Below the pieces are notes generated by a model. The model was not told the DNA's origin and ran no database searches. It was given only the letters and a program-made list of their open reading frames with translations. Positions 1-64,000 of a DNA stretch of 64,000 nucleotides are shown here, in pieces. How positions within the stretch are numbered: position 1 is the first letter of the stretch; every line of letters begins with the position of its first letter. Made by a program: the position numbers and the translations under genes. The stretch is from Prevotella sp. (GTDB taxonomy: Bacteria; Bacteroidota; Bacteroidia; Bacteroidales; Dysgonomonadaceae), in assembly GCA_031285625.1 (NCBI GenBank), contig JAITVV010000056.1, forward strand, positions 96,001-160,000. The letters run 5' to 3'.

Positions 1-2
1 TT

Positions 3-3000
3 TCAGGAGCTACTGTAGATATATACAACTATCAGATGCAACGGATAGGAGGCGGAAAATCGGATGGTGACGGCTTTGTTGAAACCGAATATAAAGGAGG
101 TGTACCTTTTGTTGTTATAGCCTCTAAAGGTAAAGAAAAAGGATACCTGAAAGTTACTTCCAATTTATCTTTATCATTGAGTAACTTTGACGTAAGCGGA
201 CAGGAAATACAAAAAGGATTGAAAGGGTATATCTACGGTGAGCGCGGCGTATGGCGTCCGGGTGATTCTATTTTTGTCACCTTTATTCTTGAAGATAAAA
301 ACCAAAGTTTACCAAAAGATCATCCTGTTTCTCTTGAATTGTATACCCCTCGCGGTCAGATGGCTCAACGCTACGTATCCACGACAGGCAAAGACGGATT
401 CTATGCATTCCGCATGGCTACCGATCCAAATGCTATTACAGGGAACTGGCAGGCACGAGTAAAAGTCGGAGGTGTCACATTCTCCAAGACAATGAAGATA
501 GAAACCGTTAAACCGAACCGCCTTAAAGTAAGGCTGGATGCCGGCGAAATGATCAATGCCGGTGGCGGTACTTTCTCAGCACCCCTTTCATCGCAATGGT
601 TACATGGTGCTCCTGCCGCTAATCTGGCAGCAAAAGTAGAAATGACTTTAAACAAGGCATATACTCCATTCAAAGGCTATGAAAAGTATACATTCAACAA
701 TCCGGCATCTAATTTCACATCAGACACCTATACTATTTTTGATGGGAAGCTGGATGCATCGGGAAATGCAATAGTAACAGCCAGCCTCCCTCAGGCGGCG
801 AGTGCTCCGGGTATGTTACGTGCTAATATTGTTTCCCGTGTATTTGAGTCGGGTGGTGATGCAAGTATATATTCACAAACGGCAGCTTACTCACCATATC
901 CGGCCTATGTAGGGGTTAAAACCGCTGCCGAGAGTGATTATGGATGGCTGGAAACGGATAAGGACAATATCTTTGACATTGTAACTTTAAGCCCTGATGG
1001 GAAGCCCGTAAACCGTCCTAATGTAAACGTGAAGATATATAAATTGAAATGGTCATGGTGGTGGAACTCGGGAGATAATCTGGCATCATACGTAAATAAT
1101 ACATCTACTGAGGTATTACTCAATGAAAATATATCTACCTCAGGAGGAAAGGGGTCTGTTAAGTTCCGTATAGATTATCCTGATTGGGGACGTTACCTGA
1201 TTATGGTAAAAGACGAGCAAGGCGGACATATTACAGGTAGAGTATTCTATGTAGACTGGCCATCGTGGAGGGGACGATCTCAGAAAGACGATCCGAGCGG
1301 GCTTACAATGCTTTCGTTCTCTACAGACAAGCAATCTTATGAGGTAGGTGAAACAGTAACTGTCATACTTCCTAAAAGCTCACAAGGACGTACTTTACTC
1401 ACTATCGAGGACGGCTCGAGTATCATTTCACGTCAGTGGGTAAAAACCAGTGCTACAGAAGATACGAAGCATACATTCAAGGTAACAGAAGAGATGACTC
1501 CTAATTTCTACATCTTTGCCAGTCAGCTTCAACCGCATGCACAGACAGACAATGACCTGCCTATACGTATGTATGGTGTGCTGAATATTAATGTAGAAAA
1601 TAAAGAAACTGTATTAACTCCGGTAATAAATATGCCGGATGAACTCCGGCCTGAAAAAGAATTTACAGTTTCTATATCTGAAAAGAATAAAAAGGAAATG
1701 ACATATACCCTAGCCATTGTTGACGAAGGATTGTTAGACCTGACCGCTTTCAAAACACCGAATGCATGGGCAGACTTCTATGCCCGTCAGGCTTTGGGTG
1801 TACGCACATGGGATATGTTTGATATGGTAGTGGGAGCACAGACAGGAAAGTTAGGGCCACTATTAAGCATCGGTGGTGACGAAGCTCTGAAACCATCTAA
1901 TAATGCGATGAGCAGGTTTAAACCTGTAGTGAAATATCTGGGGCCATTCTCTCTGGGCAGTGGCAAAACAGATACTCATAAGATCACTCTCCCATCCTAC
2001 TTCGGTTCGGTACGTGTAATGGTTGTTGCCGGAAATAAGAAAGGAGCTTATGGAAATGCCGAAAAAGCTGTACCTGTAAGAAATCCGTTAATGATACTAT
2101 CTACCCTTCCTCGCGTAGCAGGGCCTGACGAAGAAATATTGCTTCCGGTAAATGTCTTTGCAATGGATAAGAAAGTGAAGAACGTTAGTTTGACCGCACA
2201 ATCGAATGGTTTGTTCCAATTTACTGATGGCACATCCAAATCCGTATCATTTACAGATGTGGGAGATAAGATGGTTTACTTTAAAGTAAAAGTCGGTAAA
2301 AAGACAGGATACGAAAAAGTAGTCATCAAAGCAACAGGCGGAGGTGAAACTGCAACAGAGACAATCGATATTGAAATCCGCAATCCAAATCCGCATGTAT
2401 TATTAAGTTCACAAGCTTTGGTTCCGGTAAATGATACAGCTCAGCTATCCATCTCATTTGAAGACCCGAAAGCCGAAGATTGGGCTAAACTCGAAGTATC
2501 GCGTATGCCGGGAGTCAACCTGAATAATACATTGACCTATCTGCGTTATTATCCTTACGGATGTACAGAGCAAGTTACGTCAAAAGGCTTCCCGCTGTTA
2601 TTCTTAGAGAAATTCAGACCACTCACAGATAAAGAAAAAGAGGTAATTGTAGATGAAAATGTGAAGGGTGCTATCCAGACAATCGCTTCACGCCAGCTTG
2701 GTGATGGTGGTATTGTTTATTGGCCGGGTAACCGCTACCCTGACGAATGGGTGACAAGCTATGCCGGACACTTCTTACTGGAAGCTCAGCGTGCCGGACG
2801 AGATGTACCTGCATCTGTGATTAATAAATGGAAACAATTCCAGAAAAAATCAGCACAGACATGGAACAGAGGCAACTTGTATAATTCATATTATACATAC
2901 TCTATGACCGACCTGCAACAAGCATACCGTCTGTATACGCTGGCACTTGCCGGAGAGCCCGAACTGGGAGCTATGAACAGGCTGAAAGAAATGAAAGACC

Positions 3001-3920
3001 TCTCAGTACAGGCACGTTGGAGACTGGCAGCAGCATATGCATTGGCAGGCAAGAAAGATGCAGCATTGCAACTGACAAATAATGCAAGTGACCAGATAGA
3101 GCGTTATTCATTCAGTAATAATACATTTGGAAGCTCACAACGCGATATGGCTATGATAATGGAAACATACTTATTATTAGGCCAAACCGAAAAAGCTCTT
3201 AAGTTATCATTTAAAGTATCTGAATATCTGAGTGGAAGTTATATAACAACCCAAACAGCTGCCTATGGACTGATAGCTATGTCGAGGTTGGCAGAGAAAA
3301 TGGGTAAAGGTGTAATTTCTTACGAATGGTCATTGAATGGCGTACAGCAGAAAGTAAGTAATTCAGGTGATGTTTTTCAGGAGGTCACTCTAAAACCTCA
3401 GAGCAAGGTACATGTGACAGTTAAGAATAAAGGACAAGGTGAGATATTTGTACGCCTATTAGGACGTACTCAACCACTGACAAATGATACCCCAGCCGAA
3501 ATAAATGGCATTAAGCTATATGTTAAATACCTGGACGAAAATGGTAAAGAGATTGATGTAACGTCACTCCGTCAAGGTACGGAATTCTATGCAAATGTAA
3601 TTGTGCAGAACATATCCGGACAGTATCTTACAGATATGGCTCTCGACCAGATCTTTGCTTCAGGATGGGAAATCTTTAATAACCGCTTGTTTAATGAGGC
3701 AGATAAGAGAACGGCTAGCTCCTTCAATTATCAGGATATCAGAGATGACCGGGTTTACACATATTTCAATCTGGGTACAGGCTACTCAATGTCATTCAAG
3801 GTAAGATTACAAGCAGCATACTGCGGTAAGTTCTATCTTCCGGCTGTAGCCAGTGAAGCAATGTATAGCCCGGATATTAACGGACGAACTACCGGACAAT
3901 GGGTAGAGGTAAAACAATAA
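3..3920 (+). CDS. Bacterial alpha-2-macroglobulin family protein (5' partial; frame open to window edge)
   Basis: MG2 motif YGERGVWRPGD, thioester motif YPYGCTEQ (CTEQ at 2562-2573), C-terminal DIRDDRV...AMY receptor-binding domain; no stop upstream of position 36 in this frame. Confidence 0.95.
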   Translation, partial: SGATVDIYNYQMQRIGGGKSDGDGFVETEYKGGVPFVVIASKGKEKGYLKVTSNLSLSLSNFDVSGQEIQKGLKGYIYGERGVWRPGDSIFVTFILEDKNQSLPKDHPVSLELYTPRGQMAQRYVSTTGKDGFYAFRMATDPNAITGNWQARVKVGGVTFSKTMKIETVKPNRLKVRLDAGEMINAGGGTFSAPLSSQWLHGAPAANLAAKVEMTLNKAYTPFKGYEKYTFNNPASNFTSDTYTIFDGKLDASGNAIVTASLPQAASAPGMLRANIVSRVFESGGDASIYSQTAAYSPYPAYVGVKTAAESDYGWLETDKDNIFDIVTLSPDGKPVNRPNVNVKIYKLKWSWWWNSGDNLASYVNNTSTEVLLNENISTSGGKGSVKFRIDYPDWGRYLIMVKDEQGGHITGRVFYVDWPSWRGRSQKDDPSGLTMLSFSTDKQSYEVGETVTVILPKSSQGRTLLTIEDGSSIISRQWVKTSATEDTKHTFKVTEEMTPNFYIFASQLQPHAQTDNDLPIRMYGVLNINVENKETVLTPVINMPDELRPEKEFTVSISEKNKKEMTYTLAIVDEGLLDLTAFKTPNAWADFYARQALGVRTWDMFDMVVGAQTGKLGPLLSIGGDEALKPSNNAMSRFKPVVKYLGPFSLGSGKTDTHKITLPSYFGSVRVMVVAGNKKGAYGNAEKAVPVRNPLMILSTLPRVAGPDEEILLPVNVFAMDKKVKNVSLTAQSNGLFQFTDGTSKSVSFTDVGDKMVYFKVKVGKKTGYEKVVIKATGGGETATETIDIEIRNPNPHVLLSSQALVPVNDTAQLSISFEDPKAEDWAKLEVSRMPGVNLNNTLTYLRYYPYGCTEQVTSKGFPLLFLEKFRPLTDKEKEVIVDENVKGAIQTIASRQLGDGGIVYWPGNRYPDEWVTSYAGHFLLEAQRAGRDVPASVINKWKQFQKKSAQTWNRGNLYNSYYTYSMTDLQQAYRLYTLALAGEPELGAMNRLKEMKDLSVQARWRLAAAYALAGKKDAALQLTNNASDQIERYSFSNNTFGSSQRDMAMIMETYLLLGQTEKALKLSFKVSEYLSGSYITTQTAAYGLIAMSRLAEKMGKGVISYEWSLNGVQQKVSNSGDVFQEVTLKPQSKVHVTVKNKGQGEIFVRLLGRTQPLTNDTPAEINGIKLYVKYLDENGKEIDVTSLRQGTEFYANVIVQNISGQYLTDMALDQIFASGWEIFNNRLFNEADKRTASSFNYQDIRDDRVYTYFNLGTGYSMSFKVRLQAAYCGKFYLPAVASEAMYSPDINGRTTGQWVEVKQ

Positions 3921-3948
3921 ATTAAGTTTTAGTCAAATAGAAGAATAA

Positions 3949-3979
3949 GGCGTTTCATTTTGAAACGCCCTATTTTTTT
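3949..3979 (+). terminator. Intrinsic terminator after A2M
   Basis: GGCGTTTCA-ttt-TGAAACGCC hairpin followed by T run. Confidence 0.85.
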
Positions 3980-4082
3980 ACGAAGTATTCCTATCTAAAA
4001 GAAAACGCAGGAAAAATCATCCACATAAAGAACTAGCAATAAACATATTAGCTATTTTATTTAAAAAAAACGACAAAAAGTT

Positions 4083-4108
4083 GTAACTATTTTAACCTAC
4101 CTCACGTC
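4083..4108 (+). promoter_or_regulatory. Possible ECF-sigma promoter
   Basis: GTAAC-N17-CGTC upstream of the 4177 ORF matches the general AAC...CGT ECF pattern. Confidence 0.3.
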
Positions 4109-4176
4109 ATATTTACAGAAGCGCCTCTTAAACGAAAAAGAATAAAAAGATTAAGAAACAATTAAAAAACACAGTC

Positions 4177-4587
4177 ATGAAAGCAAGAATATTATCATTA
4201 GCAGTAGTCGTTTTATTATCAGTTGCAGGCGTATATGCATCAAGTCCAAAAACTAAAATATACAATAATAAAATTGGTAATGTAAAAGAACTAACAATGG
4301 TTGATAGTGAAACATCTAAAGCCATAAAGAAAGTTGTTTGTAACTATGATTCTAACGGAATACTACAAGAAAAAACATTCTATATCTGGAGCGAAACTCA
4401 AGGTTGGATAGGTTCTCAAAAATACAGTTATGAATACAATGATGGAAAACTAGATACAGTCGTCTATAATGAATGGAATAAAAATATAGCAGCATGGAGC
4501 GGAACACAACACCTAGTATATACTTACGATACAGATGGTGAGTTCCTTGCAACAAGACAAGTAGATAATCTGATGGCAGCGAAATAA
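4177..4587 (+). CDS. Secreted DUF3836-like protein
   Basis: Signal peptide; Y-D..G.L.EK.FY.W...W repeats typical of Bacteroidales DUF3836 proteins. Confidence 0.7.
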   Translation: MKARILSLAVVVLLSVAGVYASSPKTKIYNNKIGNVKELTMVDSETSKAIKKVVCNYDSNGILQEKTFYIWSETQGWIGSQKYSYEYNDGKLDTVVYNEWNKNIAAWSGTQHLVYTYDTDGEFLATRQVDNLMAAK

Positions 4588-4613
4588 GCGCCTGATTAAT
4601 ATATTTGAATCCG

Positions 4614-4648
4614 AAAGTTGCCTCTTTTCAGAAGCAACTTTTTTATTT
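4614..4648. terminator. Terminator between convergent genes
   Basis: AAAGTTGC...GCAACTTT hairpin with T tail. Confidence 0.65.
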
Positions 4649-5445
4649 TAAACAAACAGATACAGACTAAAAGCCATTACCAGCATACCAGCTACAAGCC
4701 CCATTATCGAAATATGATGTTTCCCATATTTCTCTGCGCTGGGAAGCAGTTCGTCCAATGATATAAATACCATTATACCTGATACTGCAGCCAGTATGAT
4801 ACCATTCATAGCAGGAGTCCAGAATTGCATAAGAAAAAAATAAGCGATCAAAGCACCGAAAGGCTCAGCAAGCCCTGAAGAGAAAGAAAGCCAGAATGCT
4901 TTTTTCCTACTGCCTGTTGCATGATATATTGGTACAGCAACCGCAATCCCTTCCGGAATATTATGTATAGCGATAGCGATAGTTATAGGAATAGCAACAT
5001 CCAACGAACCCAAGGCAGAAGTAAATGTCGCGATACCCTCAGGAAAGTTATGTATGGCAATAGACATGGCAATAACAATACCTGTACGTTTCAATGACCG
5101 TTTTTTACTATCCATATCCTCCACACCCTGTATCTCATGAGGATTAAGAGATTCAGGAATAAGGAAGTCGATGAGATTAATAAATGTAATACCTGCAAAG
5201 AAAGCGAGGATAAGGTATAACGTTCCCAGCTTTTCGCCATATACCGAGACCAATTCTAATTTCCCTTCAGGCATCATTTCCATAAAGGAAACATATAGCA
5301 TAATTCCGGCAGAAAACCCGAGTGAAGCACAAAGAAAATTTGTATTGGTATGTTTTGCTAATAAAGCGATCAAACTACCGATACCGGTAGACAATCCGGC
5401 TATAGCAGTTAAGATAAACGCCAATAATATATTGTATTCCGACAT
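4648..5445 (-). CDS. zupT: ZIP-family zinc transporter ZupT
   Basis: IAIHNFPEG and IAIHNIPEG motifs, LDELLP, multiple TM helices. Confidence 0.93.
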   Translation of the reverse strand: MSEYNILLAFILTAIAGLSTGIGSLIALLAKHTNTNFLCASLGFSAGIMLYVSFMEMMPEGKLELVSVYGEKLGTLYLILAFFAGITFINLIDFLIPESLNPHEIQGVEDMDSKKRSLKRTGIVIAMSIAIHNFPEGIATFTSALGSLDVAIPITIAIAIHNIPEGIAVAVPIYHATGSRKKAFWLSFSSGLAEPFGALIAYFFLMQFWTPAMNGIILAAVSGIMVFISLDELLPSAEKYGKHHISIMGLVAGMLVMAFSLYLFV

Positions 5446-5604
5446 TACTTATAGTGTGTTATAGTTACAAAGGTATGATATAGTTTTTATGTTAAAAATT
5501 ATATTGTTGTTAGATTGTTTTGATATAAACATTTTTGGTACATTTAAAGTTTAATATATTTCTACAAATAAATTAAGTTATGATAAACATTTGTTGACGT
5601 ATTT

Positions 5605-5716
5605 TTGTCATGCTGACGATAGGAAGCATCCCGACCCATTTACATACGCTGTGCTCCTGTGACCGTTGGTTGTCAAGGATAAAAGAAAAGAGATCCTTCG
5701 TTCCTCAGGATGACAA
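5605..5716. repeat. REP-like palindromic element (TGTCAT...ATGACA type), copy 1
   Basis: TTGTCATGCTGACGATAGGAAGCATCCC (5605-5632) is an imperfect inverted repeat of GAGATCCTTCGTTCCTCAGGATGACAA (5690-5716). Confidence 0.75.
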
Positions 5717-5777
5717 CAATGAAGTAAAATACGACAATAGATACTTAGATGCCTGTTTTTATAAAAAATTTGTCAAT

Positions 5778-6254
5778 ATGAAAAAGATCATAAATCCATG
5801 GGAAGGTATCGATGGCTACATGTGCTATGCCTGTTCACCGAACAATCCGAATGGTCTGCATATGGAATTCTACGAAGATGGGAATGATGTGGTGGCATTG
5901 TGGAAACCTACTCTATATCAGCAAGGATGGCTGGATACGCTACATGGAGGTATTCAGAGTACACTTATGGATGAAGTAGGGGGATGGGTAATAGTCCGTA
6001 AATTGCAAACCACAGGGGTAACTTCCAAGCTTGAAGCCAAATTCCTTAAAAGCATTTCTACTAACGAACCTTTGCTTACGATCAGGGGCAGAATAAAAGA
6101 ACAAAAACGCAACGCTATTTTCCTGGAAACAGAGATATTTAACTCGCAAAACGAATTATGTGCACGTGCAGACCTTTTATACTTTGTTGTCAGCCCGGAA
6201 AAAGCATCTGAAGATTTTCGTTTTAAGGGATGTAAAATCGAGGGTGAAGAGTAA
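5778..6254 (+). CDS. PaaI-family (hotdog) thioesterase
   Basis: CYACSPNNPNGL and QGWLDTLHGGIQSTLMDE motifs; start moved to ATG 5778 because the longer ORF runs through a repeat. Confidence 0.88.
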   Translation: MKKIINPWEGIDGYMCYACSPNNPNGLHMEFYEDGNDVVALWKPTLYQQGWLDTLHGGIQSTLMDEVGGWVIVRKLQTTGVTSKLEAKFLKSISTNEPLLTIRGRIKEQKRNAIFLETEIFNSQNELCARADLLYFVVSPEKASEDFRFKGCKIEGEE

Positions 6255-6292
6255 CCATTAATATTATTGAAAAGAAAAAAACAGGTCGGATT

Positions 6293-7681
6293 ATGACACA
6301 ACCGGATAGTAAAATAAATCTTAGCGCGCTGCTCTTTATCCTATGCCTGGCATCTTCATTGGTTCCGTTTATGGGCTCTGCTTTAAATCTGGCATTGCCT
6401 TATATCAATAAAGATCTATCACTAAATGCGGTTATGTCCGGCTGGGTTCCAACTTCATATATGTTGACCACAGCTATCCTACAGATTCCCTGTGCACGTA
6501 TAGCCGATATGGTAGGCCGTAAGAAAGTTTTTATCTGGGGCGTAATAATCCTTACTATTTTCTCGATCCTTAGCGGACTGGCAACCACAGGGGCTACACT
6601 TATCGTCTACCGTTCTCTGGCAGGCATAGGAAGTGCCATGATGTTTGGAACAAGTACAGCTATACTTACTTCTTCCGTTCCAAATGAAAAACGGGGAAAG
6701 GCAATGGGTATAATCGCTGCCAGTGTTTATTTTTCTCTGGCGGCAGGACCTTTTATAGGTGGTATTCTCACTCAATACTTTAATTGGCACAGTATCTTTT
6801 TTGTATCAGCAGCAGTAAGCCTTATTGTAGCAATCGGGGGATATTATATTATAAAAGAAGACTGGAAAGAAGAAGTAAAAAGCAAATTTGACACAGTCGG
6901 TTCTATCCTGTTTGCTATTGGCTTATCTTCTCTCATCTATGGGTTTACGATGCTTCCCCATCTCTTGGGATTTGTCTTTATTGGCGTAGGCATTATTGTG
7001 TTATTACTATTTTCAGCTTATGAAAAAAAACAGGAATTCCCCGTCTTTAATATGCGGATATTTCTTGGCAACAAAGTATTCCGTTTGTCTTCACTCTCGG
7101 CTTTAATTAATTACTCGGCCACATTCGCTATATCTTTCATGTTAAGCCTGTATTTGCAATATGTTCGCGGCTTGTCTCCACGCGATGCAGGTTTGATTCT
7201 TATTATCCAGTCTATAGTGCAGGCGGTAGCATCCCTCAAATCGGGGAGCCTGTCGGACAAGATGTCTCCAACATTTCTGGCCACTCTGGGTATGAGTATT
7301 ATTGCTGTCGGATTAGTCGGTCTTTGCTTTATCTCAGAAACTACAAGCTACTATTTTCTGGGAGGGATGATGATACTGCTTGGTTTAGGTTTTGGTATAT
7401 TCTCGTCACCAAACACAAATATTATAATGAGTTCTGTAGAAAGGAAACATTATGGACTAGCCTCTGCAACAATGGGCACTATGAGGCTCACAGGGCAAGC
7501 ATTAAGCATGGGTATCGCCATTATGGCAATCTCTATTGTTATAGGAAATATAGATTTATCAATAGCCCCACATCCTAAGTTTATCAGCAGCATGCGGATA
7601 ACATTCATCATCTGTCTTGTACTTTGCCTTTTCGGTATTTATGCTTCCTCTGCCAGAGAAAAAACTCATACAAACAAATAG
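6293..7681 (+). CDS. MFS drug:H+ antiporter (14-TM EmrB/QacA type)
   Basis: RIADMVGRKK motif A, GPFIGG, WHSIFF, FSSPNTN. Confidence 0.9.
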   Translation: MTQPDSKINLSALLFILCLASSLVPFMGSALNLALPYINKDLSLNAVMSGWVPTSYMLTTAILQIPCARIADMVGRKKVFIWGVIILTIFSILSGLATTGATLIVYRSLAGIGSAMMFGTSTAILTSSVPNEKRGKAMGIIAASVYFSLAAGPFIGGILTQYFNWHSIFFVSAAVSLIVAIGGYYIIKEDWKEEVKSKFDTVGSILFAIGLSSLIYGFTMLPHLLGFVFIGVGIIVLLLFSAYEKKQEFPVFNMRIFLGNKVFRLSSLSALINYSATFAISFMLSLYLQYVRGLSPRDAGLILIIQSIVQAVASLKSGSLSDKMSPTFLATLGMSIIAVGLVGLCFISETTSYYFLGGMMILLGLGFGIFSSPNTNIIMSSVERKHYGLASATMGTMRLTGQALSMGIAIMAISIVIGNIDLSIAPHPKFISSMRITFIICLVLCLFGIYASSAREKTHTNK

Positions 7682-7803
7682 ATAAACATCTCATTACCAA
7701 TACACTATAGATATCATTCTCTAAGATAAGTCATACTCCCTCAATTTCATAGTTATTATTATGGTTGTTTCCATATATTTGATTATAACCAAATAATAAG
7801 AAA

Positions 7804-8334
7804 ATGGAATTTAACTTTCAAAATTTAGATGAAGAAACTAGGTCCTTAATGTTAGGCGAAATTGATCACGATGTAACAGAAGGTAAGTTATATCAAAGTA
7901 AACGATTTAAAGAAGGTCAAGAAATTATATATCTTGAATTGTTAAAAAAAATTGTAATAAGTGGTAATGAAAAATCTTTAGCAACTGCACTTAAAGCAAA
8001 TAAATGTTTTAAAACTCATGAGTTGAGAAAAACAAAAAGTGGATACACAGAAGTTAAAGTTCCAGAGAATGCAGAAAGTCTCTTTGCTGAAGGAGAGTTT
8101 AATAGATTCTATATAAGAGCATTATGCTTAAGAATAATCAATAAGGGTGGTAGCCTCGAAATATATAGAGCCAGAGAATCACAAAACCCTCGTAAAGAAT
8201 CAGAAATATTAATTGGAAATATTATAGATGCAAAACAACTACTAAATGACTTAAGAGAAAATATTGGAATTGATACAGTATTAGGACTGCCTCCAGGTCC
8301 TAATAGTGGTTTGAGTGTAAAGATTATAACCTAA
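7804..8334 (+). CDS. Hypothetical cytoplasmic protein, AT-rich singleton
   Basis: 176-aa ORF with motif-like AEGEFNRFYIRALC and GLPPGPNSGLSV; TATATTTG -7 box upstream. Confidence 0.75.
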   Translation: MEFNFQNLDEETRSLMLGEIDHDVTEGKLYQSKRFKEGQEIIYLELLKKIVISGNEKSLATALKANKCFKTHELRKTKSGYTEVKVPENAESLFAEGEFNRFYIRALCLRIINKGGSLEIYRARESQNPRKESEILIGNIIDAKQLLNDLRENIGIDTVLGLPPGPNSGLSVKIIT

Positions 8335-8404
8335 AAAAGAATTTCTCTGATAAAGACTAAAGATTATTTTTAAAAGGATAATTTTGTAGCCAAATAGAAT
8401 CAGA

Positions 8405-9679
8405 ATGAATCTCTTAGAGAAGTTAAAGAAAGAATATACCAGAAGGCATCCAAAACCTAAGTCAGGGGCATTGGAACTATTAAAATATATTGGGCCGGGG
8501 CTCTTGGTTACTGTTGGATTTATTGATCCGGGTAACTGGGCTTCGAATTTCGCCGCCGGCTCAGAATTCGGTTATGCACTGCTGTGGGTAGTTACACTAT
8601 CCACTGCTATGCTCATCATCTTACAACACAATGTGGCCCACCTTGGCATTGTTACCGGGTTGTGCCTATCCGAAGCCGCTAATAAATACCTGCCGCGTAC
8701 AGGCTCACGCGTTGTGCTCTGGTCTGCAATGGGAGCTTCCATATCTACATCATTAGCAGAGATACTAGGAGGAGCCATTGCGTTGAACATGTTATTTGAT
8801 ATTCCCATCAAGGTTGGAGCTACACTGGTAGCCGTATTTGTTTTTGTGATGATGTTCTCCAATTCTTACAAAAAGATAGAACGTTATATTATAGCCTTCG
8901 TTTCACTGATCGGACTTTCTTTTATATATGAGCTCTTTCTGGTTGATATCGAGTGGGGTGAAGCTGCAAAAGCCTGGGTAGTACCTTCCGTACCCCAAGG
9001 CAGCATGCTGATTATAATGAGTGTACTGGGAGCTGTAGTTATGCCTCACAATCTCTTTCTACATTCGGAAGTGATACAGAGCCGTCAATGGAATCTGAAA
9101 GATGAGAAGGTAATGGAACGGCAATTGAAATATGAATTCGTCGATACATTCTTTTCCATGCTGATCGGCTGGGCTATAAACAGTGCTATGATTCTATTAG
9201 CTGCATCCACTTTCTTTAGAGAAAATATTGTAGTGGATGATTTACAACAAGCACATTCTTTACTCGATCCGCTATTGGGGAGCAATGCAGTCGTTATATT
9301 TGCAGTAGCATTACTTCTGGCAGGAATATCATCTTCCATGACGTCCGGTATTGCTGCCGGATCTATATTTGCAGGGATGTATGATGAAGCTTATAATATA
9401 AAAGATATCCATTCCCGCACAGGTATATTAATATCGTTAGGAGTAGGCCTGTTGATTATATTTATGATTGGAGATCCATTCAAAGGTCTGATTATATCGC
9501 AGGCTATACTTAGCGTACAGTTACCGATTACTGTTTTCCTACAGGTGCGGCTTACGTCTTCTAAAGAAGTTATGGGTAAATATGCAAATACCTTGTTCAC
9601 AAAAATTCTGTTGTATGGAATAGCTGTTGTTGTAACTTCCCTTAATGTAATGTTACTTGTTAGTTTCTTTGTAGAATAA
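8405..9679 (+). CDS. mntH: Nramp divalent metal transporter
   Basis: GFIDPGNW and MPHNLFLHS signature motifs. Confidence 0.92.
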   Translation: MNLLEKLKKEYTRRHPKPKSGALELLKYIGPGLLVTVGFIDPGNWASNFAAGSEFGYALLWVVTLSTAMLIILQHNVAHLGIVTGLCLSEAANKYLPRTGSRVVLWSAMGASISTSLAEILGGAIALNMLFDIPIKVGATLVAVFVFVMMFSNSYKKIERYIIAFVSLIGLSFIYELFLVDIEWGEAAKAWVVPSVPQGSMLIIMSVLGAVVMPHNLFLHSEVIQSRQWNLKDEKVMERQLKYEFVDTFFSMLIGWAINSAMILLAASTFFRENIVVDDLQQAHSLLDPLLGSNAVVIFAVALLLAGISSSMTSGIAAGSIFAGMYDEAYNIKDIHSRTGILISLGVGLLIIFMIGDPFKGLIISQAILSVQLPITVFLQVRLTSSKEVMGKYANTLFTKILLYGIAVVVTSLNVMLLVSFFVE

Positions 9680-9803
9680 AAGGCTAGCCATTTTATTTAT
9701 TAGTTTTCACCAACTCAGAAACGGTTTTTACCCATTTTCTCCGAAATTTTGTTCTTTAAATAAATATATTTGATGAAGAAAATTATCAATAAATATATTC
9801 ATT

Positions 9804-11636
9804 ATGAAAACAAAACTACTAACTATTATTCTCCTGATATGTTTCTCATATTATGGATTCGCTCAAGATAAAAAGACTATAAAGTCGAAGCTCAATGATG
9901 CGACAGTCTTTTTTCAAGGAGCTGAGTTAACACATAGTGCTTCATATTCATTAGCCAAAGGCGAGAATGAAATTTATATTGAAGGATTGAGTCCCAATAT
10001 AGATAAGAATAGCTTGAAGATAAAGACTACAAATGGGGTGATCGTATCTGCTTACGAATTCTCGGTTGATTTTCTTACTGAAACTAAAGCTCTAAGTACA
10101 GTAGCTAAGAAACTACAAGATTCAGTTGACTATTATAAGAAAAAGCTTGAGCAGGTAAATACCGATATCAATATTACAACAAACCTTATACAGCTTCTAC
10201 AGAAAGGGACAGATAAAAATGTGGCCGGATCTGAAAAGGGTTTAGGTATCGACGAACTGGTAAAAACAATGGATTATTACAAGACTAAATCTGCTGAATT
10301 ACAAACGACTCAGGCTGCAAACAACAAAAGAAAGAGTGAATGTGATATAGCTATAGCCCGTTTGAATAAACAGCTCAATCAGGAATCTTTGAAGAATAAT
10401 AAAACTGCGGGTATTCTAAAACTTAATTTATCTTCTCCTTTAGCTAATACATGCAGCTTTATTATATCCTATTATACTTCTGCAGCCAACTGGGTTCCTT
10501 ACTATGATATAAACATTGAATCTACAGAAAAACCCATAAAAATTGTAGCAAAATCGAAGGTGCGTCAGACTACGGGTCTCGACTGGGAGAAAGTAAATCT
10601 CATCCTATCTACTGCTACCCCTAGTAATGGTAAAGTGGCACCTCTTTTTAATGCTTGGTTCTTAGAAAACTACAGACCTCAACCCAGAGCATCAGCAGGT
10701 ATGGCTATGCAAAATAGCTATTCATATGCAAAGAAAGAATTTAATAACCTGAATATTCAAGCTGTTGCCGAGGAAAGTATACCAATAGGAGATATGAAAA
10801 TAAGGGGTAGTTCTTCAGTTACAGAGAGTCCTTTATACATAGTAGATGGTATAGCTGTAGATGAAGACTATGTACAATCCCTGGATCCGAATGCAATAAA
10901 AAACGTAGACGTACTAAAAGATACGAATTCTACAGCCATATACGGATCACGTGCAGCCAATGGAGTGATTGTAGTAACCTTAAAAAGCAGTATGGATGAC
11001 TTTATCACACAGAAAGAGAATGAACTTAATATGGTTTACAATATAGATATGCCATATACCATTCCAGGAAATGGGAAAGAACAGACTATCGACCTGCAAA
11101 CAAAAGAAACATCTGCTGAATATAAATATTACTGCGCTCCAAAGCTAGATACAGAAACCTATCTACTGGCAGAAATACCAGATTGGCAAAAACTAAATCT
11201 GCTAAGTGGGAAGGCTAATATTACATATGATGGAACTTATGTTGGAGAAACATTTCTTGACGCACGTTCCACTCACGAAAAGCTAACGTTAACACTTGGT
11301 ACAGACAAGCGCGTTCCTGTTAAACGAGAAAAAATGCAGGATTATAGCAGTACCAAATTCTTAGGGAATGATACCAAACAGGTATTTACATACAAGCTAA
11401 CTGTTAAAAACAATCAGAATAAGCCTGTTAAGATGGTACTGAAAGACCAATACCCAATATCAACACAAAAAAACATCGAAGTAGAACTGCTTACGAAGGA
11501 TACTACTCCATGGACCGCTAATAAAGAAGACGTAGGCGTAATAACATGGGAGGAAGAACTAAAAGCAGGTGAAACAAAGGTTTATCAGATCAGTTATAGT
11601 GTAAAGTATCCGAAAGGGACAAGACTTAATTTATAA
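9804..11636 (+). CDS. DUF4140/DUF4139 (MuiA-like) secreted protein with internal TonB plug-like segment
   Basis: N-terminal TVFFQGAE, coiled coil, WVPYYD..Q.TG.DW; internal PLYIVDG...VLKD..TAIYGSRAANGVIVVT. Confidence 0.85.
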   Translation: MKTKLLTIILLICFSYYGFAQDKKTIKSKLNDATVFFQGAELTHSASYSLAKGENEIYIEGLSPNIDKNSLKIKTTNGVIVSAYEFSVDFLTETKALSTVAKKLQDSVDYYKKKLEQVNTDINITTNLIQLLQKGTDKNVAGSEKGLGIDELVKTMDYYKTKSAELQTTQAANNKRKSECDIAIARLNKQLNQESLKNNKTAGILKLNLSSPLANTCSFIISYYTSAANWVPYYDINIESTEKPIKIVAKSKVRQTTGLDWEKVNLILSTATPSNGKVAPLFNAWFLENYRPQPRASAGMAMQNSYSYAKKEFNNLNIQAVAEESIPIGDMKIRGSSSVTESPLYIVDGIAVDEDYVQSLDPNAIKNVDVLKDTNSTAIYGSRAANGVIVVTLKSSMDDFITQKENELNMVYNIDMPYTIPGNGKEQTIDLQTKETSAEYKYYCAPKLDTETYLLAEIPDWQKLNLLSGKANITYDGTYVGETFLDARSTHEKLTLTLGTDKRVPVKREKMQDYSSTKFLGNDTKQVFTYKLTVKNNQNKPVKMVLKDQYPISTQKNIEVELLTKDTTPWTANKEDVGVITWEEELKAGETKVYQISYSVKYPKGTRLNL

Positions 11637-11657
11637 CTATGAGGAAACGCTATAGAG

Positions 11658-12122
11658 TCAATCTATAGCGTTTCTCTTTTCTTTCATTATCGATTTTTTG
11701 ATCATGATCATCTTCGCCAGTTCAGGCAGAAGACTTTCATCCTTTATTGTGATAAGCATCCATTTACCATCATGAAGTTGTGGTGTATTATCAAAAACGG
11801 ATGTAAAGTAGGTATCAAATGATTCCCTTTGAGAGTTAAATATAATTACTTCTTTTTTACCATAAATTAGTATAACAGAAAATGCATTCTTTTCAGGGAA
11901 GATAGATATTAATGTTTTTCCGTTTCTCCGGTATCGCAACATTACGCCAAATTTTACTCCTCCAAAATATATTTCCTGTTCAAAGTTATAGTTGTTATCA
12001 AGGAATTCGAGTAATGAGTCAAAAGCTTTCACAGCTTTCTTTGATTTGATAAATTTTCTTATTTCCTCCAAGTTTGGTAAAGGAGATTCTTGATAAATTC
12101 TTTCAGGTATTTGTGTTTCCAT
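11658..12122 (-). CDS. DUF3788-like protein
   Basis: FGGVKFG..LRYRR.GKTL..FP and HDGKWM motifs. Confidence 0.7.
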   Translation of the reverse strand: METQIPERIYQESPLPNLEEIRKFIKSKKAVKAFDSLLEFLDNNYNFEQEIYFGGVKFGVMLRYRRNGKTLISIFPEKNAFSVILIYGKKEVIIFNSQRESFDTYFTSVFDNTPQLHDGKWMLITIKDESLLPELAKMIMIKKSIMKEKRNAID

Positions 12123-12154
12123 CTGGGTATTATTCTTAATAGTTGCAAATATAA

Positions 12155-13354
12155 CTATTCTTGTTTGATTTTTTGCTTATCAGATATCAATAAATGTATA
12201 ACAAGGCATAATACTACAAATATTCCACCTGTACACACAACTCCATTCCAACCATAAGCACCCCATGCTTTCCCGCCTACAAAAGTGCCTAATGACCCTC
12301 CTATAAAATAAGATACCATATAAACTGTATTTAAGCGATTTGCAGCTTCAGGATGAGAAGAAAATACAATAGTCTGATTAGTGACATGCATAGCTTGCAA
12401 TCCCATATCAAGAATTATGATCCCAATAATAAGCCCTATATAAGTATTTCCACCCAAACCGAATATACCCCATGAAAGAATCATCAGTGTAGCGGCTATA
12501 GCTATTAATTTATTTTTATTGATCTTACCTGAAACATATCCTACTAACGAGGCAGCTAAAGCCCCCGCAATACCAAATAATCCAAGCGATCCGGCCACAT
12601 CGCTTCCCTGAAAGAATGGAGCCTGCTCCAACTTAAAAGTCAACGTAGTCCAGAATACAGAAAATGAGGCAAAGCCCAATGCTCCTCTCAAAGAAGCTAA
12701 CTGTAAGCTGGGAATATCTTTTGCATATCTGATTATGGATCTCATTAATTGCCTGTATTTACCATCAAAAGTTGGTTTCATATCAGGAAGCAACCATGCT
12801 ATAAGAATAGCCAGAACAACCATAAACCCTGCTGCAATAAAAAATACATTACGCCAGCCCAGATACTCTCCTACTATACCACTAAATACACGGGATGCCA
12901 ATATACCTATAAGGAGCCCACTCATAACAATCCCTACATTCTTCCCTTTTTCTTCAGGAGGAGATAGTTGTGCTGCAATAGGGACAAATACCTGAGGAAC
13001 TACAGATGTTAACCCAATGAAGAAACTGGCAACAATCATCACTAAAAGAGATTTACTAAGAGCAAAAACCAGTAATGAAAGGAGTATAAAAGCAAAATCA
13101 ATAAGAATTATTCTTTTACGCCGGTACATATCCCCTAACGGGATGATAAGCAGCAATCCGACAGCATAGCCTACTTGAGTAAACATAGCAACTTTACTAG
13201 TCGCGGCTTCTGTTTCCCCAAACTCTTTAGCGATCATACCTAAAAGTGGCTGATTGTAATAATTATTGGCTACAACAAGCCCTGCCCCGATTGCCATCAA
13301 CCAGAGGGTTCCTTTAGATAAATATTGTTTGTTTTCGTTTTCGGGCAATAACAT
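12155..13354 (-). CDS. MFS transporter
   Basis: VANNYYNQPLL, PLGD..RRK, GLLIGILASR, RLNTVYM. Confidence 0.9.
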   Translation of the reverse strand: MLLPENENKQYLSKGTLWLMAIGAGLVVANNYYNQPLLGMIAKEFGETEAATSKVAMFTQVGYAVGLLLIIPLGDMYRRKRIILIDFAFILLSLLVFALSKSLLVMIVASFFIGLTSVVPQVFVPIAAQLSPPEEKGKNVGIVMSGLLIGILASRVFSGIVGEYLGWRNVFFIAAGFMVVLAILIAWLLPDMKPTFDGKYRQLMRSIIRYAKDIPSLQLASLRGALGFASFSVFWTTLTFKLEQAPFFQGSDVAGSLGLFGIAGALAASLVGYVSGKINKNKLIAIAATLMILSWGIFGLGGNTYIGLIIGIIILDMGLQAMHVTNQTIVFSSHPEAANRLNTVYMVSYFIGGSLGTFVGGKAWGAYGWNGVVCTGGIFVVLCLVIHLLISDKQKIKQE

Positions 13355-13365
13355 TTAAATGATTT

Positions 13366-14091
13366 TTATTCAGAATAAGGAGCATTTTGTATCCAACTTT
13401 GCACCATCTCCCTGTCGAATATTTTACCTATGACCCTATACTTTGAGTCATTCAACGGATTACGTCCAATCAGCGGTTCTGACATCACACCAATTTGCGG
13501 TCTGTAATAGTTTGCATGAACAAAAGACATCTTACCATTCAGATAATAAATATAGCCTACATGAGAATCGAGCCCTACAATATATAGTCCTTCGCCTTTT
13601 GCTTCAATGTAATCCAGAACATCTTTCACCGGCTTTTGTTGAAATCGTTTGATATCAGTTGTCACTTTCTTTATCATATATTCGGATGCCTGTTGTGCCC
13701 ATTTTATACGTGGAATATTGAATCCCATATCACGTAAGGTAGTAGTTACAAAATATCCACAGGCAATGCTACCCTCGCCAGGGGTCTGGCTATGACCATG
13801 AAAAGTCCAGGGAGTATTATACCACGAGCGGAAGAAATCATCAGATATAGTTAAAAGATAATTCTGAGCCTCAGCTATTATACTATCTTGCTTTATCTTA
13901 TTATTCTTACTACCACTGTATTCTTTAAAGAATATGGCTCTTCTCTCTAAAGTTTCCTTTTTTAGTTCAGGATAAGATTTAATCTCTTCTTCAATCCTCT
14001 CCTGCCATAACAAAACCTGTTGCTCCTTAGACTTTGAGGTGCAAGAGAACAACAAGAAGATTAAAAATAGGATAGGAAAAGGGTATCTCAT
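13366..14091 (-). CDS. Lipoprotein with putative papain/NlpC-P60-like catalytic residues
   Basis: Lipobox LFSC; TPW.F.G, ACGYFV, HVG, HAN. Confidence 0.6.
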   Translation of the reverse strand: MRYPFPILFLIFLLFSCTSKSKEQQVLLWQERIEEEIKSYPELKKETLERRAIFFKEYSGSKNNKIKQDSIIAEAQNYLLTISDDFFRSWYNTPWTFHGHSQTPGEGSIACGYFVTTTLRDMGFNIPRIKWAQQASEYMIKKVTTDIKRFQQKPVKDVLDYIEAKGEGLYIVGLDSHVGYIYYLNGKMSFVHANYYRPQIGVMSEPLIGRNPLNDSKYRVIGKIFDREMVQSWIQNAPYSE

Positions 14092-14155
14092 ATTACAATC
14101 CGATTAAAAAGTGACCAAATATAAAAAAAACACATCAAACTAATAATTAACGACT

Positions 14156-14242
14156 TACAAACAAAAGGTGACAAAAGTAACACTTTTCTTACTGTTTTAA
14201 TCTGTTACCTTTTCTCTTTTTCTCACCTATATTATTAGATAA
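14156..14242. repeat. Dispersed ~90-bp intergenic element, copy 1
   Basis: Shares GTGACAAAAGTAACA...CTGTTTT...TTAC-TTTT...TATTAGATAA with 23031-23120. Confidence 0.55.
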
Positions 14243-14266
14243 TTTTATGATGATAAATTAGCTATA

Positions 14267-15142
14267 TCAGTCTATAAAACGTTTTGTAATATCTCCAAAG
14301 GAATCGATTCGCCTGTCACGGAAAAACGGCCACCAGCGGCGTACCTGTTCGGAGCGTTTTATATCTATTTCAACAATATGAACTTCTTCTTTATCATTCG
14401 GAGCCTGCCATAGAATCTCTCCCTGAGGCCCGGCCACAAAACTATTTCCCCAGAATGTAATACCATTCGTTTGACCCGAAGGATCAGGTTCATAACCTGT
14501 ACGGTTTACCGAAACTACGTGCAACCCGTTTGCCACAGCATGTCCGCGTTGAGAGATAACCCAGGCACCCAATTGCCGGGCTTTTTCATCTTCCGTATCG
14601 GTCGATTCCCATCCTATGGCTGTAGGATAAATAAGTATGTCTGCTCCTGCCATTGCCATCAGGCGGGCAGCTTCAGGATACCACTGGTCCCAGCAGACTA
14701 AAACGCCCAATTTACCAAGAGACGTTTCAATTGGCTTAAATCCCAGATCACCGGGAGTAAAATAGAACTTTTCGTAGTATGCAGGGTCATCTGGTATATG
14801 CATTTTGCGGTATTTACCTGCAATAGTACCGTCCTTTTCCATTACTACAGCTGTATTGTGATATAGTCCGGGAGCACGACGTTCAAAGAGAGAGAGAACA
14901 ATAACCACTCCCCATTCTTTAGCTAAAGCGCCAAAATCGTCTGTCGATGGCCCCGGTATTGTTTCCGCCATATCAAAGATAGCAGTATCTTCTACCTGGC
15001 AAAAGTATAATGAGTTGTGCAGCTCCTGCATCACAATAAGTTGAGCACCCAACCTTGCTGCTTCTCTGACTTTATCTTTTAAGCCTTGTATATTTTTTTG
15101 TATATCAGGTGTATTTGCCTGTTGTATAATTCCTATTTTCAT
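14267..15142 (-). CDS. aguB: N-carbamoylputrescine amidase (carbon-nitrogen hydrolase)
   Basis: QELH, YRKMHIPDDPAYYEKFYF, VCWDQW (E-K-C triad); linked to agmatine deiminase. Confidence 0.92.
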   Translation of the reverse strand: MKIGIIQQANTPDIQKNIQGLKDKVREAARLGAQLIVMQELHNSLYFCQVEDTAIFDMAETIPGPSTDDFGALAKEWGVVIVLSLFERRAPGLYHNTAVVMEKDGTIAGKYRKMHIPDDPAYYEKFYFTPGDLGFKPIETSLGKLGVLVCWDQWYPEAARLMAMAGADILIYPTAIGWESTDTEDEKARQLGAWVISQRGHAVANGLHVVSVNRTGYEPDPSGQTNGITFWGNSFVAGPQGEILWQAPNDKEEVHIVEIDIKRSEQVRRWWPFFRDRRIDSFGDITKRFID

Positions 15143-15154
15143 TTCTCTTACGTT

Positions 15155-15520
15155 TTATTCTGTTTCTGCTGATTTTATCTGTATAAAGTCAATGATATTA
15201 TCAGCTTCTTTCTTCATTGAGAGTGAACCTATTGCGCCCAATCCATTCGCATATATCGCTATCTTTAGTATCTTTCATGTTGACAAAATAGCCCTCGTCA
15301 CCGTCTTGCCCTATCATAAAGAATCAGGGTCATATTCTTTTATCTCATAAGTCGTATTTCTTTCTCTCAAATCAGACCAACTATAAAAAACAATCCCTGT
15401 ATTTTCCACTTCGTATATTTCACCTTCGGGTATTTGTCCCAAAAATCTTTTGTAGGATTCCGGAAAATGTATTCCAACTTCCTTTTCTATTATTGATATC
15501 TTATTTTCTGTCTCACTCAT
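15155..15520 (-). pseudogene. SMI1/KNR4 immunity-type gene with two frameshifts
   Basis: IEKEVGIHFPESYKRFL...EYDPD, then shifted FMIGQDGDEGYFVNMKD, then shifted IYANGLGAIGSLSMKKEADNIIDFI...TAA at 15155-15157. Confidence 0.75.
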
Positions 15521-15990
15521 AATTCTCTACCTGAATATTCTTTAATCTTATTTTCCAGGAATTCTAAAAAATTATCAGCATAAATCTTATCATCATTCTC
15601 TGAATGATAATCCCTTATATAGACCTTATATTCGTTATCTTTTAATTTTCCTTCTATCTTAAAATAATATATTTCATCATCAAGATCTAGAATACTTAAT
15701 TCATCTTCATTTAAAATTCCTTTCTTAATATTCTTTTTATATGAATCTAAAATATCGTAATCTGTGAGGTCTAATAACTCAAATGGGGCAATACGCTTGA
15801 TGTAATCATTATCGAAAGCAATAAATTCAAGTTCTTTACTCATCCATTTATAAGATTCTGGTAACTTAAAATTAAGCTCTTGTTCAACATAATCAATCCA
15901 GTCCTGTTCAACAATACCTTTTGTCCCAAAATGAATTTTGTTTTCATATTGTTGAAGATTAGTAAGAGTCTGTTTATAGCTTTTTTTCAT
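15517..15990 (-). CDS. SMI1/KNR4 (SUKH) family protein
   Basis: VEQELNFKLPESYKW and C-terminal YADNFLEFL; acidic, AT-rich. Confidence 0.82.
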   Translation of the reverse strand: MKKSYKQTLTNLQQYENKIHFGTKGIVEQDWIDYVEQELNFKLPESYKWMSKELEFIAFDNDYIKRIAPFELLDLTDYDILDSYKKNIKKGILNEDELSILDLDDEIYYFKIEGKLKDNEYKVYIRDYHSENDDKIYADNFLEFLENKIKEYSGREL

Positions 15991-15991
15991 T

Positions 15992-16216
15992 TTAATCTGG
16001 TAGCTTAATTGTATCAGGAGACATCTCTATATGTCTCTCGAATTCTTCAATCCTCAATTTTATATCATCTAAAAACTCCTGCGTGCAACCACCTTTTTCG
16101 GCATCCAGGTAATATTGTTTTAGTAAAGGTAGAAATAATATATCGTTCCCTGAAAATACCATTGCAGGCACATCATTTCTTATACATCTTAATAGTAATG
16201 CTTTCTGATCTTTCAT
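15992..16216 (-). CDS. Small hypothetical protein (74 aa)
   Basis: MKDQKALLLRCIRND...IKLPD; start 7 bp after aguA stop. Confidence 0.65.
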   Translation of the reverse strand: MKDQKALLLRCIRNDVPAMVFSGNDILFLPLLKQYYLDAEKGGCTQEFLDDIKLRIEEFERHIEMSPDTIKLPD

Positions 16217-16223
16217 TCTGATT

Positions 16224-17258
16224 CTATATAAATTCTTCCAGATATTGCATTGTAATGCAATGTAACGAACCATGCTGGCGAATAAGAGGTGAACAATCAA
16301 TTCCTATAACTTCTCTCGTCGGAAAAGCCTTCTTCAATTGCATACGAGCCTCCTCATCTTTTTGTTTATCGTTATAAAACGGTAAGAGCACCACCTCATT
16401 CATGATAAGGAAATTGGCATAAGTAGCCGGGAGTCTTTCATTATTCTCATCATATACGGCTTTCGCCATAGGTAAAGCAATCAGCTGATACGGATTCCCT
16501 TTATAATCTGTAAATGTTTTCAATTGCTCTTCCATCTTACGCAAAGCTTCGTAATGCTCATCATCTTTGTCGTCACACTTTACATATACAATAGTATGCT
16601 CGTCACAATAACGTGCGAGTGTATCTATATGGCTATCGGTGTCATCTCCCGCCAGAAAACCGTAATCCAACCAAAGCACCCTGTCTAATCCGAAATCTCT
16701 CTTCAAGTAATCTTCTATTTCAGTTTTCGACAGAAAAGAATTTCGGTTTGGAGATAACAGGCATTCCGAAGTCGTTAACAATGTACCTTTTCCATCAGAC
16801 TCCAAAGCACCTCCTTCAAGGGCAAAATCTTTCTTATTTACCAATTCAACGTCTGAATGGAATATATTGTTTGTAAATAGTCCCCTTGTTATCTGGTTGT
16901 CATAGTTAGACGCAAATTTTAGTCCCCAGCCATTAAATGTAAAATCATAAACCTGCTTTTTACCAGCCCTAAGAATAGAAATACCGCTATGGTCACGTGC
17001 CCAGGTATCATTAGTTGGTAATTCGACTAATGTAAGATTATGAAATAGGTTTGCATACTCTTTCAGCTCATATTTAATCAATTCTGCATTGTGACAGACA
17101 ATTATTAGTTTTTGCCTTTTCAATATTTCTGAGGCAATACTTACATAACATGTTGTCACTTCCTCCAACATATATTCCCAGTCCGTTTCGGGATGAGGCC
17201 ATGTAAGCTGTATAGCACTTTGTGGATACCATTCGGGAGGTAATAATATAGGATTCAT
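16224..17258 (-). CDS. aguA: Agmatine deiminase (PPAD family)
   Basis: PEW, DTWARD, FNGWG, LEGG, DTDSHID, GSLHCITMQ. Confidence 0.93.
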   Translation of the reverse strand: MNPILLPPEWYPQSAIQLTWPHPETDWEYMLEEVTTCYVSIASEILKRQKLIIVCHNAELIKYELKEYANLFHNLTLVELPTNDTWARDHSGISILRAGKKQVYDFTFNGWGLKFASNYDNQITRGLFTNNIFHSDVELVNKKDFALEGGALESDGKGTLLTTSECLLSPNRNSFLSKTEIEDYLKRDFGLDRVLWLDYGFLAGDDTDSHIDTLARYCDEHTIVYVKCDDKDDEHYEALRKMEEQLKTFTDYKGNPYQLIALPMAKAVYDENNERLPATYANFLIMNEVVLLPFYNDKQKDEEARMQLKKAFPTREVIGIDCSPLIRQHGSLHCITMQYLEEFI

Positions 17259-17330
17259 TCTATTAATTGCATTAATTAAGGTCTAAGACCTATTTGACTA
17301 CTTAATCGCATGGGCAAAAGTACAAAATAA

Positions 17331-18140
17331 TTATCTTAATATACCTCCCGTTAGCATTCTACCGGAATGAATAGATTGCCGTCGGGCCGAAAAGAATTTA
17401 TCAGGATTGGAATATGTACAGAGATTTGCCGTTTCTATATTTTCCGAAGGAATCCCCGATTCCATCAAGAGTAATTTATTTGCATATTCAAGATCAATAT
17501 GTCTTTTCCCTGTTACTGTATTCTGACAACTTATATACTCAATTGAAAAGCCTGTATTTACAAAAGCTTCAACCACCTCATCCCCAACTTCAAAGTATTC
17601 CCGAGAGATGCATGGTCCTATGCCTGCCAATAGATCATGTGGAGAAGAATTAAAATGTTCCTGCATTTTCAAAACCGTTTTCTGTGCGATTTTAGCGACA
17701 GTTCCCTTCCATCCTGCATGTATAGCTGCAAGTATATTCAATTTAGGGTCAAATATCAGTACGGGTACACAATCAGCAGTAGTTACCCCTATACAAATAT
17801 TCTTTTGGTTGGTAACGATAGCATCTACTCCGTTTAGCAATGTCGCTTTCTCTAAATCTGTCTTTTGCATAAAGGCTTCATCAATGATTTGTACCTGATC
17901 TTTGTGAGTCTGATAAGGAATGTACAGATTCTCTACAGAAATGCCTGCTATATTTGCAAAGTGTTCTTGATTTTTATTTACACAATCGGGATCGTCTCCT
18001 GAATACGGACTCAGATTAAAAGATGTATAATTTCCGGTACTGACCCCACCTTTTACGCTTGTAGAAAAGCTAAAAACTTTTTCTTTAGGAAAAGAGGTAA
18101 ATATTAACAGGTCAAGATCTTTGATTTTAATTGTCTCCAT
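17331..18140 (-). CDS. pgeF: PgeF/YfiH purine nucleoside phosphorylase-like protein
   Basis: QTH, TADCVPV, HAGWKG, GPCI, CT...FFSARR. Confidence 0.92.
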   Translation of the reverse strand: METIKIKDLDLLIFTSFPKEKVFSFSTSVKGGVSTGNYTSFNLSPYSGDDPDCVNKNQEHFANIAGISVENLYIPYQTHKDQVQIIDEAFMQKTDLEKATLLNGVDAIVTNQKNICIGVTTADCVPVLIFDPKLNILAAIHAGWKGTVAKIAQKTVLKMQEHFNSSPHDLLAGIGPCISREYFEVGDEVVEAFVNTGFSIEYISCQNTVTGKRHIDLEYANKLLLMESGIPSENIETANLCTYSNPDKFFSARRQSIHSGRMLTGGILR

Positions 18141-18181
18141 ACTAAATGGTGATTATTTCGATAACTAAATTATTGATGATT

Positions 18182-18718
18182 ATGAAAAAAACGTTACTAT
18201 TATTGCTTGTTAGTATTCTTACAATGTCTGCCTATTCTCAGAATTCAGATATTGAATCTTATTACAAAGGAATAGAATCTTATCAAGATTTGCATCTTTC
18301 CTCAGATCAAATTGCGAGAATTAAGAAGTTAAAAAGAGAAAAAGGGCCTCAGTTTGCAGCTATTGGTAAAGACAGAAGCCTTTCGGGGTATGAAAAAGGA
18401 GAAAGGAAGAGAGCCTTGGCTCAGAAATACAGAGCAGAGATGCAATCGATATTAAACAGAGGGCAGGTAAACACATGGGAAAAAAGATATGGAAAGTTAA
18501 CTCCTGATTATAGTATGAAAGATGCTATATCTGATGATTTTGATAATGCGCTGGATGCATTGGAACGAAGATATGAAGCTGATAAAAAAGCTATAGAGAA
18601 TAACAGGTATCTAGGCAAAGAGGAACGAAAAGCGCAGGAAAAAGCTTTGAAGAACGCTTATAAGATCGAGAAAGACAATCTTAAAGCCCGTAAAAAAGCA
18701 GCAAAAGGTAATTTCTAA
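18182..18718 (+). CDS. Secreted helical protein (Spy/CpxP-like)
   Basis: Signal peptide from MKKTLLL; DLHLSSDQ and ILNRGQ resemble LTxxQ motifs. Confidence 0.6.
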   Translation: MKKTLLLLLVSILTMSAYSQNSDIESYYKGIESYQDLHLSSDQIARIKKLKREKGPQFAAIGKDRSLSGYEKGERKRALAQKYRAEMQSILNRGQVNTWEKRYGKLTPDYSMKDAISDDFDNALDALERRYEADKKAIENNRYLGKEERKAQEKALKNAYKIEKDNLKARKKAAKGNF

Positions 18719-18731
18719 AAAAATAGGATAA

Positions 18732-18841
18732 CTCTTTGTCATGTTGAACGAAGTGAAACATTCCGATTCTCAAAAGTCGAGATTCTTCATTGCATTCAGA
18801 AACAACGTTCGACGGAACGAAGTGTAGTCAATGACAAAGAG
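18732..18841. repeat. REP-like palindromic element, copy 2, with insertion in right arm
   Basis: CTCTTTGTCAT...ATGACAAAGAG perfect outer IR; inner GTTGAACGAAGTGAAACAT / GATTCTTCATTGCATTCAGAA. Confidence 0.7.
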
Positions 18842-18909
18842 GGTAAAACTTTCAGCAACATTATTAAAAAAGCAGATTATATACAAATTTTATTAAAAGT
18901 AATTATTTA

Positions 18910-19398
18910 TTGACAGAATACATTAACTTTGCAATCAGTATAAAAAAGTTTGCTCAAACACTGATATTACTGATTGCTGCGGTTACAGTATTCCTTACGG
19001 GTGCCGGAGTAACAATAGTGAACTACTGCTGTACTTCATGCAGTGGGCAGACTCTTTTTATGACCGAACAACACATCTGCTGCGCTCAGGGACAACATGA
19101 AACGGAATCAGAAAGCTGTTGTTCCTCTAAAGAAGCATCGCATGATACCTGCGAAGGTGAGTCATACACCAAAGATACGCATTGTACAGCATCACGCCTG
19201 TCTATCGATATAGATGCAGCGTCATTCAGGCCTCATGTAGCAATTCCATTTGTATGGATTTCAGATGCTTCACAAGCTCTGCCAACAACTATTCTACCCG
19301 AAATAGTAGAATACAATGATGGCTATACATTATTCAAATCTCCTCCGGAGGCACATCCCCGGGAATATCTCTCCCTTATCCGGGTACTTATCATTTGA
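18910..19398 (+). CDS. Cys/His-rich putative metal-binding protein (HYC_CC_PP-like); start uncertain
   Basis: Hydrophobic N-terminus, NYCCTSC, HICC, SCC, C-terminal SPP...LI; directly upstream of a TonB receptor. Confidence 0.7.
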   Translation: MTEYINFAISIKKFAQTLILLIAAVTVFLTGAGVTIVNYCCTSCSGQTLFMTEQHICCAQGQHETESESCCSSKEASHDTCEGESYTKDTHCTASRLSIDIDAASFRPHVAIPFVWISDASQALPTTILPEIVEYNDGYTLFKSPPEAHPREYLSLIRVLII

Positions 19399-19486
19399 TT
19401 TTCAATACATATCTATTTGTTGTGTATCATTCTGATATGCAGTAAAGTCACTATTGTATTTTAAGTAACTTATTATTAAAGATCAA

Positions 19487-21697
19487 ATGAAAACGATAAA
19501 AATATTTATTCTGTTCTTATTATTACCCACACTGGCTTTTAGCAAAGACATACTTAAAGGGTATGTATCCGATGCCCAGAAACAACCATTGATAGGAGCA
19601 TCTGTCCGTTGGGAAAATGCAAAGACAGGAGTAGTAACCAACGAAGAAGGCTATTTCGAGATTCCGGGAACACCGCACAAAGACCATATGCTGGCCATTT
19701 CATATGTAGGTTATGACGACAAAGTAGTTCACATACATGATTTTGCCGAAACACAAAATATCATGTTAGATGAAAATGCCGAGTTGGGTGAAGTTATAGT
19801 TGAAAGAACACCTCCGGGTACAATCAAATCACGTACCAGCCTGTTACATACGGAGAAAATTACAACCAGAGAATTGCACCGTGCAGCCTGCTGTAATCTC
19901 TCCGAGAGCTTCGAGACCAATCCATCTGTAGATGTCTCTTTCAGTGATGCAGTAACAGGAGCAAAACAAATCCAGCTACTTGGACTGGCAGGAACATATG
20001 TACAAACACTGACAGAAAACTATCCTAACTTCCGGGGTGCGGCCTCTGTATACGGACTGGATTATATTCCTGGGCCATGGATGGAAAGCATACAAATATC
20101 AAAAGGTGCGGCTTCTGTAAAGAATGGCTATGAATCCATCACTGGACAAATGAATGTGGAATACAAAAAGCCAAATAGTGCCGATCCTTTGAGTCTCAAC
20201 CTATTTGCAAGCGATGCCGGACGGTACGAAGGAAATGCTGATGCCGCCTTTATACTGAATGACAAACTGAATACCGGAGTCTTCCTTCACTACTCTAATG
20301 AGCAGGCTTCCCATGATGACAATGACGACAGCTTTTTGGATATGCCTAAAAAACATCAGTTCAATATAATGAACAGGTGGCACTATATGTCGGGCAGATA
20401 TGCATCGCAGTTTGGAGTCCGGTTTTTACAAGATTACCGCACCAGTGGACAAACAATGCATACATTAAATGCAGCATCCATCAATAAAGATCCATATGAA
20501 ATATCGGTAAAGACCAACCGGGGTGAGTTCTACACTAAAAACTCCTATATTCTGGATGAAGAACGAAATGGTAATATAGCACTGATATTCACGAGTTCAT
20601 ATCATGATCAGAAGTCTAAATATGCTGCCGATAAATACAATGTATATGAAAATAACCTGTACGCATCATTGATGTATGAAACAGAACTGGGTAAAATGCA
20701 TCAGCTAAGTGCAGGATTGAGCATGAACTGGGATAAGTATAACCAAAGTATTCAGCTATCTCAGCCTTTAACCAGCCAACCCAATGAAGAGACCACTACT
20801 GGTGGTTATGTGCAATATACATTTAATAAAGATGATAAATTTATCGCTTTGGCAGGACTGCGAACTGATTATAGTTCACTTCATAAAAAAGCTTTCGTTA
20901 CTCCACGACTTCATCTTAAATATATGCCTGTAAGTTGGCTAAACATGAGAGCTTCGGCAGGGAAAGGATACCGCACTGTATTTGTAATGCCAGAAAATAG
21001 CTTTTATCTGGCAAGTAGCCGCAAGATAGAAATCGCTGATAATCTGAAACAAGAATCTGCATGGAACTACGGAACAAGTATTTCCTTTCATATTCCGGTC
21101 AGAGGGGAGGAACTGACTATCTCAGGCGAATGGTACCGAACAGACTTTGATAACCAGGTAGTAAGCGATGTAGACAGCGACCCGCATGCAGTAAAATTCT
21201 ATAATCTATCGGGCAAATCATATGCTAATAGCTTCCAGATAGAGGCTTCATATCCTTTATTCCGGGGATTTAACATATTAGGAGCATATCGTTGGACAAA
21301 TGCCAAAACTACTTATGGAGATAAGTTGATGAAGAAGCCTTTGATAAGTGATTATAAAGCACTTGTAACTGCATCATATGAAACACGCCTCAAAAAGTGG
21401 GCTTTCGATCTTACCGCACAGTTCAACGGAGGTGGTCGCATGCCAACACCGGATGCCATGAATCCTTTGTGGAAAACAACATTCGATTCGTTCACGGTAT
21501 TGAATGCCCAGATCACAAAGAATTTCCGCAACTGGAGTATCTATGTAGGAGCAGAAAACATAACTGACTTTAAACAAAAGAACCCGATAGTTTCTCCTGA
21601 AAATCCATTTGGAGACGATTTTGATGCTACAATGGTTTGGGGACCTACACAAGGCCGCAAATTCTATGTAGGATTGAGATACGCGATAGGAAAATAA
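19487..21697 (+). CDS. TonB-dependent receptor (putative metal uptake)
   Basis: Signal peptide, CarboxypepD_reg-like N-domain, plug AACCNLSESFETN, C-terminal beta-strand GLRY. Confidence 0.92.
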   Translation: MKTIKIFILFLLLPTLAFSKDILKGYVSDAQKQPLIGASVRWENAKTGVVTNEEGYFEIPGTPHKDHMLAISYVGYDDKVVHIHDFAETQNIMLDENAELGEVIVERTPPGTIKSRTSLLHTEKITTRELHRAACCNLSESFETNPSVDVSFSDAVTGAKQIQLLGLAGTYVQTLTENYPNFRGAASVYGLDYIPGPWMESIQISKGAASVKNGYESITGQMNVEYKKPNSADPLSLNLFASDAGRYEGNADAAFILNDKLNTGVFLHYSNEQASHDDNDDSFLDMPKKHQFNIMNRWHYMSGRYASQFGVRFLQDYRTSGQTMHTLNAASINKDPYEISVKTNRGEFYTKNSYILDEERNGNIALIFTSSYHDQKSKYAADKYNVYENNLYASLMYETELGKMHQLSAGLSMNWDKYNQSIQLSQPLTSQPNEETTTGGYVQYTFNKDDKFIALAGLRTDYSSLHKKAFVTPRLHLKYMPVSWLNMRASAGKGYRTVFVMPENSFYLASSRKIEIADNLKQESAWNYGTSISFHIPVRGEELTISGEWYRTDFDNQVVSDVDSDPHAVKFYNLSGKSYANSFQIEASYPLFRGFNILGAYRWTNAKTTYGDKLMKKPLISDYKALVTASYETRLKKWAFDLTAQFNGGGRMPTPDAMNPLWKTTFDSFTVLNAQITKNFRNWSIYVGAENITDFKQKNPIVSPENPFGDDFDATMVWGPTQGRKFYVGLRYAIGK

Positions 21698-21735
21698 TAT
21701 AAACAACTAAATATAAATGAGTTATAAGTTATACC

Positions 21736-22032
21736 TTATAGCTCATTTTTATTTATATATTTTTTCCTGATAAAGAGGAAAACTTTTGCCAAGAGAATTA
21801 ATGCAGAAAGGATAATTGGCAATAAAATCAATAGATTAACCAATAAAGCTGTTTCCTGTAAATCTATATCCAAAAGATAGAGCACTATTGCTATAAAGAA
21901 CCAGCAAAGAATGGAAAAGAAAGACATTCCGACCAATACCATTGGCTCTCTCCTACCCTTAAAATGCCTCACCAATACATAAGCAGGGATAAGGATAACA
22001 ATAAATAGTATAAGGGAGAAATCCGGCAACAT
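21736..22032 (-). CDS. Small membrane protein
   Basis: Three hydrophobic segments; 9 bp downstream of alkD-like gene. Confidence 0.6.
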   Translation of the reverse strand: MLPDFSLILFIVILIPAYVLVRHFKGRREPMVLVGMSFFSILCWFFIAIVLYLLDIDLQETALLVNLLILLPIILSALILLAKVFLFIRKKYINKNEL

Positions 22033-22041
22033 CAGTATATG

Positions 22042-22710
22042 CTAATCCTCAAAGAAATAATCGAACTCAAAAGCGATACTATCAAAAGCTTCCCTCTTTA
22101 TAAGGTTCTCTTCATTTTTGTGCACAGAAACCTTTTGAAGAATACTATCAGCCAGACCTTTAGACTGTCGTCCGATATGTTTCAAAGCCAATAGGGATGC
22201 TTTTCTAAGAAAGATATTTTCAGATATGATATCCGTCCATATAAAAGGTAGTTTATCTACTAGTATAGCCTCATTTTTTTTAGCTATAAATAAGCGGGCC
22301 AGTAGCCAATAGCCTGTTATCCGTATTTCTATATCCGATGAGCATACCCATGCCTGAGCTATTTGATTAGCAAAAGACAAAACCTGAAGTAAATTTGCAC
22401 AAATCTGTTCCCTGATCTCCTGATTCGGAATTTCAGATACCCAGTCTGCAGCTTCCGACTCAGTAAATGATTCGGCAGGGTATAGCAATGTTGCTAATAT
22501 TTTCAACTCGCGCGTATTCTCTCTCCAGAGGGCTTCCGCCAGCTCAACACTCGGTTCATAGCGTTTAGCCAGATCTTTTAATTGTTGTATAGATAATCCG
22601 AAATTCAATTTATACTCAAGTCCATGCTGACGCATACTGGCAGATGCGACACCATTCATAGCCATACGGCACCTTTTACGAATATCTTTGATTATATCCT
22701 CTTGCTGCAT
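22042..22710 (-). CDS. DNA alkylation repair (AlkD-like HEAT-repeat) protein
   Basis: MNGVAS.SMR..G..YK.NFG and LA..LW.E..RE.KILAT motifs. Confidence 0.8.
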   Translation of the reverse strand: MQQEDIIKDIRKRCRMAMNGVASASMRQHGLEYKLNFGLSIQQLKDLAKRYEPSVELAEALWRENTRELKILATLLYPAESFTESEAADWVSEIPNQEIREQICANLLQVLSFANQIAQAWVCSSDIEIRITGYWLLARLFIAKKNEAILVDKLPFIWTDIISENIFLRKASLLALKHIGRQSKGLADSILQKVSVHKNEENLIKREAFDSIAFEFDYFFED

Positions 22711-22711
22711 A

Positions 22712-23011
22712 TTACACCTCAAAATCTACGGCTTTCCTATCTGAGACGGCTTCTCTTATAAAAGGCAATATCGCCTGATGCAACGGATGATTCTGGTACG
22801 TATCCAAATCTTCTCTTTTAGATAACTCTGAATAAAGAGCAACATCAAAATTTCCTCCACCCAGAAAATCAATCCCAACTTCTATTTTTAGCAGTCCGTC
22901 AATTTTTCCACTCAAAGCTTCCAGTTTTTCTTTTATCAGTTTTGCATTTGTTGCTTTGTCATTTCCGTGGGCCTCGTCCTTAAGTTTCCACATTACTATA
23001 TGCTTTACCAT
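22712..23011 (-). CDS. Dabb stress-responsive A/B barrel protein
   Basis: MVKHIVMWKLK, YQNHPLH, VDF. Confidence 0.9.
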   Translation of the reverse strand: MVKHIVMWKLKDEAHGNDKATNAKLIKEKLEALSGKIDGLLKIEVGIDFLGGGNFDVALYSELSKREDLDTYQNHPLHQAILPFIREAVSDRKAVDFEV

Positions 23012-23030
23012 ACTATCTATTTCTCTATTT

Positions 23031-23120
23031 TACAAAAAAGTGACAAAAGTAACAGGTTTTCGGCTGTTTTCATTTATTACTTTTTATTGGTTAAGTAAAC
23101 TATTCTCTACTATTAGATAA
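23031..23120. repeat. Dispersed ~90-bp intergenic element, copy 2
   Basis: Similar to 14156-14242. Confidence 0.55.
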
Positions 23121-23133
23121 AAGTATTGCTTTA

Positions 23134-23592
23134 TTATTCAGCATACTCATTCGGAGTAATTTTTACCTCTGCAAAAAGTGTTCCGTCCATCTTATAGTAA
23201 GCAAAGGTCACAGTCATTTTATCTTTACGAAACATCTTAACGTCTTCGTCATCTTTCTCTCTAAGACCTATTGCAATGGCAGGTTTGGAAGCCCGTACAA
23301 ATTCCTCAGGGGATACTGCAAACTCTTTTGTATTTGTAAAGTAATATTTATACTCATTCGCTGATACAGCCTCAGCCCTATCCATACGCATTCCCCCCGG
23401 CCATACCTTAGGCATGGAAGCATTCATTTTTTCAGCCAGCTGTACATATTTTTTCTTTGGTGGATCTGGTTTTATTTCCACTTTCGACACATTCTCCTCC
23501 GCAGAGTTATCATTCTTCGATTTCGAGCCACAGCTAGTAATCATTCCGATTGTTACAAGACAAGAAAATGCAAGGACTATATACTTTTTCAT
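23134..23592 (-). CDS. Lipoprotein of unknown function
   Basis: Lipobox ITSC followed by Lys/Ser-rich linker. Confidence 0.75.
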   Translation of the reverse strand: MKKYIVLAFSCLVTIGMITSCGSKSKNDNSAEENVSKVEIKPDPPKKKYVQLAEKMNASMPKVWPGGMRMDRAEAVSANEYKYYFTNTKEFAVSPEEFVRASKPAIAIGLREKDDEDVKMFRKDKMTVTFAYYKMDGTLFAEVKITPNEYAE

Positions 23593-23881
23593 AATTATCT
23601 GATTTCAATTAATTAAGCGATAAAGATAACAATTTAGAAATAAAGCATCGGATATTTACATCAAATCATCCAGATCTTCTTTTTTCTTGGCTTCTTTTGT
23701 ATGCCACTTCGATTCGGGCTCCTACATGTAAAAATGAAAAACAGATTATAAATGCGGATAATAAATATCTAATAAGCATGATGCAAGTTTCTTATCAATA
23801 CAACAAAAATATATTTTTTTATGATAAGTTTTACAAAAGCCTTTTAGATATTGGGGAATATGTACTGTGTAATTGATTTAT

Positions 23882-24040
23882 TTACTTATGCGAACGTCCC
23901 AAATAATATGAAATAATCATAGAGCTTGCCTGTAAGGCCATCAAAACCCAAAAAGCATTCCGTCTCCTGTTTTTGCGCCTCAAAGCTTTTAATTCCATAC
24001 ATTCTTTCTCATTCATCGAATCATAAATTTGATCTTCCAT
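23882..24040 (-). CDS. Small protein with basic patch and C-terminal TM helix (52 aa)
   Basis: MEDQIY...RRKNRRRN then hydrophobic tail; A-rich start context. Confidence 0.45.
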   Translation of the reverse strand: MEDQIYDSMNEKECMELKALRRKNRRRNAFWVLMALQASSMIISYYLGRSHK

Positions 24041-24131
24041 AATCTTATATTTTGTGTATATTATTATAGAACAACACAAATAGACTTTTTGATCACACCA
24101 TTATCAATTTTTATCTTCTTAATCGCAAAAT

Positions 24132-24425
24132 CTATTTATTCAAAGGCTCTTCCCAAATACGATACTTCACATTTCCAATATATCCGCAGACACAATCCAG
24201 CAAGTCGTCAATAAGATTCATCTTTTGCTCATCTTCTTCATGAACCATATAGATAAGATGCAACGGATAAAGAACATCATAAGCATCAACTTGGCACCCC
24301 CCTTCTTTTTTGTAATTGAATATTAGTTCAAAGCCTTTATCTAGTTGCAATGAATAATTATAGTCTATACCTGTAACTTCTTCACAGAGACTTTCAATTT
24401 CCTTATATAATAAATATTTATCCAT
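24132..24425 (-). CDS. Small acidic hypothetical protein (immunity-like)
   Basis: 97 aa, DDLLDCVCGYIG...RIW C-terminus; starts 2 bp after upstream stop. Confidence 0.6.
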   Translation of the reverse strand: MDKYLLYKEIESLCEEVTGIDYNYSLQLDKGFELIFNYKKEGGCQVDAYDVLYPLHLIYMVHEEDEQKMNLIDDLLDCVCGYIGNVKYRIWEEPLNK

Positions 24426-24427
24426 AC

Positions 24428-25654
24428 TTATTTCACAAAAAGAGCAATAGCTGCTACTGGTACTGCAAAATATGCTACTTTCAGAATCTTCTTTCCAATA
24501 GGTGTTTTCTTATTAGCAGCAATACCTGAACCCTGATAATAGGATTCTACATCCTGATCAAAGTCTTCGTTCCAAAATTCACGCGTAGTTGAATCGGGAA
24601 AATAAAAAAGTTCCTGGCAGAACCCGCTCAGTCTTCTTTTTCTGAATTGCTTCTTTTCCACAAAACCCCGAAATTCGACATCGCAGAAATAAGAGACATC
24701 TTCTTCGTTATTAAATTCATCGATCGCCCTGAAACGATAAAAAGTAAAACACTCCGACATATAATATTTATCGGCAACTTTCTTAAAAGAGAAACGTCCG
24801 ACTTTACGCATTATCTTTAACTGTTTACCCATATGTCTTTTATAGGGCTGGCTTACCAAAACAGAATCAATAGATTCAATTTCCATAGAAGCAATGGTCA
24901 TATCATCCTTATTAATAGCAATCTCACCTTTTGCCCATCCGCCTCTGCCTTCTAAAGGCTCTATCTGAAGAATGATAAGAGAACTATCGGAAGTAAAAGA
25001 TCTGGTTGTCTCATTATTAACGCTTTTTCCAAAAGTAAAAAGATGGGAGGCATGGTATTCTGCACCATACAATTCAGAAGTTGGAGTCACGGTACGCTGC
25101 AATCTTCTTATATCTATAATATTAAACGTATAGGGTACCCGCTCTTTCTTCATATTCTTTTTCAAATCTTTTTCAGTCAGCGTGGTCGCATATTTAAGAT
25201 ATATCTCGTTCTGCAAGGTATCAGTAGTTTTTGTCTGAAGAAAGTGGAGAATATAACCAAGAGGGAGATCCAGCAATAGCTTTTTCTTAGTATTTATCAT
25301 AGCTTCATCCAGTAGCGCATCGGCATCTCCGGGACTAATAACAATAGGATTAAGATATACAGGATTTAATTCCAGTTCGACTATAGGATTTGAAATCAGG
25401 CTGCTTTTTGATACTGATTTGATTTTGTATCCTATGCTCTGAAAGTGAATAATTTCTTCACTATGGGCAGGAATTGTAAACTTACCATTGGTATTTGTAT
25501 AATCATAATCTTTTGAGGTACCTCCATATTGTACGATTACATCCGAAATCGGTTTTTTAGTGTCTTTGTCAATTACGGTTCCCCCGACAACTGTCTGAGA
25601 TGAAACACCTATAAATGAAAATAAGAACAGGCTAAATACTATGATCTTCTTCAT
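24428..25654 (-). CDS. Secreted CarboxypepD_reg-like domain protein
   Basis: Signal peptide, G.VIDKDTKKPI...TNTNGKF...SIGY; hydrophobic C-terminal tail. Confidence 0.8.
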   Translation of the reverse strand: MKKIIVFSLFLFSFIGVSSQTVVGGTVIDKDTKKPISDVIVQYGGTSKDYDYTNTNGKFTIPAHSEEIIHFQSIGYKIKSVSKSSLISNPIVELELNPVYLNPIVISPGDADALLDEAMINTKKKLLLDLPLGYILHFLQTKTTDTLQNEIYLKYATTLTEKDLKKNMKKERVPYTFNIIDIRRLQRTVTPTSELYGAEYHASHLFTFGKSVNNETTRSFTSDSSLIILQIEPLEGRGGWAKGEIAINKDDMTIASMEIESIDSVLVSQPYKRHMGKQLKIMRKVGRFSFKKVADKYYMSECFTFYRFRAIDEFNNEEDVSYFCDVEFRGFVEKKQFRKRRLSGFCQELFYFPDSTTREFWNEDFDQDVESYYQGSGIAANKKTPIGKKILKVAYFAVPVAAIALFVK

Positions 25655-25945
25655 GGGCTATTTTTTAAGGTTTTATAAAGCTTCCGTTTAAAAAATTCTA
25701 TAACATGTTAGCGATATACAAGCATAAATTACCGAACAGAGCCTCAAACAACACTATTTTTAATTAAAATGTACATTTTCATAACAATTAGCTATCAAAT
25801 ACATTAAAAAAAATCAAATTCATATCTTTCATTCTCTAATCCGGTAAATATACGCTCTTTTTTGTACCTTTGTCTTTTGCTTATTAAAAATCTATATTAT
25901 ATAGCATTTTTTAATATATATTGACCATAAAACTATCAGGCTATC

Positions 25946-26365
25946 ATGGCTATACTGTATCAGGCTGAAGAGGTAAAACTCCCGTCTATAAAAAAGAGAG
26001 AGACCTCAAACTGGATAAAATCAGTTGCGGCATCCTATAATAAAAAAGTTGGGGATATTGCTTTTATTTTTTGCTCTGACAAGAAGATACTGGAAGTAAA
26101 CAACCAATATCTGCAGCATGATTACTATACAGATATTATAACTTTTGACTATAGTGAAAATGATACTATATCCGGAGATATATTTATTAGCCTGGATACG
26201 GTAAAAAGCAATTCCGAGCAATTTAAGACGCTATATAACGAAGAACTTCATCGTATCATTATACATGGAATACTTCATTTGTGCGGAATAAATGATAAAG
26301 GCCCGGGAGAAAGGGAACATATGACTGAATGCGAAAACAAGGCGCTAAAAATGTTGGGGGAATAG
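25946..26365 (+). CDS. ybeY: rRNA maturation endonuclease YbeY
   Basis: HDYYTDIITF, GDIFIS, HGILHLCGIND. Confidence 0.96.
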   Translation: MAILYQAEEVKLPSIKKRETSNWIKSVAASYNKKVGDIAFIFCSDKKILEVNNQYLQHDYYTDIITFDYSENDTISGDIFISLDTVKSNSEQFKTLYNEELHRIIIHGILHLCGINDKGPGEREHMTECENKALKMLGE

Positions 26366-26369
26366 AATC

Positions 26370-27293
26370 GTGCAAAAATATTTGAGTAGACTATACTACA
26401 TCGTTCCTGTACTTTGCCTGTTTCCATTCTTTTCTGCACCACTTGCTCTATTTATGGGAATATTACTTGCCTTCTTTTATAAGGGAGAAGAAGTAGTAAA
26501 AACAGGTAAACTAACGAAGTATTTATTGCAGGCCTCAATTGTATGCATGGGATTCTCCATGTCGGTGCATGAAGTGATACAGACAGGTAAAACCGGATTT
26601 ATGATCACGGTTGTTTCAGTTGTAGTTACAGTTCTGACAGGTATCGCACTGGGGCGGGTATTTAAAGTTGGTAAAAACACCACATTAATGATATCGAGCG
26701 GTACGGCTATTTGTGGAGGTAGTGCCATAGCAGCTGTAGCTCCTGTATTGGGAGCAAAGAATAATGAGATCAGTTTTTCAATGGCCGTTGTTTTCGTCCT
26801 GAATGCAGTAGGACTATTCATATTCCCGATTATCGGGCATTTATTACAAATGGATCAAACTCATTTCGGATATTGGGCAGCAATTGCCATACATGATACA
26901 AGTTCGGTTGTAGGAGCATGCTCGGCTTATGGCGAACAGGCGTTGCAAGTGGGAACGACAGTAAAACTAACACGTACGTTATGGATTATTCCTCTGGCAT
27001 TATGTATTGCATTTTTTAATAAAAATAAAACCTCTAAAATAAATATACCATGGTTCATATTCTTATTCGTTGTGGCTATCATAATAGGAAATTACATTCC
27101 CGGTATGGCCGAAACAAATGAGCATCTGAGCTGGCTTGGTAAAAAAGGAATGATGGTTTCCCTGTTTTTTATAGGAGCTTCTATTAATATAGAAGAAGTA
27201 AAAAAGACAGGTATAAATACCTTTCTTTTAGGTATTATTCTTTGGTTTGTTATAGCTATATTATCTTTATACTGGATTAAACTAATGTTTTGA
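26370..27293 (+). CDS. YeiH/UPF0324 putative exporter
   Basis: SSGTAICGGSAIAA, AIHDTSSV, VKLTRTLW. Confidence 0.88.
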   Translation: MQKYLSRLYYIVPVLCLFPFFSAPLALFMGILLAFFYKGEEVVKTGKLTKYLLQASIVCMGFSMSVHEVIQTGKTGFMITVVSVVVTVLTGIALGRVFKVGKNTTLMISSGTAICGGSAIAAVAPVLGAKNNEISFSMAVVFVLNAVGLFIFPIIGHLLQMDQTHFGYWAAIAIHDTSSVVGACSAYGEQALQVGTTVKLTRTLWIIPLALCIAFFNKNKTSKINIPWFIFLFVVAIIIGNYIPGMAETNEHLSWLGKKGMMVSLFFIGASINIEEVKKTGINTFLLGIILWFVIAILSLYWIKLMF

Positions 27294-28075
27294 TGAATAA
27301 AATTGTAGACAAAGAGTATTTCTCTGAAAACGTAGTCAAGTTTGAGGTTGAAGCACCTCTTATCGCAAGAAGCCGTAAGGCCGGCCATTTCGTAATTGTA
27401 AGGGTTGGAGAAAAAGGCGAGCGCATTCCGTTAACTATTGCAGGTTCGGACCTTAACAAAGGAACTATCACGATCGTTATTCAGGCTGTCGGAGCATCTT
27501 CAAAGAAGATTTGCGAACTAAATGTAGGTGATTATATTACCGATATTGTTGGTCCACTCGGACAAGCCACCCATATCGAGAACTACGGAACAGTTATTTG
27601 TGCCGGGGGAGGTGTTGGTATTGCGCCAATGTTACCCATTATCGAAGCCATGAAAAGAGCAGGCAACAAAGTTATATCTGTATTGGCTGCACGCAGCAAA
27701 GATCTAGTCATTCTTGAAAAACAAGTTGCAGAATATTCCGACGAGGTTATTGTTATGACCGACGATGGCTCTTATGGGCACAAGGGACTGATAACAAATG
27801 GTATCGAAATGGTTATTAACCGCGAGAAGGTAGACTTATGTGTAACCATTGGCCCTGCTATTATGATGAAGTTTGTATCGTTACTTACCGAAAAATACAA
27901 TATTCCTACAATGGCATCTTTGAACACCATTATGGTAGATGGAACAGGTATGTGCGGAGCTTGCCGTGTAACAGTTGGAGGAAAAACAAAATTTGTTTGT
28001 GTTGACGGTCCCGAGTTCAATGCTCATGAAGTAGATTTTGATGAAATGCTAATGAGACTACGGGCTTACAGTTAA
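27290..28075 (+). CDS. nfnA: NfnA (PyrK-like FAD/2Fe-2S subunit of electron-bifurcating transhydrogenase)
   Basis: GERIPLTI, GGGVGIAP, MVDGTGMCGACRV...CVDGPEF. Confidence 0.88.
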   Translation: MMNKIVDKEYFSENVVKFEVEAPLIARSRKAGHFVIVRVGEKGERIPLTIAGSDLNKGTITIVIQAVGASSKKICELNVGDYITDIVGPLGQATHIENYGTVICAGGGVGIAPMLPIIEAMKRAGNKVISVLAARSKDLVILEKQVAEYSDEVIVMTDDGSYGHKGLITNGIEMVINREKVDLCVTIGPAIMMKFVSLLTEKYNIPTMASLNTIMVDGTGMCGACRVTVGGKTKFVCVDGPEFNAHEVDFDEMLMRLRAYS

Positions 28076-28165
28076 GTATCAGGTTAGAAGTCGAAAGTAT
28101 AAAACATACCTTGATATTACTTTACCAAATTATTACTTATAACTCATTACTTACAACTTACAACT
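28076..28165. repeat. Inverted arrays of degenerate 7-mers
   Basis: ...ATCAGGT TAGAAGT CGAAAGT then ATTACTT ATAACTC ATTACTT ACAACTT ACAACT. Confidence 0.55.
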
Positions 28166-28171
28166 AAAAAA

Positions 28172-29650
28172 ATGACAGAACAAGAATATATACAGGCACG
28201 CCGCAGCGAACCATGGAGAGAAGAACTCCGCAAAAATCTGAAAGCCAAAGAACGAGGAGAAAGAGCACGTGTACATATGCCCGAACTGGATGCAGAATAT
28301 AGAAGTCACTCCCTCAAGGAAGAAGTAAATCTGGGATTAACAGCAGAGCAGGCCGTATTTGAGGCTGCACGCTGTCTCGATTGTGCAAATCCTACATGTA
28401 TGCAAGGTTGCCCGGTAGGGATACAAATCCCGTCTTTCATCAAAAATATAGAAAGAGGTGAATTTCTCGAAGCAGCCAAAGTACTGAAAGAAACAAGTGC
28501 TCTACCTGCTGTCTGTGGCCGTGTATGTCCACAAGAAAAACAATGCGAAGCGCAGTGCATTTACATACAAAAAATGAAAAAAGAGCCGGTAGCAATCGGT
28601 TATCTTGAGAGATTTGCAGCAGACTACGAACGCGAAAGCGGACAAGTAGCCGTACCTGAACTAGCCCCGGCCAATGGTGTTAAAATAGCTGTTGTAGGGT
28701 CTGGCCCTGCAGGTCTGGCTTTTGCAGGAGATATGGCTAAATTTGGTTATGATGTGACCGTATTCGAAGCACTTCATGAAATTGGCGGTGTACTTAAATA
28801 CGGTATTCCCGAATTTCGCCTGCCTAACAAAATTGTAGATGTAGAGATAAATGTACTTCGCGATATGGGCGTAAAATTCATCAACAATTGCATCGTTGGT
28901 AAAACGATCACCCGTGAAGAACTACTGGAAGAAGGTTTCAAAGGTATTTTTGCTGCCAGTGGCGCCGGACTTCCTAATTTTATGAATATACCGGGAGAGA
29001 ACCTTATAGGGGTGATGTCTTGCAACGAATTCCTTACCCGTGTAAATCTGATGGATGCTTCAAATCCCGAAAGTGATACTCCTGTACAAATGGGCAAGAA
29101 AGTAGCCGTTATCGGAGCGGGAAATACAGCAATGGATGCTGTGCGTACAGCTAAACGCCTGGGTGCCGAGAAAGCCTACATTGTTTACCGCCGCTCGGAA
29201 GAAGAGATGCCTGCCCGTATAGAAGAGGTAAAACATGCTAAAGAAGAAGGGATAATATTCCACACACTACATAATCCTCTTAAATATGAAGGAGACGAAA
29301 ACGGACGCGTTCAGCGTATGCTTCTCCAAAAAATGGAATTGGGAGAACCGGATGCTTCAGGACGTCGCAAACCTGTTGCTATAGAAGGAGCCACCGAGTG
29401 GTTTGATGTAGATCAGGTGATCGTTAGTGTGGGAGTTTCTCCAAATCCGCTGATCCCATCAACATTCAAAGGTCTACAAGTTTCCAAATGGGGTACGATC
29501 ATTGTAAACCAAGATACTATGCAGTCTGATCTGCCTGAAGTATACGCAGGAGGTGATATAGTTCGTGGAGGAGCAACAGTAATCCTTGCTATGGGTGACG
29601 GACGCAAAGCTGCGGCTGCGATGGATAAAGCATTGAAGGAAAGTAAATAA
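28172..29650 (+). CDS. nfnB: NfnB / GltD-like NADPH-dependent flavoprotein
   Basis: RCLDC..P.C..GCP, CGRVCPQEKQCE, GSGPAG, GAGNTAMD, GGD..RG.ATVILAMGDG. Confidence 0.9.
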   Translation: MTEQEYIQARRSEPWREELRKNLKAKERGERARVHMPELDAEYRSHSLKEEVNLGLTAEQAVFEAARCLDCANPTCMQGCPVGIQIPSFIKNIERGEFLEAAKVLKETSALPAVCGRVCPQEKQCEAQCIYIQKMKKEPVAIGYLERFAADYERESGQVAVPELAPANGVKIAVVGSGPAGLAFAGDMAKFGYDVTVFEALHEIGGVLKYGIPEFRLPNKIVDVEINVLRDMGVKFINNCIVGKTITREELLEEGFKGIFAASGAGLPNFMNIPGENLIGVMSCNEFLTRVNLMDASNPESDTPVQMGKKVAVIGAGNTAMDAVRTAKRLGAEKAYIVYRRSEEEMPARIEEVKHAKEEGIIFHTLHNPLKYEGDENGRVQRMLLQKMELGEPDASGRRKPVAIEGATEWFDVDQVIVSVGVSPNPLIPSTFKGLQVSKWGTIIVNQDTMQSDLPEVYAGGDIVRGGATVILAMGDGRKAAAAMDKALKESK

Positions 29651-29673
29651 TTTATTTTCATTACATAAGAAAT

Positions 29674-29702
29674 AAGGAGGTAGTATGCTACTTCCTTTTT
29701 TC
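29674..29702 (+). terminator. Intrinsic terminator
   Basis: AAGGAGGTAG-tatg-CTACTTCCTT plus T run. Confidence 0.75.
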
Positions 29703-29773
29703 GTTTATCACGATTACTAAAATCGAAAAAAGTGTAATTTTACAAATAAGATTCAATAATACAATCTATTGCT

Positions 29774-30334
29774 ATGACTGAATATTTGTTATTTACTTCA
29801 CGGAATGAATTTAGAAACTGGCTATACACTAATTGCCTTTCTAGTGCTGGTGTTTGGCTATTATTTGGCAAATCAGACGGACCAAAAATATTAAAAGCCA
29901 GTGAAGCACTTGAAGAAGCCCTTTGTTTTGGTTGGATTGACGGGCAAATGCAAAGTTTAGATGACAAAACTTATATAAAATATTTCTCGTTACGCAGAAA
30001 AAACAGCAAGTGGTCAGAGAAAAATAAAACATTAGCTGAGGCGCTCGAGAAACAAGGCATCATGACCGACTATGGCAGAGAGAAAATAAACGAAGCAAAG
30101 GAAAACGGACAATGGAATGCACCAAAGTCGCCAACAATTACAGATGAGCAAATAATAATCTTATCCGGTCTGCTAAAAGAATACGAACCAGCCTATACTA
30201 ATTTCCAAGCAATGTCTCCCTCTGTAAGAAAGACGTATACACAGGCATATCTCGATGCCAAAACAGATGAAGGCCGCAATAAACGCCTGACATGGATAAT
30301 TGAACGGTTAAATAAAAATCTTAAGCCGATGTAG
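29774..30334 (+). CDS. YdeI/OmpD-associated family protein
   Basis: EALEEALCFGWIDG, S.WS..NK, AKTDEGR.KR. Confidence 0.9.
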   Translation: MTEYLLFTSRNEFRNWLYTNCLSSAGVWLLFGKSDGPKILKASEALEEALCFGWIDGQMQSLDDKTYIKYFSLRRKNSKWSEKNKTLAEALEKQGIMTDYGREKINEAKENGQWNAPKSPTITDEQIIILSGLLKEYEPAYTNFQAMSPSVRKTYTQAYLDAKTDEGRNKRLTWIIERLNKNLKPM

Positions 30335-30456
30335 ATAACTAATTGTTTATCATCAATTTTACCCTGTTAACTATTTACATAAAATCATCATTAATTTTAA
30401 AGAAATAATGTATATTTGCCTTATAAGAATTTCACAATCTATACCAAAAGACAAAT

Positions 30457-31011
30457 ATGGAACTTGAAAACGTAAAAGAAAGAAGCAAAGTAGTTCTCAT
30501 GTTGGCACATCCCAACTTCGACGAATCCGAAGCGAATAAAGAATTGCTCGATGCTGTTTATAATCCCGCAGACGTGCTTTTATTCAACCTATATGGCGAA
30601 AAGGAGTATACAGTAACAGAATAGGCTAACATTATGTCAAAAGCTTCATTCGTTATATTCCAGTTCCCCTTTTACTGGATGTCGGCCCCTTCAAAACTTA
30701 AAGAATGGCAGGATACAGTACTGAATACATTGGCAAAAACACCCGCTATTTCGGGGAAACCATGTATGGTAGTGACTACAACCGGCTGGAGCCAGGAATC
30801 ATACAGAGGCGGAGGAAAGATAGGTTTTACTGTGGATGAACTGCTACGTCCATATCAGGCAGGATTTACATATGCAGGTATGATTTGGAAAACACCATTG
30901 GTAGTATACGGAATAGGAACGATTAATTCGGCAAAAAACATTTCGATAGGTGTGGAGCAATACAAGAATATTGTAAATCAATATATACAAACTTCTCAGG
31001 AAATATGGTAA
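30457..31011 (+). pseudogene. NAD(P)H dehydrogenase (flavodoxin-2, KefF/KefG-like) interrupted by in-frame TAG
   Basis: ATG 30457 gives MELENVKERSKVVLMLAHPNFDESEANKELL...; TAG at 30622-30624; same frame continues FQFPFYWMSAPSKLKEWQD. Confidence 0.85.
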
Positions 31012-31037
31012 CCATGGATTATGGCCAATAATAACAG

Positions 31038-31068
31038 GTAGTTTGCGAAATTCGCAAACTACTTTTTT
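31038..31068 (+). terminator. Intrinsic terminator
   Basis: GTAGTTTGCGAA/TTCGCAAACTAC palindrome plus T run. Confidence 0.8.
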
Positions 31069-31576
31069 ATATATAAGAGTCGATTTTGCCTTAATTATGT
31101 ACAAGTATAATCGTTCGTTCATTTTTGCAACTATCCTCTCTGCCGGAATACTTCACATCGTTCATACAATTCCATGCTCTTCAGTCTTTGGCCGTATAAA
31201 TTTCGACTAAATTGCTATGTATAAATAGCAAAACAACAAGGCTAAAAAATCAAAAAGACTGCTCACTTTCCATGCTTGTGTGCAAAACAAAAACGAGATG
31301 AAGGAAAAGCCGAATAATTACAAATTTTTAATGACAAATTGACAATTTTAATAACAGTTTTGTTTATTTATTCAGATATAAAAAGCTAAATTTGTGAGAC
31401 TATCAAAAGATTGATATACAATAAATGAATGTTTTCGTTAAGCAATAAGAGCAGACTCAAATTCACTTGAATTCTGCCTTTGTGAGAAAACGACTAATGA
31501 AGTTAAATTAATAAATTTAGAGCATACATAGTACTTGTTTTATGTTGCTCTTATCAGTATAATACATAGAAAAGTT

Positions 31577-33358
31577 ATGGGAAGAGAAATTAAATTCAGC
31601 CTCGTTTATCGTGACATGTGGCAGTCTTCGGGAAAATACCAGCCACGTGTTGACCAATTGACACAAGTAGCACCTGTAATTATTGATATGGGTTGTTTTG
31701 CCCGTGTTGAGACCAATGGTGGTGCTTTTGAACAAGTTAACTTACTTTATGGCGAAAATCCGAACAAAGCAGTTCGTGAATGGACAGCACCTTTCAACAA
31801 GGTAGGTATCCAAACACATATGCTGGAACGTGGATTGAATGCATTACGTATGTATCCGGTTCCAAAAGACGTGCGTCAATTAATGTTTAAAGTAAAACAT
31901 GCGCAGGGAACAAATATTTCGCGCTCTTTCGACGGATTGAATGACCCCCGTAACTTAGAATTATCTGTTAAGTATGCTAAAGAGGCAGGCATGATTTCAC
32001 AAGCCGCTCTTTGTATCACTTCTTCTCCAATCCATACAGTAGACTATTATGTGAAATTTGCGGACAAGTTGGTTGAATTTGGGGCAGACGAGTTATGTTT
32101 AAAAGATATGGCAGGTGTAGGCCGTCCGGCTTTCCTTGGTAAGCTCGTAAAAGCTTTGAAAGACCGCCATCCTAATATACCTATTCAATATCACGGACAC
32201 ACAGGCCCTGGTTTTTCTGTAGCTTCCATGCTTGAAGTAGCGCGCGCTGGTGCCGACTACGTAGACACAGCTATCGAGCCGTTGGCATGGGGTATGGTAC
32301 ATCCTGATGTTATCACGATACAGGCAATGTTGAAAGACGCAGGATTCTCTGTTCCGGATATTAACATGAGTGCTTATATGGAAGCACGTGCATTAACCCA
32401 GTCATTCATCGATGATTTCTTAGGATACTGGATCGACCCTTCAAATAAAGTGATGAACTCATTGCTTGTTGGCTGTGGTCTTCCTGGTGGTATGATGGGA
32501 TCAATGATGGCAGACCTTAGAGGAATGCATTCTGCTATCAATATGGCTCTTCGCAACAATGGTAAAGCTGAGGTTACACTAAACGACCTTGTTGTTCAGT
32601 TATTCGAAGAAGTAGAATACATCTGGCCTAAACTTGGTTATCCACCACTGGTAACGCCATTCAGCCAATATGTCAAGAATATTGCATTGATGAATATATT
32701 TGCATTGGCACAAGGACAACCTCGCTTCTCCAACATCGACAAAGACAGTTGGAATATGATACTGGGTAAGACAGGTACTCTTCCGGGTAAACTGGATGAT
32801 GAAATCGTTGAATTGGCAAAATCTAAAGGCCTTGAATTCTATACAGGTAATCCTCAGGATGAATATCCTGATGCATTGGATGAATACCGCAAGGAAATGG
32901 ATGCCAATGGCTGGGATTATGGTCAGGATGATGAAGAATTATTCGAGCTTGCTATGCATGACCGTCAATACCGCGATTACAAATCAGGCCTGGCTAAAGA
33001 ACGTTTCAACGTTGATCTTGAAAAAGAGAAAGAAAAAGCAGGTGCACCTATCATTGTAACACGTCAGGTGATTGAAGTTCCTGCATTCGATGCAGAAGCT
33101 ATACAAGCCAAATATCCTGAAGCAAAACCTGTACAAGCTACTGTTAGCGGACAGGTTATCTGGCAGGTAGATGTGGATGATGTATCTACTGCTCCTGTAA
33201 TTGGCACTCCTGTGAAAGAAGGTGACACAGTTTGTTTCGTTCAAACATATTATGGCATCGAAGAAGTAAAAGCATTAGCTTCCGGAAAAATTCTGCAGAT
33301 AGAAACAAAACAAGGAGCTAAAGTACAGAAGAACCAGGTATTAGCTTATGTAGGCTAA
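31577..33358 (+). CDS. Oxaloacetate decarboxylase alpha / pyruvate carboxylase subunit B-like carboxyltransferase
   Basis: RDMWQS, LKDMAG, HGHTG, PGGM, GYPPLVTPFSQ; biotinyl-like C-domain; likely start MGREIKF. Confidence 0.9.
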   Translation: MGREIKFSLVYRDMWQSSGKYQPRVDQLTQVAPVIIDMGCFARVETNGGAFEQVNLLYGENPNKAVREWTAPFNKVGIQTHMLERGLNALRMYPVPKDVRQLMFKVKHAQGTNISRSFDGLNDPRNLELSVKYAKEAGMISQAALCITSSPIHTVDYYVKFADKLVEFGADELCLKDMAGVGRPAFLGKLVKALKDRHPNIPIQYHGHTGPGFSVASMLEVARAGADYVDTAIEPLAWGMVHPDVITIQAMLKDAGFSVPDINMSAYMEARALTQSFIDDFLGYWIDPSNKVMNSLLVGCGLPGGMMGSMMADLRGMHSAINMALRNNGKAEVTLNDLVVQLFEEVEYIWPKLGYPPLVTPFSQYVKNIALMNIFALAQGQPRFSNIDKDSWNMILGKTGTLPGKLDDEIVELAKSKGLEFYTGNPQDEYPDALDEYRKEMDANGWDYGQDDEELFELAMHDRQYRDYKSGLAKERFNVDLEKEKEKAGAPIIVTRQVIEVPAFDAEAIQAKYPEAKPVQATVSGQVIWQVDVDDVSTAPVIGTPVKEGDTVCFVQTYYGIEEVKALASGKILQIETKQGAKVQKNQVLAYVG

Positions 33359-33372
33359 GAACTTACCTAAAT

Positions 33373-33415
33373 AAAAAGAACGGAGATGCCTCAAAAGGTA
33401 TCTCCGTTCTCTTTT
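33373..33415. terminator. Bidirectional terminator
   Basis: AGAACGGAGATGCCT...AGGTATCTCCGTTCT between convergent genes. Confidence 0.88.
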
Positions 33416-33425
33416 AAACTCTTTT

Positions 33426-36413
33426 CTATTTATTACTAAAACTGATTTGTCCTATATCAATAATCTCTTTGTTCTCAGTCAAACGAAGTGTTATTGTTTC
33501 TTTTTTCTCCTTGTTGTCAGAGAATCGGGTATAAATATCAAGATAAATCGTTGTAGGCCCTATCAATGTTTGCTCCGTTGATCCATAATAATTTGCCTGA
33601 ATCTTATACATACCATTTACAGCTTGCTTTATAAGGAACTCTTCGGGACCATAACCACCGGTAAAATCTCTCGATATGGCTCCTCCTATATGCGTAAGGG
33701 TATTATCGTAAGCACATTTTTCGCCATAAGGATCAGTCACCCATAAGTCCATATCACTATTGTCAGTATCCCAGTTCAGAACAATACGAATATCAACAGG
33801 CATATTATAAATCAATCGTTTATCAATATTATCCAATGACAAATTAACTCTCTCACGTGCAGCCTGAGCAATTACCTTATTCATTTCCTCTACGGCTATT
33901 ACTTCTATCTCAGGAAAACGTCTATCCCAAGAGCGGCTTATTATTTCGTATAATAGCTCTATAGCATGCTGATATTGTTTATCCTGCTCTTTAGCTAAAG
34001 CCAGATCACGATACGACTGAGGTTCTTCGGGGCGTAACTGCATAACAACCTCAAACTGACTAATTGCATATTCAGTATATCCTAACTGTTGCAGACGGTG
34101 TGCTAATACACGCTGTAAGCGATAGTTTTCAACCTCCAGTTCGGCAAGATTGGATAGTATAACAAGAGCTTCCTGTTTCATTCCCCTGTCTTCGAATAGC
34201 GTTGCCACATCCAGATAGAAAGATGGAGAGTCTTTATAATCATCCCTGATATCAAGATAAGCTGAATATAACTGACTATTAGTCTTTTCTTTGAGGATTC
34301 TGAGATATGGCGTATTAGGATTCCATCCTTTCAGTTGTATCTTAGAAACTGATTGTCTTCTCGACACACCCAATTCTTCCTTTACCTTATTCTGATCCTC
34401 CGATTTTACATCTTCCATCACCATTAATGCTTCTTCTTGTACTTCCTCATCCTTTGCTATCACCGGAGCAATAAACATATATGCTTCTTCACGCGGTGGA
34501 GCCTGATCTGCCATTACTCTATGCTCGCGTATTTCAACTATATCATCAGTAGATTCATCTACAGAAATAATGTCATATACATTATTTTTTCTTTTTGCAA
34601 TCTTGTTTTTAGGGAATTTACGATTCCACCATTCCTTCCGTCTATCAAACATTGATATGACATTATCAATTTGAGATTTTCTCCTGTCAAATTTAGTCCG
34701 ATGTATATTATCTAATTGCCTGTTATATTCTTCCAATAAATCTGCCGGTGGTACAATTTCGTTTTGTACATAATCTTCTATCCTATCCAAAACGATCAAT
34801 GATGTATTCCTGGTTACAATATTGTATTTACGACCCAGTTCTCCTATCTCCTTTTTATTTTTATCATAGAGCAAATCCAGTTCGTCTATCTTTTTCTCGG
34901 CCCAGATACGTTCTGTAATATTATCATAGTCAATCAGACTATTTCTATCAATTATTACCTTCTTCGAGGATAAAACTTCATTACCAATACCAAAATGAAG
35001 CGTCACAATAGCTTTATCTGAGTTCAACTTACCAGCAACAGAAAAGACTGAAGTAGGCTTTATAAAAACCGATGAAGTGGTAAACTCTTTTATTTCCGAC
35101 TGATTATAGTCTGCCGAGATAAAACGATAGCTATCTTGCAACAGTAACTTTGATGCCTCATCTGCTGATTGCTGCATAAGGTTGATATACTTACCACCTG
35201 TTACGGATGCCAGATATTGCAACATACTGTAATCTGCTTTCAATGAAGAGCTAATCGTAATTACAGGTATTTTTCCCACAACAGGAATATTTTTTCCAAA
35301 ATTGCTCAATCCATCAGACAATAATAATATTTCGTCAGCCTTTACTTTAGAAAAATCAAGACCTCCTAATTGCGTAGCACCATCATAAGTTATCGATTTC
35401 AAAAACTTCTTCAATTCCGCCCAGTTTCCATTCCTTATCGCAAAAGTTTTTACAGGCATCGATATACAATTGAAAGTATGCAAATCGATATTTACATTTC
35501 TGATTTTTATAAAATAATTTTCTAACAAAGCTATTTCCGCATCTAACTTCCGATCCTGCATCGACATGGATGCATCCCAAAACAAAGCAATAGCAGATGG
35601 TAACTGTTTAGCACGGTTAGTAATAGCCGGATCAACTTGTGCATAGAAAACCGTTTCACCACTAATTCTTCCCTTTTCTACAAATACCTGGTTATTATTC
35701 TTATCCGGAACAGAAAAAACCAACTGTCCCTTTGCCGGATAGTCTTCTGCTTTATATGATGCAATATAAGCTTCCCCCGATTTATCAAAAGAAAATTTAC
35801 CCCAAGGAGTCTCATCTACATTAGGTGCTATATCATTACCAAATACACATAGATTCAATTCAAACGTTTTGAGCGTATCTCTATAATCGACAGGAAGGAA
35901 AGCCTTGTAATTACTGTTTTCCTTAGTCAGTTCCTGCTCATATGCAATTACAATACGGCGTGTACCCTTTGCCGGAAGAGGATAAATACGTGCCTTGAAG
36001 TTATTGCCCTGAGTTTTTTCCAATAATCCCGGATCAATTTTCTGACGGATAACAGATTCAAAGACTTGCTGCCCCTTAGCTTTTTCAACAACTACACCTT
36101 CACGTAAGCTTCCATTTATATCCAATGCAAAACGTGATATATTCTGTCCTTCACCCAAAGGAAATTGCAGTTCACCTTCAAGAACACGGTTATTCGGATT
36201 ATAGAATACCATATCTACTGTGGTTACTGCTATCGCACCTACCACCTTCATATCTATTTTTACATCCGAAACTTTAATTGGCGACTCACCTTTCCTAAGG
36301 TTATTTACCTGAATGGATGGAGGTACTATTATTGCCCGTTGTTGGGTAGCTTGCTGTGCCGAACATGCGTGCACTAAAAATATAGCAAACAAAAAGCCTA
36401 AAATCTTTTTCAT
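33426..36413 (-). CDS. VIT + vWA-like + TPR + DUF2135 protein
   Basis: NPNNRVLEGEL.FPL (VIT), WDASMS and LLSDG (vWA-like), RPEEPQSYRDLA, D.DLWVTDP.GE and GYGPEEF (DUF2135). Confidence 0.88.
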   Translation of the reverse strand: MKKILGFLFAIFLVHACSAQQATQQRAIIVPPSIQVNNLRKGESPIKVSDVKIDMKVVGAIAVTTVDMVFYNPNNRVLEGELQFPLGEGQNISRFALDINGSLREGVVVEKAKGQQVFESVIRQKIDPGLLEKTQGNNFKARIYPLPAKGTRRIVIAYEQELTKENSNYKAFLPVDYRDTLKTFELNLCVFGNDIAPNVDETPWGKFSFDKSGEAYIASYKAEDYPAKGQLVFSVPDKNNNQVFVEKGRISGETVFYAQVDPAITNRAKQLPSAIALFWDASMSMQDRKLDAEIALLENYFIKIRNVNIDLHTFNCISMPVKTFAIRNGNWAELKKFLKSITYDGATQLGGLDFSKVKADEILLLSDGLSNFGKNIPVVGKIPVITISSSLKADYSMLQYLASVTGGKYINLMQQSADEASKLLLQDSYRFISADYNQSEIKEFTTSSVFIKPTSVFSVAGKLNSDKAIVTLHFGIGNEVLSSKKVIIDRNSLIDYDNITERIWAEKKIDELDLLYDKNKKEIGELGRKYNIVTRNTSLIVLDRIEDYVQNEIVPPADLLEEYNRQLDNIHRTKFDRRKSQIDNVISMFDRRKEWWNRKFPKNKIAKRKNNVYDIISVDESTDDIVEIREHRVMADQAPPREEAYMFIAPVIAKDEEVQEEALMVMEDVKSEDQNKVKEELGVSRRQSVSKIQLKGWNPNTPYLRILKEKTNSQLYSAYLDIRDDYKDSPSFYLDVATLFEDRGMKQEALVILSNLAELEVENYRLQRVLAHRLQQLGYTEYAISQFEVVMQLRPEEPQSYRDLALAKEQDKQYQHAIELLYEIISRSWDRRFPEIEVIAVEEMNKVIAQAARERVNLSLDNIDKRLIYNMPVDIRIVLNWDTDNSDMDLWVTDPYGEKCAYDNTLTHIGGAISRDFTGGYGPEEFLIKQAVNGMYKIQANYYGSTEQTLIGPTTIYLDIYTRFSDNKEKKETITLRLTENKEIIDIGQISFSNK

Positions 36414-36672
36414 AATATTACAGTTAAATTGTTAGTTGTTATGCTATATAGATTAACACGAGGGAGAAATTCCATAAATAGAGTGAGCCAAAATCTTCAA
36501 ATCATTCATATTTGTAAGATTAATATTTTCATTCAGTCATAGTTATTTTCGATATCATATTAACAATTATCAATAATTTTGTAATATTGCAGATCATAAT
36601 TACAAGAACATAACTATATTGCGTTCTTACTTGTTAAAAGTGAAAACTAACATCAAAAAAAATATCATCATT

Positions 36673-37179
36673 ATGTTAAGTAAGAAATTAGAAGCTGCAT
36701 TAAATGCACAAATCAATGCTGAATTTTGGTCAGCATATCTTTATTTGTCTATGGCTGCTCATTTTGCAGCAGACGGAAAACCAGGTTTTGCAAATTGGTT
36801 TGAAATCCAGTTTAAAGAAGAACAAGACCATGCTATGAAGTTCTTACATTATGTAACTGAAAGAGGCGGTAAAGTCGAACTAAAACCGATAGCTAAAGTT
36901 GCATTGTCATGGAAATCACCTCTTCACGCATTTGAAGAAACATTGAAACATGAAATCGTTGTTACAGGCCTGATCAATGATCTGGTTGCTTTGGCTAAAG
37001 AAGAAAAGGATTACGCTACAGAAAGCATGCTGAAATGGTTTGTAGATGAACAAGTAGAAGAAGAAGCTACTGCACAAAGTTATATCGATGCTCTGAAAAT
37101 GATCAAAGACAATGGTTTCGGTATCTATACAATTGACAAAGAATTGCAAGGTCGTACATATACTCCACTTGCTGACTAA
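36673..37179 (+). CDS. ftnA: Non-heme ferritin
   Basis: QINAEFWSAYLY, EEQDHAMK, WFVDEQVEEE; start at MLSKK. Confidence 0.95.
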   Translation: MLSKKLEAALNAQINAEFWSAYLYLSMAAHFAADGKPGFANWFEIQFKEEQDHAMKFLHYVTERGGKVELKPIAKVALSWKSPLHAFEETLKHEIVVTGLINDLVALAKEEKDYATESMLKWFVDEQVEEEATAQSYIDALKMIKDNGFGIYTIDKELQGRTYTPLAD

Positions 37180-37199
37180 GGAGATAAAAAAAGTTTATA

Positions 37200-37237
37200 A
37201 TAAATCTCTCCCAATAATAGGGAGAGATTTATTTTAT
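37200..37237 (+). terminator. Intrinsic terminator
   Basis: ATAAATCTCTCCC...GGGAGAGATTTAT plus T-rich tail. Confidence 0.8.
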
Positions 37238-37314
37238 TATATACTTTGTCTTCATAGAATGAGCTATTTATTACTTTTGTATAAATACTCTCTTTTACTT
37301 AATAAACGATCATC

Positions 37315-38007
37315 TTGATAAAATTAGAACATATCTCAAAACAGTACGGAGAACAAGTTGCCCTCTCAGACGTGAGTTTTTCTATGCAAAAAGGCGAAAT
37401 TGTAGGATTACTGGGTGTAAACGGAGCGGGTAAGTCCACTCTAATGAAAATTTTATCCGGTATTATATCACCAGACAATGGGCAAATTACCTTTTGGGAT
37501 AAAGATTTCTTTTCCGATACTTTAAATATAAAAAGACACACAGGCTATTTGTCTGAAGATAATCCTCTATACGAAGATATGTATGTAAAAGAATATCTAA
37601 AATATGTAACAGGTATCTATAAAGTAAGTAAAGAGAACATTTCAAGAGTGATTGAGCAAACCAGTTTACAGAACGAATATAAGAAAAAGATAAGAAACCT
37701 GTCGAAAGGTAACAGGCAACGGGTTGGTATTGCACAGGCCCTTATCAATGACCCCCTCTTTCTTATTCTCGACGAAGCGACTTCAGGCTTGGATCCAAAT
37801 CAACGGGAGAGTCTGAACAATCTTTTTATAGAAATATCTAAAAATAAAATAATACTTTTTTCGACCCATATATTACAAGAGGTAAAAGAGATATGTTCCC
37901 GTTTTATACTTTTGGATAAAGGAAAACTCGTATCCAATAGTATAATATCTGAAATAGAATCTGTAGAAACCGTTTTTCATACACTAACGAATGAATATAA
38001 TAGCTGA
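37315..38007 (+). CDS. ABC transporter ATP-binding protein (GldA-like)
   Basis: GVNGAGKST, LSKG.RQRVG.AQAL, LILDE..GLDPNQ, STH; TTG start. Confidence 0.88.
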   Translation: MIKLEHISKQYGEQVALSDVSFSMQKGEIVGLLGVNGAGKSTLMKILSGIISPDNGQITFWDKDFFSDTLNIKRHTGYLSEDNPLYEDMYVKEYLKYVTGIYKVSKENISRVIEQTSLQNEYKKKIRNLSKGNRQRVGIAQALINDPLFLILDEATSGLDPNQRESLNNLFIEISKNKIILFSTHILQEVKEICSRFILLDKGKLVSNSIISEIESVETVFHTLTNEYNS

Positions 38008-39103
38008 TAAAAATATACCCTATCTGAAAGGTGTAGCCGAGCAATACGGTAATGTTACTTATCTTGATGGAGCAGCATTTACCCATGAAGCTATCAAAAA
38101 TGCAGACACATTAATTGTGCGTACAGTAACCCATTTCGGCGAAGCTATATTAAAGAATACGAATGTAAAGCTAATCTGTTCTGCAACTATCGGCTACGAC
38201 CATATCGATACAGATTATTGTGATGCACATGGCATAACATGGAAAAATGCTCCCGGATCGAACTCGGGCTCAGTACAGCAATATATTGTATCAGCCCTGA
38301 TTACCATAGCAAGAAAAAAAAGATTTGATCTGAAAGATAAAACCATTGGCATTATTGGAGTTGGTAATGTAGGAAAAAAGGTGGCTAAGGCCTGTGAAAC
38401 ATTAGGAATGAGAGTCTTACAAAACGACCCTCCACGAAAAGAAGCAGAGAATGGCGTTAACTTCGTTGACCTGGAAACAATAATGGAAGAAGCTGATATT
38501 ATCACGTTCCACACCCCTCTGACTAAAGAAGGAAAATATAAAACATTCCACTTAGCCGATCAAAGTTTCTTTTCCGCATTAAAGAAAAGACCAATCATTA
38601 TCAATTCGGCCAGAGGAGGCATAGTTGATACATCTGATATCAAAGAAGCCTTAAAAGACAATCTGATGTCGGGTGCCATTATTGATTGTTGGGAAAACGA
38701 GCCACAAATAGACCATGAATATATGAATTTGGTTGATATAGCAACACCTCATATTGCAGGTTATTCTGCTGATGGAAAAGCTAATGCAACACGCATGTCA
38801 TTAGAATCAATTGCCAATTTTTACGGGCTAAGCAAAGATCCTATAACGGCTATTAAAGAGCCAAAACCATATGATGCAATTATTGACTTAAACAACTATT
38901 CCGACTCTACCAATCGCACCTATGAAGCGATTTTATATACCTATAATCCTTTACTCGATTTTGAACATTTAAAAAGTAGCCCTGAAACTTTCAAGCGGCT
39001 AAGAAACGAATATCCATTGAGAAGAGAGTATACTGCATATACAATAAGAAATGTATCAGAAAGAGAAGGAGACGTACTCACTCAATTAGGATTTAATCTA
39101 TAA
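37991..39103 (+). CDS. pdxB: Erythronate-4-phosphate dehydrogenase
   Basis: IADKNIP, ATIGYDHID, GVGNVG, HTPL, TPHIAGYSADGK, R..YPLRRE. Confidence 0.95.
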   Translation: MNIIADKNIPYLKGVAEQYGNVTYLDGAAFTHEAIKNADTLIVRTVTHFGEAILKNTNVKLICSATIGYDHIDTDYCDAHGITWKNAPGSNSGSVQQYIVSALITIARKKRFDLKDKTIGIIGVGNVGKKVAKACETLGMRVLQNDPPRKEAENGVNFVDLETIMEEADIITFHTPLTKEGKYKTFHLADQSFFSALKKRPIIINSARGGIVDTSDIKEALKDNLMSGAIIDCWENEPQIDHEYMNLVDIATPHIAGYSADGKANATRMSLESIANFYGLSKDPITAIKEPKPYDAIIDLNNYSDSTNRTYEAILYTYNPLLDFEHLKSSPETFKRLRNEYPLRREYTAYTIRNVSEREGDVLTQLGFNL

Positions 39104-39220
39104 ACAAAGAAATGCCCATAGGGCACTTCTAGTCTTGATGCATCACTGCATTTAATAGTGTTTACACAAAGTTCAGATGTATTTTATTTGAGGGAGAACA
39201 CCTGAATAAAACTCCCTTTT
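39046..39220 (-). ncRNA. Bacteroidales-1 / 6S-like RNA
   Basis: Minus strand GGGAGTTTT...GTGTTCTCCC...ACATCTGAACTT...GCATCAAGAC..GAAGTGCC...GGGCATTTCTTTGTTT resembles my recollection of the Bacteroidales-1 motif; GGTGTTCTCCCTCAA pairs 13/15 with TTGAGTGAGTACGTC, giving a long rod. Confidence 0.65.
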
Positions 39221-39224
39221 ATAG

Positions 39225-39265
39225 AAAGAATCCTAGGATGTTTTCATCCTAAGATTCTTTTTTTA
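39225..39265. terminator. Terminator hairpin downstream of susD (and of pdxB on +)
   Basis: AAAGAATCCTAGGATG-tttt-CATCCTAAGATTCTTT plus T run on +. Confidence 0.8.
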
Positions 39266-39272
39266 TTTATTC

Positions 39273-40865
39273 TTATTTATTAGCAGGATGAGGATTAGAA
39301 GTCGTTCTTGCATCCCAGAACATCTTGCTGTAATAATTATTCGTACCATCCTGCAATGTAGCTACGGCAGCTTCAAAACCAGATTGATTCAGGGTACTCT
39401 CATTTGTTGGATACTTTACACGGGCAGGCAAATCACCTTTTGTTTCAGATAATGTAGTAAAATCCAACAATGTACCATTTACTTCATGAGAATGTTCTCC
39501 CGGTTTCAACAATGTAATCGGATATCCTGTACGGCGATATTCCGACCAAGCCTCAGTTCCATTCATGTATAAGTGAATGTATTTTTGAGTTGCTACAGCT
39601 TCTGCATTCACTGTCTGACTTACTTTATCGACATAAGCTGTTATCGCATCACTGTCGAAAGCAGGGCTACCCATAACCGAACTATACATATCATTCCAAT
39701 GCTCTAGTGACGCAGTAACTCCCTTTTTATATTCATCTGTTGAGAATCCGTTATATTCAGATAAAATAAAGCATATTTCTGCATACGACATCAGCGTTAT
39801 TGTAAAATTAGGCTGAACAACCAATGGCATATCAGCATAAAAGTTAGGTGCTGCATTACGGATAGCAGCGGTCATTTCCGAACTTTGCAATCCATATGGG
39901 ATACCTATATACTTACCATTTCTCGGACTAGTATAGATAGTCAAACGAGGGTCTATCGTATTCTCCCATAAATGTGGTTTGCTATTTAATGTATCCGGCT
40001 GACCTTTGAGCAGATCAACAAAAGGTTTTGCTATAGAGAAGTCATTTCTACCATCTACAAAGAATCCCTGATAAAACATACACTGACTTGGCGAACTTTT
40101 CAGATAAGTAAACGACGCCTCATCTGCATTGCTGGTAAACACGCCTGAATTAACAGCTTCGGATATATAATTTCTCCAGTTTGAATCAACTTTAGATAAA
40201 CGCAACGCGATTTTACACTTCAATGAGTTACCAAATTTTTTCCAAGAAGAAGCATCTCCTCCATAAATTTCGTCTCCACTTGTAAATGCTACTTCATCTT
40301 CATTAATCATACCTATAGCTTCATCAAGCTCTGTAATAAATCCATAATATAATGTTTCCATATCATCATATTTAGGATAGAGGACTTCATCTTCCAATTT
40401 AAATGCCTCGCTATAAGGGATAGAACCCCAGGTATCAACCATCAGCTGCATCAGCCATATTTTCAATATTTTGGCTGCGGCTATCTGATTATTATTATCA
40501 CCATAAACAGCCATCTGAAGTTTAGTTTCAGCATCAGTATTCAATTGCTCTATCAGAGTAAGATTTTTGGCAACACGATAAAGATGATTGAAATAGTTAT
40601 TATTCACACTCTCCCTTATCTGGTATCTGTCTTCTTCAGTATAGTTACGTTGTGCCCAGTACTGAGCATAAACCAATGCCTGACGCCCACTGAACCAGTT
40701 ATCATAAATATAATCCATCATATAAGTCTGGGCTCCGGTCATAATGGTCGGCGTAGAAACTTCCTCCGGATTGTTGGGATCAATGTTGGTCTCTTCCAAA
40801 TCTTTACATGACCCGAATGTAAAAATCAGAACGATAATGAGTAAACCTTTTATTATTGTTTTCAT
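39273..40865 (-). CDS. SusD/RagB-family lipoprotein
   Basis: Lipobox FGSC, N.DPNNP, DTWGSIPYSEA, DPRL, EAWSEYRRTGYP. Confidence 0.93.
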   Translation of the reverse strand: MKTIIKGLLIIVLIFTFGSCKDLEETNIDPNNPEEVSTPTIMTGAQTYMMDYIYDNWFSGRQALVYAQYWAQRNYTEEDRYQIRESVNNNYFNHLYRVAKNLTLIEQLNTDAETKLQMAVYGDNNNQIAAAKILKIWLMQLMVDTWGSIPYSEAFKLEDEVLYPKYDDMETLYYGFITELDEAIGMINEDEVAFTSGDEIYGGDASSWKKFGNSLKCKIALRLSKVDSNWRNYISEAVNSGVFTSNADEASFTYLKSSPSQCMFYQGFFVDGRNDFSIAKPFVDLLKGQPDTLNSKPHLWENTIDPRLTIYTSPRNGKYIGIPYGLQSSEMTAAIRNAAPNFYADMPLVVQPNFTITLMSYAEICFILSEYNGFSTDEYKKGVTASLEHWNDMYSSVMGSPAFDSDAITAYVDKVSQTVNAEAVATQKYIHLYMNGTEAWSEYRRTGYPITLLKPGEHSHEVNGTLLDFTTLSETKGDLPARVKYPTNESTLNQSGFEAAVATLQDGTNNYYSKMFWDARTTSNPHPANK

Positions 40866-40907
40866 ATTATTTCTTTATCTTTTATTATTAAACAAGATGG
40901 ACAGAGA

Positions 40908-43900
40908 TTAGAATTGTATTCCAACATTAAATCCGAAGTTTGCAGTTGAAGGTACAGCTCCACCTTCCACACCCTGTATATTCCCTGAACTAGTTGTTGC
41001 CATTTCCGGATCGAAGCTCTTATTATCAAGGCCAAACATTGCCAGATTACGACCATACGCTGAAAGTTTCAATGACTTTATATATTTGGTAGATTTCAAT
41101 GGAACCTGATATCCTATAGATACTTCACGCAGTTTGATATAATCACTTTTGAAAACACTCTGTGCAGCAGGTCCACTATATATTGAGTTGCCCCATGCTT
41201 CTGCTTCTAGACGGGTAGTGTTTGGTGTTCCGTCTGCTTTTACACCTTTTAGCAACACTCCGCCTCCATCTTCTACTGCATTACGAATTGGATTACCAAG
41301 CTCATTATTTCCTGCTGTTTCGGTAATCATACCCGAATACATACCCCACATATATGATGTAGAGAAGTATTTTCCACCAAACTGTGCATCGAACAATATG
41401 CTCAGGTCAAAATTCTTATAGCGGAAAGTATTTGACAGACCAGCCAAAGCTGTAGGATAAACACTTCCTAAGACTTCATTTCCATCAGTTGCAGCATAAG
41501 TTCCGTCATCATTCACTACTTTATTACCATTGTTATCGTATACATAATTTGTTCCCATGATAACACCATAACCCTCTCCTACACGAGCACCAATTTCAAC
41601 TTTAAACGGAGCATTTACCAGTCTGAAATATCCCTCTTCCTTATTACCAAGGAATTCTGTCACTTTATTTTTATTATGTGATAAAGTTCCGCTTATCGAC
41701 CACTCAAAGTCTTCTGTTTTAACAGGTGTTCCACGAAGTGCCAATTCAAAACCTTCATTTACAATTGTTCCTCCATTCACATACTTCGAAGTATAGCCCG
41801 TAGCACCTGAAAGCGACAATGGTATTATCTGATCTTCTGTTTTTGCATGATAATATGTGAAATCAAAACCTAAACGACTATCAAAGAATGACATATCAAG
41901 TCCGGTTTCGAACGAATACGTAGACTCCGGTTTTAACTCTGCATTTTTCTTCACACCATTTATATAGTATGCATGATCTCCATCAAACGAAGTATAATAT
42001 GTATATGTATCTCTTATATTATAAGGATCTGTATCATTACCTACTTTCGCCCAACCGATACGTAATTTGCCCAAGGACAACCAGTCTTTTTTCGCCAATT
42101 CAGAGAATAAGAAGCTACCTGTTACAGAAGGGTATAAATACGAGTTGCTTCCCTTTGGCAATGTTGAAGACCAGTCGTTACGCAATGTAAGATCCAGATA
42201 TACAAAACTCTTATAACCTACTGTTGCATTCCCGAATACACTGTTGATAGATTTCTTTGTCTGCTCATTTTCAGATCTTGCTGTATATTTCGAATTTTTC
42301 AAGTTATAAAATTCAGGAATAACAAGCCCTCCGACCGATTCTCCAATCAATTCTTCATATTTACGATACATTATGTTGGCTCCGACATTTACATCCAATG
42401 TAATATGTTCATTAAAACGATCGGAGAATGTAACTAAAAATTCATGGTTTATTTCGTGTTGTTGCCTGTGTGCCTCCATATAGCGGGACTGTTCCTGAGA
42501 ATACACTGCATTTCTTTCAAACTGTTTGTCACTGAAATAATCAAGATTTGCTTTATATTGTGCTTTCAGATTCGGAAGAATTGTAAATTTAATCCCAACA
42601 TTTCCATACAGACGGTCACGGGTGTCATTCTGATAATTCATATAACGAGACCAATACGGATTATTTGAATATGCCATTGATGGGTCATCCCATCCTACAC
42701 GATTCCATCCGGCTTGTGTTCCATCCGGAAATTTGTAGAGACTTTTCAACTCTTTCATATCAAGCTGACGCTGTCCCCACTGGACAAACTTTACCATAAC
42801 ATTATTATCTCCATATCCTGTATCAGACCGGCCTTTTGCAGCCTGATTGATATAGGTTAAATTGGTAAACATTTCGTACGTATTGTTCATCTTAATAGAA
42901 CCAGCCAGATTAATAGTATTCTTATCCAGTTTACTATTTGGCATATATCCATTCAATGTCATATTTGTATATGATACTCTCAGATTCGATTTATCTGTAG
43001 CCTGAGAGATAGTGACATTGTTCGTAAACGAATGGCCGGTCTCGAAAAATTCTCTTATGTCATTCTTTGGTGTAACCCATGCTGAAGTTGTGAGATCTCC
43101 AACCTTTCCCCCAGCTTCCCATTTGGCCAAGTCATACCATGAAAGATATTGGATATTGGAATCATATTTTGGGCCCCAGCTTTCGTCTGTATCATAATCC
43201 GGGACAAGATAGGTTTTACCATTTATATCTGTAGAAGTCAGATTAAACCCTCCACCATATTGTTTCTGTAATTTGGGCAGCTTACTTACTACTTCAAAAC
43301 CAACAGACGAATTGAAGGAGATCCCCAATCCTTTATTTTTTTCTCCTTTTTTGGTGGTTATCATTACTACTCCATTGGCAGCACGAGATCCATAAAGGGC
43401 TGATGCATTCGGACCTTTCAAGACAGATATGTCTGCAACATCATCAGGATTTATATCCTGAATAAGGTTACCATAGTCATAACCACCGGCTCCACGTGCA
43501 GCATCAGTTGTATTATAATCCGTTCCTTCAATTGGCACCCCATCAATAATAAAGAGTGGCTGGTTGTTTCCTGATAAAGATTTAACCCCACGAAGTATTA
43601 CTTTGGCGGAGCCACCCATATTACCTGTAGATCCGGTAATTTGTAACCCTGCCACTTTCCCGGATAATGCACTAACAGGATTAGAAACCCCTCCTCTCGA
43701 TTTAAGAAGTTCATCTCCTTTCACATCAGCAACCGCGTAACCTAAAGCTTTCTTTTCTTTGGTTATACCCATGGCTGTAACAACAACTTCATCCATCATC
43801 TTTGCATCCTGCTCCAGAGTAATCCTCATATCAGGCTTTGCTGTTTCTTCTTTTGTTTTCATCCCCAACAAGGAGAACACCAAAGTACTTCTGCCTTCAG

Positions 43901-44093
43901 GCAAATTAATAGAAAATGAACCATCCATGTTTGTTATGGTACCTGTAGTCGTACCTTTAACAACAACAGATACACCTATTGCCGGTTCTCCCAAATCATC
44001 AATGACTACGCCTGTAATCTTTGTTGTTTGTGCCGTAATGTATCCCAGACTTAATAAAAAGAAGGATAGAACTAATAACAACCTTTTTTCCAT
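40908..44093 (-). CDS. SusC/RagA TonB-dependent transporter
   Basis: PLFIIDG, VLKGPNASALYGSRAANGV, LKPE, C-terminal F; likely start MEKR. Confidence 0.95.
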   Translation of the reverse strand: MEKRLLLVLSFFLLSLGYITAQTTKITGVVIDDLGEPAIGVSVVVKGTTTGTITNMDGSFSINLPEGRSTLVFSLLGMKTKEETAKPDMRITLEQDAKMMDEVVVTAMGITKEKKALGYAVADVKGDELLKSRGGVSNPVSALSGKVAGLQITGSTGNMGGSAKVILRGVKSLSGNNQPLFIIDGVPIEGTDYNTTDAARGAGGYDYGNLIQDINPDDVADISVLKGPNASALYGSRAANGVVMITTKKGEKNKGLGISFNSSVGFEVVSKLPKLQKQYGGGFNLTSTDINGKTYLVPDYDTDESWGPKYDSNIQYLSWYDLAKWEAGGKVGDLTTSAWVTPKNDIREFFETGHSFTNNVTISQATDKSNLRVSYTNMTLNGYMPNSKLDKNTINLAGSIKMNNTYEMFTNLTYINQAAKGRSDTGYGDNNVMVKFVQWGQRQLDMKELKSLYKFPDGTQAGWNRVGWDDPSMAYSNNPYWSRYMNYQNDTRDRLYGNVGIKFTILPNLKAQYKANLDYFSDKQFERNAVYSQEQSRYMEAHRQQHEINHEFLVTFSDRFNEHITLDVNVGANIMYRKYEELIGESVGGLVIPEFYNLKNSKYTARSENEQTKKSINSVFGNATVGYKSFVYLDLTLRNDWSSTLPKGSNSYLYPSVTGSFLFSELAKKDWLSLGKLRIGWAKVGNDTDPYNIRDTYTYYTSFDGDHAYYINGVKKNAELKPESTYSFETGLDMSFFDSRLGFDFTYYHAKTEDQIIPLSLSGATGYTSKYVNGGTIVNEGFELALRGTPVKTEDFEWSISGTLSHNKNKVTEFLGNKEEGYFRLVNAPFKVEIGARVGEGYGVIMGTNYVYDNNGNKVVNDDGTYAATDGNEVLGSVYPTALAGLSNTFRYKNFDLSILFDAQFGGKYFSTSYMWGMYSGMITETAGNNELGNPIRNAVEDGGGVLLKGVKADGTPNTTRLEAEAWGNSIYSGPAAQSVFKSDYIKLREVSIGYQVPLKSTKYIKSLKLSAYGRNLAMFGLDNKSFDPEMATTSSGNIQGVEGGAVPSTANFGFNVGIQF

Positions 44094-44388
44094 ACTAAAC
44101 ACACTCTTTTTTTAATTAATACATCTCGATTTTAAGATATATTAAATTATTTCAAATTGACAAAATAACAAGCATAATATACTCAATTTGATATAATACA
44201 ACATTATAAATAATCTAATAGTTTTTAAAACCGACTAACAGCGGCAAATATATAATTAAATATTTTTATTTTATCATTTTTTAGATAAAAATATTCAATA
44301 TTTAATAAATATGATACATAAAAAAGTAAATAAAATCAAAATGATAGTTTTTAACACCAAAATAACAGCAATACGCATTTAGAATGGT

Positions 44389-44430
44389 AAAAAAAATGAG
44401 GGCGGAATGACATTACGTCATTCCGCCCTC
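44389..44430 (-). terminator. rpoC terminator
   Basis: GAGGGCGGAATGAC/GTCATTCCGCCCTC perfect 14-bp stem, T8 tail on minus strand. Confidence 0.92.
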
Positions 44431-44453
44431 TAACTATATAAAAGAATAATTAA

Positions 44454-47400
44454 TTATTCTACGGCATCAAAATCTACGACAGTCTTTCTGGTAGCAGCAA
44501 TTCTGTCAAAATCTTCTTTTGTACCTACAACAAGTTTTTCAAACTCACGCTGTCCTGTACCTGCCGGAAGCAAGTGACCACAGATAACGTTTTCTTTCAG
44601 TCCTTCTAATCTGTCTACTTTTGCATTGATAGCAGCATCGTTCAGAACTTTTGTAGTCTCCTGGAACGAAGCAGCAGACATAAAGCTTTGCGTTTGAAGA
44701 GCAGCACGTGTAATACCCTGAAGTATCTGATTGGCTGTAGCAGGAACCGCATCGCGTACAATAACCGGACGAAGGTCTCTACGTTTAAGCATAGAGTTTT
44801 CATCTCTCAGTTTACGCGCGGTAACGATCTGCCCCGGTTCGAAAGTAGTGGAATCACCAGCTTCAAGAACAACTTTCTTACCCCAGATTCTATCATTTTC
44901 TTCCATTACATCGTACTTGTCTATCACCTGTTGTTCAAGGAAACGTGTATCTCCCGGATCGATCACTTCTACCTTGCGCATCATCTGACGTACAATAACT
45001 TCGAAGTGTTTATCATTGATTTTCACACCTTGCAGACGATATACATCTTGTACTTCGTTTACAATATATTCCTGAACAGCTGTAGGCCCCATAATAGCCA
45101 GAATATCCGAAGGAGTTGTAGCTCCGTCCGATAAAGGCATACCAGCTCTTACAAAGTCATTTTCCTGAACAAGTATCTGTTTTGACAGAGGTACAAGGTA
45201 TTTCTTCACTTCACCTAATTTAGAAGTAACGATAACTTCCCTGTTACCACGTTTGATCTTACCAAACGAAACCTCACCATCAATTTCAGACACAACTGCC
45301 GGATTAGAAGGGTTACGAGCTTCAAACAGTTCGGTAACACGAGGAAGCCCCCCTGTGATATCCCCTGCTTTACCTACTGCACGTGGAATCTTAACAAGAA
45401 CTTCTCCGGTCTTGATAACATCACTATCTTCTTTAACAATGTGTGCACCTAATGGTAAGCTGTACATCTTGATAACCTTACCTTGTTCGTCCAAGATATG
45501 AGCTTCAGGAGCTTTAGTCTTGTCACGCGACTCAGTAATGATCTTTTCTTTCAAACCAGTCTGTTCGTCCGACTCTACTTTATATGTAACACCTTCTATT
45601 ACATTCTCAAATTTGATACGACCGGTAGCTTCAGAAATGATAACCGCATTAAATGGATCCCATTCGCAGATCAGGTCATCTTTCTTTACTTTAGCCCCAT
45701 CTTTGAAATAAAGCTTAGAACCATAAGGTATATTGTGAGTAAGAAGGACAATTTTAGTATTTGGGTCTACTAAACGTAATTCAACCAAACGGCTAACAAC
45801 AATCTGTACCTTCTTGCCTGTTTCATCAGCAGCATCTACAACACGCAGATCATCTATTTCCAATACTCCGTCATACTTAGCAACGATACTACTTTCGGTA
45901 GCAATATTGGAAGCGATACCCCCAACGTGGAATGTACGAAGTGTCAACTGTGTACCCGGCTCACCGATAGACTGTGCAGCAATAACACCAACAGCTTCAC
46001 CACGTTGAACCATACGGCCCGAAGCAAGGTTACGTCCATAACACTTACCGCAAACACCTTTCTTAGATTCGCAAGTCAGTACCGAACGTATCTCAACACT
46101 TTCGATTGGCGAGTTTTGTATGATTGTAGCTGCATCTTCTGTAATTTCATCACCTGATTTCACGATAACCTCTCCAGTCATCGGATGTTGAATATCATGT
46201 ACAGAAACACGGCCCAAGATACGTTCATATAATGAAGCAACAACTTCTTCGTTGTTTTTCAATTCTGTACAAACAAGACCACGCAATGTACCACAGTCTT
46301 CTTCATTGATGATTACATCCTGAGATACGTCAACTAGACGACGAGTAAGGTAACCCGCATCGGCTGTTTTTAACGCCGTATCGGCAAGACCTTTACGCGC
46401 ACCGTGGGTAGAGATAAAGTACTCTAACACTGACAATCCTTCTTTAAAGTTAGACAAGATCGGATTCTCAATAATCTGAGCTCCTTCTGCCCCACTCTTC
46501 TGAGGTTTCGCCATCAATCCACGCATACCTGACAACTGACGAATCTGTTCTTTAGAACCACGGGCTCCCGAATCCAACATCATATAAACGGCGTTGAATC
46601 CCTGATCATCTTCAGAAAGTTGTTTCATCAAGATATTTGACAATCTTGAGTTGATATGTGTCCATGTATCAATAATCTGGTTATAACGTTCGTTGTATGT
46701 AATGAACCCCATGTTATAGTTATTCATTATCTGTTCAACTTCTTCATAACCTTGTTGTACCAATGTATCTTTTTCTTCCGGAATGATAACATCTTCAAGG
46801 TTGAATGACAGTCCTCCGCGGAATGCCATTGCGTAACCTAGGTCTTTAATATCATCAAGGAACTGAGCTGTTTTGGCAACACCAGCAAGCTTGATTACAT
46901 TACCAATGATATCACGAAGTGATTTCTTGGAAAGAACCTCATTAACGAAACCTACTTCTACAGGAGTTTTCTCGTTTACAAGAACACGTCCTACAGTAGT
47001 TTCACGCATCATTCTGGCTACATTTCCATTCTCATCCAAGTCGTCTACATATACTTTGATAAGTGCATGTATATCTACTTTACCTTCATTGTAAGCTATA
47101 ACAGCCTCTTCTGGTCCGTAGAATGTAAGACCTTCGCCTTTTGCTCCTTTACGTATCTTAGTAATATAATACAGGCCTAACACCATGTCCTGAGAAGGTA
47201 CTGTAATAGGAGCACCATTGGCAGGGTTAAGGATATTATGAGAACCAAGCATCAACATTTGTGCTTCAAGTATAGCCTCATTACCCAATGGTAAGTGAAC
47301 AGCCATCTGGTCTCCGTCGAAGTCGGCATTGAAGGCCGTACAAGCAAGAGGATGTAACTGAATAGCTTTACCACCGATCATTTTTGGCTGGAATGCCTGA

Positions 47401-48737
47401 ATACCTAAACGGTGAAGTGTAGGAGCACGGTTAAGTAATACCGGGTGTCCTTTCATTACATGTTCAAGGATATCCCATACTACCGGTTCTTTACGGTCTA
47501 CGATTTTCTTTGCAGATTTCACCGTTTTTACTATACCGCGTTCGATAAGCTTACGGATAATAAACGGTTTGTATAATTCGGCTGCCATATCCTGAGGGAT
47601 ACCGCATTCATGCATTTTTAATTCAGGGCCAACAACAATAACCGAACGAGCTGAATAGTCAACACGTTTACCTAACAGGTTTTGACGGAAACGACCTTGT
47701 TTACCTTTCAAACTGTCGGATAGTGATTTCAGCGGACGGTTAGCGTCAGTCTTAACTGCACTTGACTTACGTGAGTTATCAAACAATGAATCTACAGCTT
47801 CCTGAAGCATACGTTTTTCATTACGCAAGATTACTTCCGGAGCTTTGATATCGATAAGCCTTTTCAAACGATTGTTACGTATAATCACACGACGATACAA
47901 GTCATTCAGGTCAGATGTAGCAAAGCGACCTCCATCAAGAGGTACAAGAGGACGAAGTTCCGGTGGAATAACAGGAACGATCTTAACGATCATCCATTCA
48001 GGTTTATTCTTACCTTTCGATCCACGGAAAGCTTCTACAACCTGTAGTTGCTTCAATGCTTCATTTTTACGTTGTTGAGATGTATCTGTACTGGCTTTAT
48101 GACGAAGCGTATTTGCCAACGAATCAAGATTGATACGTGACAATAGGTCATAGACAGCTTCTGCTCCCATTTTAGCAATAAACTTGTTAGGATCTGAATC
48201 ATCTAACAGTTGATTTTCTTTTGGAAGCCTATCCAGTATGTTTAAGTATTCTTCTTCAGTCAGAAGATCTTTTTCTGCTACTCCTTCTTCTACAGCAATA
48301 CCGGATTGAATAACTACATAACGTTCGTAGTAGATAATGGAATCCAGTTTCTTGGTAGGAATCCCAAGAAGGTAACCCATCTTGTTAGGAAGAGAACGGA
48401 AATACCAGATATGAGCTACCGGAACCACAAGATGAATATGTCCTGTACGTTCGCGGCGAACTTTCTTTTCTGTAACTTCAACCCCGCAACGATCACAGAC
48501 AATACCTTTATAACGGATTCTCTTGTATTTACCACAATGACATTCGTAGTCCTTTACAGGTCCGAATATACGTTCGCAGAAAAGTCCGTCACGCTCAGGT
48601 TTGTAAGTACGGTAGTTGATTGTTTCAGGTTTCAAAACCTCCCCGCTTGATGCTTCGAGAATTTCTTCAGGAGAAGCAAGACTTACGGTTATTTTTGAAA
48701 AGCTACTCTTTACTTTATTTTCTTTTCTAAAAGCCAT
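44454..48737 (-). CDS. rpoC: RNA polymerase beta' subunit
   Basis: NADFDGD, GKRVDYS, zinc-finger motifs. Confidence 0.99.
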
Positions 48738-48810
48738 ATACTTATAATGTGTATAAAGAGTTATTTTTTATTTGTAATGCCTCAGGTAAAACCCTTAGCT
48801 TATATATCAT

Positions 48811-48839
48811 GGTATTAGCTGGTAAAACCAGCTAATACC
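48811..48839. other. rpoB-rpoC intergenic hairpin
   Basis: GGTATTAGCTGGT-aaa-ACCAGCTAATACC; no U tail on the sense strand. Confidence 0.6.
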
Positions 48840-48848
48840 CTTCTATTT

Positions 48849-51800
48849 TTAATCAAGAGAGACACTCAAGCCCAAACCACGCATTTCATGAAGGAGTACG
48901 TTCAATGATTCAGGAATACCAGGTTGTGGCATTGGCTCCCCTTTCACTATCGCTTCGTAGGCTTTAGAACGCCCTACAACATCATCGGATTTGATCGTCA
49001 AGATTTCTCTAAGGATATATGCTGCACCAAATGCCTCTAGTGCCCAAACCTCCATTTCTCCGAAACGTTGTCCCCCAAATTGTGCTTTACCACCAAGAGG
49101 CTGTTGCGTAATAAGCGAGTAAGGACCAATAGAACGTGCATGCATCTTGTCTTCAACCATGTGACCAAGCTTAAGCATGTAGATAATACCTACAGTTGCA
49201 TGCTGATCAAACTGATCTCCTGTTCCTCCATCAAACAAACGAACTTTACCATAACGAGGAACTCCGGCTTTATCTGTCCATGAGTTCAAATCATCAAGGC
49301 TTGCGCCGTCGAAAATTGGAGTTGCAAATTTCACACCCAGTTCTTTTCCTGCCCAACCCAATACTGTTTCGAATATCTGACCAAGGTTCATACGGGAAGG
49401 TACACCTAGCGGATTAAGAACGATGTCTACCGGAGTACCATCTGGCAAGAACGGCATATCTTCCTGACGAACAATACGCGATACAATACCTTTGTTACCG
49501 TGGCGACCTGCCATCTTATCCCCTACTTGTACTTTACGTTTCTTAGCCACATAAACTTTTGCGATCTGTACGATACCGGAAGGAAGTTCATCCCCAATAG
49601 TAAGGTCGAAACGTTTACGTTTCAGTTCAGCATCCAGTTCTTTGTATTTACGCAGATAGTTTACAACCACATCTCTGATCAAATCATTCTTGTGAGCATC
49701 TGTAGTCCAGTTACTAACCTGAATTGATTCATAATCAATATTTTCTAAAGCACCTTTTGTAAATTTAGAGCCTTTACCTATAATGTCAACATTAAGATAA
49801 TCTTTAACACCCTGTGATGTCTTGCCTTCAGTTAATACCAATAGTTTATCTACCAATACACCTTTAAGCTTAGCCATCTTTTCTTCATACTCTTCATCTA
49901 ATTTAGGTAACAAAGCTTTGCTTGAAAGCTTAGTCTTGCCTTTCTTAGCTGCTTTAGAGAATAGGTTAGTTGCAACAACAACACCCTTCAATGATGGAGA
50001 AGCTTTCAATGAAGCATCTTTTACATCACCTGCTTTATCTCCAAATATAGCACGAAGTAGTTTTTCTTCAGGAGAAGGATCTGACTCTCCTTTCGGAGTA
50101 ATCTTACCAATAAGAATATCACCCGGATTTACACGAGCACCGATACGGATAATTCCTCTTTCGTCCAGATCTTTTGTTGCATCTTCACTTACATTCGGAA
50201 TATCCGAAGTTAGTTCTTCAACACCACGTTTTGTATCACGAACTTCGAGAGCAAACTCTTCTACGTGAACTGAAGTAAATATATCTTCGCGAACGATGCG
50301 TTCGTTCAATACAATAGCATCCTCGAAGTTATATCCCTTCCATGGCATGAAAGCTACTTTCAGATTCTTACCGATAGCCAATTCTCCTTGTTCTGTAGAA
50401 TATCCTTCTGTCAATATCTGATTCAACTCAACCCTGTCTCCTTTTCTACAAGTAGGACGGAGGTCGATAGTTGTATTCTGATTTGTTTTTCTAAACTTAG
50501 GTATATAATACGTCTTAATTGCATTATCAAAGTTCACAAACTCCTCATCAGAAGTACGGTCATATTTTATCTTGATAGTATCAGCATCTACGTAAACAAC
50601 TTCTCCGGCACCTTCCGCCACAATCTGTGTACGGGAGTCACGAATCAATTGTCCTTCAATACCTGTACCTACGATAGGAGCTTCGGTACGCATCAATGGC
50701 ACTGCCTGACGCATCATATTGGATCCCATCAATGCACGGTTAGCATCATCATGTTCAAGGAACGGAATCAACGAAGCTGCAATAGATGCAATCTGTGTTG
50801 GAGATACATCCATTAATTCGATCTCTTCCGGACCTACTACCGGATAATCAGCATCCTGACGAGCTTTAACACGTGTATTAACAAATCCGCCATCATCATT
50901 CAACGGGGCATTTCCCTGAGCAATGATTTTGTCTTCTTCTTCTTCGGCAGCAAGATATACAATACCGTTTTCAGAAAGGTCTACCTTTTTGTCTGCTACT
51001 TTACGATATGGAGTTTCGATAAATCCAAGATCATTTATTTTAGCATAAACACAAAGTGACGAAATCAGACCGATATTGGGACCTTCCGGTGTCTCGATAG
51101 GACAAAGACGTCCATAGTGAGTATAGTGAACGTCACGCACTTCAAATCCGGCTCTTTCACGAGAAAGACCACCCGGTCCCAGTGCAGACATACGACGCTT
51201 GTGAGTAATCTCAGCCAGAGGATTGGTTTGATCCATAAACTGAGACAATGCGTTCGTTCCAAAGAATGTATTTACTACAGATGAGATTGTTTTTGCATTA
51301 ATCAAATCGATCGGTGTAAATACTTCATTATCGCGAACGTTCATTCTTTCACGGATAATACGGGCCATACGGTTAAGACCAACTCCAAACTGATTGAAAA
51401 GTTGCTCCCCAACTGTACGTACACGACGGTTACTTAAGTGGTCAATATCATCAACTATTGCTTTTGAGTTAATCAACTCAATCAGATATTTGATGATCTC
51501 AATGATATCCTCCTTTGTTAGTACACGGATATCAGTATCAGTTGAAAGTCCTAATTTTTTATTTAGTCTGTAACGGCCAACTTCACCTAAGTCGTAACGT
51601 TTCTCCGAGAAGAACAGGTTATTAATTACTTCGCGAGCACTGGTATCATCAGCAGGCTCTGCACTACGAAGTTGTCTGTAGATATGACGGACAGCATCTA
51701 TTTCCGAGTTACTAGGGTCTTTCTGTAATGTATTATAGATAATAGCAAAATCAGAAATATTTTGTGACTCCTTATGTAACAAAATAGAAGATACATTTGA

Positions 51801-52661
51801 ATCCAAAATCAGATCCACATGATCTTTGTCCAGAATGGTTTCACGTTCAAGAATAACTTCGTTACGCTCGATAGAAGTAACCTCACCGGTATCTTCATCC
51901 ACGAAATCTTCCATCCATGACCTCAATATTCTGGCAGCAAGCTTACGCCCTACTACTTTCTTAATATTTTGTTTGTTAACTTTTATTTCTTCTGCCAAAT
52001 CGAATATTTCAAGGATATCTCTATCACTCTCAAATCCAATCGCACGAAGCAATGTAGTTACAGGTAATTTCTTTTTACGGTCAATGTATGCATACATGAC
52101 ATTATTGATGTCTGTAGCAAATTCAATCCATGATCCCTTGAATGGTATAATACGTGCCGAATACAACTTTGTACCATTGGCATGCATCGTTTGACCAAAG
52201 AATACACCCGGTGAACGGTGCAGCTGTGATACAACGACACGCTCAGCACCATTGATAACAAAGGTACCTTTTTCGGTCATGTATGGGATCAGCCCCAAAT
52301 AAACATCCTGAATAACTGTATCAAAGTCTTCATGGTCGGGGTCTGTACAATAAAGCTTAAGTTTTGCTTTTAGAGGAACACTATAGGTCAAACCTCTCTC
52401 TATACACTCTTCGATAGTATAGCGTGGAGGATCGATAAAGTAGTCCAAAAATTCTAATACAAAATTGTTTCGTGTATCAGCTATAGGAAAGTTTTCTGCA
52501 AAAACTTTGTATAAGCCTTCGTTCTTCCTCTTTTCGGGAGGAGTATCAAGTTGTAGAAAGTCGCGGAATGACTTTAGCTGTACTTCAAGAAAATCCGGGT
52601 AAGGAAGTGGATTCTTAATTGAAGCGAAATTGACTCTTTGATTTGTATTTGTTGAAGACAT
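48849..52661 (-). CDS. rpoB: RNA polymerase beta subunit
   Basis: [21 protein letters not shown]. Confidence 0.99.
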
Positions 52662-52699
52662 GGAATATCCAGTTTTATTGAACTTATTATTTTTGACGC

Positions 52700-52740
52700 A
52701 AAAAGGTTAAGAACCTTCTCGGCGAAGGTTCCTAACCAAA
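52700..52740 (-). terminator. rplL-rpoB terminator/attenuator
   Basis: Minus strand GGTTAGGAACCTTC...GAAGGTTCTTAACC TTTTT. Confidence 0.75.
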
Positions 52741-52762
52741 ATATCCTTATCCAGGACTATTT

Positions 52763-53137
52763 TTACTTAAGTTCAATTTCGGCTCCAGCTTCTTCTAGTT
52801 GTTTTTTCAATGCTTCTGCTTCATCTTTAGTTACTCCTTTTTTCAATTCGCTAGGAGCAGCATCAACTAGGTCTTTAGCTTCTTTCAAACCAAGTCCTGT
52901 TAGTTCTTTCACAGCTTTAACAACTGCTAATTTGTTAGCACCTGCTGCTTTGAAGATTACATCAAAAGATGTTTTTTCTTCTACTGCTTCTGCAGCAGCA
53001 GCTGGTCCTGCAGCAACTGCAACAGCAGCAGCGGCTGGTTCAATACCATATTCAGTTTTCAGAATTTCAGCTAATTCGCTTACTTCTTTTACTGTCAAAT
53101 TTACTAGTTGTTCTGCAATAGCTTTGATATCTGCCAT
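52763..53137 (-). CDS. rplL: 50S ribosomal protein L7/L12
   Basis: [19 protein letters not shown]. Confidence 0.99.
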
Positions 53138-53182
53138 TTTTGTATAAATTAAAATTGTTATTATTCTTTATGTTTTACGAAA

Positions 53183-53695
53183 TTATCTTTTCGATAATGT
53201 TTCTAATACGCCATGAATGGTATTACCTCCCGATTGAAGGGCAGAGATAACATTCTTAGCCGGAGATTGAAGTAATCCGATAACGTCACCGATAAGTTCA
53301 TTTTTGCTCTTGATATTTTCTAATGCACTTAGGTTTTCTTTACCTATATAGAAACTTTCTTGAACATATGCTGCCTTAAGTGAAGGGATACCTTCTTTTT
53401 TGTACTTTGCAATCAATTTAGCGGGTGCATTTGCCGAATTAGAGAACATGATAGCGGTATTACCTTTCAGAACCTCACTCAGTTCAGAATAGTCTCCCTC
53501 TAATGTATCTAATGCTTTTTGCAACAGTGTATTCTTTACAACCATCAATTTGATTTCTTGCTTAGCACACTCTCTTCTCAATTCGCTTGTTTTAGCTGAA
53601 TTAAGAGTAGCAATGTCAGTAAGATAGAAATGGTCGTAACCTTTAATTGTAGCCGCTATAGAATTAATGATTGTGCTTTTATCTTCCTTTCTCAT
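53183..53695 (-). CDS. rplJ: 50S ribosomal protein L10
   Basis: LRR...VVKNTL; synteny. Confidence 0.98.
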   Translation of the reverse strand: MRKEDKSTIINSIAATIKGYDHFYLTDIATLNSAKTSELRRECAKQEIKLMVVKNTLLQKALDTLEGDYSELSEVLKGNTAIMFSNSANAPAKLIAKYKKEGIPSLKAAYVQESFYIGKENLSALENIKSKNELIGDVIGLLQSPAKNVISALQSGGNTIHGVLETLSKR

Positions 53696-53715
53696 AATGT
53701 TTCAGTCAATTTTTA

Positions 53716-54411
53716 TTAATTTTCTACTGATTTAGGGTCTATTTTAACACCCGGACTCATAGTACTTGAAAGACAAACACTTTTCACATAAGTTCCTTTA
53801 GCTGCTGTTGGTTTCAATTTGATAAGCGTAGCAATAAATTCCTTCGCGTTATCTTTGATCTGTTCAGGAGTAAAAGATACTTTACCTATAGAAGCATGAA
53901 TGATACCAGCCTTGTCTACTTTAAAGTCAATCTTACCAGATTTAACTTCCTGTACAGCCTTAGCAACATCCACTGTCACTGTACCGCTCTTAGGGTTAGG
54001 CATAAGACCACGAGGTCCTAAAACACGTCCCAGAGCACCAACTTTACCCATAATAGCAGGCTGAGTGATGATAACATCAATATCAGTCCAGCCACCTTTT
54101 ATTTTCTCGATATATTCATCCAGACCTACATAGTCAGCTCCTGCTTCTTTAGCCGCTGCTTCTGCATCTGGAGAACATAATACCAAAACTCTAACTTGTT
54201 TTCCTGTTCCATGAGGAAGAGATACTACACCTCTTACCATCTGGTTAGCTTTACGTGGGTCTACACCAAGACGCACATCCAAATCAACAGAAGCGTCAAA
54301 CTTCGTCGTTGTTACCTCTTTTACAAGAGAAGATGCTTCAGTAAGTGTATATAATTTCCCTGCTTCAATCTTGCTGAAAGCTAACTTTTGATTTTTTGTA
54401 AGTTTACCCAT
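53716..54411 (-). CDS. rplA: 50S ribosomal protein L1
   Basis: [16 protein letters not shown]. Confidence 0.99.
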
Positions 54412-54429
54412 TCTCAATTGAAGTTTTAA

Positions 54430-54873
54430 TTAATTATTCTCAGGGAAAGCCCCTTTAACAGTAATACCCATACTTCTTGCTGTACCAGCAACCATTCTCA
54501 TGGCAGATTCTACAGTAAAGCAGTTTAAGTCAACCATCTTATCTTCAGCAATAGCTTTTACTTGATCCCAAGTTATTTCGGCTACTTTCTTACGATTAGG
54601 TTCGGCTGATCCACTTTTTATTTTAGCAGCTTCAAGTAATTGAATTGCTACTGGTGGCTGTTTTACAATAAAATCAAAAGACTTATCAGCATAGTAAGTA
54701 ATTACCACTGGCAATATTTTACCTGCTTTGTCTTGAGTTCTGGCATTAAATTGCTTACAGAAATCCATAATATTGATACCTTTAGAACCTAAAGCAGGCC
54801 CTACCGGAGGAGATGGATTTGCTGCACCGCCTTTAATCTGTAATTTTAATTGTCCAGCAATTTCTTTAGCCAT
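54430..54873 (-). CDS. rplK: 50S ribosomal protein L11
   Basis: [19 protein letters not shown]. Confidence 0.99.
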
Positions 54874-54936
54874 TTTCGTTTTTAATTTTTAGTTTTGTTA
54901 AAACTTAAATAGAACTTTCAGAGTGCGTAACCAATC

Positions 54937-55482
54937 TTACTGTTCTTTTTCGACTTGCATGTAATTCAATTCTAACGGAGTTTTCCGTCCGAATATCTTT
55001 ACCATCACTTTTAGTTTCTTCTTCTCTGCGTTCACTTCTTCAATAATTCCTGAAAATCCTGAGAAAGGGCCATTTGTCACCTTCACATTTTCTCCAACAA
55101 AATATTGAATATCCAGACCTACTTCCTGCTCATCCAACTCATCCATTGTGCCAAGTATCCTGTTTACTTCAGATTGGCTTAACGGTTGAGGATTTGTAGT
55201 ATTAGGCAAAAATCCTGCAACAAAATTAATGTTGCGCAATTCATGGATTACTTCTCCCACCAAAGCTGCCTCAATTAAAATATAACCGGGAAGATAAGCT
55301 CTTTCTTTAAGAACTTTCTTTCCGTTACGCATAATGTAGGTTTTCTCTGTGGGGATAAGAACTTGAGAGATGTATTTACCTAAGTCAGTTTTCTTTATCT
55401 CAGACTCAAGATACTCTTTGACTTTATTTTCTTTTCCACTAACGGCACGTAAAACATACCATTTCTTTTCGATTTCAGTCAT
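54937..55482 (-). CDS. nusG: Transcription factor NusG
   Basis: WYV...SG.E, PGYI, KOW motif GPFSGF, IFGRKTP. Confidence 0.98.
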   Translation of the reverse strand: MTEIEKKWYVLRAVSGKENKVKEYLESEIKKTDLGKYISQVLIPTEKTYIMRNGKKVLKERAYLPGYILIEAALVGEVIHELRNINFVAGFLPNTTNPQPLSQSEVNRILGTMDELDEQEVGLDIQYFVGENVKVTNGPFSGFSGIIEEVNAEKKKLKVMVKIFGRKTPLELNYMQVEKEQ

Positions 55483-55499
55483 AGTTTTTGATAAGAGAT

Positions 55500-55691
55500 T
55501 TACAACAGACCATAGAATAATTTAACCACCCTGTCAAATACAGAATCAACACCCCATACAACCAATGCCATCATAATGGAAGCTATCATGACGATGACTG
55601 CACTACTTGTCAATTCTGTGCGAGATGGCCAAGAAACCTTGAATACAAGCTCGTTATAAGAATCCTTAATATAGTTAATTATCTTTTTCAT
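55500..55691 (-). CDS. secE: Preprotein translocase SecE
   Basis: EL..KVSWP plus one TM helix; start MKKIINY downstream of tRNA-Trp. Confidence 0.95.
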   Translation of the reverse strand: MKKIINYIKDSYNELVFKVSWPSRTELTSSAVIVMIASIMMALVVWGVDSVFDRVVKLFYGLL

Positions 55692-55709
55692 CACTCCTGT
55701 TTGAGTTAG

Positions 55710-55781
55710 CACGGGCGGAGAGATTCGAACTCCCGACATTTGGTTTTGGAGACCAACGCTCTACCACTGAACTACGCCCGT
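55710..55781 (-). tRNA. tRNA-Trp(CCA)
   Basis: ACGGGCG acceptor stem, anticodon arm TTGGT-CTCCAAA-ACCAA, TTCGAAT loop. Confidence 0.96.
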
Positions 55782-55829
55782 AAATTAAAGCCGATTATAT
55801 TCCAAACCGGCTTTATAATATAGTAGAAA

Positions 55830-57017
55830 TTATTTATCAATTTCTGTAATCTGACCAGCACCTACTGTACGTCCACCTTCACGGATAGCAAAACGAAGAC
55901 CTACGTTACAAGCAACTGGATAGATAAGCTCAACGTTGATTGTCAAGTTATCACCTGGCATAACCATATCTGTTCCTTCAGGAAGAGTAATCTCACCTGT
56001 TACGTCCAATGTACGGATATAGAACTGAGGACGGTATTTGTTATGGAATGGAGTATGACGTCCACCTTCTTCTTTCTTAAGGATATAAACCTCAGCTTTG
56101 AAGTTAGTGTGAGGAGTAATCTTACCTGGATGGCAAATCACCATACCACGTTTGATTTCATCTTTATCAATACCACGAAGCAATAGACCTACGTTGTCAC
56201 CAGCTTGTCCGTCGTCAAGAATCTTACGGAACATTTCAACTCCAGTTACAACTGATTTTTTGTTTTCAGCTCCAAGTCCGATAATCTGAACTTCTTCACC
56301 TGTTTTGATTTTACCAGTTTCGATACGACCTGTTGCTACAGTACCACGACCTGTGATAGAGAACACATCTTCTACTGGCATAAGGAATGGTTTATCAACA
56401 TCACGTGGAGGAAGTGGAATCCAAGTATCCACAGCGTTCATAAGTTCCATTACTTGGCTAACCCAAGGTTCAACACCGTTCAATGCACCTAGTGCAGATC
56501 CACGGATAACCGGAGTATTATCACCATCGAACTCATAGAATGAAAGAAGTTCTCTCATTTCAAGTTCAACAAGTTCCAACATTTCTTCGTCTTCAACGAT
56601 ATCGCATTTGTTCATGAAAACAACCAATTTAGGTACGTTTACCTGACGTGCCAAAAGGATGTGTTCACGAGTTTGAGGCATCGGACCATCAGTAGCAGCT
56701 ACCACAATGATAGCACCATCCATCTGAGCAGCACCAGTAACCATGTTTTTCACGTAGTCCGCGTGACCTGGACAGTCAACGTGAGCATAGTGACGGTTAG
56801 CTGTTTCATATTCAACATGAGATGTATTGATTGTAATACCACGTTCTTTTTCTTCAGGAGCGTTATCGATTGAGTCGAATGAACGAGCTTGAGAAAGGCC
56901 TGCGTCAGCCAACACTTTAGTGATAGCAGCAGTCAAAGTAGTTTTACCATGGTCAACGTGACCGATTGTACCGATGTTCACGTGCGGTTTCGCCCGGTTA
57001 AAATGTTCTTTTGCCAT
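55830..57017 (-). CDS. tuf: Elongation factor Tu
   Basis: [18 protein letters not shown]. Confidence 0.99.
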
Positions 57018-57087
57018 AATTAATCTTCTATTATTTAGTTAATGTATATATTTAATTCAATCTGAATCAACTATCTGTTATTAAAAG

Positions 57088-57159
<72 letters not shown>

Positions 57160-57312
57160 TTAAATTTCAAAAATTTCACCTCAACAAAATCCTTACCCCT
57201 TTACAAAACAGGAGCTTTTATTATTGAAGCGAAAAAGATGGAAATTAAAGTGAAGAAATATGTAAATCTACTGATTCATAGGTTTTCAAAACTTCTCTTT
57301 CCTTATAGCTTG

Positions 57313-57386
57313 AGCCTCTTGTCGGATTCGAACCAACGACCCCGAGATTACAAATCACGTGCTCTGGCCAACTGAGCTAAAGAGGC
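57313..57386 (-). tRNA. tRNA-Thr(TGT)
   Basis: GCCTCTT/AAGAGGC acceptor stem, loop TTTGTAA, TTCGAAT. Confidence 0.95.
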
Positions 57387-57558
57387 ATACTAGTATAATT
57401 TTGCCGCCATCGCGCTTTTTTCATAGCGAAACGGCGACAAAATTAGAAATTATTTTTTAGAATCGCAATACTTTGTAGATTTATTTTTATTGTATTTTCT
57501 TTTATCGGATCATTCATTCATTCTCAGCATAGTAGATATGCTTTTCATATTACGATTT

Positions 57559-57858
57559 TTACTTTGTTTGAGCTTTCTCTTTTGCTTTCAGCACTTGTTT
57601 CTCTAAAGCCTCTATACTTTGCACTACAGCCTCTTCGAATGTATCGGCTATTTTATTGGCAAAAAGCTCGCCATTTTTAATGTTTAGCTTTATCGAAGCT
57701 TCTTTATTATTCGCTACTTCAGGCTTTACTACCTTGAGAATAACTTCAGCATCTACTATCTGATCTGAAAACTTATCCAATTTTGATATTTTTTTCTCAA
57801 TAAACTCTTTCAATTGAGCTGTTGCATCAAAGTGCACTGACTGAATCGCAATATTCAT
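57559..57858 (-). CDS. hpf: Ribosome hibernation promoting factor (RaiA/HPF)
   Basis: QSVHFDA..QLKEFIEKKISKL, TFEEAV...LEKQ; synteny with rpsU-xerC. Confidence 0.92.
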   Translation of the reverse strand: MNIAIQSVHFDATAQLKEFIEKKISKLDKFSDQIVDAEVILKVVKPEVANNKEASIKLNIKNGELFANKIADTFEEAVVQSIEALEKQVLKAKEKAQTK

Positions 57859-57865
57859 AGTTAAT

Positions 57866-57873
57866 CCTCCTTT
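57866..57873 (-). promoter_or_regulatory. Canonical Shine-Dalgarno of hpf
   Basis: AAAGGAGG located 7 nt before ATG. Confidence 0.75.
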
Positions 57874-57878
57874 ACTTT

Positions 57879-58763
57879 TTAAGCTCTGGGATGAGCTTTG
57901 TTATAAATCTTCTTTAATTCTTCAAATGAAGTATGTGTGTATATTTCTGTAGCCGCAAGGCTTGAATGTCCTAATAGTTCTTTCACCGCATTTATATCCG
58001 CACCGTTATTTAACATCCCTGTAGCAAATGAATGCCTGAGGACATGGGGACTGGTTTTTGACAATGTGGGTATCTGATTCAGACTCTCTGTAACGATACG
58101 ATGCACAAGCATTGGATAAAGCGCCTCTCCATCATTTTTAACAAAGAAGCAACCTGATCCATTCACAATCTCATTATCCCTGACTTCAATATATTGGCGC
58201 AATAACGATTTCATGCTATCGCTTATCGGTATCAGCCGCTGCTTATTCCGCTTTCCTGTCACTTGTATTGTTCCTGCACTGAAATCTACATCGACATCTT
58301 TCAGTCCGATTAATTCAGCACGCCGGATACCTGTTACATAAAACAGCTCTATCATAATATGGTTTCGCAAGGATTCAAATGTATCTTCAACATTACTTTC
58401 GTCCAGAACTTTATCCATATCGGAGTTATTTACGAAGGAAGGGAGCGGCTTAGTTATTTTCGGTCCACTGATCTTTTTCACCGGATTAGATTGCACCTCC
58501 CCTATTCTCAATAAATATTTATAGAATGATTTTAACGCACTTAATTTGCGATTAACCGAACGCGCCGAGATCTTGACCTCCATCAGGGAAACAATCCACA
58601 TGCGAACAATATCGCCATCTACCGACTTAGTATCTGCTTCGGGAAAATGTTCTGCGAGAAAAGCTGTGAACTGCCGCAGGTCTTCAGAATAAGAAATCTC
58701 CGTATGTAAAGAATAGTTCTTTTCATAACGGAGATACTTGATATATTTGTCAATTAACAGCAT
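57879..58763 (-). CDS. xerC: XerC-type tyrosine recombinase (housekeeping)
   Basis: TGIRRAEL, GKRNKQR, HVLRHSFAT, LLGHSSL..T..Y. Confidence 0.9.
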   Translation of the reverse strand: MLLIDKYIKYLRYEKNYSLHTEISYSEDLRQFTAFLAEHFPEADTKSVDGDIVRMWIVSLMEVKISARSVNRKLSALKSFYKYLLRIGEVQSNPVKKISGPKITKPLPSFVNNSDMDKVLDESNVEDTFESLRNHIMIELFYVTGIRRAELIGLKDVDVDFSAGTIQVTGKRNKQRLIPISDSMKSLLRQYIEVRDNEIVNGSGCFFVKNDGEALYPMLVHRIVTESLNQIPTLSKTSPHVLRHSFATGMLNNGADINAVKELLGHSSLAATEIYTHTSFEELKKIYNKAHPRA

Positions 58764-58829
58764 CATTCTACCGAGTTTCTATCCTGAATGACGAAGTTAA
58801 TAATATTATGCGAAAATGACAATTATTTT

Positions 58830-59021
58830 TTAATCTTCTAAGCGGTGCATTTGCTCTACATAAACTGCATGCAATCTGCGTTCTCTTTTCACCACTGATG
58901 GCTTACGGAACTCCTGACGTCTTCTCAGTTCTTTAACAACACCTGTTTTTTCGTATTTTCTTTTAAATTTCTTCAGCGCTTTTTCAATATTTTCGCCTTC
59001 TTTTAATGGAACAATAATCAT
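58830..59021 (-). CDS. rpsU: 30S ribosomal protein bS21
   Basis: EGENIEKALKKFKRK...ELRRRQEF.KPS. Confidence 0.97.
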   Translation of the reverse strand: MIIVPLKEGENIEKALKKFKRKYEKTGVVKELRRRQEFRKPSVVKRERRLHAVYVEQMHRLED

Positions 59022-59119
59022 AATTATTTTTTATTTTATTTGTTTATTTTAATTCAATTTAATCAAGGTCGAACCAATCTGGCTCTTATTCAAAAAAAAA
59101 CAATTCAAGTATTTGGCAT

Positions 59120-59205
59120 AAAAATCCTTTGAACACTGTATAGATAACAGCATCAAACATTCAGTAAATATGTTTTAGTTCAAAAGATCATCAAACCTCC
59201 TCTCT
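59120..59205 (-). promoter_or_regulatory. Structured rpsU leader with extended SD and mini-uORF
   Basis: AGAGAGGAGGT (59205-59195), ATG ATC TTT TGA (59191-59180), 11-bp stem 59188-59178/59134-59124 with two internal hairpins and U tail. Confidence 0.6.
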
Positions 59206-59216
59206 ATTTTGGGGTG

Positions 59217-59248
59217 CAAATTTATGATTTAATATCTTAATGTACAAG
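59217..59248 (-). promoter_or_regulatory. Bacteroidota housekeeping promoter for rpsU
   Basis: -7 box TAAATTTG (59224-59217) and CTTG 20 nt upstream. Confidence 0.65.
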
Positions 59249-59263
59249 ACTTTTTAAAACTTT

Positions 59264-59725
59264 CTATTCTTTTTTCATTTGAATATGTGGTATACCATCC
59301 TCCAGGTACATCTCACTTGTTTGCTTAAATCCATGACTCTCATAGAATTTTTTCAGATACAATTGCCCCGAAATTGTTATTTTGGTTTCCCCCAATACAG
59401 ATGCCTCAATATCTATCGCTTTTGTCATCATTTCATGACCATATCCATATTTACGATATTCCTGAGCGACGATAACCCTCCCGATGCTAGCTTCTTCAAA
59501 ATAACCTCCTGCTTTGAACAGGCGACAATATGCAATAAGTTTACCATCTACATAACCACTAAGATGTAAAGCTTTCTGATCCTTGTAGTCTATATCCAGA
59601 TATGGTGCATTCTGTTCAATTACAAATATTTTACAACGCAAATGTAATATTTCGTAAAGTTCATCCCTTGTGAGTTCCTCATAAGAACTCAATTTCCATG
59701 ATATTTCTTTTTTCATATTTTTCAA
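59264..59725 (-). CDS. GNAT acetyltransferase (ElaA-like)
   Basis: LYEILHLR..IFVIEQ..Y.DID..D, SIGRV, YLEDGIPHI.M. Confidence 0.9.
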   Translation of the reverse strand: MKNMKKEISWKLSSYEELTRDELYEILHLRCKIFVIEQNAPYLDIDYKDQKALHLSGYVDGKLIAYCRLFKAGGYFEEASIGRVIVAQEYRKYGYGHEMMTKAIDIEASVLGETKITISGQLYLKKFYESHGFKQTSEMYLEDGIPHIQMKKE

Positions 59726-60072
59726 ATAATTTTATAGCGCATTATAAATCATCATTTTATCAACAAGCAAATGATTACCGAAAGCCACGCTATAGAAATA
59801 GAATCAAGTATAATTAAAATGTGACAAAAGTAGTTTATAAATTCTGTAATCAACAAGCTTCATTCATATCTTTTCATATAATATCGATTCTTAAAATATT
59901 CAGAGAAAATACAGAAGGTGTACCATTATCTGTCTTCAATGCCCTTATATGTTATATTGCTTTACTTTTTCCTTAAGTTATAAAGATAGAAAAAACAAAC
60001 AAAAACCTGTTCTATCTGTTCTATGAGTGATGTAAAATATTTATATATGACTAATTAATGGAGAGAATGTAA

Positions 60073-60170
60073 TATCTTTGCAAGCTAATTATATGCTGTC
60101 AGTTTTCAACTGATAGTATTAAGTAAAATACAGAAAACTAACAGCTAATAGCTAAATGCTATCAGCTAAA
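60073..60170 (+). promoter_or_regulatory. sufB promoter and structured leader with 7-mer repeats
   Basis: TATCTTTG at 60073-60080; CTAACAG CTAATAG CTAAATG CTATCAG at 60138-60165. Confidence 0.55.
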
Positions 60171-60183
60171 ATAAACAACAATC

Positions 60184-61641
60184 ATGCAAGAAACTCAAGA
60201 TAAAATTTTAGAAGATGTTACCTCCAGCGATTATAAGTATGGTTTTGTAACAGACATTGAGACAGAAGTCATTCCCACAGGTCTGAATGAAGATGTTGTC
60301 CGACTGATTTCGGCAAAGAAGAATGAGCCTGAGTGGATGCTCGAATTTCGCCTGAAGGCATACCACCACTGGCTGACGATGGAGGCTCCACAATGGGCGC
60401 ATCTGGAAATACCTGAAATAGATTACCAGAGCATCAGCTACTACGCTGCCCCTAAAAAGAAAGACGGGCCTAAGAGCCTGGATGAAGTAGACCCTGAGTT
60501 ATTGAAGACTTTCGATAAGCTGGGTGTTCCGCTTCACGAACGCGAACTACTGGCAGGAGTACAAAATATGGCTGTAGATGCTGTAGTAGACAGCGTTTCG
60601 GTAAAAACAACATTCAAGGAAGTACTGGCCGAAAAGGGTATTATATTCTGCTCGTTCAGCGAGGCAGTACAGGAATATCCCGAACTGGTAAAGAAATACC
60701 TAGGCTCGGTAGTTCCGTACAGGGATAATTTCTTTGGTGCGCTAAATTCCGCAGTGTTTAGTGACGGTTCATTCGTATATATCCCCAAGGATGTACGCTG
60801 CCCGATGGAGTTGTCTACTTATTTCCGTATCAATGCGGCTAATACAGGACAGTTTGAGCGCACATTGATTGTTGCCGACGATAATGCTTATGTAAGTTAT
60901 CTCGAAGGCTGTACAGCGCCTATGCGTGACGAGAACCAATTGCATGCTGCCATAGTGGAGATCATAGCACTCGACCATGCGGAAGTGAAATATTCAACCG
61001 TACAGAACTGGTATCCGGGCGATAAGGAAGGTAAGGGAGGGATTTACAACTTCGTTACCAAGCGCGGATTATGCAAGGGAAAAGGCTCGAAAATATCGTG
61101 GACTCAAGTAGAGACAGGTTCTGCCATTACATGGAAATATCCGTCTTGCATCCTGGCAGGAGACGATTCGATAGGCGAATTCTATTCTGTGGCTGTAACC
61201 AACAATTACCAGCAGGCTGATACAGGTACCAAAATGGTGCATGTAGGAAAGAATACAAAAAGCCGCATCGTATCGAAGGGTATTTCGGCAGGATTCAGCC
61301 AGAACTCATACAGAGGGCTTGTAAAAGTCTCTCCAAAGGCCGAAGGAGCACGTAACCACTCACAGTGCGACAGTTTGTTGCTGGGCGACAAGTGCGGTGC
61401 GCATACATTCCCTTATTCGGATATTGCCAATCCGAGTGCTATTATCGAGCATGAGGCTACCACCTCAAAAATCAGTGAAGACCAGATACTGTACTGTAAC
61501 CAGCGTGGCATAGGTACGGAAGAGGCTGTAGGACTGATTGTAAACGGTTATGCCAAAGAGGTGATGCAAAACCTGCCAATGGAGTTTGCTGTAGAAGCTC
61601 AGAAGCTATTGCAGATAAGCCTGGAGGGTAGTGTAGGATAA
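60184..61641 (+). CDS. sufB: Fe-S cluster assembly protein SufB
   Basis: [40 protein letters not shown]. Confidence 0.98.
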
Positions 61642-61662
61642 AAGAAATAGTATAAGAATAAG

Positions 61663-61695
61663 AAAAGACGGTTTTCTCACCGTCTTTTTGTTTTT
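61663..61695. terminator. Bidirectional terminator after sufB
   Basis: AAAAGACGGT...ACCGTCTTTT. Confidence 0.85.
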
Positions 61696-62119
61696 AATAT
61701 AATTTCCAGGTTTTTCCATCATCCAGACTGACAATCTCCTTGTCGTCCTTTATCAAAAAAGAAATGACAGGTGGTGTTTCAATTGGCATTTCCACTTCGA
61801 TGGTTATTGTATCGCCTTTGATATTGTACGTTGCAGGCAACATAATATCAGTCATCATATAAGCAACAGTACCGTCTTTATACAAAGTAATTGTTTGAGA
61901 GCAATTTGCATAAAACTGTTTTTGGAATTCTTCACACTCCTCTACTGTTTTAAAGAAATCATACTTGTATCTCCTGTCCTCAGCGAAGTAATTGCCTTTG
62001 TCTTTATTTTCTTCCTCATCAATAATTTCTGTATCATCTTCGTTATCCTTATCATTACTGCATGCCGGAAGATAAGAAAGAGCAAATAGCATAAACAGCA
62101 TATAAAAAGTTTGTTTCAT
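61694..62119 (-). CDS. Lipoprotein of unknown function
   Basis: Lipobox LPAC followed by acidic SNDKDNEDD (surface-export-signal-like). Confidence 0.75.
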   Translation of the reverse strand: MKQTFYMLFMLFALSYLPACSNDKDNEDDTEIIDEEENKDKGNYFAEDRRYKYDFFKTVEECEEFQKQFYANCSQTITLYKDGTVAYMMTDIMLPATYNIKGDTITIEVEMPIETPPVISFLIKDDKEIVSLDDGKTWKLY

Positions 62120-62281
62120 AATATTATTGCATTAAAGTTTATGTGAATATAAAGCCGAAGATAAAAAAAAGTTTCATTCAAACTCTTTTTTATATATATA
62201 ATTTTATACGATGTAAAAATCAGATATACAATTATTTCTGTAGTCTATGTCAATCCCTTCCTCATGAGATGTGATTAATGG

Positions 62282-62860
62282 TCAGAACTTCTTCAACTCC
62301 CTGTACAATCGCTGTATAGGCAGCCCCATAATATTGAAGTAAGAACCGGATATATATTCTACAGCGATATAACCTATCCACTCCTGTACACCGTATGCCC
62401 CCGCTTTATCCAGTGGTTTATATTTGGTTACATAGTAGTCAATCTCGTCGCTATCCAGTGTAGCGAAACGAACTTCAGATGATACGGCGAATGCTTTTTG
62501 CTTTTGCTTGGTAGTGATACACACCCCTGTTATTACCTGATGTATTTTTCCGGACAGGTCATGGAGCATTTGTTTTGCATGCGCTTCATCTACAGGCTTG
62601 CCGTATACTTTACCTTCCAGCAATACGATTGTATCGGCTGTGATAAGCAGTGTATCATCAGCCAGCTTGTCAAGATAAGCATTTGCTTTTTCCTTTGCTA
62701 TGTAGGTAGCAATGTCTTCACCTTGTAGTTCAATGGGATAAGATTCGTCTATATCCGGCAGGGTCTTTATCTGGTAAGGTATATCCAGCCCTGTAAGCAG
62801 TTCTTTTCTGCGGGGCGAGTTGGATGCAAGTATAATTTTGTATTGCGATAGGTCCAGCAT
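62282..62860 (-). CDS. maf: Maf nucleotide pyrophosphatase
   Basis: ILASNSPRRKELL, ADTIV, DKAGAYG.Q, MGLP. Confidence 0.95.
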   Translation of the reverse strand: MLDLSQYKIILASNSPRRKELLTGLDIPYQIKTLPDIDESYPIELQGEDIATYIAKEKANAYLDKLADDTLLITADTIVLLEGKVYGKPVDEAHAKQMLHDLSGKIHQVITGVCITTKQKQKAFAVSSEVRFATLDSDEIDYYVTKYKPLDKAGAYGVQEWIGYIAVEYISGSYFNIMGLPIQRLYRELKKF

Positions 62861-63319
62861 TTACATGAAGTTATGGTAATTCTCAAGTTCGAGTAGCAGG
62901 AGTTTAATATCCGTTCCGTATGCATATCCACCCAGTTTTCCACCTTCATTTACTACACGGTGACATGGCACAATTATTGCAATATTATTCTTACCATTGG
63001 CAGCACCTACTGCACGGCAGCCTTTAGGCGAACCTATTGCAATGGCCTCATCTTTATAAGAAACTGTTTTTCCATAGGGGATCGTACTTAAATAATCCCA
63101 AACTTTTTGCTGAAAAGGTGTTCCTGATTGTTTTAGAGGTAAGTCGAAGTCTTTTCTTTTCCCATCAAAGTATTCTTCGAGCTGCTCGACAGCTTTGGCT
63201 AGTATTTTGTTTGTACTACTTTCTCCTATCTCTTGTGCAACGACTCTAACAGAAGAAATATAGCCATCAGTCTCTTCTATTTCGAGTACTCCGACGGGAG
63301 ATTGTAAAAAAGCCTTCAT
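62861..63319 (-). CDS. ogt: Methylated-DNA-protein-cysteine methyltransferase
   Basis: GTPFQ..VW, IPYG, RAVG, PCHRV; likely start MKAFLQSPVG. Confidence 0.95.
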   Translation of the reverse strand: MKAFLQSPVGVLEIEETDGYISSVRVVAQEIGESSTNKILAKAVEQLEEYFDGKRKDFDLPLKQSGTPFQQKVWDYLSTIPYGKTVSYKDEAIAIGSPKGCRAVGAANGKNNIAIIVPCHRVVNEGGKLGGYAYGTDIKLLLLELENYHNFM

Positions 63320-63998
63320 TTTTTTTCTTTGATTTGGGTTTATTTTCATATTTAGACCAACTCCAGTTTATCATCTGTCGAAGTCTTTTGAGAAATCGTT
63401 TAGAAGGTTTATCCCTGAGATAAGATTCGATATGCCTTTTTTTCTTCTCCTCCAATATTTCATCCACATTGATAAGAATTCCTGTCTCTTCCACATTACC
63501 GAATGTATCATTTATTGCGGTTCCAAATACTTTCATTTGTGGAGACAAACTCATATATGCATTTACCAGAGGGGGAATATTTAAATCTAATTTACGGACA
63601 GAAGTATTTAATATCTTGTAGTCTGCTTTAAAAGTTTCTCCATCAAAAAGCTTTTTTAGTTTTTTTCTGTCCGTTTCGATATTCAGAGCCTGCTTTGGCC
63701 AGATCAATGTATCCGGATCAGGAAAATACTTATTTAGAAAAAACAGTATCATATCCCTGGCTTTGGTATTGTAGGTATCATACATAGTAACCTTACCAAA
63801 AAAATATTTCATAGACGGATCTGCAACTGACAATGCTCCTAATCCATCCCAAAGATTATCTAAGGCAAAGATACCTTTAGATCCTGCCAGCGTAGACTGA
63901 TATTCGAGAGTAACGAATGAGCGTCCTAATTCAAATGTATATGGAAGGTATTCCTTAATAAATTTTTTAGAAAAGTGGAAAAGATGGGACGTTGCCAA
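63267..63998 (-). CDS. GNAT-family acyltransferase (OlsB/'hemolysin'-like), 5' partial
   Basis: ELGRSFV..EYQ, LDNLWDGLG, FGKVTMY, IPPLVNAYM.LSP, FG.VEETG. Confidence 0.8.
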   Translation of the reverse strand: MATSHLFHFSKKFIKEYLPYTFELGRSFVTLEYQSTLAGSKGIFALDNLWDGLGALSVADPSMKYFFGKVTMYDTYNTKARDMILFFLNKYFPDPDTLIWPKQALNIETDRKKLKKLFDGETFKADYKILNTSVRKLDLNIPPLVNAYMSLSPQMKVFGTAINDTFGNVEETGILINVDEILEEKKKRHIESYLRDKPSKRFLKRLRQMINWSWSKYENKPKSKKKNEGFFTISRRSTRNRRD

Positions 63999-64000
63999 AA

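Follow-up and report, generated by a model that had tools for sequence, protein, structure and literature searches.

The rpsU leader described here may be a conserved cis-regulatory sensor, on which ribosomes lacking bS21 would dock by way of an extended Shine-Dalgarno (SD) sequence at the 5' end and so raise the output of bS21; to our minds, the case for and against this reading is about evenly balanced. What carries it is directly observed, namely, the sequence of the element, its pairing potential, its conservation, its covariation, and its uniqueness. The precedent is rpsU of Flavobacterium johnsoniae, which, according to three papers (PMC9976891 and the 2026 NAR papers PMC13000453 and PMC13000457), is autoregulated via an extended SD read by bS21-lacking ribosomes, with suppressor mutations of that SD at G-11, G-12, and G-15.

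All coordinates are given on the minus strand of the window, the whole stretch of 64,000 nucleotides that was analyzed. The rpsU gene (59021-58830, with its ATG at 59021-59019) encodes a bS21 protein of 63 amino acids (Pfam Ribosomal_S21, E 5e-16). It is followed by the gene for a XerC/D-like tyrosine recombinase (58766-57879; Pfam Phage_integrase and Phage_int_SAM_1) and by that for an hpf-like ribosome hibernation factor (57858-57559; Pfam Ribosomal_S30AE), while a 242-nt spacer separates it from the upstream neighbor, a GNAT acetyltransferase gene ending at 59264. From the sequence of this spacer we read a Bacteroidetes-type promoter, with a -33 TTG (59247-59245) lying 20 nt upstream of a -7 box, TAAATTTG (59224-59217); both are named after what we take to be the Bacteroidetes promoter consensus. 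The position of the boxes predicts a transcription start at 59211-59209, near 59210. A consensus promoter scan gave sigma-70 matches at chance level. Of 17 public RNA runs, all available as contigs, four were compared, one of which had contigs over 59075-59207 and 59178-59790; these contigs carry no start, end, strand, or level and are therefore uninformative on the transcription start or on attenuation.

The predicted docking site for a free 16S 3' tail is the extended SD purine tract AGAGAGGAGGT (59205-59195), which starts 184 nt before the rpsU ATG. The ATG itself has no SD in the A-rich sequence directly upstream, so that both observations of the initial annotation, an extended SD in the leader and none at the gene, are confirmed. 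No 16S gene was found in the genome's own assembly (96 contigs, 94% complete), and the 16S partner was taken from same-genus genomes, in four of five of which the gene was present. In all six copies read from these four relatives, the 16S 3' end is ...ACACCTCCTTTCT before the spacer, a canonical tail. Against ACCUCCUUUCU of this 16S, the tract forms 11 pairs, one of them G-U, as had been expected of a typical Bacteroidia tail, and the duplex between the tract and the tail of the four same-genus genomes has an energy of -17.5 kcal/mol (ViennaRNA duplexfold). Across 112 tracts of the family, the duplexfold energy ranges from -15.9 to -17.6 kcal/mol.

McNutt 2023 (PMC9976891) gives rpsU SD energies below about -13 kcal/mol as typical, calculated with free_scan, a program other than duplexfold. 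Set beside the F. johnsoniae type of SD, with at least 9 nt of pairing and an energy below about -13 kcal/mol, the tract lies on the same side of both values (11 pairs and -17.5 kcal/mol, the latter from duplexfold, not free_scan). It does not occupy the F. johnsoniae position, G-15 to G-11 of rpsU, in the window, and it does so in three relatives (L084, L087, and L093). The bS21 of the window also has a tyrosine at residue 54 of 63, as read from the translation without alignment to the F. johnsoniae protein; Tyr54 is a Bacteroidetes signature and stacks on A1534 of the 16S rRNA. Taken from a single genome, the tract proves little, since sites of its class, RGRRRGGRGGT, are not rare: both strands of the 4.84-Mb genome hold 24, against 20.7 expected, in a count not anchored to genes. 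By arithmetic, the chance that one such site falls inside the 242-nt spacer is ~6e-4. It is conservation that lifts the tract above chance.

An rpsU gene was found in 148 of 170 genomes of the family, and 118 upstream regions were collected, all 33 of the window's genus and 85 of the 115 others, the latter hand-picked rather than drawn at random; one region was cut by a contig end. The tract is present in 112 of the 117 usable regions. A long leader (135-349 nt from tract to ATG, median 183) follows it in 109, and in the three relatives just named the leader is short, with the same promoter and tract and with GGAGG 10 nt before the rpsU ATG. Because the same promoter and tract thus serve three relatives at the place of a working rpsU SD, the comparison indicates that the remote tract is homologous to a functional rpsU SD position. 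The five regions without the tract comprise two short leaders, two in which rpsU lies directly behind rplT, and one long leader.

The way in which the tract varies points in the same direction as its presence. Positions opposite an rRNA C are G in 112 of 112 sequences, A and G exchange only opposite U, and the first position is loose. The search pattern itself required G opposite C, and no near-miss appeared among the six sequences that failed it: L102 is intact bar the first base, and the others lack the whole element. Variation limited to wobble-safe positions is as predicted for an invariant pyrimidine partner, whereas co-variation would be expected of a partner in cis; the variation of the tract therefore fits pairing with an unchanging pyrimidine strand.

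Beyond the family sample, the 10-nt form of the tract stands upstream of rpsU in 10 of 80 named Bacteroidales records. These are labeled Dysgonomonas (4 records), Proteiniphilum (1), and Sodaliphilus, Rikenellaceae, and Candidatus Alistipes (1 each), together with two further records labeled Prevotella and Bacillota, whose labels look wrong for the rpsU gene. No tract was seen in the records labeled Bacteroides, Prevotella (bar the one), Parabacteroides, and Paludibacter, in which -7 boxes lie mostly 40-80 nt before the ATG. Sixteen other families of Bacteroidales, represented by one genome each, gave no remote tract, and one of the sixteen has a strong adjacent SD.

Within the window's genus, rpsU was found in 33 of 35 genomes, the window's own included, and all 33 upstream regions were analyzed. 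The tract is kept in 33 of 33. The -7 box is present in 22 of 23 same-genus sequences, with GGAGG 16-17 nt further on (L003 has TAAATTTA instead), and in 10 further members the box lies 11-13 nt before the tract, with the exception of L046; counted over all members, the tract starts 11-13 nt after the -7 box or a variant of it in 32 of 33, the distance being 27 nt in L046. Four nucleotides after GGAGG begins the mini-ORF ATG ATC TTT TGA (59191-59180), the three-codon uORF of the initial annotation, whose ATG by our count begins at 59191. Counted from GGAGG, 33 of 33 genus members have an ATG at +5, then two sense codons and, at +14, a stop, which is TGA in 31, TAG in one, and TAA in one. The alternative frame that had been suggested, TTG-AAC-TAA, fares less well, as TTG-NNN-TAA occurs in only 4 of 33. 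A composite motif of tract, ATG, six bases, stop-like triplet, and NC has a single occurrence, at rpsU, in each of 32 of the 35 genus genomes; the misses are the two genomes in which no rpsU was found and one that differs in the last base. A reversed control pattern gave one match over all genus genomes.

A short ORF also follows the tract elsewhere in the family. Over five genera (33, 7, 2, 2, and 4 sequences) it is present in 48 of 48, with an ATG or TTG start at +1 to +6, then 2 or 3 more sense codons, and finally a stop that begins at +13 to +15 and may be TGA, TAG, or TAA. The gap from GGAGG to the start varies from 0 to 5 nt in sister genera, two genera have long ORFs after the tract, and one genus has no start codon there in 8 of 8 members. 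In other genera, 19 sequences have TTG at +4 with TAA at +7, and two more have CTG at +4 with the same stop. We demoted this TTG-TAA "start-stop" of many sister genera, because the same TTATTG is a plain spacer in the short-leader species and because long ORFs or no start codon at all occur elsewhere. We likewise set aside the resemblance between ATC TTT TGA and the prfB shift site, as the sequence is not kept (for example, GAT TCT TGA). A gap of 4 nt between GGAGG and AUG is short for initiation, judging by E. coli data. Translation of the mini-ORF is plausible in the window's genus, and the variable gap, the genus without a start codon, and the long ORFs elsewhere indicate that such translation is not a family-wide requirement.

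The mini-ORF coincides with one strand of a predicted structure. The minimum free energy (MFE) fold of the 194-nt leader is a three-way junction, in which a stem, P1 (5' strand ATCTTTTGAAC, 59188-59178, within the mini-ORF; 3' strand GTTCAAAGGAT, 59134-59124), encloses hairpins P2 (AAACAT/ATGTTT, 59175-59170 with 59160-59155) and P3 (GCTGT/ACAGT, 59151-59147 with 59139-59135); this is the same junction, an 11-bp stem around two hairpins, that had been drawn from the sequence at the outset. P2 comes from the MFE fold, and P1 and P3 from the MFE fold and covariation together. In most species of the genus, the stretch after P1 (GATTATTATA and similar) pairs with TTTRATGATC, so that P1 there reaches across the AUG as far as the end of the tract. 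Further downstream, the fold contains a hairpin, H4 (GAGCCA/TGGTTC, 59085-59071), and then an A-rich, mostly unpaired stretch without an SD before the rpsU start (59070-59022), amounting to about 50 unpaired bases in the genus. Most genus MFE folds, by inspection, place a hairpin of very different sequence where H4 lies (about -75 to -50), and the alignment fold predicts no consensus structure. The fold energy is only modestly below that of shuffles (z = -2.25 for the 194-nt leader and z = -1.5 for the 5' domain alone).

Comparison within the genus gives the junction a firmer footing than its energy does. When the 33 members are folded separately, at least 9 of the 11 P1 pairs are retained in 26, the two enclosed hairpins appear in 23 of these 26, and the tract is unpaired in 28 of 33. 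Given a first MAFFT alignment of the whole leaders, RNAalifold missed P1 and gave P3 together with a small local hairpin, GTTTGA/TTGAAC, which competes with P1 and in which no pair changes on both sides; for 67 leaders of sister genera it predicted no structure. Named helices were then counted against slid controls in place of an RNAalifold consensus. P1, its extension, and P3 comprise 22 pairs, for which 87.6% of cells are paired, against 37.5-52.6% with the partner slid by 1-3 columns, and 14 of the 22 pairs have changes on both sides. P3 has such changes in all 6 counted pairs, with 89.8% of cells paired; P2 was not counted because the alignment there is too poor. The values observed for P1 and P3 were matched in 0 of 500 shuffles, a count that overstates the support since genus members are related rather than independent. 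The ATG columns are invariant in the genus, while their pairing partners in the extended P1 do vary. The initial annotation had proposed aligning relatives for a conserved SD, uORF, and covarying stem, and such an alignment finds all three kept in 33 of 33, with P1 and P3 covarying.

In the sister genera, the partner strand lies elsewhere. There, the sequence that starts with GAGG (typically GAGGTTATTGT) is complementary to a box near rpsU, typically ACAATAATCTC, which mostly lies 12-45 nt before the ATG. Strand and box compensate for each other's changes in many versions, among them GTTTTGATTAA/TTAATCAAAAC, GGTTACTG/CAGTAATC, GAGGTATGGTT/AACCATATCTT, TTATTGAAT/ATTCAATAA, and TTATTGCAA/TTGCAATAA. 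In a structure-blind L-INS-i alignment of 67 sister-genus leaders of up to 215 nt (nine longer ones were left out), 79.3% of cells in the 11 helix columns are paired, against 31.6-52.3% when slid. Sequence by sequence, the best contiguous helices have 8-12 pairs, mostly no more than shuffled AU-rich leaders yield, and the energies give weak z-scores. Since the helices are unremarkable singly, the case for them rests on position and on compensation across genera. Docking on the tract and formation of the long-range helix are predicted to be mutually exclusive in the sister genera, where the other strand abuts the rpsU start region.

These features suggest how the leader might work. The sensor would be the 11-nt extended SD at the extreme 5' end of the rpsU mRNA. 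Complete ribosomes, with their anti-SD hidden under bS21, bS18, and bS6, would ignore the tract, and 30S subunits without bS21, with a free 16S tail, would dock on it. In the window's genus, docking would bring the AUG 4 nt downstream within reach, and the ribosome would meet a stop two codons on, where the SD-to-P-site distance would be 10 nt, as in the F. johnsoniae rpsU initiation complex. Transferred to the mini-ORF, the F. johnsoniae spacing, with GGAGG at -15 to -11, corresponds to a P site at +11 to +13 and an A site at +14 to +16, so that the stop would lie in the A site at the relaxed register. Given this distance of 10 nt at the stop, the ribosome could stay parked there with the SD helix intact. 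We read this as an indication that a ribosome can remain docked through the whole mini-ORF, an observation made after the fact. Because the mini-ORF is the 5' strand of P1, a ribosome on it would have to melt P1, opening the three-way junction. The fuller proposal is that this "parking" uORF senses ribosome composition, with only bS21-less 30S subunits docking, placing the stop in the A site, holding the helix open, and raising bS21 from a distance of about 180 nt; we consider this possible, though somewhat short of an even chance.

We infer that the output is positive, with more bS21-less ribosomes leading to more rpsU expression, and that its route is post-transcriptional. The positive sign is what homeostasis and the F. 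johnsoniae precedent would lead one to expect, rather than something that the present data show. As to the route, remodeling of the leader or tethering of the ribosome and protection of the exposed 5' end from 5'-end-dependent RNases are equally tentative candidates, each somewhat doubtful on its own; anti-termination at an intrinsic terminator is improbable, and what probability remains belongs to other routes.

Among other explanations, the one that survives best is that the tract serves purely as a 5' stabilizer, holding a 30S subunit that shields the 5' end, with the mini-ORF and P1 accessory or incidental. The STAB-SD of cryIIIA was reportedly described in this role, as a 5' stabilizer of Bacillus mRNA, by Agaisse and Lereclus in 1996. 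As in that system, an SD-like tract thought to hold a 30S subunit stands in the window near the 5' end of a long leader and far from the gene start, if the transcript begins where predicted. In nearly all sequences, 10-13 nt separate the -7 box from the start of the tract, at any leader length within 135-349 nt, and the genus without a start codon keeps the tract all the same in 8 of 8. The genome itself encodes RNase E/G and RNase Y, both above curated cut-offs, and according to PMC5737220 the Bacillus subtilis hbs mRNA is protected from 5' decay by ribosomes sitting at a strong SD. The 5' position may, however, simply be inherited from a short ancestral leader, and stabilization leaves unexplained both the invariant AUG with its fixed stop position and, in the sister genera, the covarying helix to a box near the rpsU start. 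RNase J, the enzyme that is blocked in the Bacillus cases, was not found above cut-off in the genome. The proposed sensor would differ from a STAB-SD in this respect, in the AUG and stop that follow the tract, and in that only ribosomes with an exposed anti-SD should bind. We regard pure stabilization as unlikely.

A ribosome at the 5' end might also act by uncovering the rpsU start, and this idea was examined by forcing the 5' ribosome footprint to be single-stranded in the folding model. The unpaired probability of the rpsU start (-25 to +3) went from 0.87 to 0.76 with the footprint in place, rising in 4 and falling in 24 of the 33 genus members, and a clear gain in accessibility from the forced footprint was confined to a single sister genus. 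The folding model for the window's genus thus lends no support to the idea that a 5' ribosome uncovers the rpsU start. Among genus members in which part of P1 was recovered, its 3' strand lies 89-116 nt before the rpsU ATG. In the window's genus P1 is the counterpart of the long-range helix of the sister genera, and this placement of its 3' strand, about 90-115 nt from the rpsU start, likewise counts against the proposed reading.

Two known arrangements can be compared at this point. In the translational attenuation of ermC and cat, a short leader ORF forms the 5' strand of a helix, which a ribosome on that ORF opens. Here too, the P1 5' strand coincides with the mini-ORF, but the helix in the window leaves the downstream start uncovered (0.87 unpaired even without a ribosome), and it is in the sister genera that the other strand lies close to the start; the trigger here would moreover be the composition of the ribosome, not a drug-stalled peptide. 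At ribosome standby sites, such as that of tisB, a 30S subunit first binds a remote single-stranded 5' site and is later used at a start that is structured or far away. The tract resembles these as a single-stranded 5' site far upstream for a 30S subunit, and differs from them in that it would form an 11-bp SD helix with one subpopulation of ribosomes and in that a hand-over would have to span about 170 nt. McNutt 2023 (PMC9976891) reports poor initiation by bS21-less ribosomes on mRNAs without an SD, a finding that weighs against their simply being handed over to the SD-less rpsU start.

The initial annotation had also seen a terminator-like junction in the leader. Taken as a transcription attenuator, P1 and a U-run would constitute an intrinsic terminator, which a bS21-less ribosome on the mini-ORF would melt to permit read-through into rpsU. 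The window does have five T's directly after P1 (59124-59120), and the mini-ORF overlaps the P1 5' strand, as in leader-peptide attenuators. Yet the T run is a feature of the species, not of the genus: of 33 genus members, only 3 have at least 4 T's in a row after P1, and 10 have at least 5 T's within the next 8 nt. The bases after P1 mostly pair with the AUG region, extending P1; P1 itself is AU-rich and closes a multibranch loop; and a terminator scan listed nothing there, so that the stable hairpin with a U-tract that marks leader-peptide attenuators is missing. The sister genera, for their part, place the partner strand by the rpsU start rather than before a U-run. The rarity of the U-run and the pairing that extends P1 together lead us to reject a conserved intrinsic terminator at P1, and we hold attenuation to be improbable. 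Of the initial reading as a whole, the sensor is well supported by comparison, and the terminator is rejected.

The leader might instead be a classical ribosomal protein leader, in which bS21 or another protein binds the junction or the tract and the complementarity to 16S is incidental. Structured, covarying leaders are common before r-protein genes, and P1, P2, and P3 do form a three-way junction. The tract, however, is the complement of the 16S tail contacted by bS21, not a mimic of it; its variation obeys wobble rules against the rRNA; and it occupies a plain SD position in three relatives. In an Rfam 15 scan of positions 55000-61000 of the window, the leader had no match up to E = 10, with only three tRNAs passing thresholds, and a 2020 survey of 20 new r-leaders has none for S21. 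These points make a protein-binding leader quite improbable. That the released 5' domain is a decoy or small RNA, soaking up free 16S tails with no cis action on rpsU, is highly improbable, since the U-run that would speak for it in the window is not conserved and each genome carries the element a single time, invariably in the rpsU leader, a link that persists through large changes of leader structure over 19 genera.

We return to the proposed sensor of bS21-less ribosomes and its relation to the F. johnsoniae circuit. The two have in common the gene, an extended SD complementary to the 16S tail, a strong predicted energy, and a tyrosine at residue 54 of bS21; in both the leader begins a few bases before the SD (in the window, at the predicted start), and the G-15 to G-11 position is shared by three relatives in the family. 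The window differs in that its SD lies 184 nt from the rpsU ATG, which itself has no SD, and in that, on the evidence of sequence, the start codon adjoining the tract opens a three-codon ORF within a covarying helix.

McNutt 2023 (PMC9976891) holds that no Bacteroidales meet the rpsU criteria and that autoregulation occurs in four of the five Bacteroidia orders, and the 2026 work (PMC13000453 and PMC13000457) describes Bacteroidales as without an SD upstream of rpsU. In McNutt 2023 (PMC9976891), the region scanned was that of initiation, and a mock window lay at 25-40 nt. The circuit is confined to four of five orders in the literature because the scans were limited to the bases beside the start codon. 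The terms "uORF" and "upstream open" are absent from the searched text of the F. johnsoniae rpsU papers PMC9976891, PMC13000453, and PMC13000457. Full-text literature searches gave no description of such an rpsU leader, in agreement with the initial annotation, whose author knew of no uORF version of the bS21 circuit. Because the 2023 and 2026 papers deny an SD at Bacteroidales rpsU, the remote variant of the circuit, as read here by comparison, is to be counted as new, and it occurs in an order said to be without the circuit.

No bacterial case of specialized ribosomes is clearer than the bS21 circuit of Flavobacterium. That a Bacteroidales family keeps an extended SD under purifying selection at 135-349 nt from rpsU implies that an SD may act as a sensor at a distance. 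The family provides a natural series, from an adjacent SD, through a remote SD with a long-range helix, to a remote SD with a mini-ORF, and it suggests that, in lineages believed to have no SDs, control by SDs is undercounted when scans stay close to the start codon. If ribosomes do park on the mini-ORF as proposed, autoregulation by specialized ribosomes would extend to the one Bacteroidia order said to lack it, and the mini-ORF would be the first bacterial uORF triggered by the protein make-up of the ribosome.

The leader of rpsU in the window carries further features besides the extended Shine-Dalgarno (SD) tract, the purine 11-mer complementary to the 3' tail of 16S rRNA that lies at 59205-59195, remote from the rpsU ATG (59021-59019, minus strand). 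A G+C-rich element, GCAnCCC, follows the -7 box of the rpsU promoter on its 3' side, both here (59211-59216) and at nearly all loci of the order, and it could be a discriminator-like element. Midway along the leader, a run of nine T residues (minus strand, 59092-59100) pairs in the centroid fold with the A-rich stretch before rpsU; the run is absent from the other members of the genus whose leaders were read. The hairpin H4 (59071-59085) and its counterparts at the equivalent place in the genus often combine a G-rich 5' strand with a C-rich 3' strand (e.g., GAGG...CCTC), and for some species an alternative pairing of the 3' strand with the 5' tract is conceivable, so that H4 may represent a remnant of the long-range helix that in sister genera joins a strand 3' of the tract to a box shortly before the rpsU ATG. 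Gene context also varies within the family: at two loci of one genus (L073 and L131), rpsU directly follows the end of an rplT-like frame and has neither a promoter box of its own nor the tract.

Other complements of the 16S tail were found in the same genome, outside the window. Upstream of the bS18 gene rpsR (contig C52, near 90.6 kb; L141), an AAGGAG motif precedes the ATG by 9 nt, whereas rpsF, the gene immediately upstream, has no such SD. This fits the published remark that an SD at rpsR is frequent in Bacteroidales. Perfect 13-nt complements of the tail (AGAAAGGAGGTGT) occur twice, when roughly 0.1 would be expected from a composition estimate. One is intergenic, on contig C48 near 14.76 kb, with no start codon downstream. 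The other, on the minus strand of contig C10, apparently falls where a coding region ends; an automated check for long open frames gave none at this site.

Three further records have long rpsU leaders in which a tract containing GGAGGT is distant from the ATG: those labeled as Sodaliphilus (L163, 282 nt), Candidatus Alistipes equi (L212, 154 nt), and Rikenellaceae (L168, 171 nt). In L163 and L212 the tract adjoins a -7 box. Either the labeling of these records is imprecise, or the family is not alone in having the remote arrangement. Five loci from other families of the order (L027, L030, L132, L136, and L140) have purine runs 10 to 25 nt before rpsU, such as AGAAAGAGAGAG, AGAAAGAGGG, and AGAAAGG. 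These runs match only the last 6 to 7 bases of the 16S tail and may represent a weaker version of the same contact.

Strong SDs adjacent to rpsU are also present in the order. In L137, from another family, AAAAGGAGGTG stands 9 nt before the rpsU ATG, within the last 30 nt, which makes this a second Bacteroidales family with a strong adjacent SD at rpsU. In three species of one sister genus (L084, L087, and L093) the leader is short and carries the perfect tract, AGAAAGGAGGT, within the last 45 nt before rpsU, and the distance from GGAGG to the ATG is exactly 10 nt in each. These three are Bacteroidales that should satisfy the published criteria for Flavobacterium johnsoniae-type rpsU autoregulation by bS21-lacking ribosomes, in which the extended SD is near the start codon.
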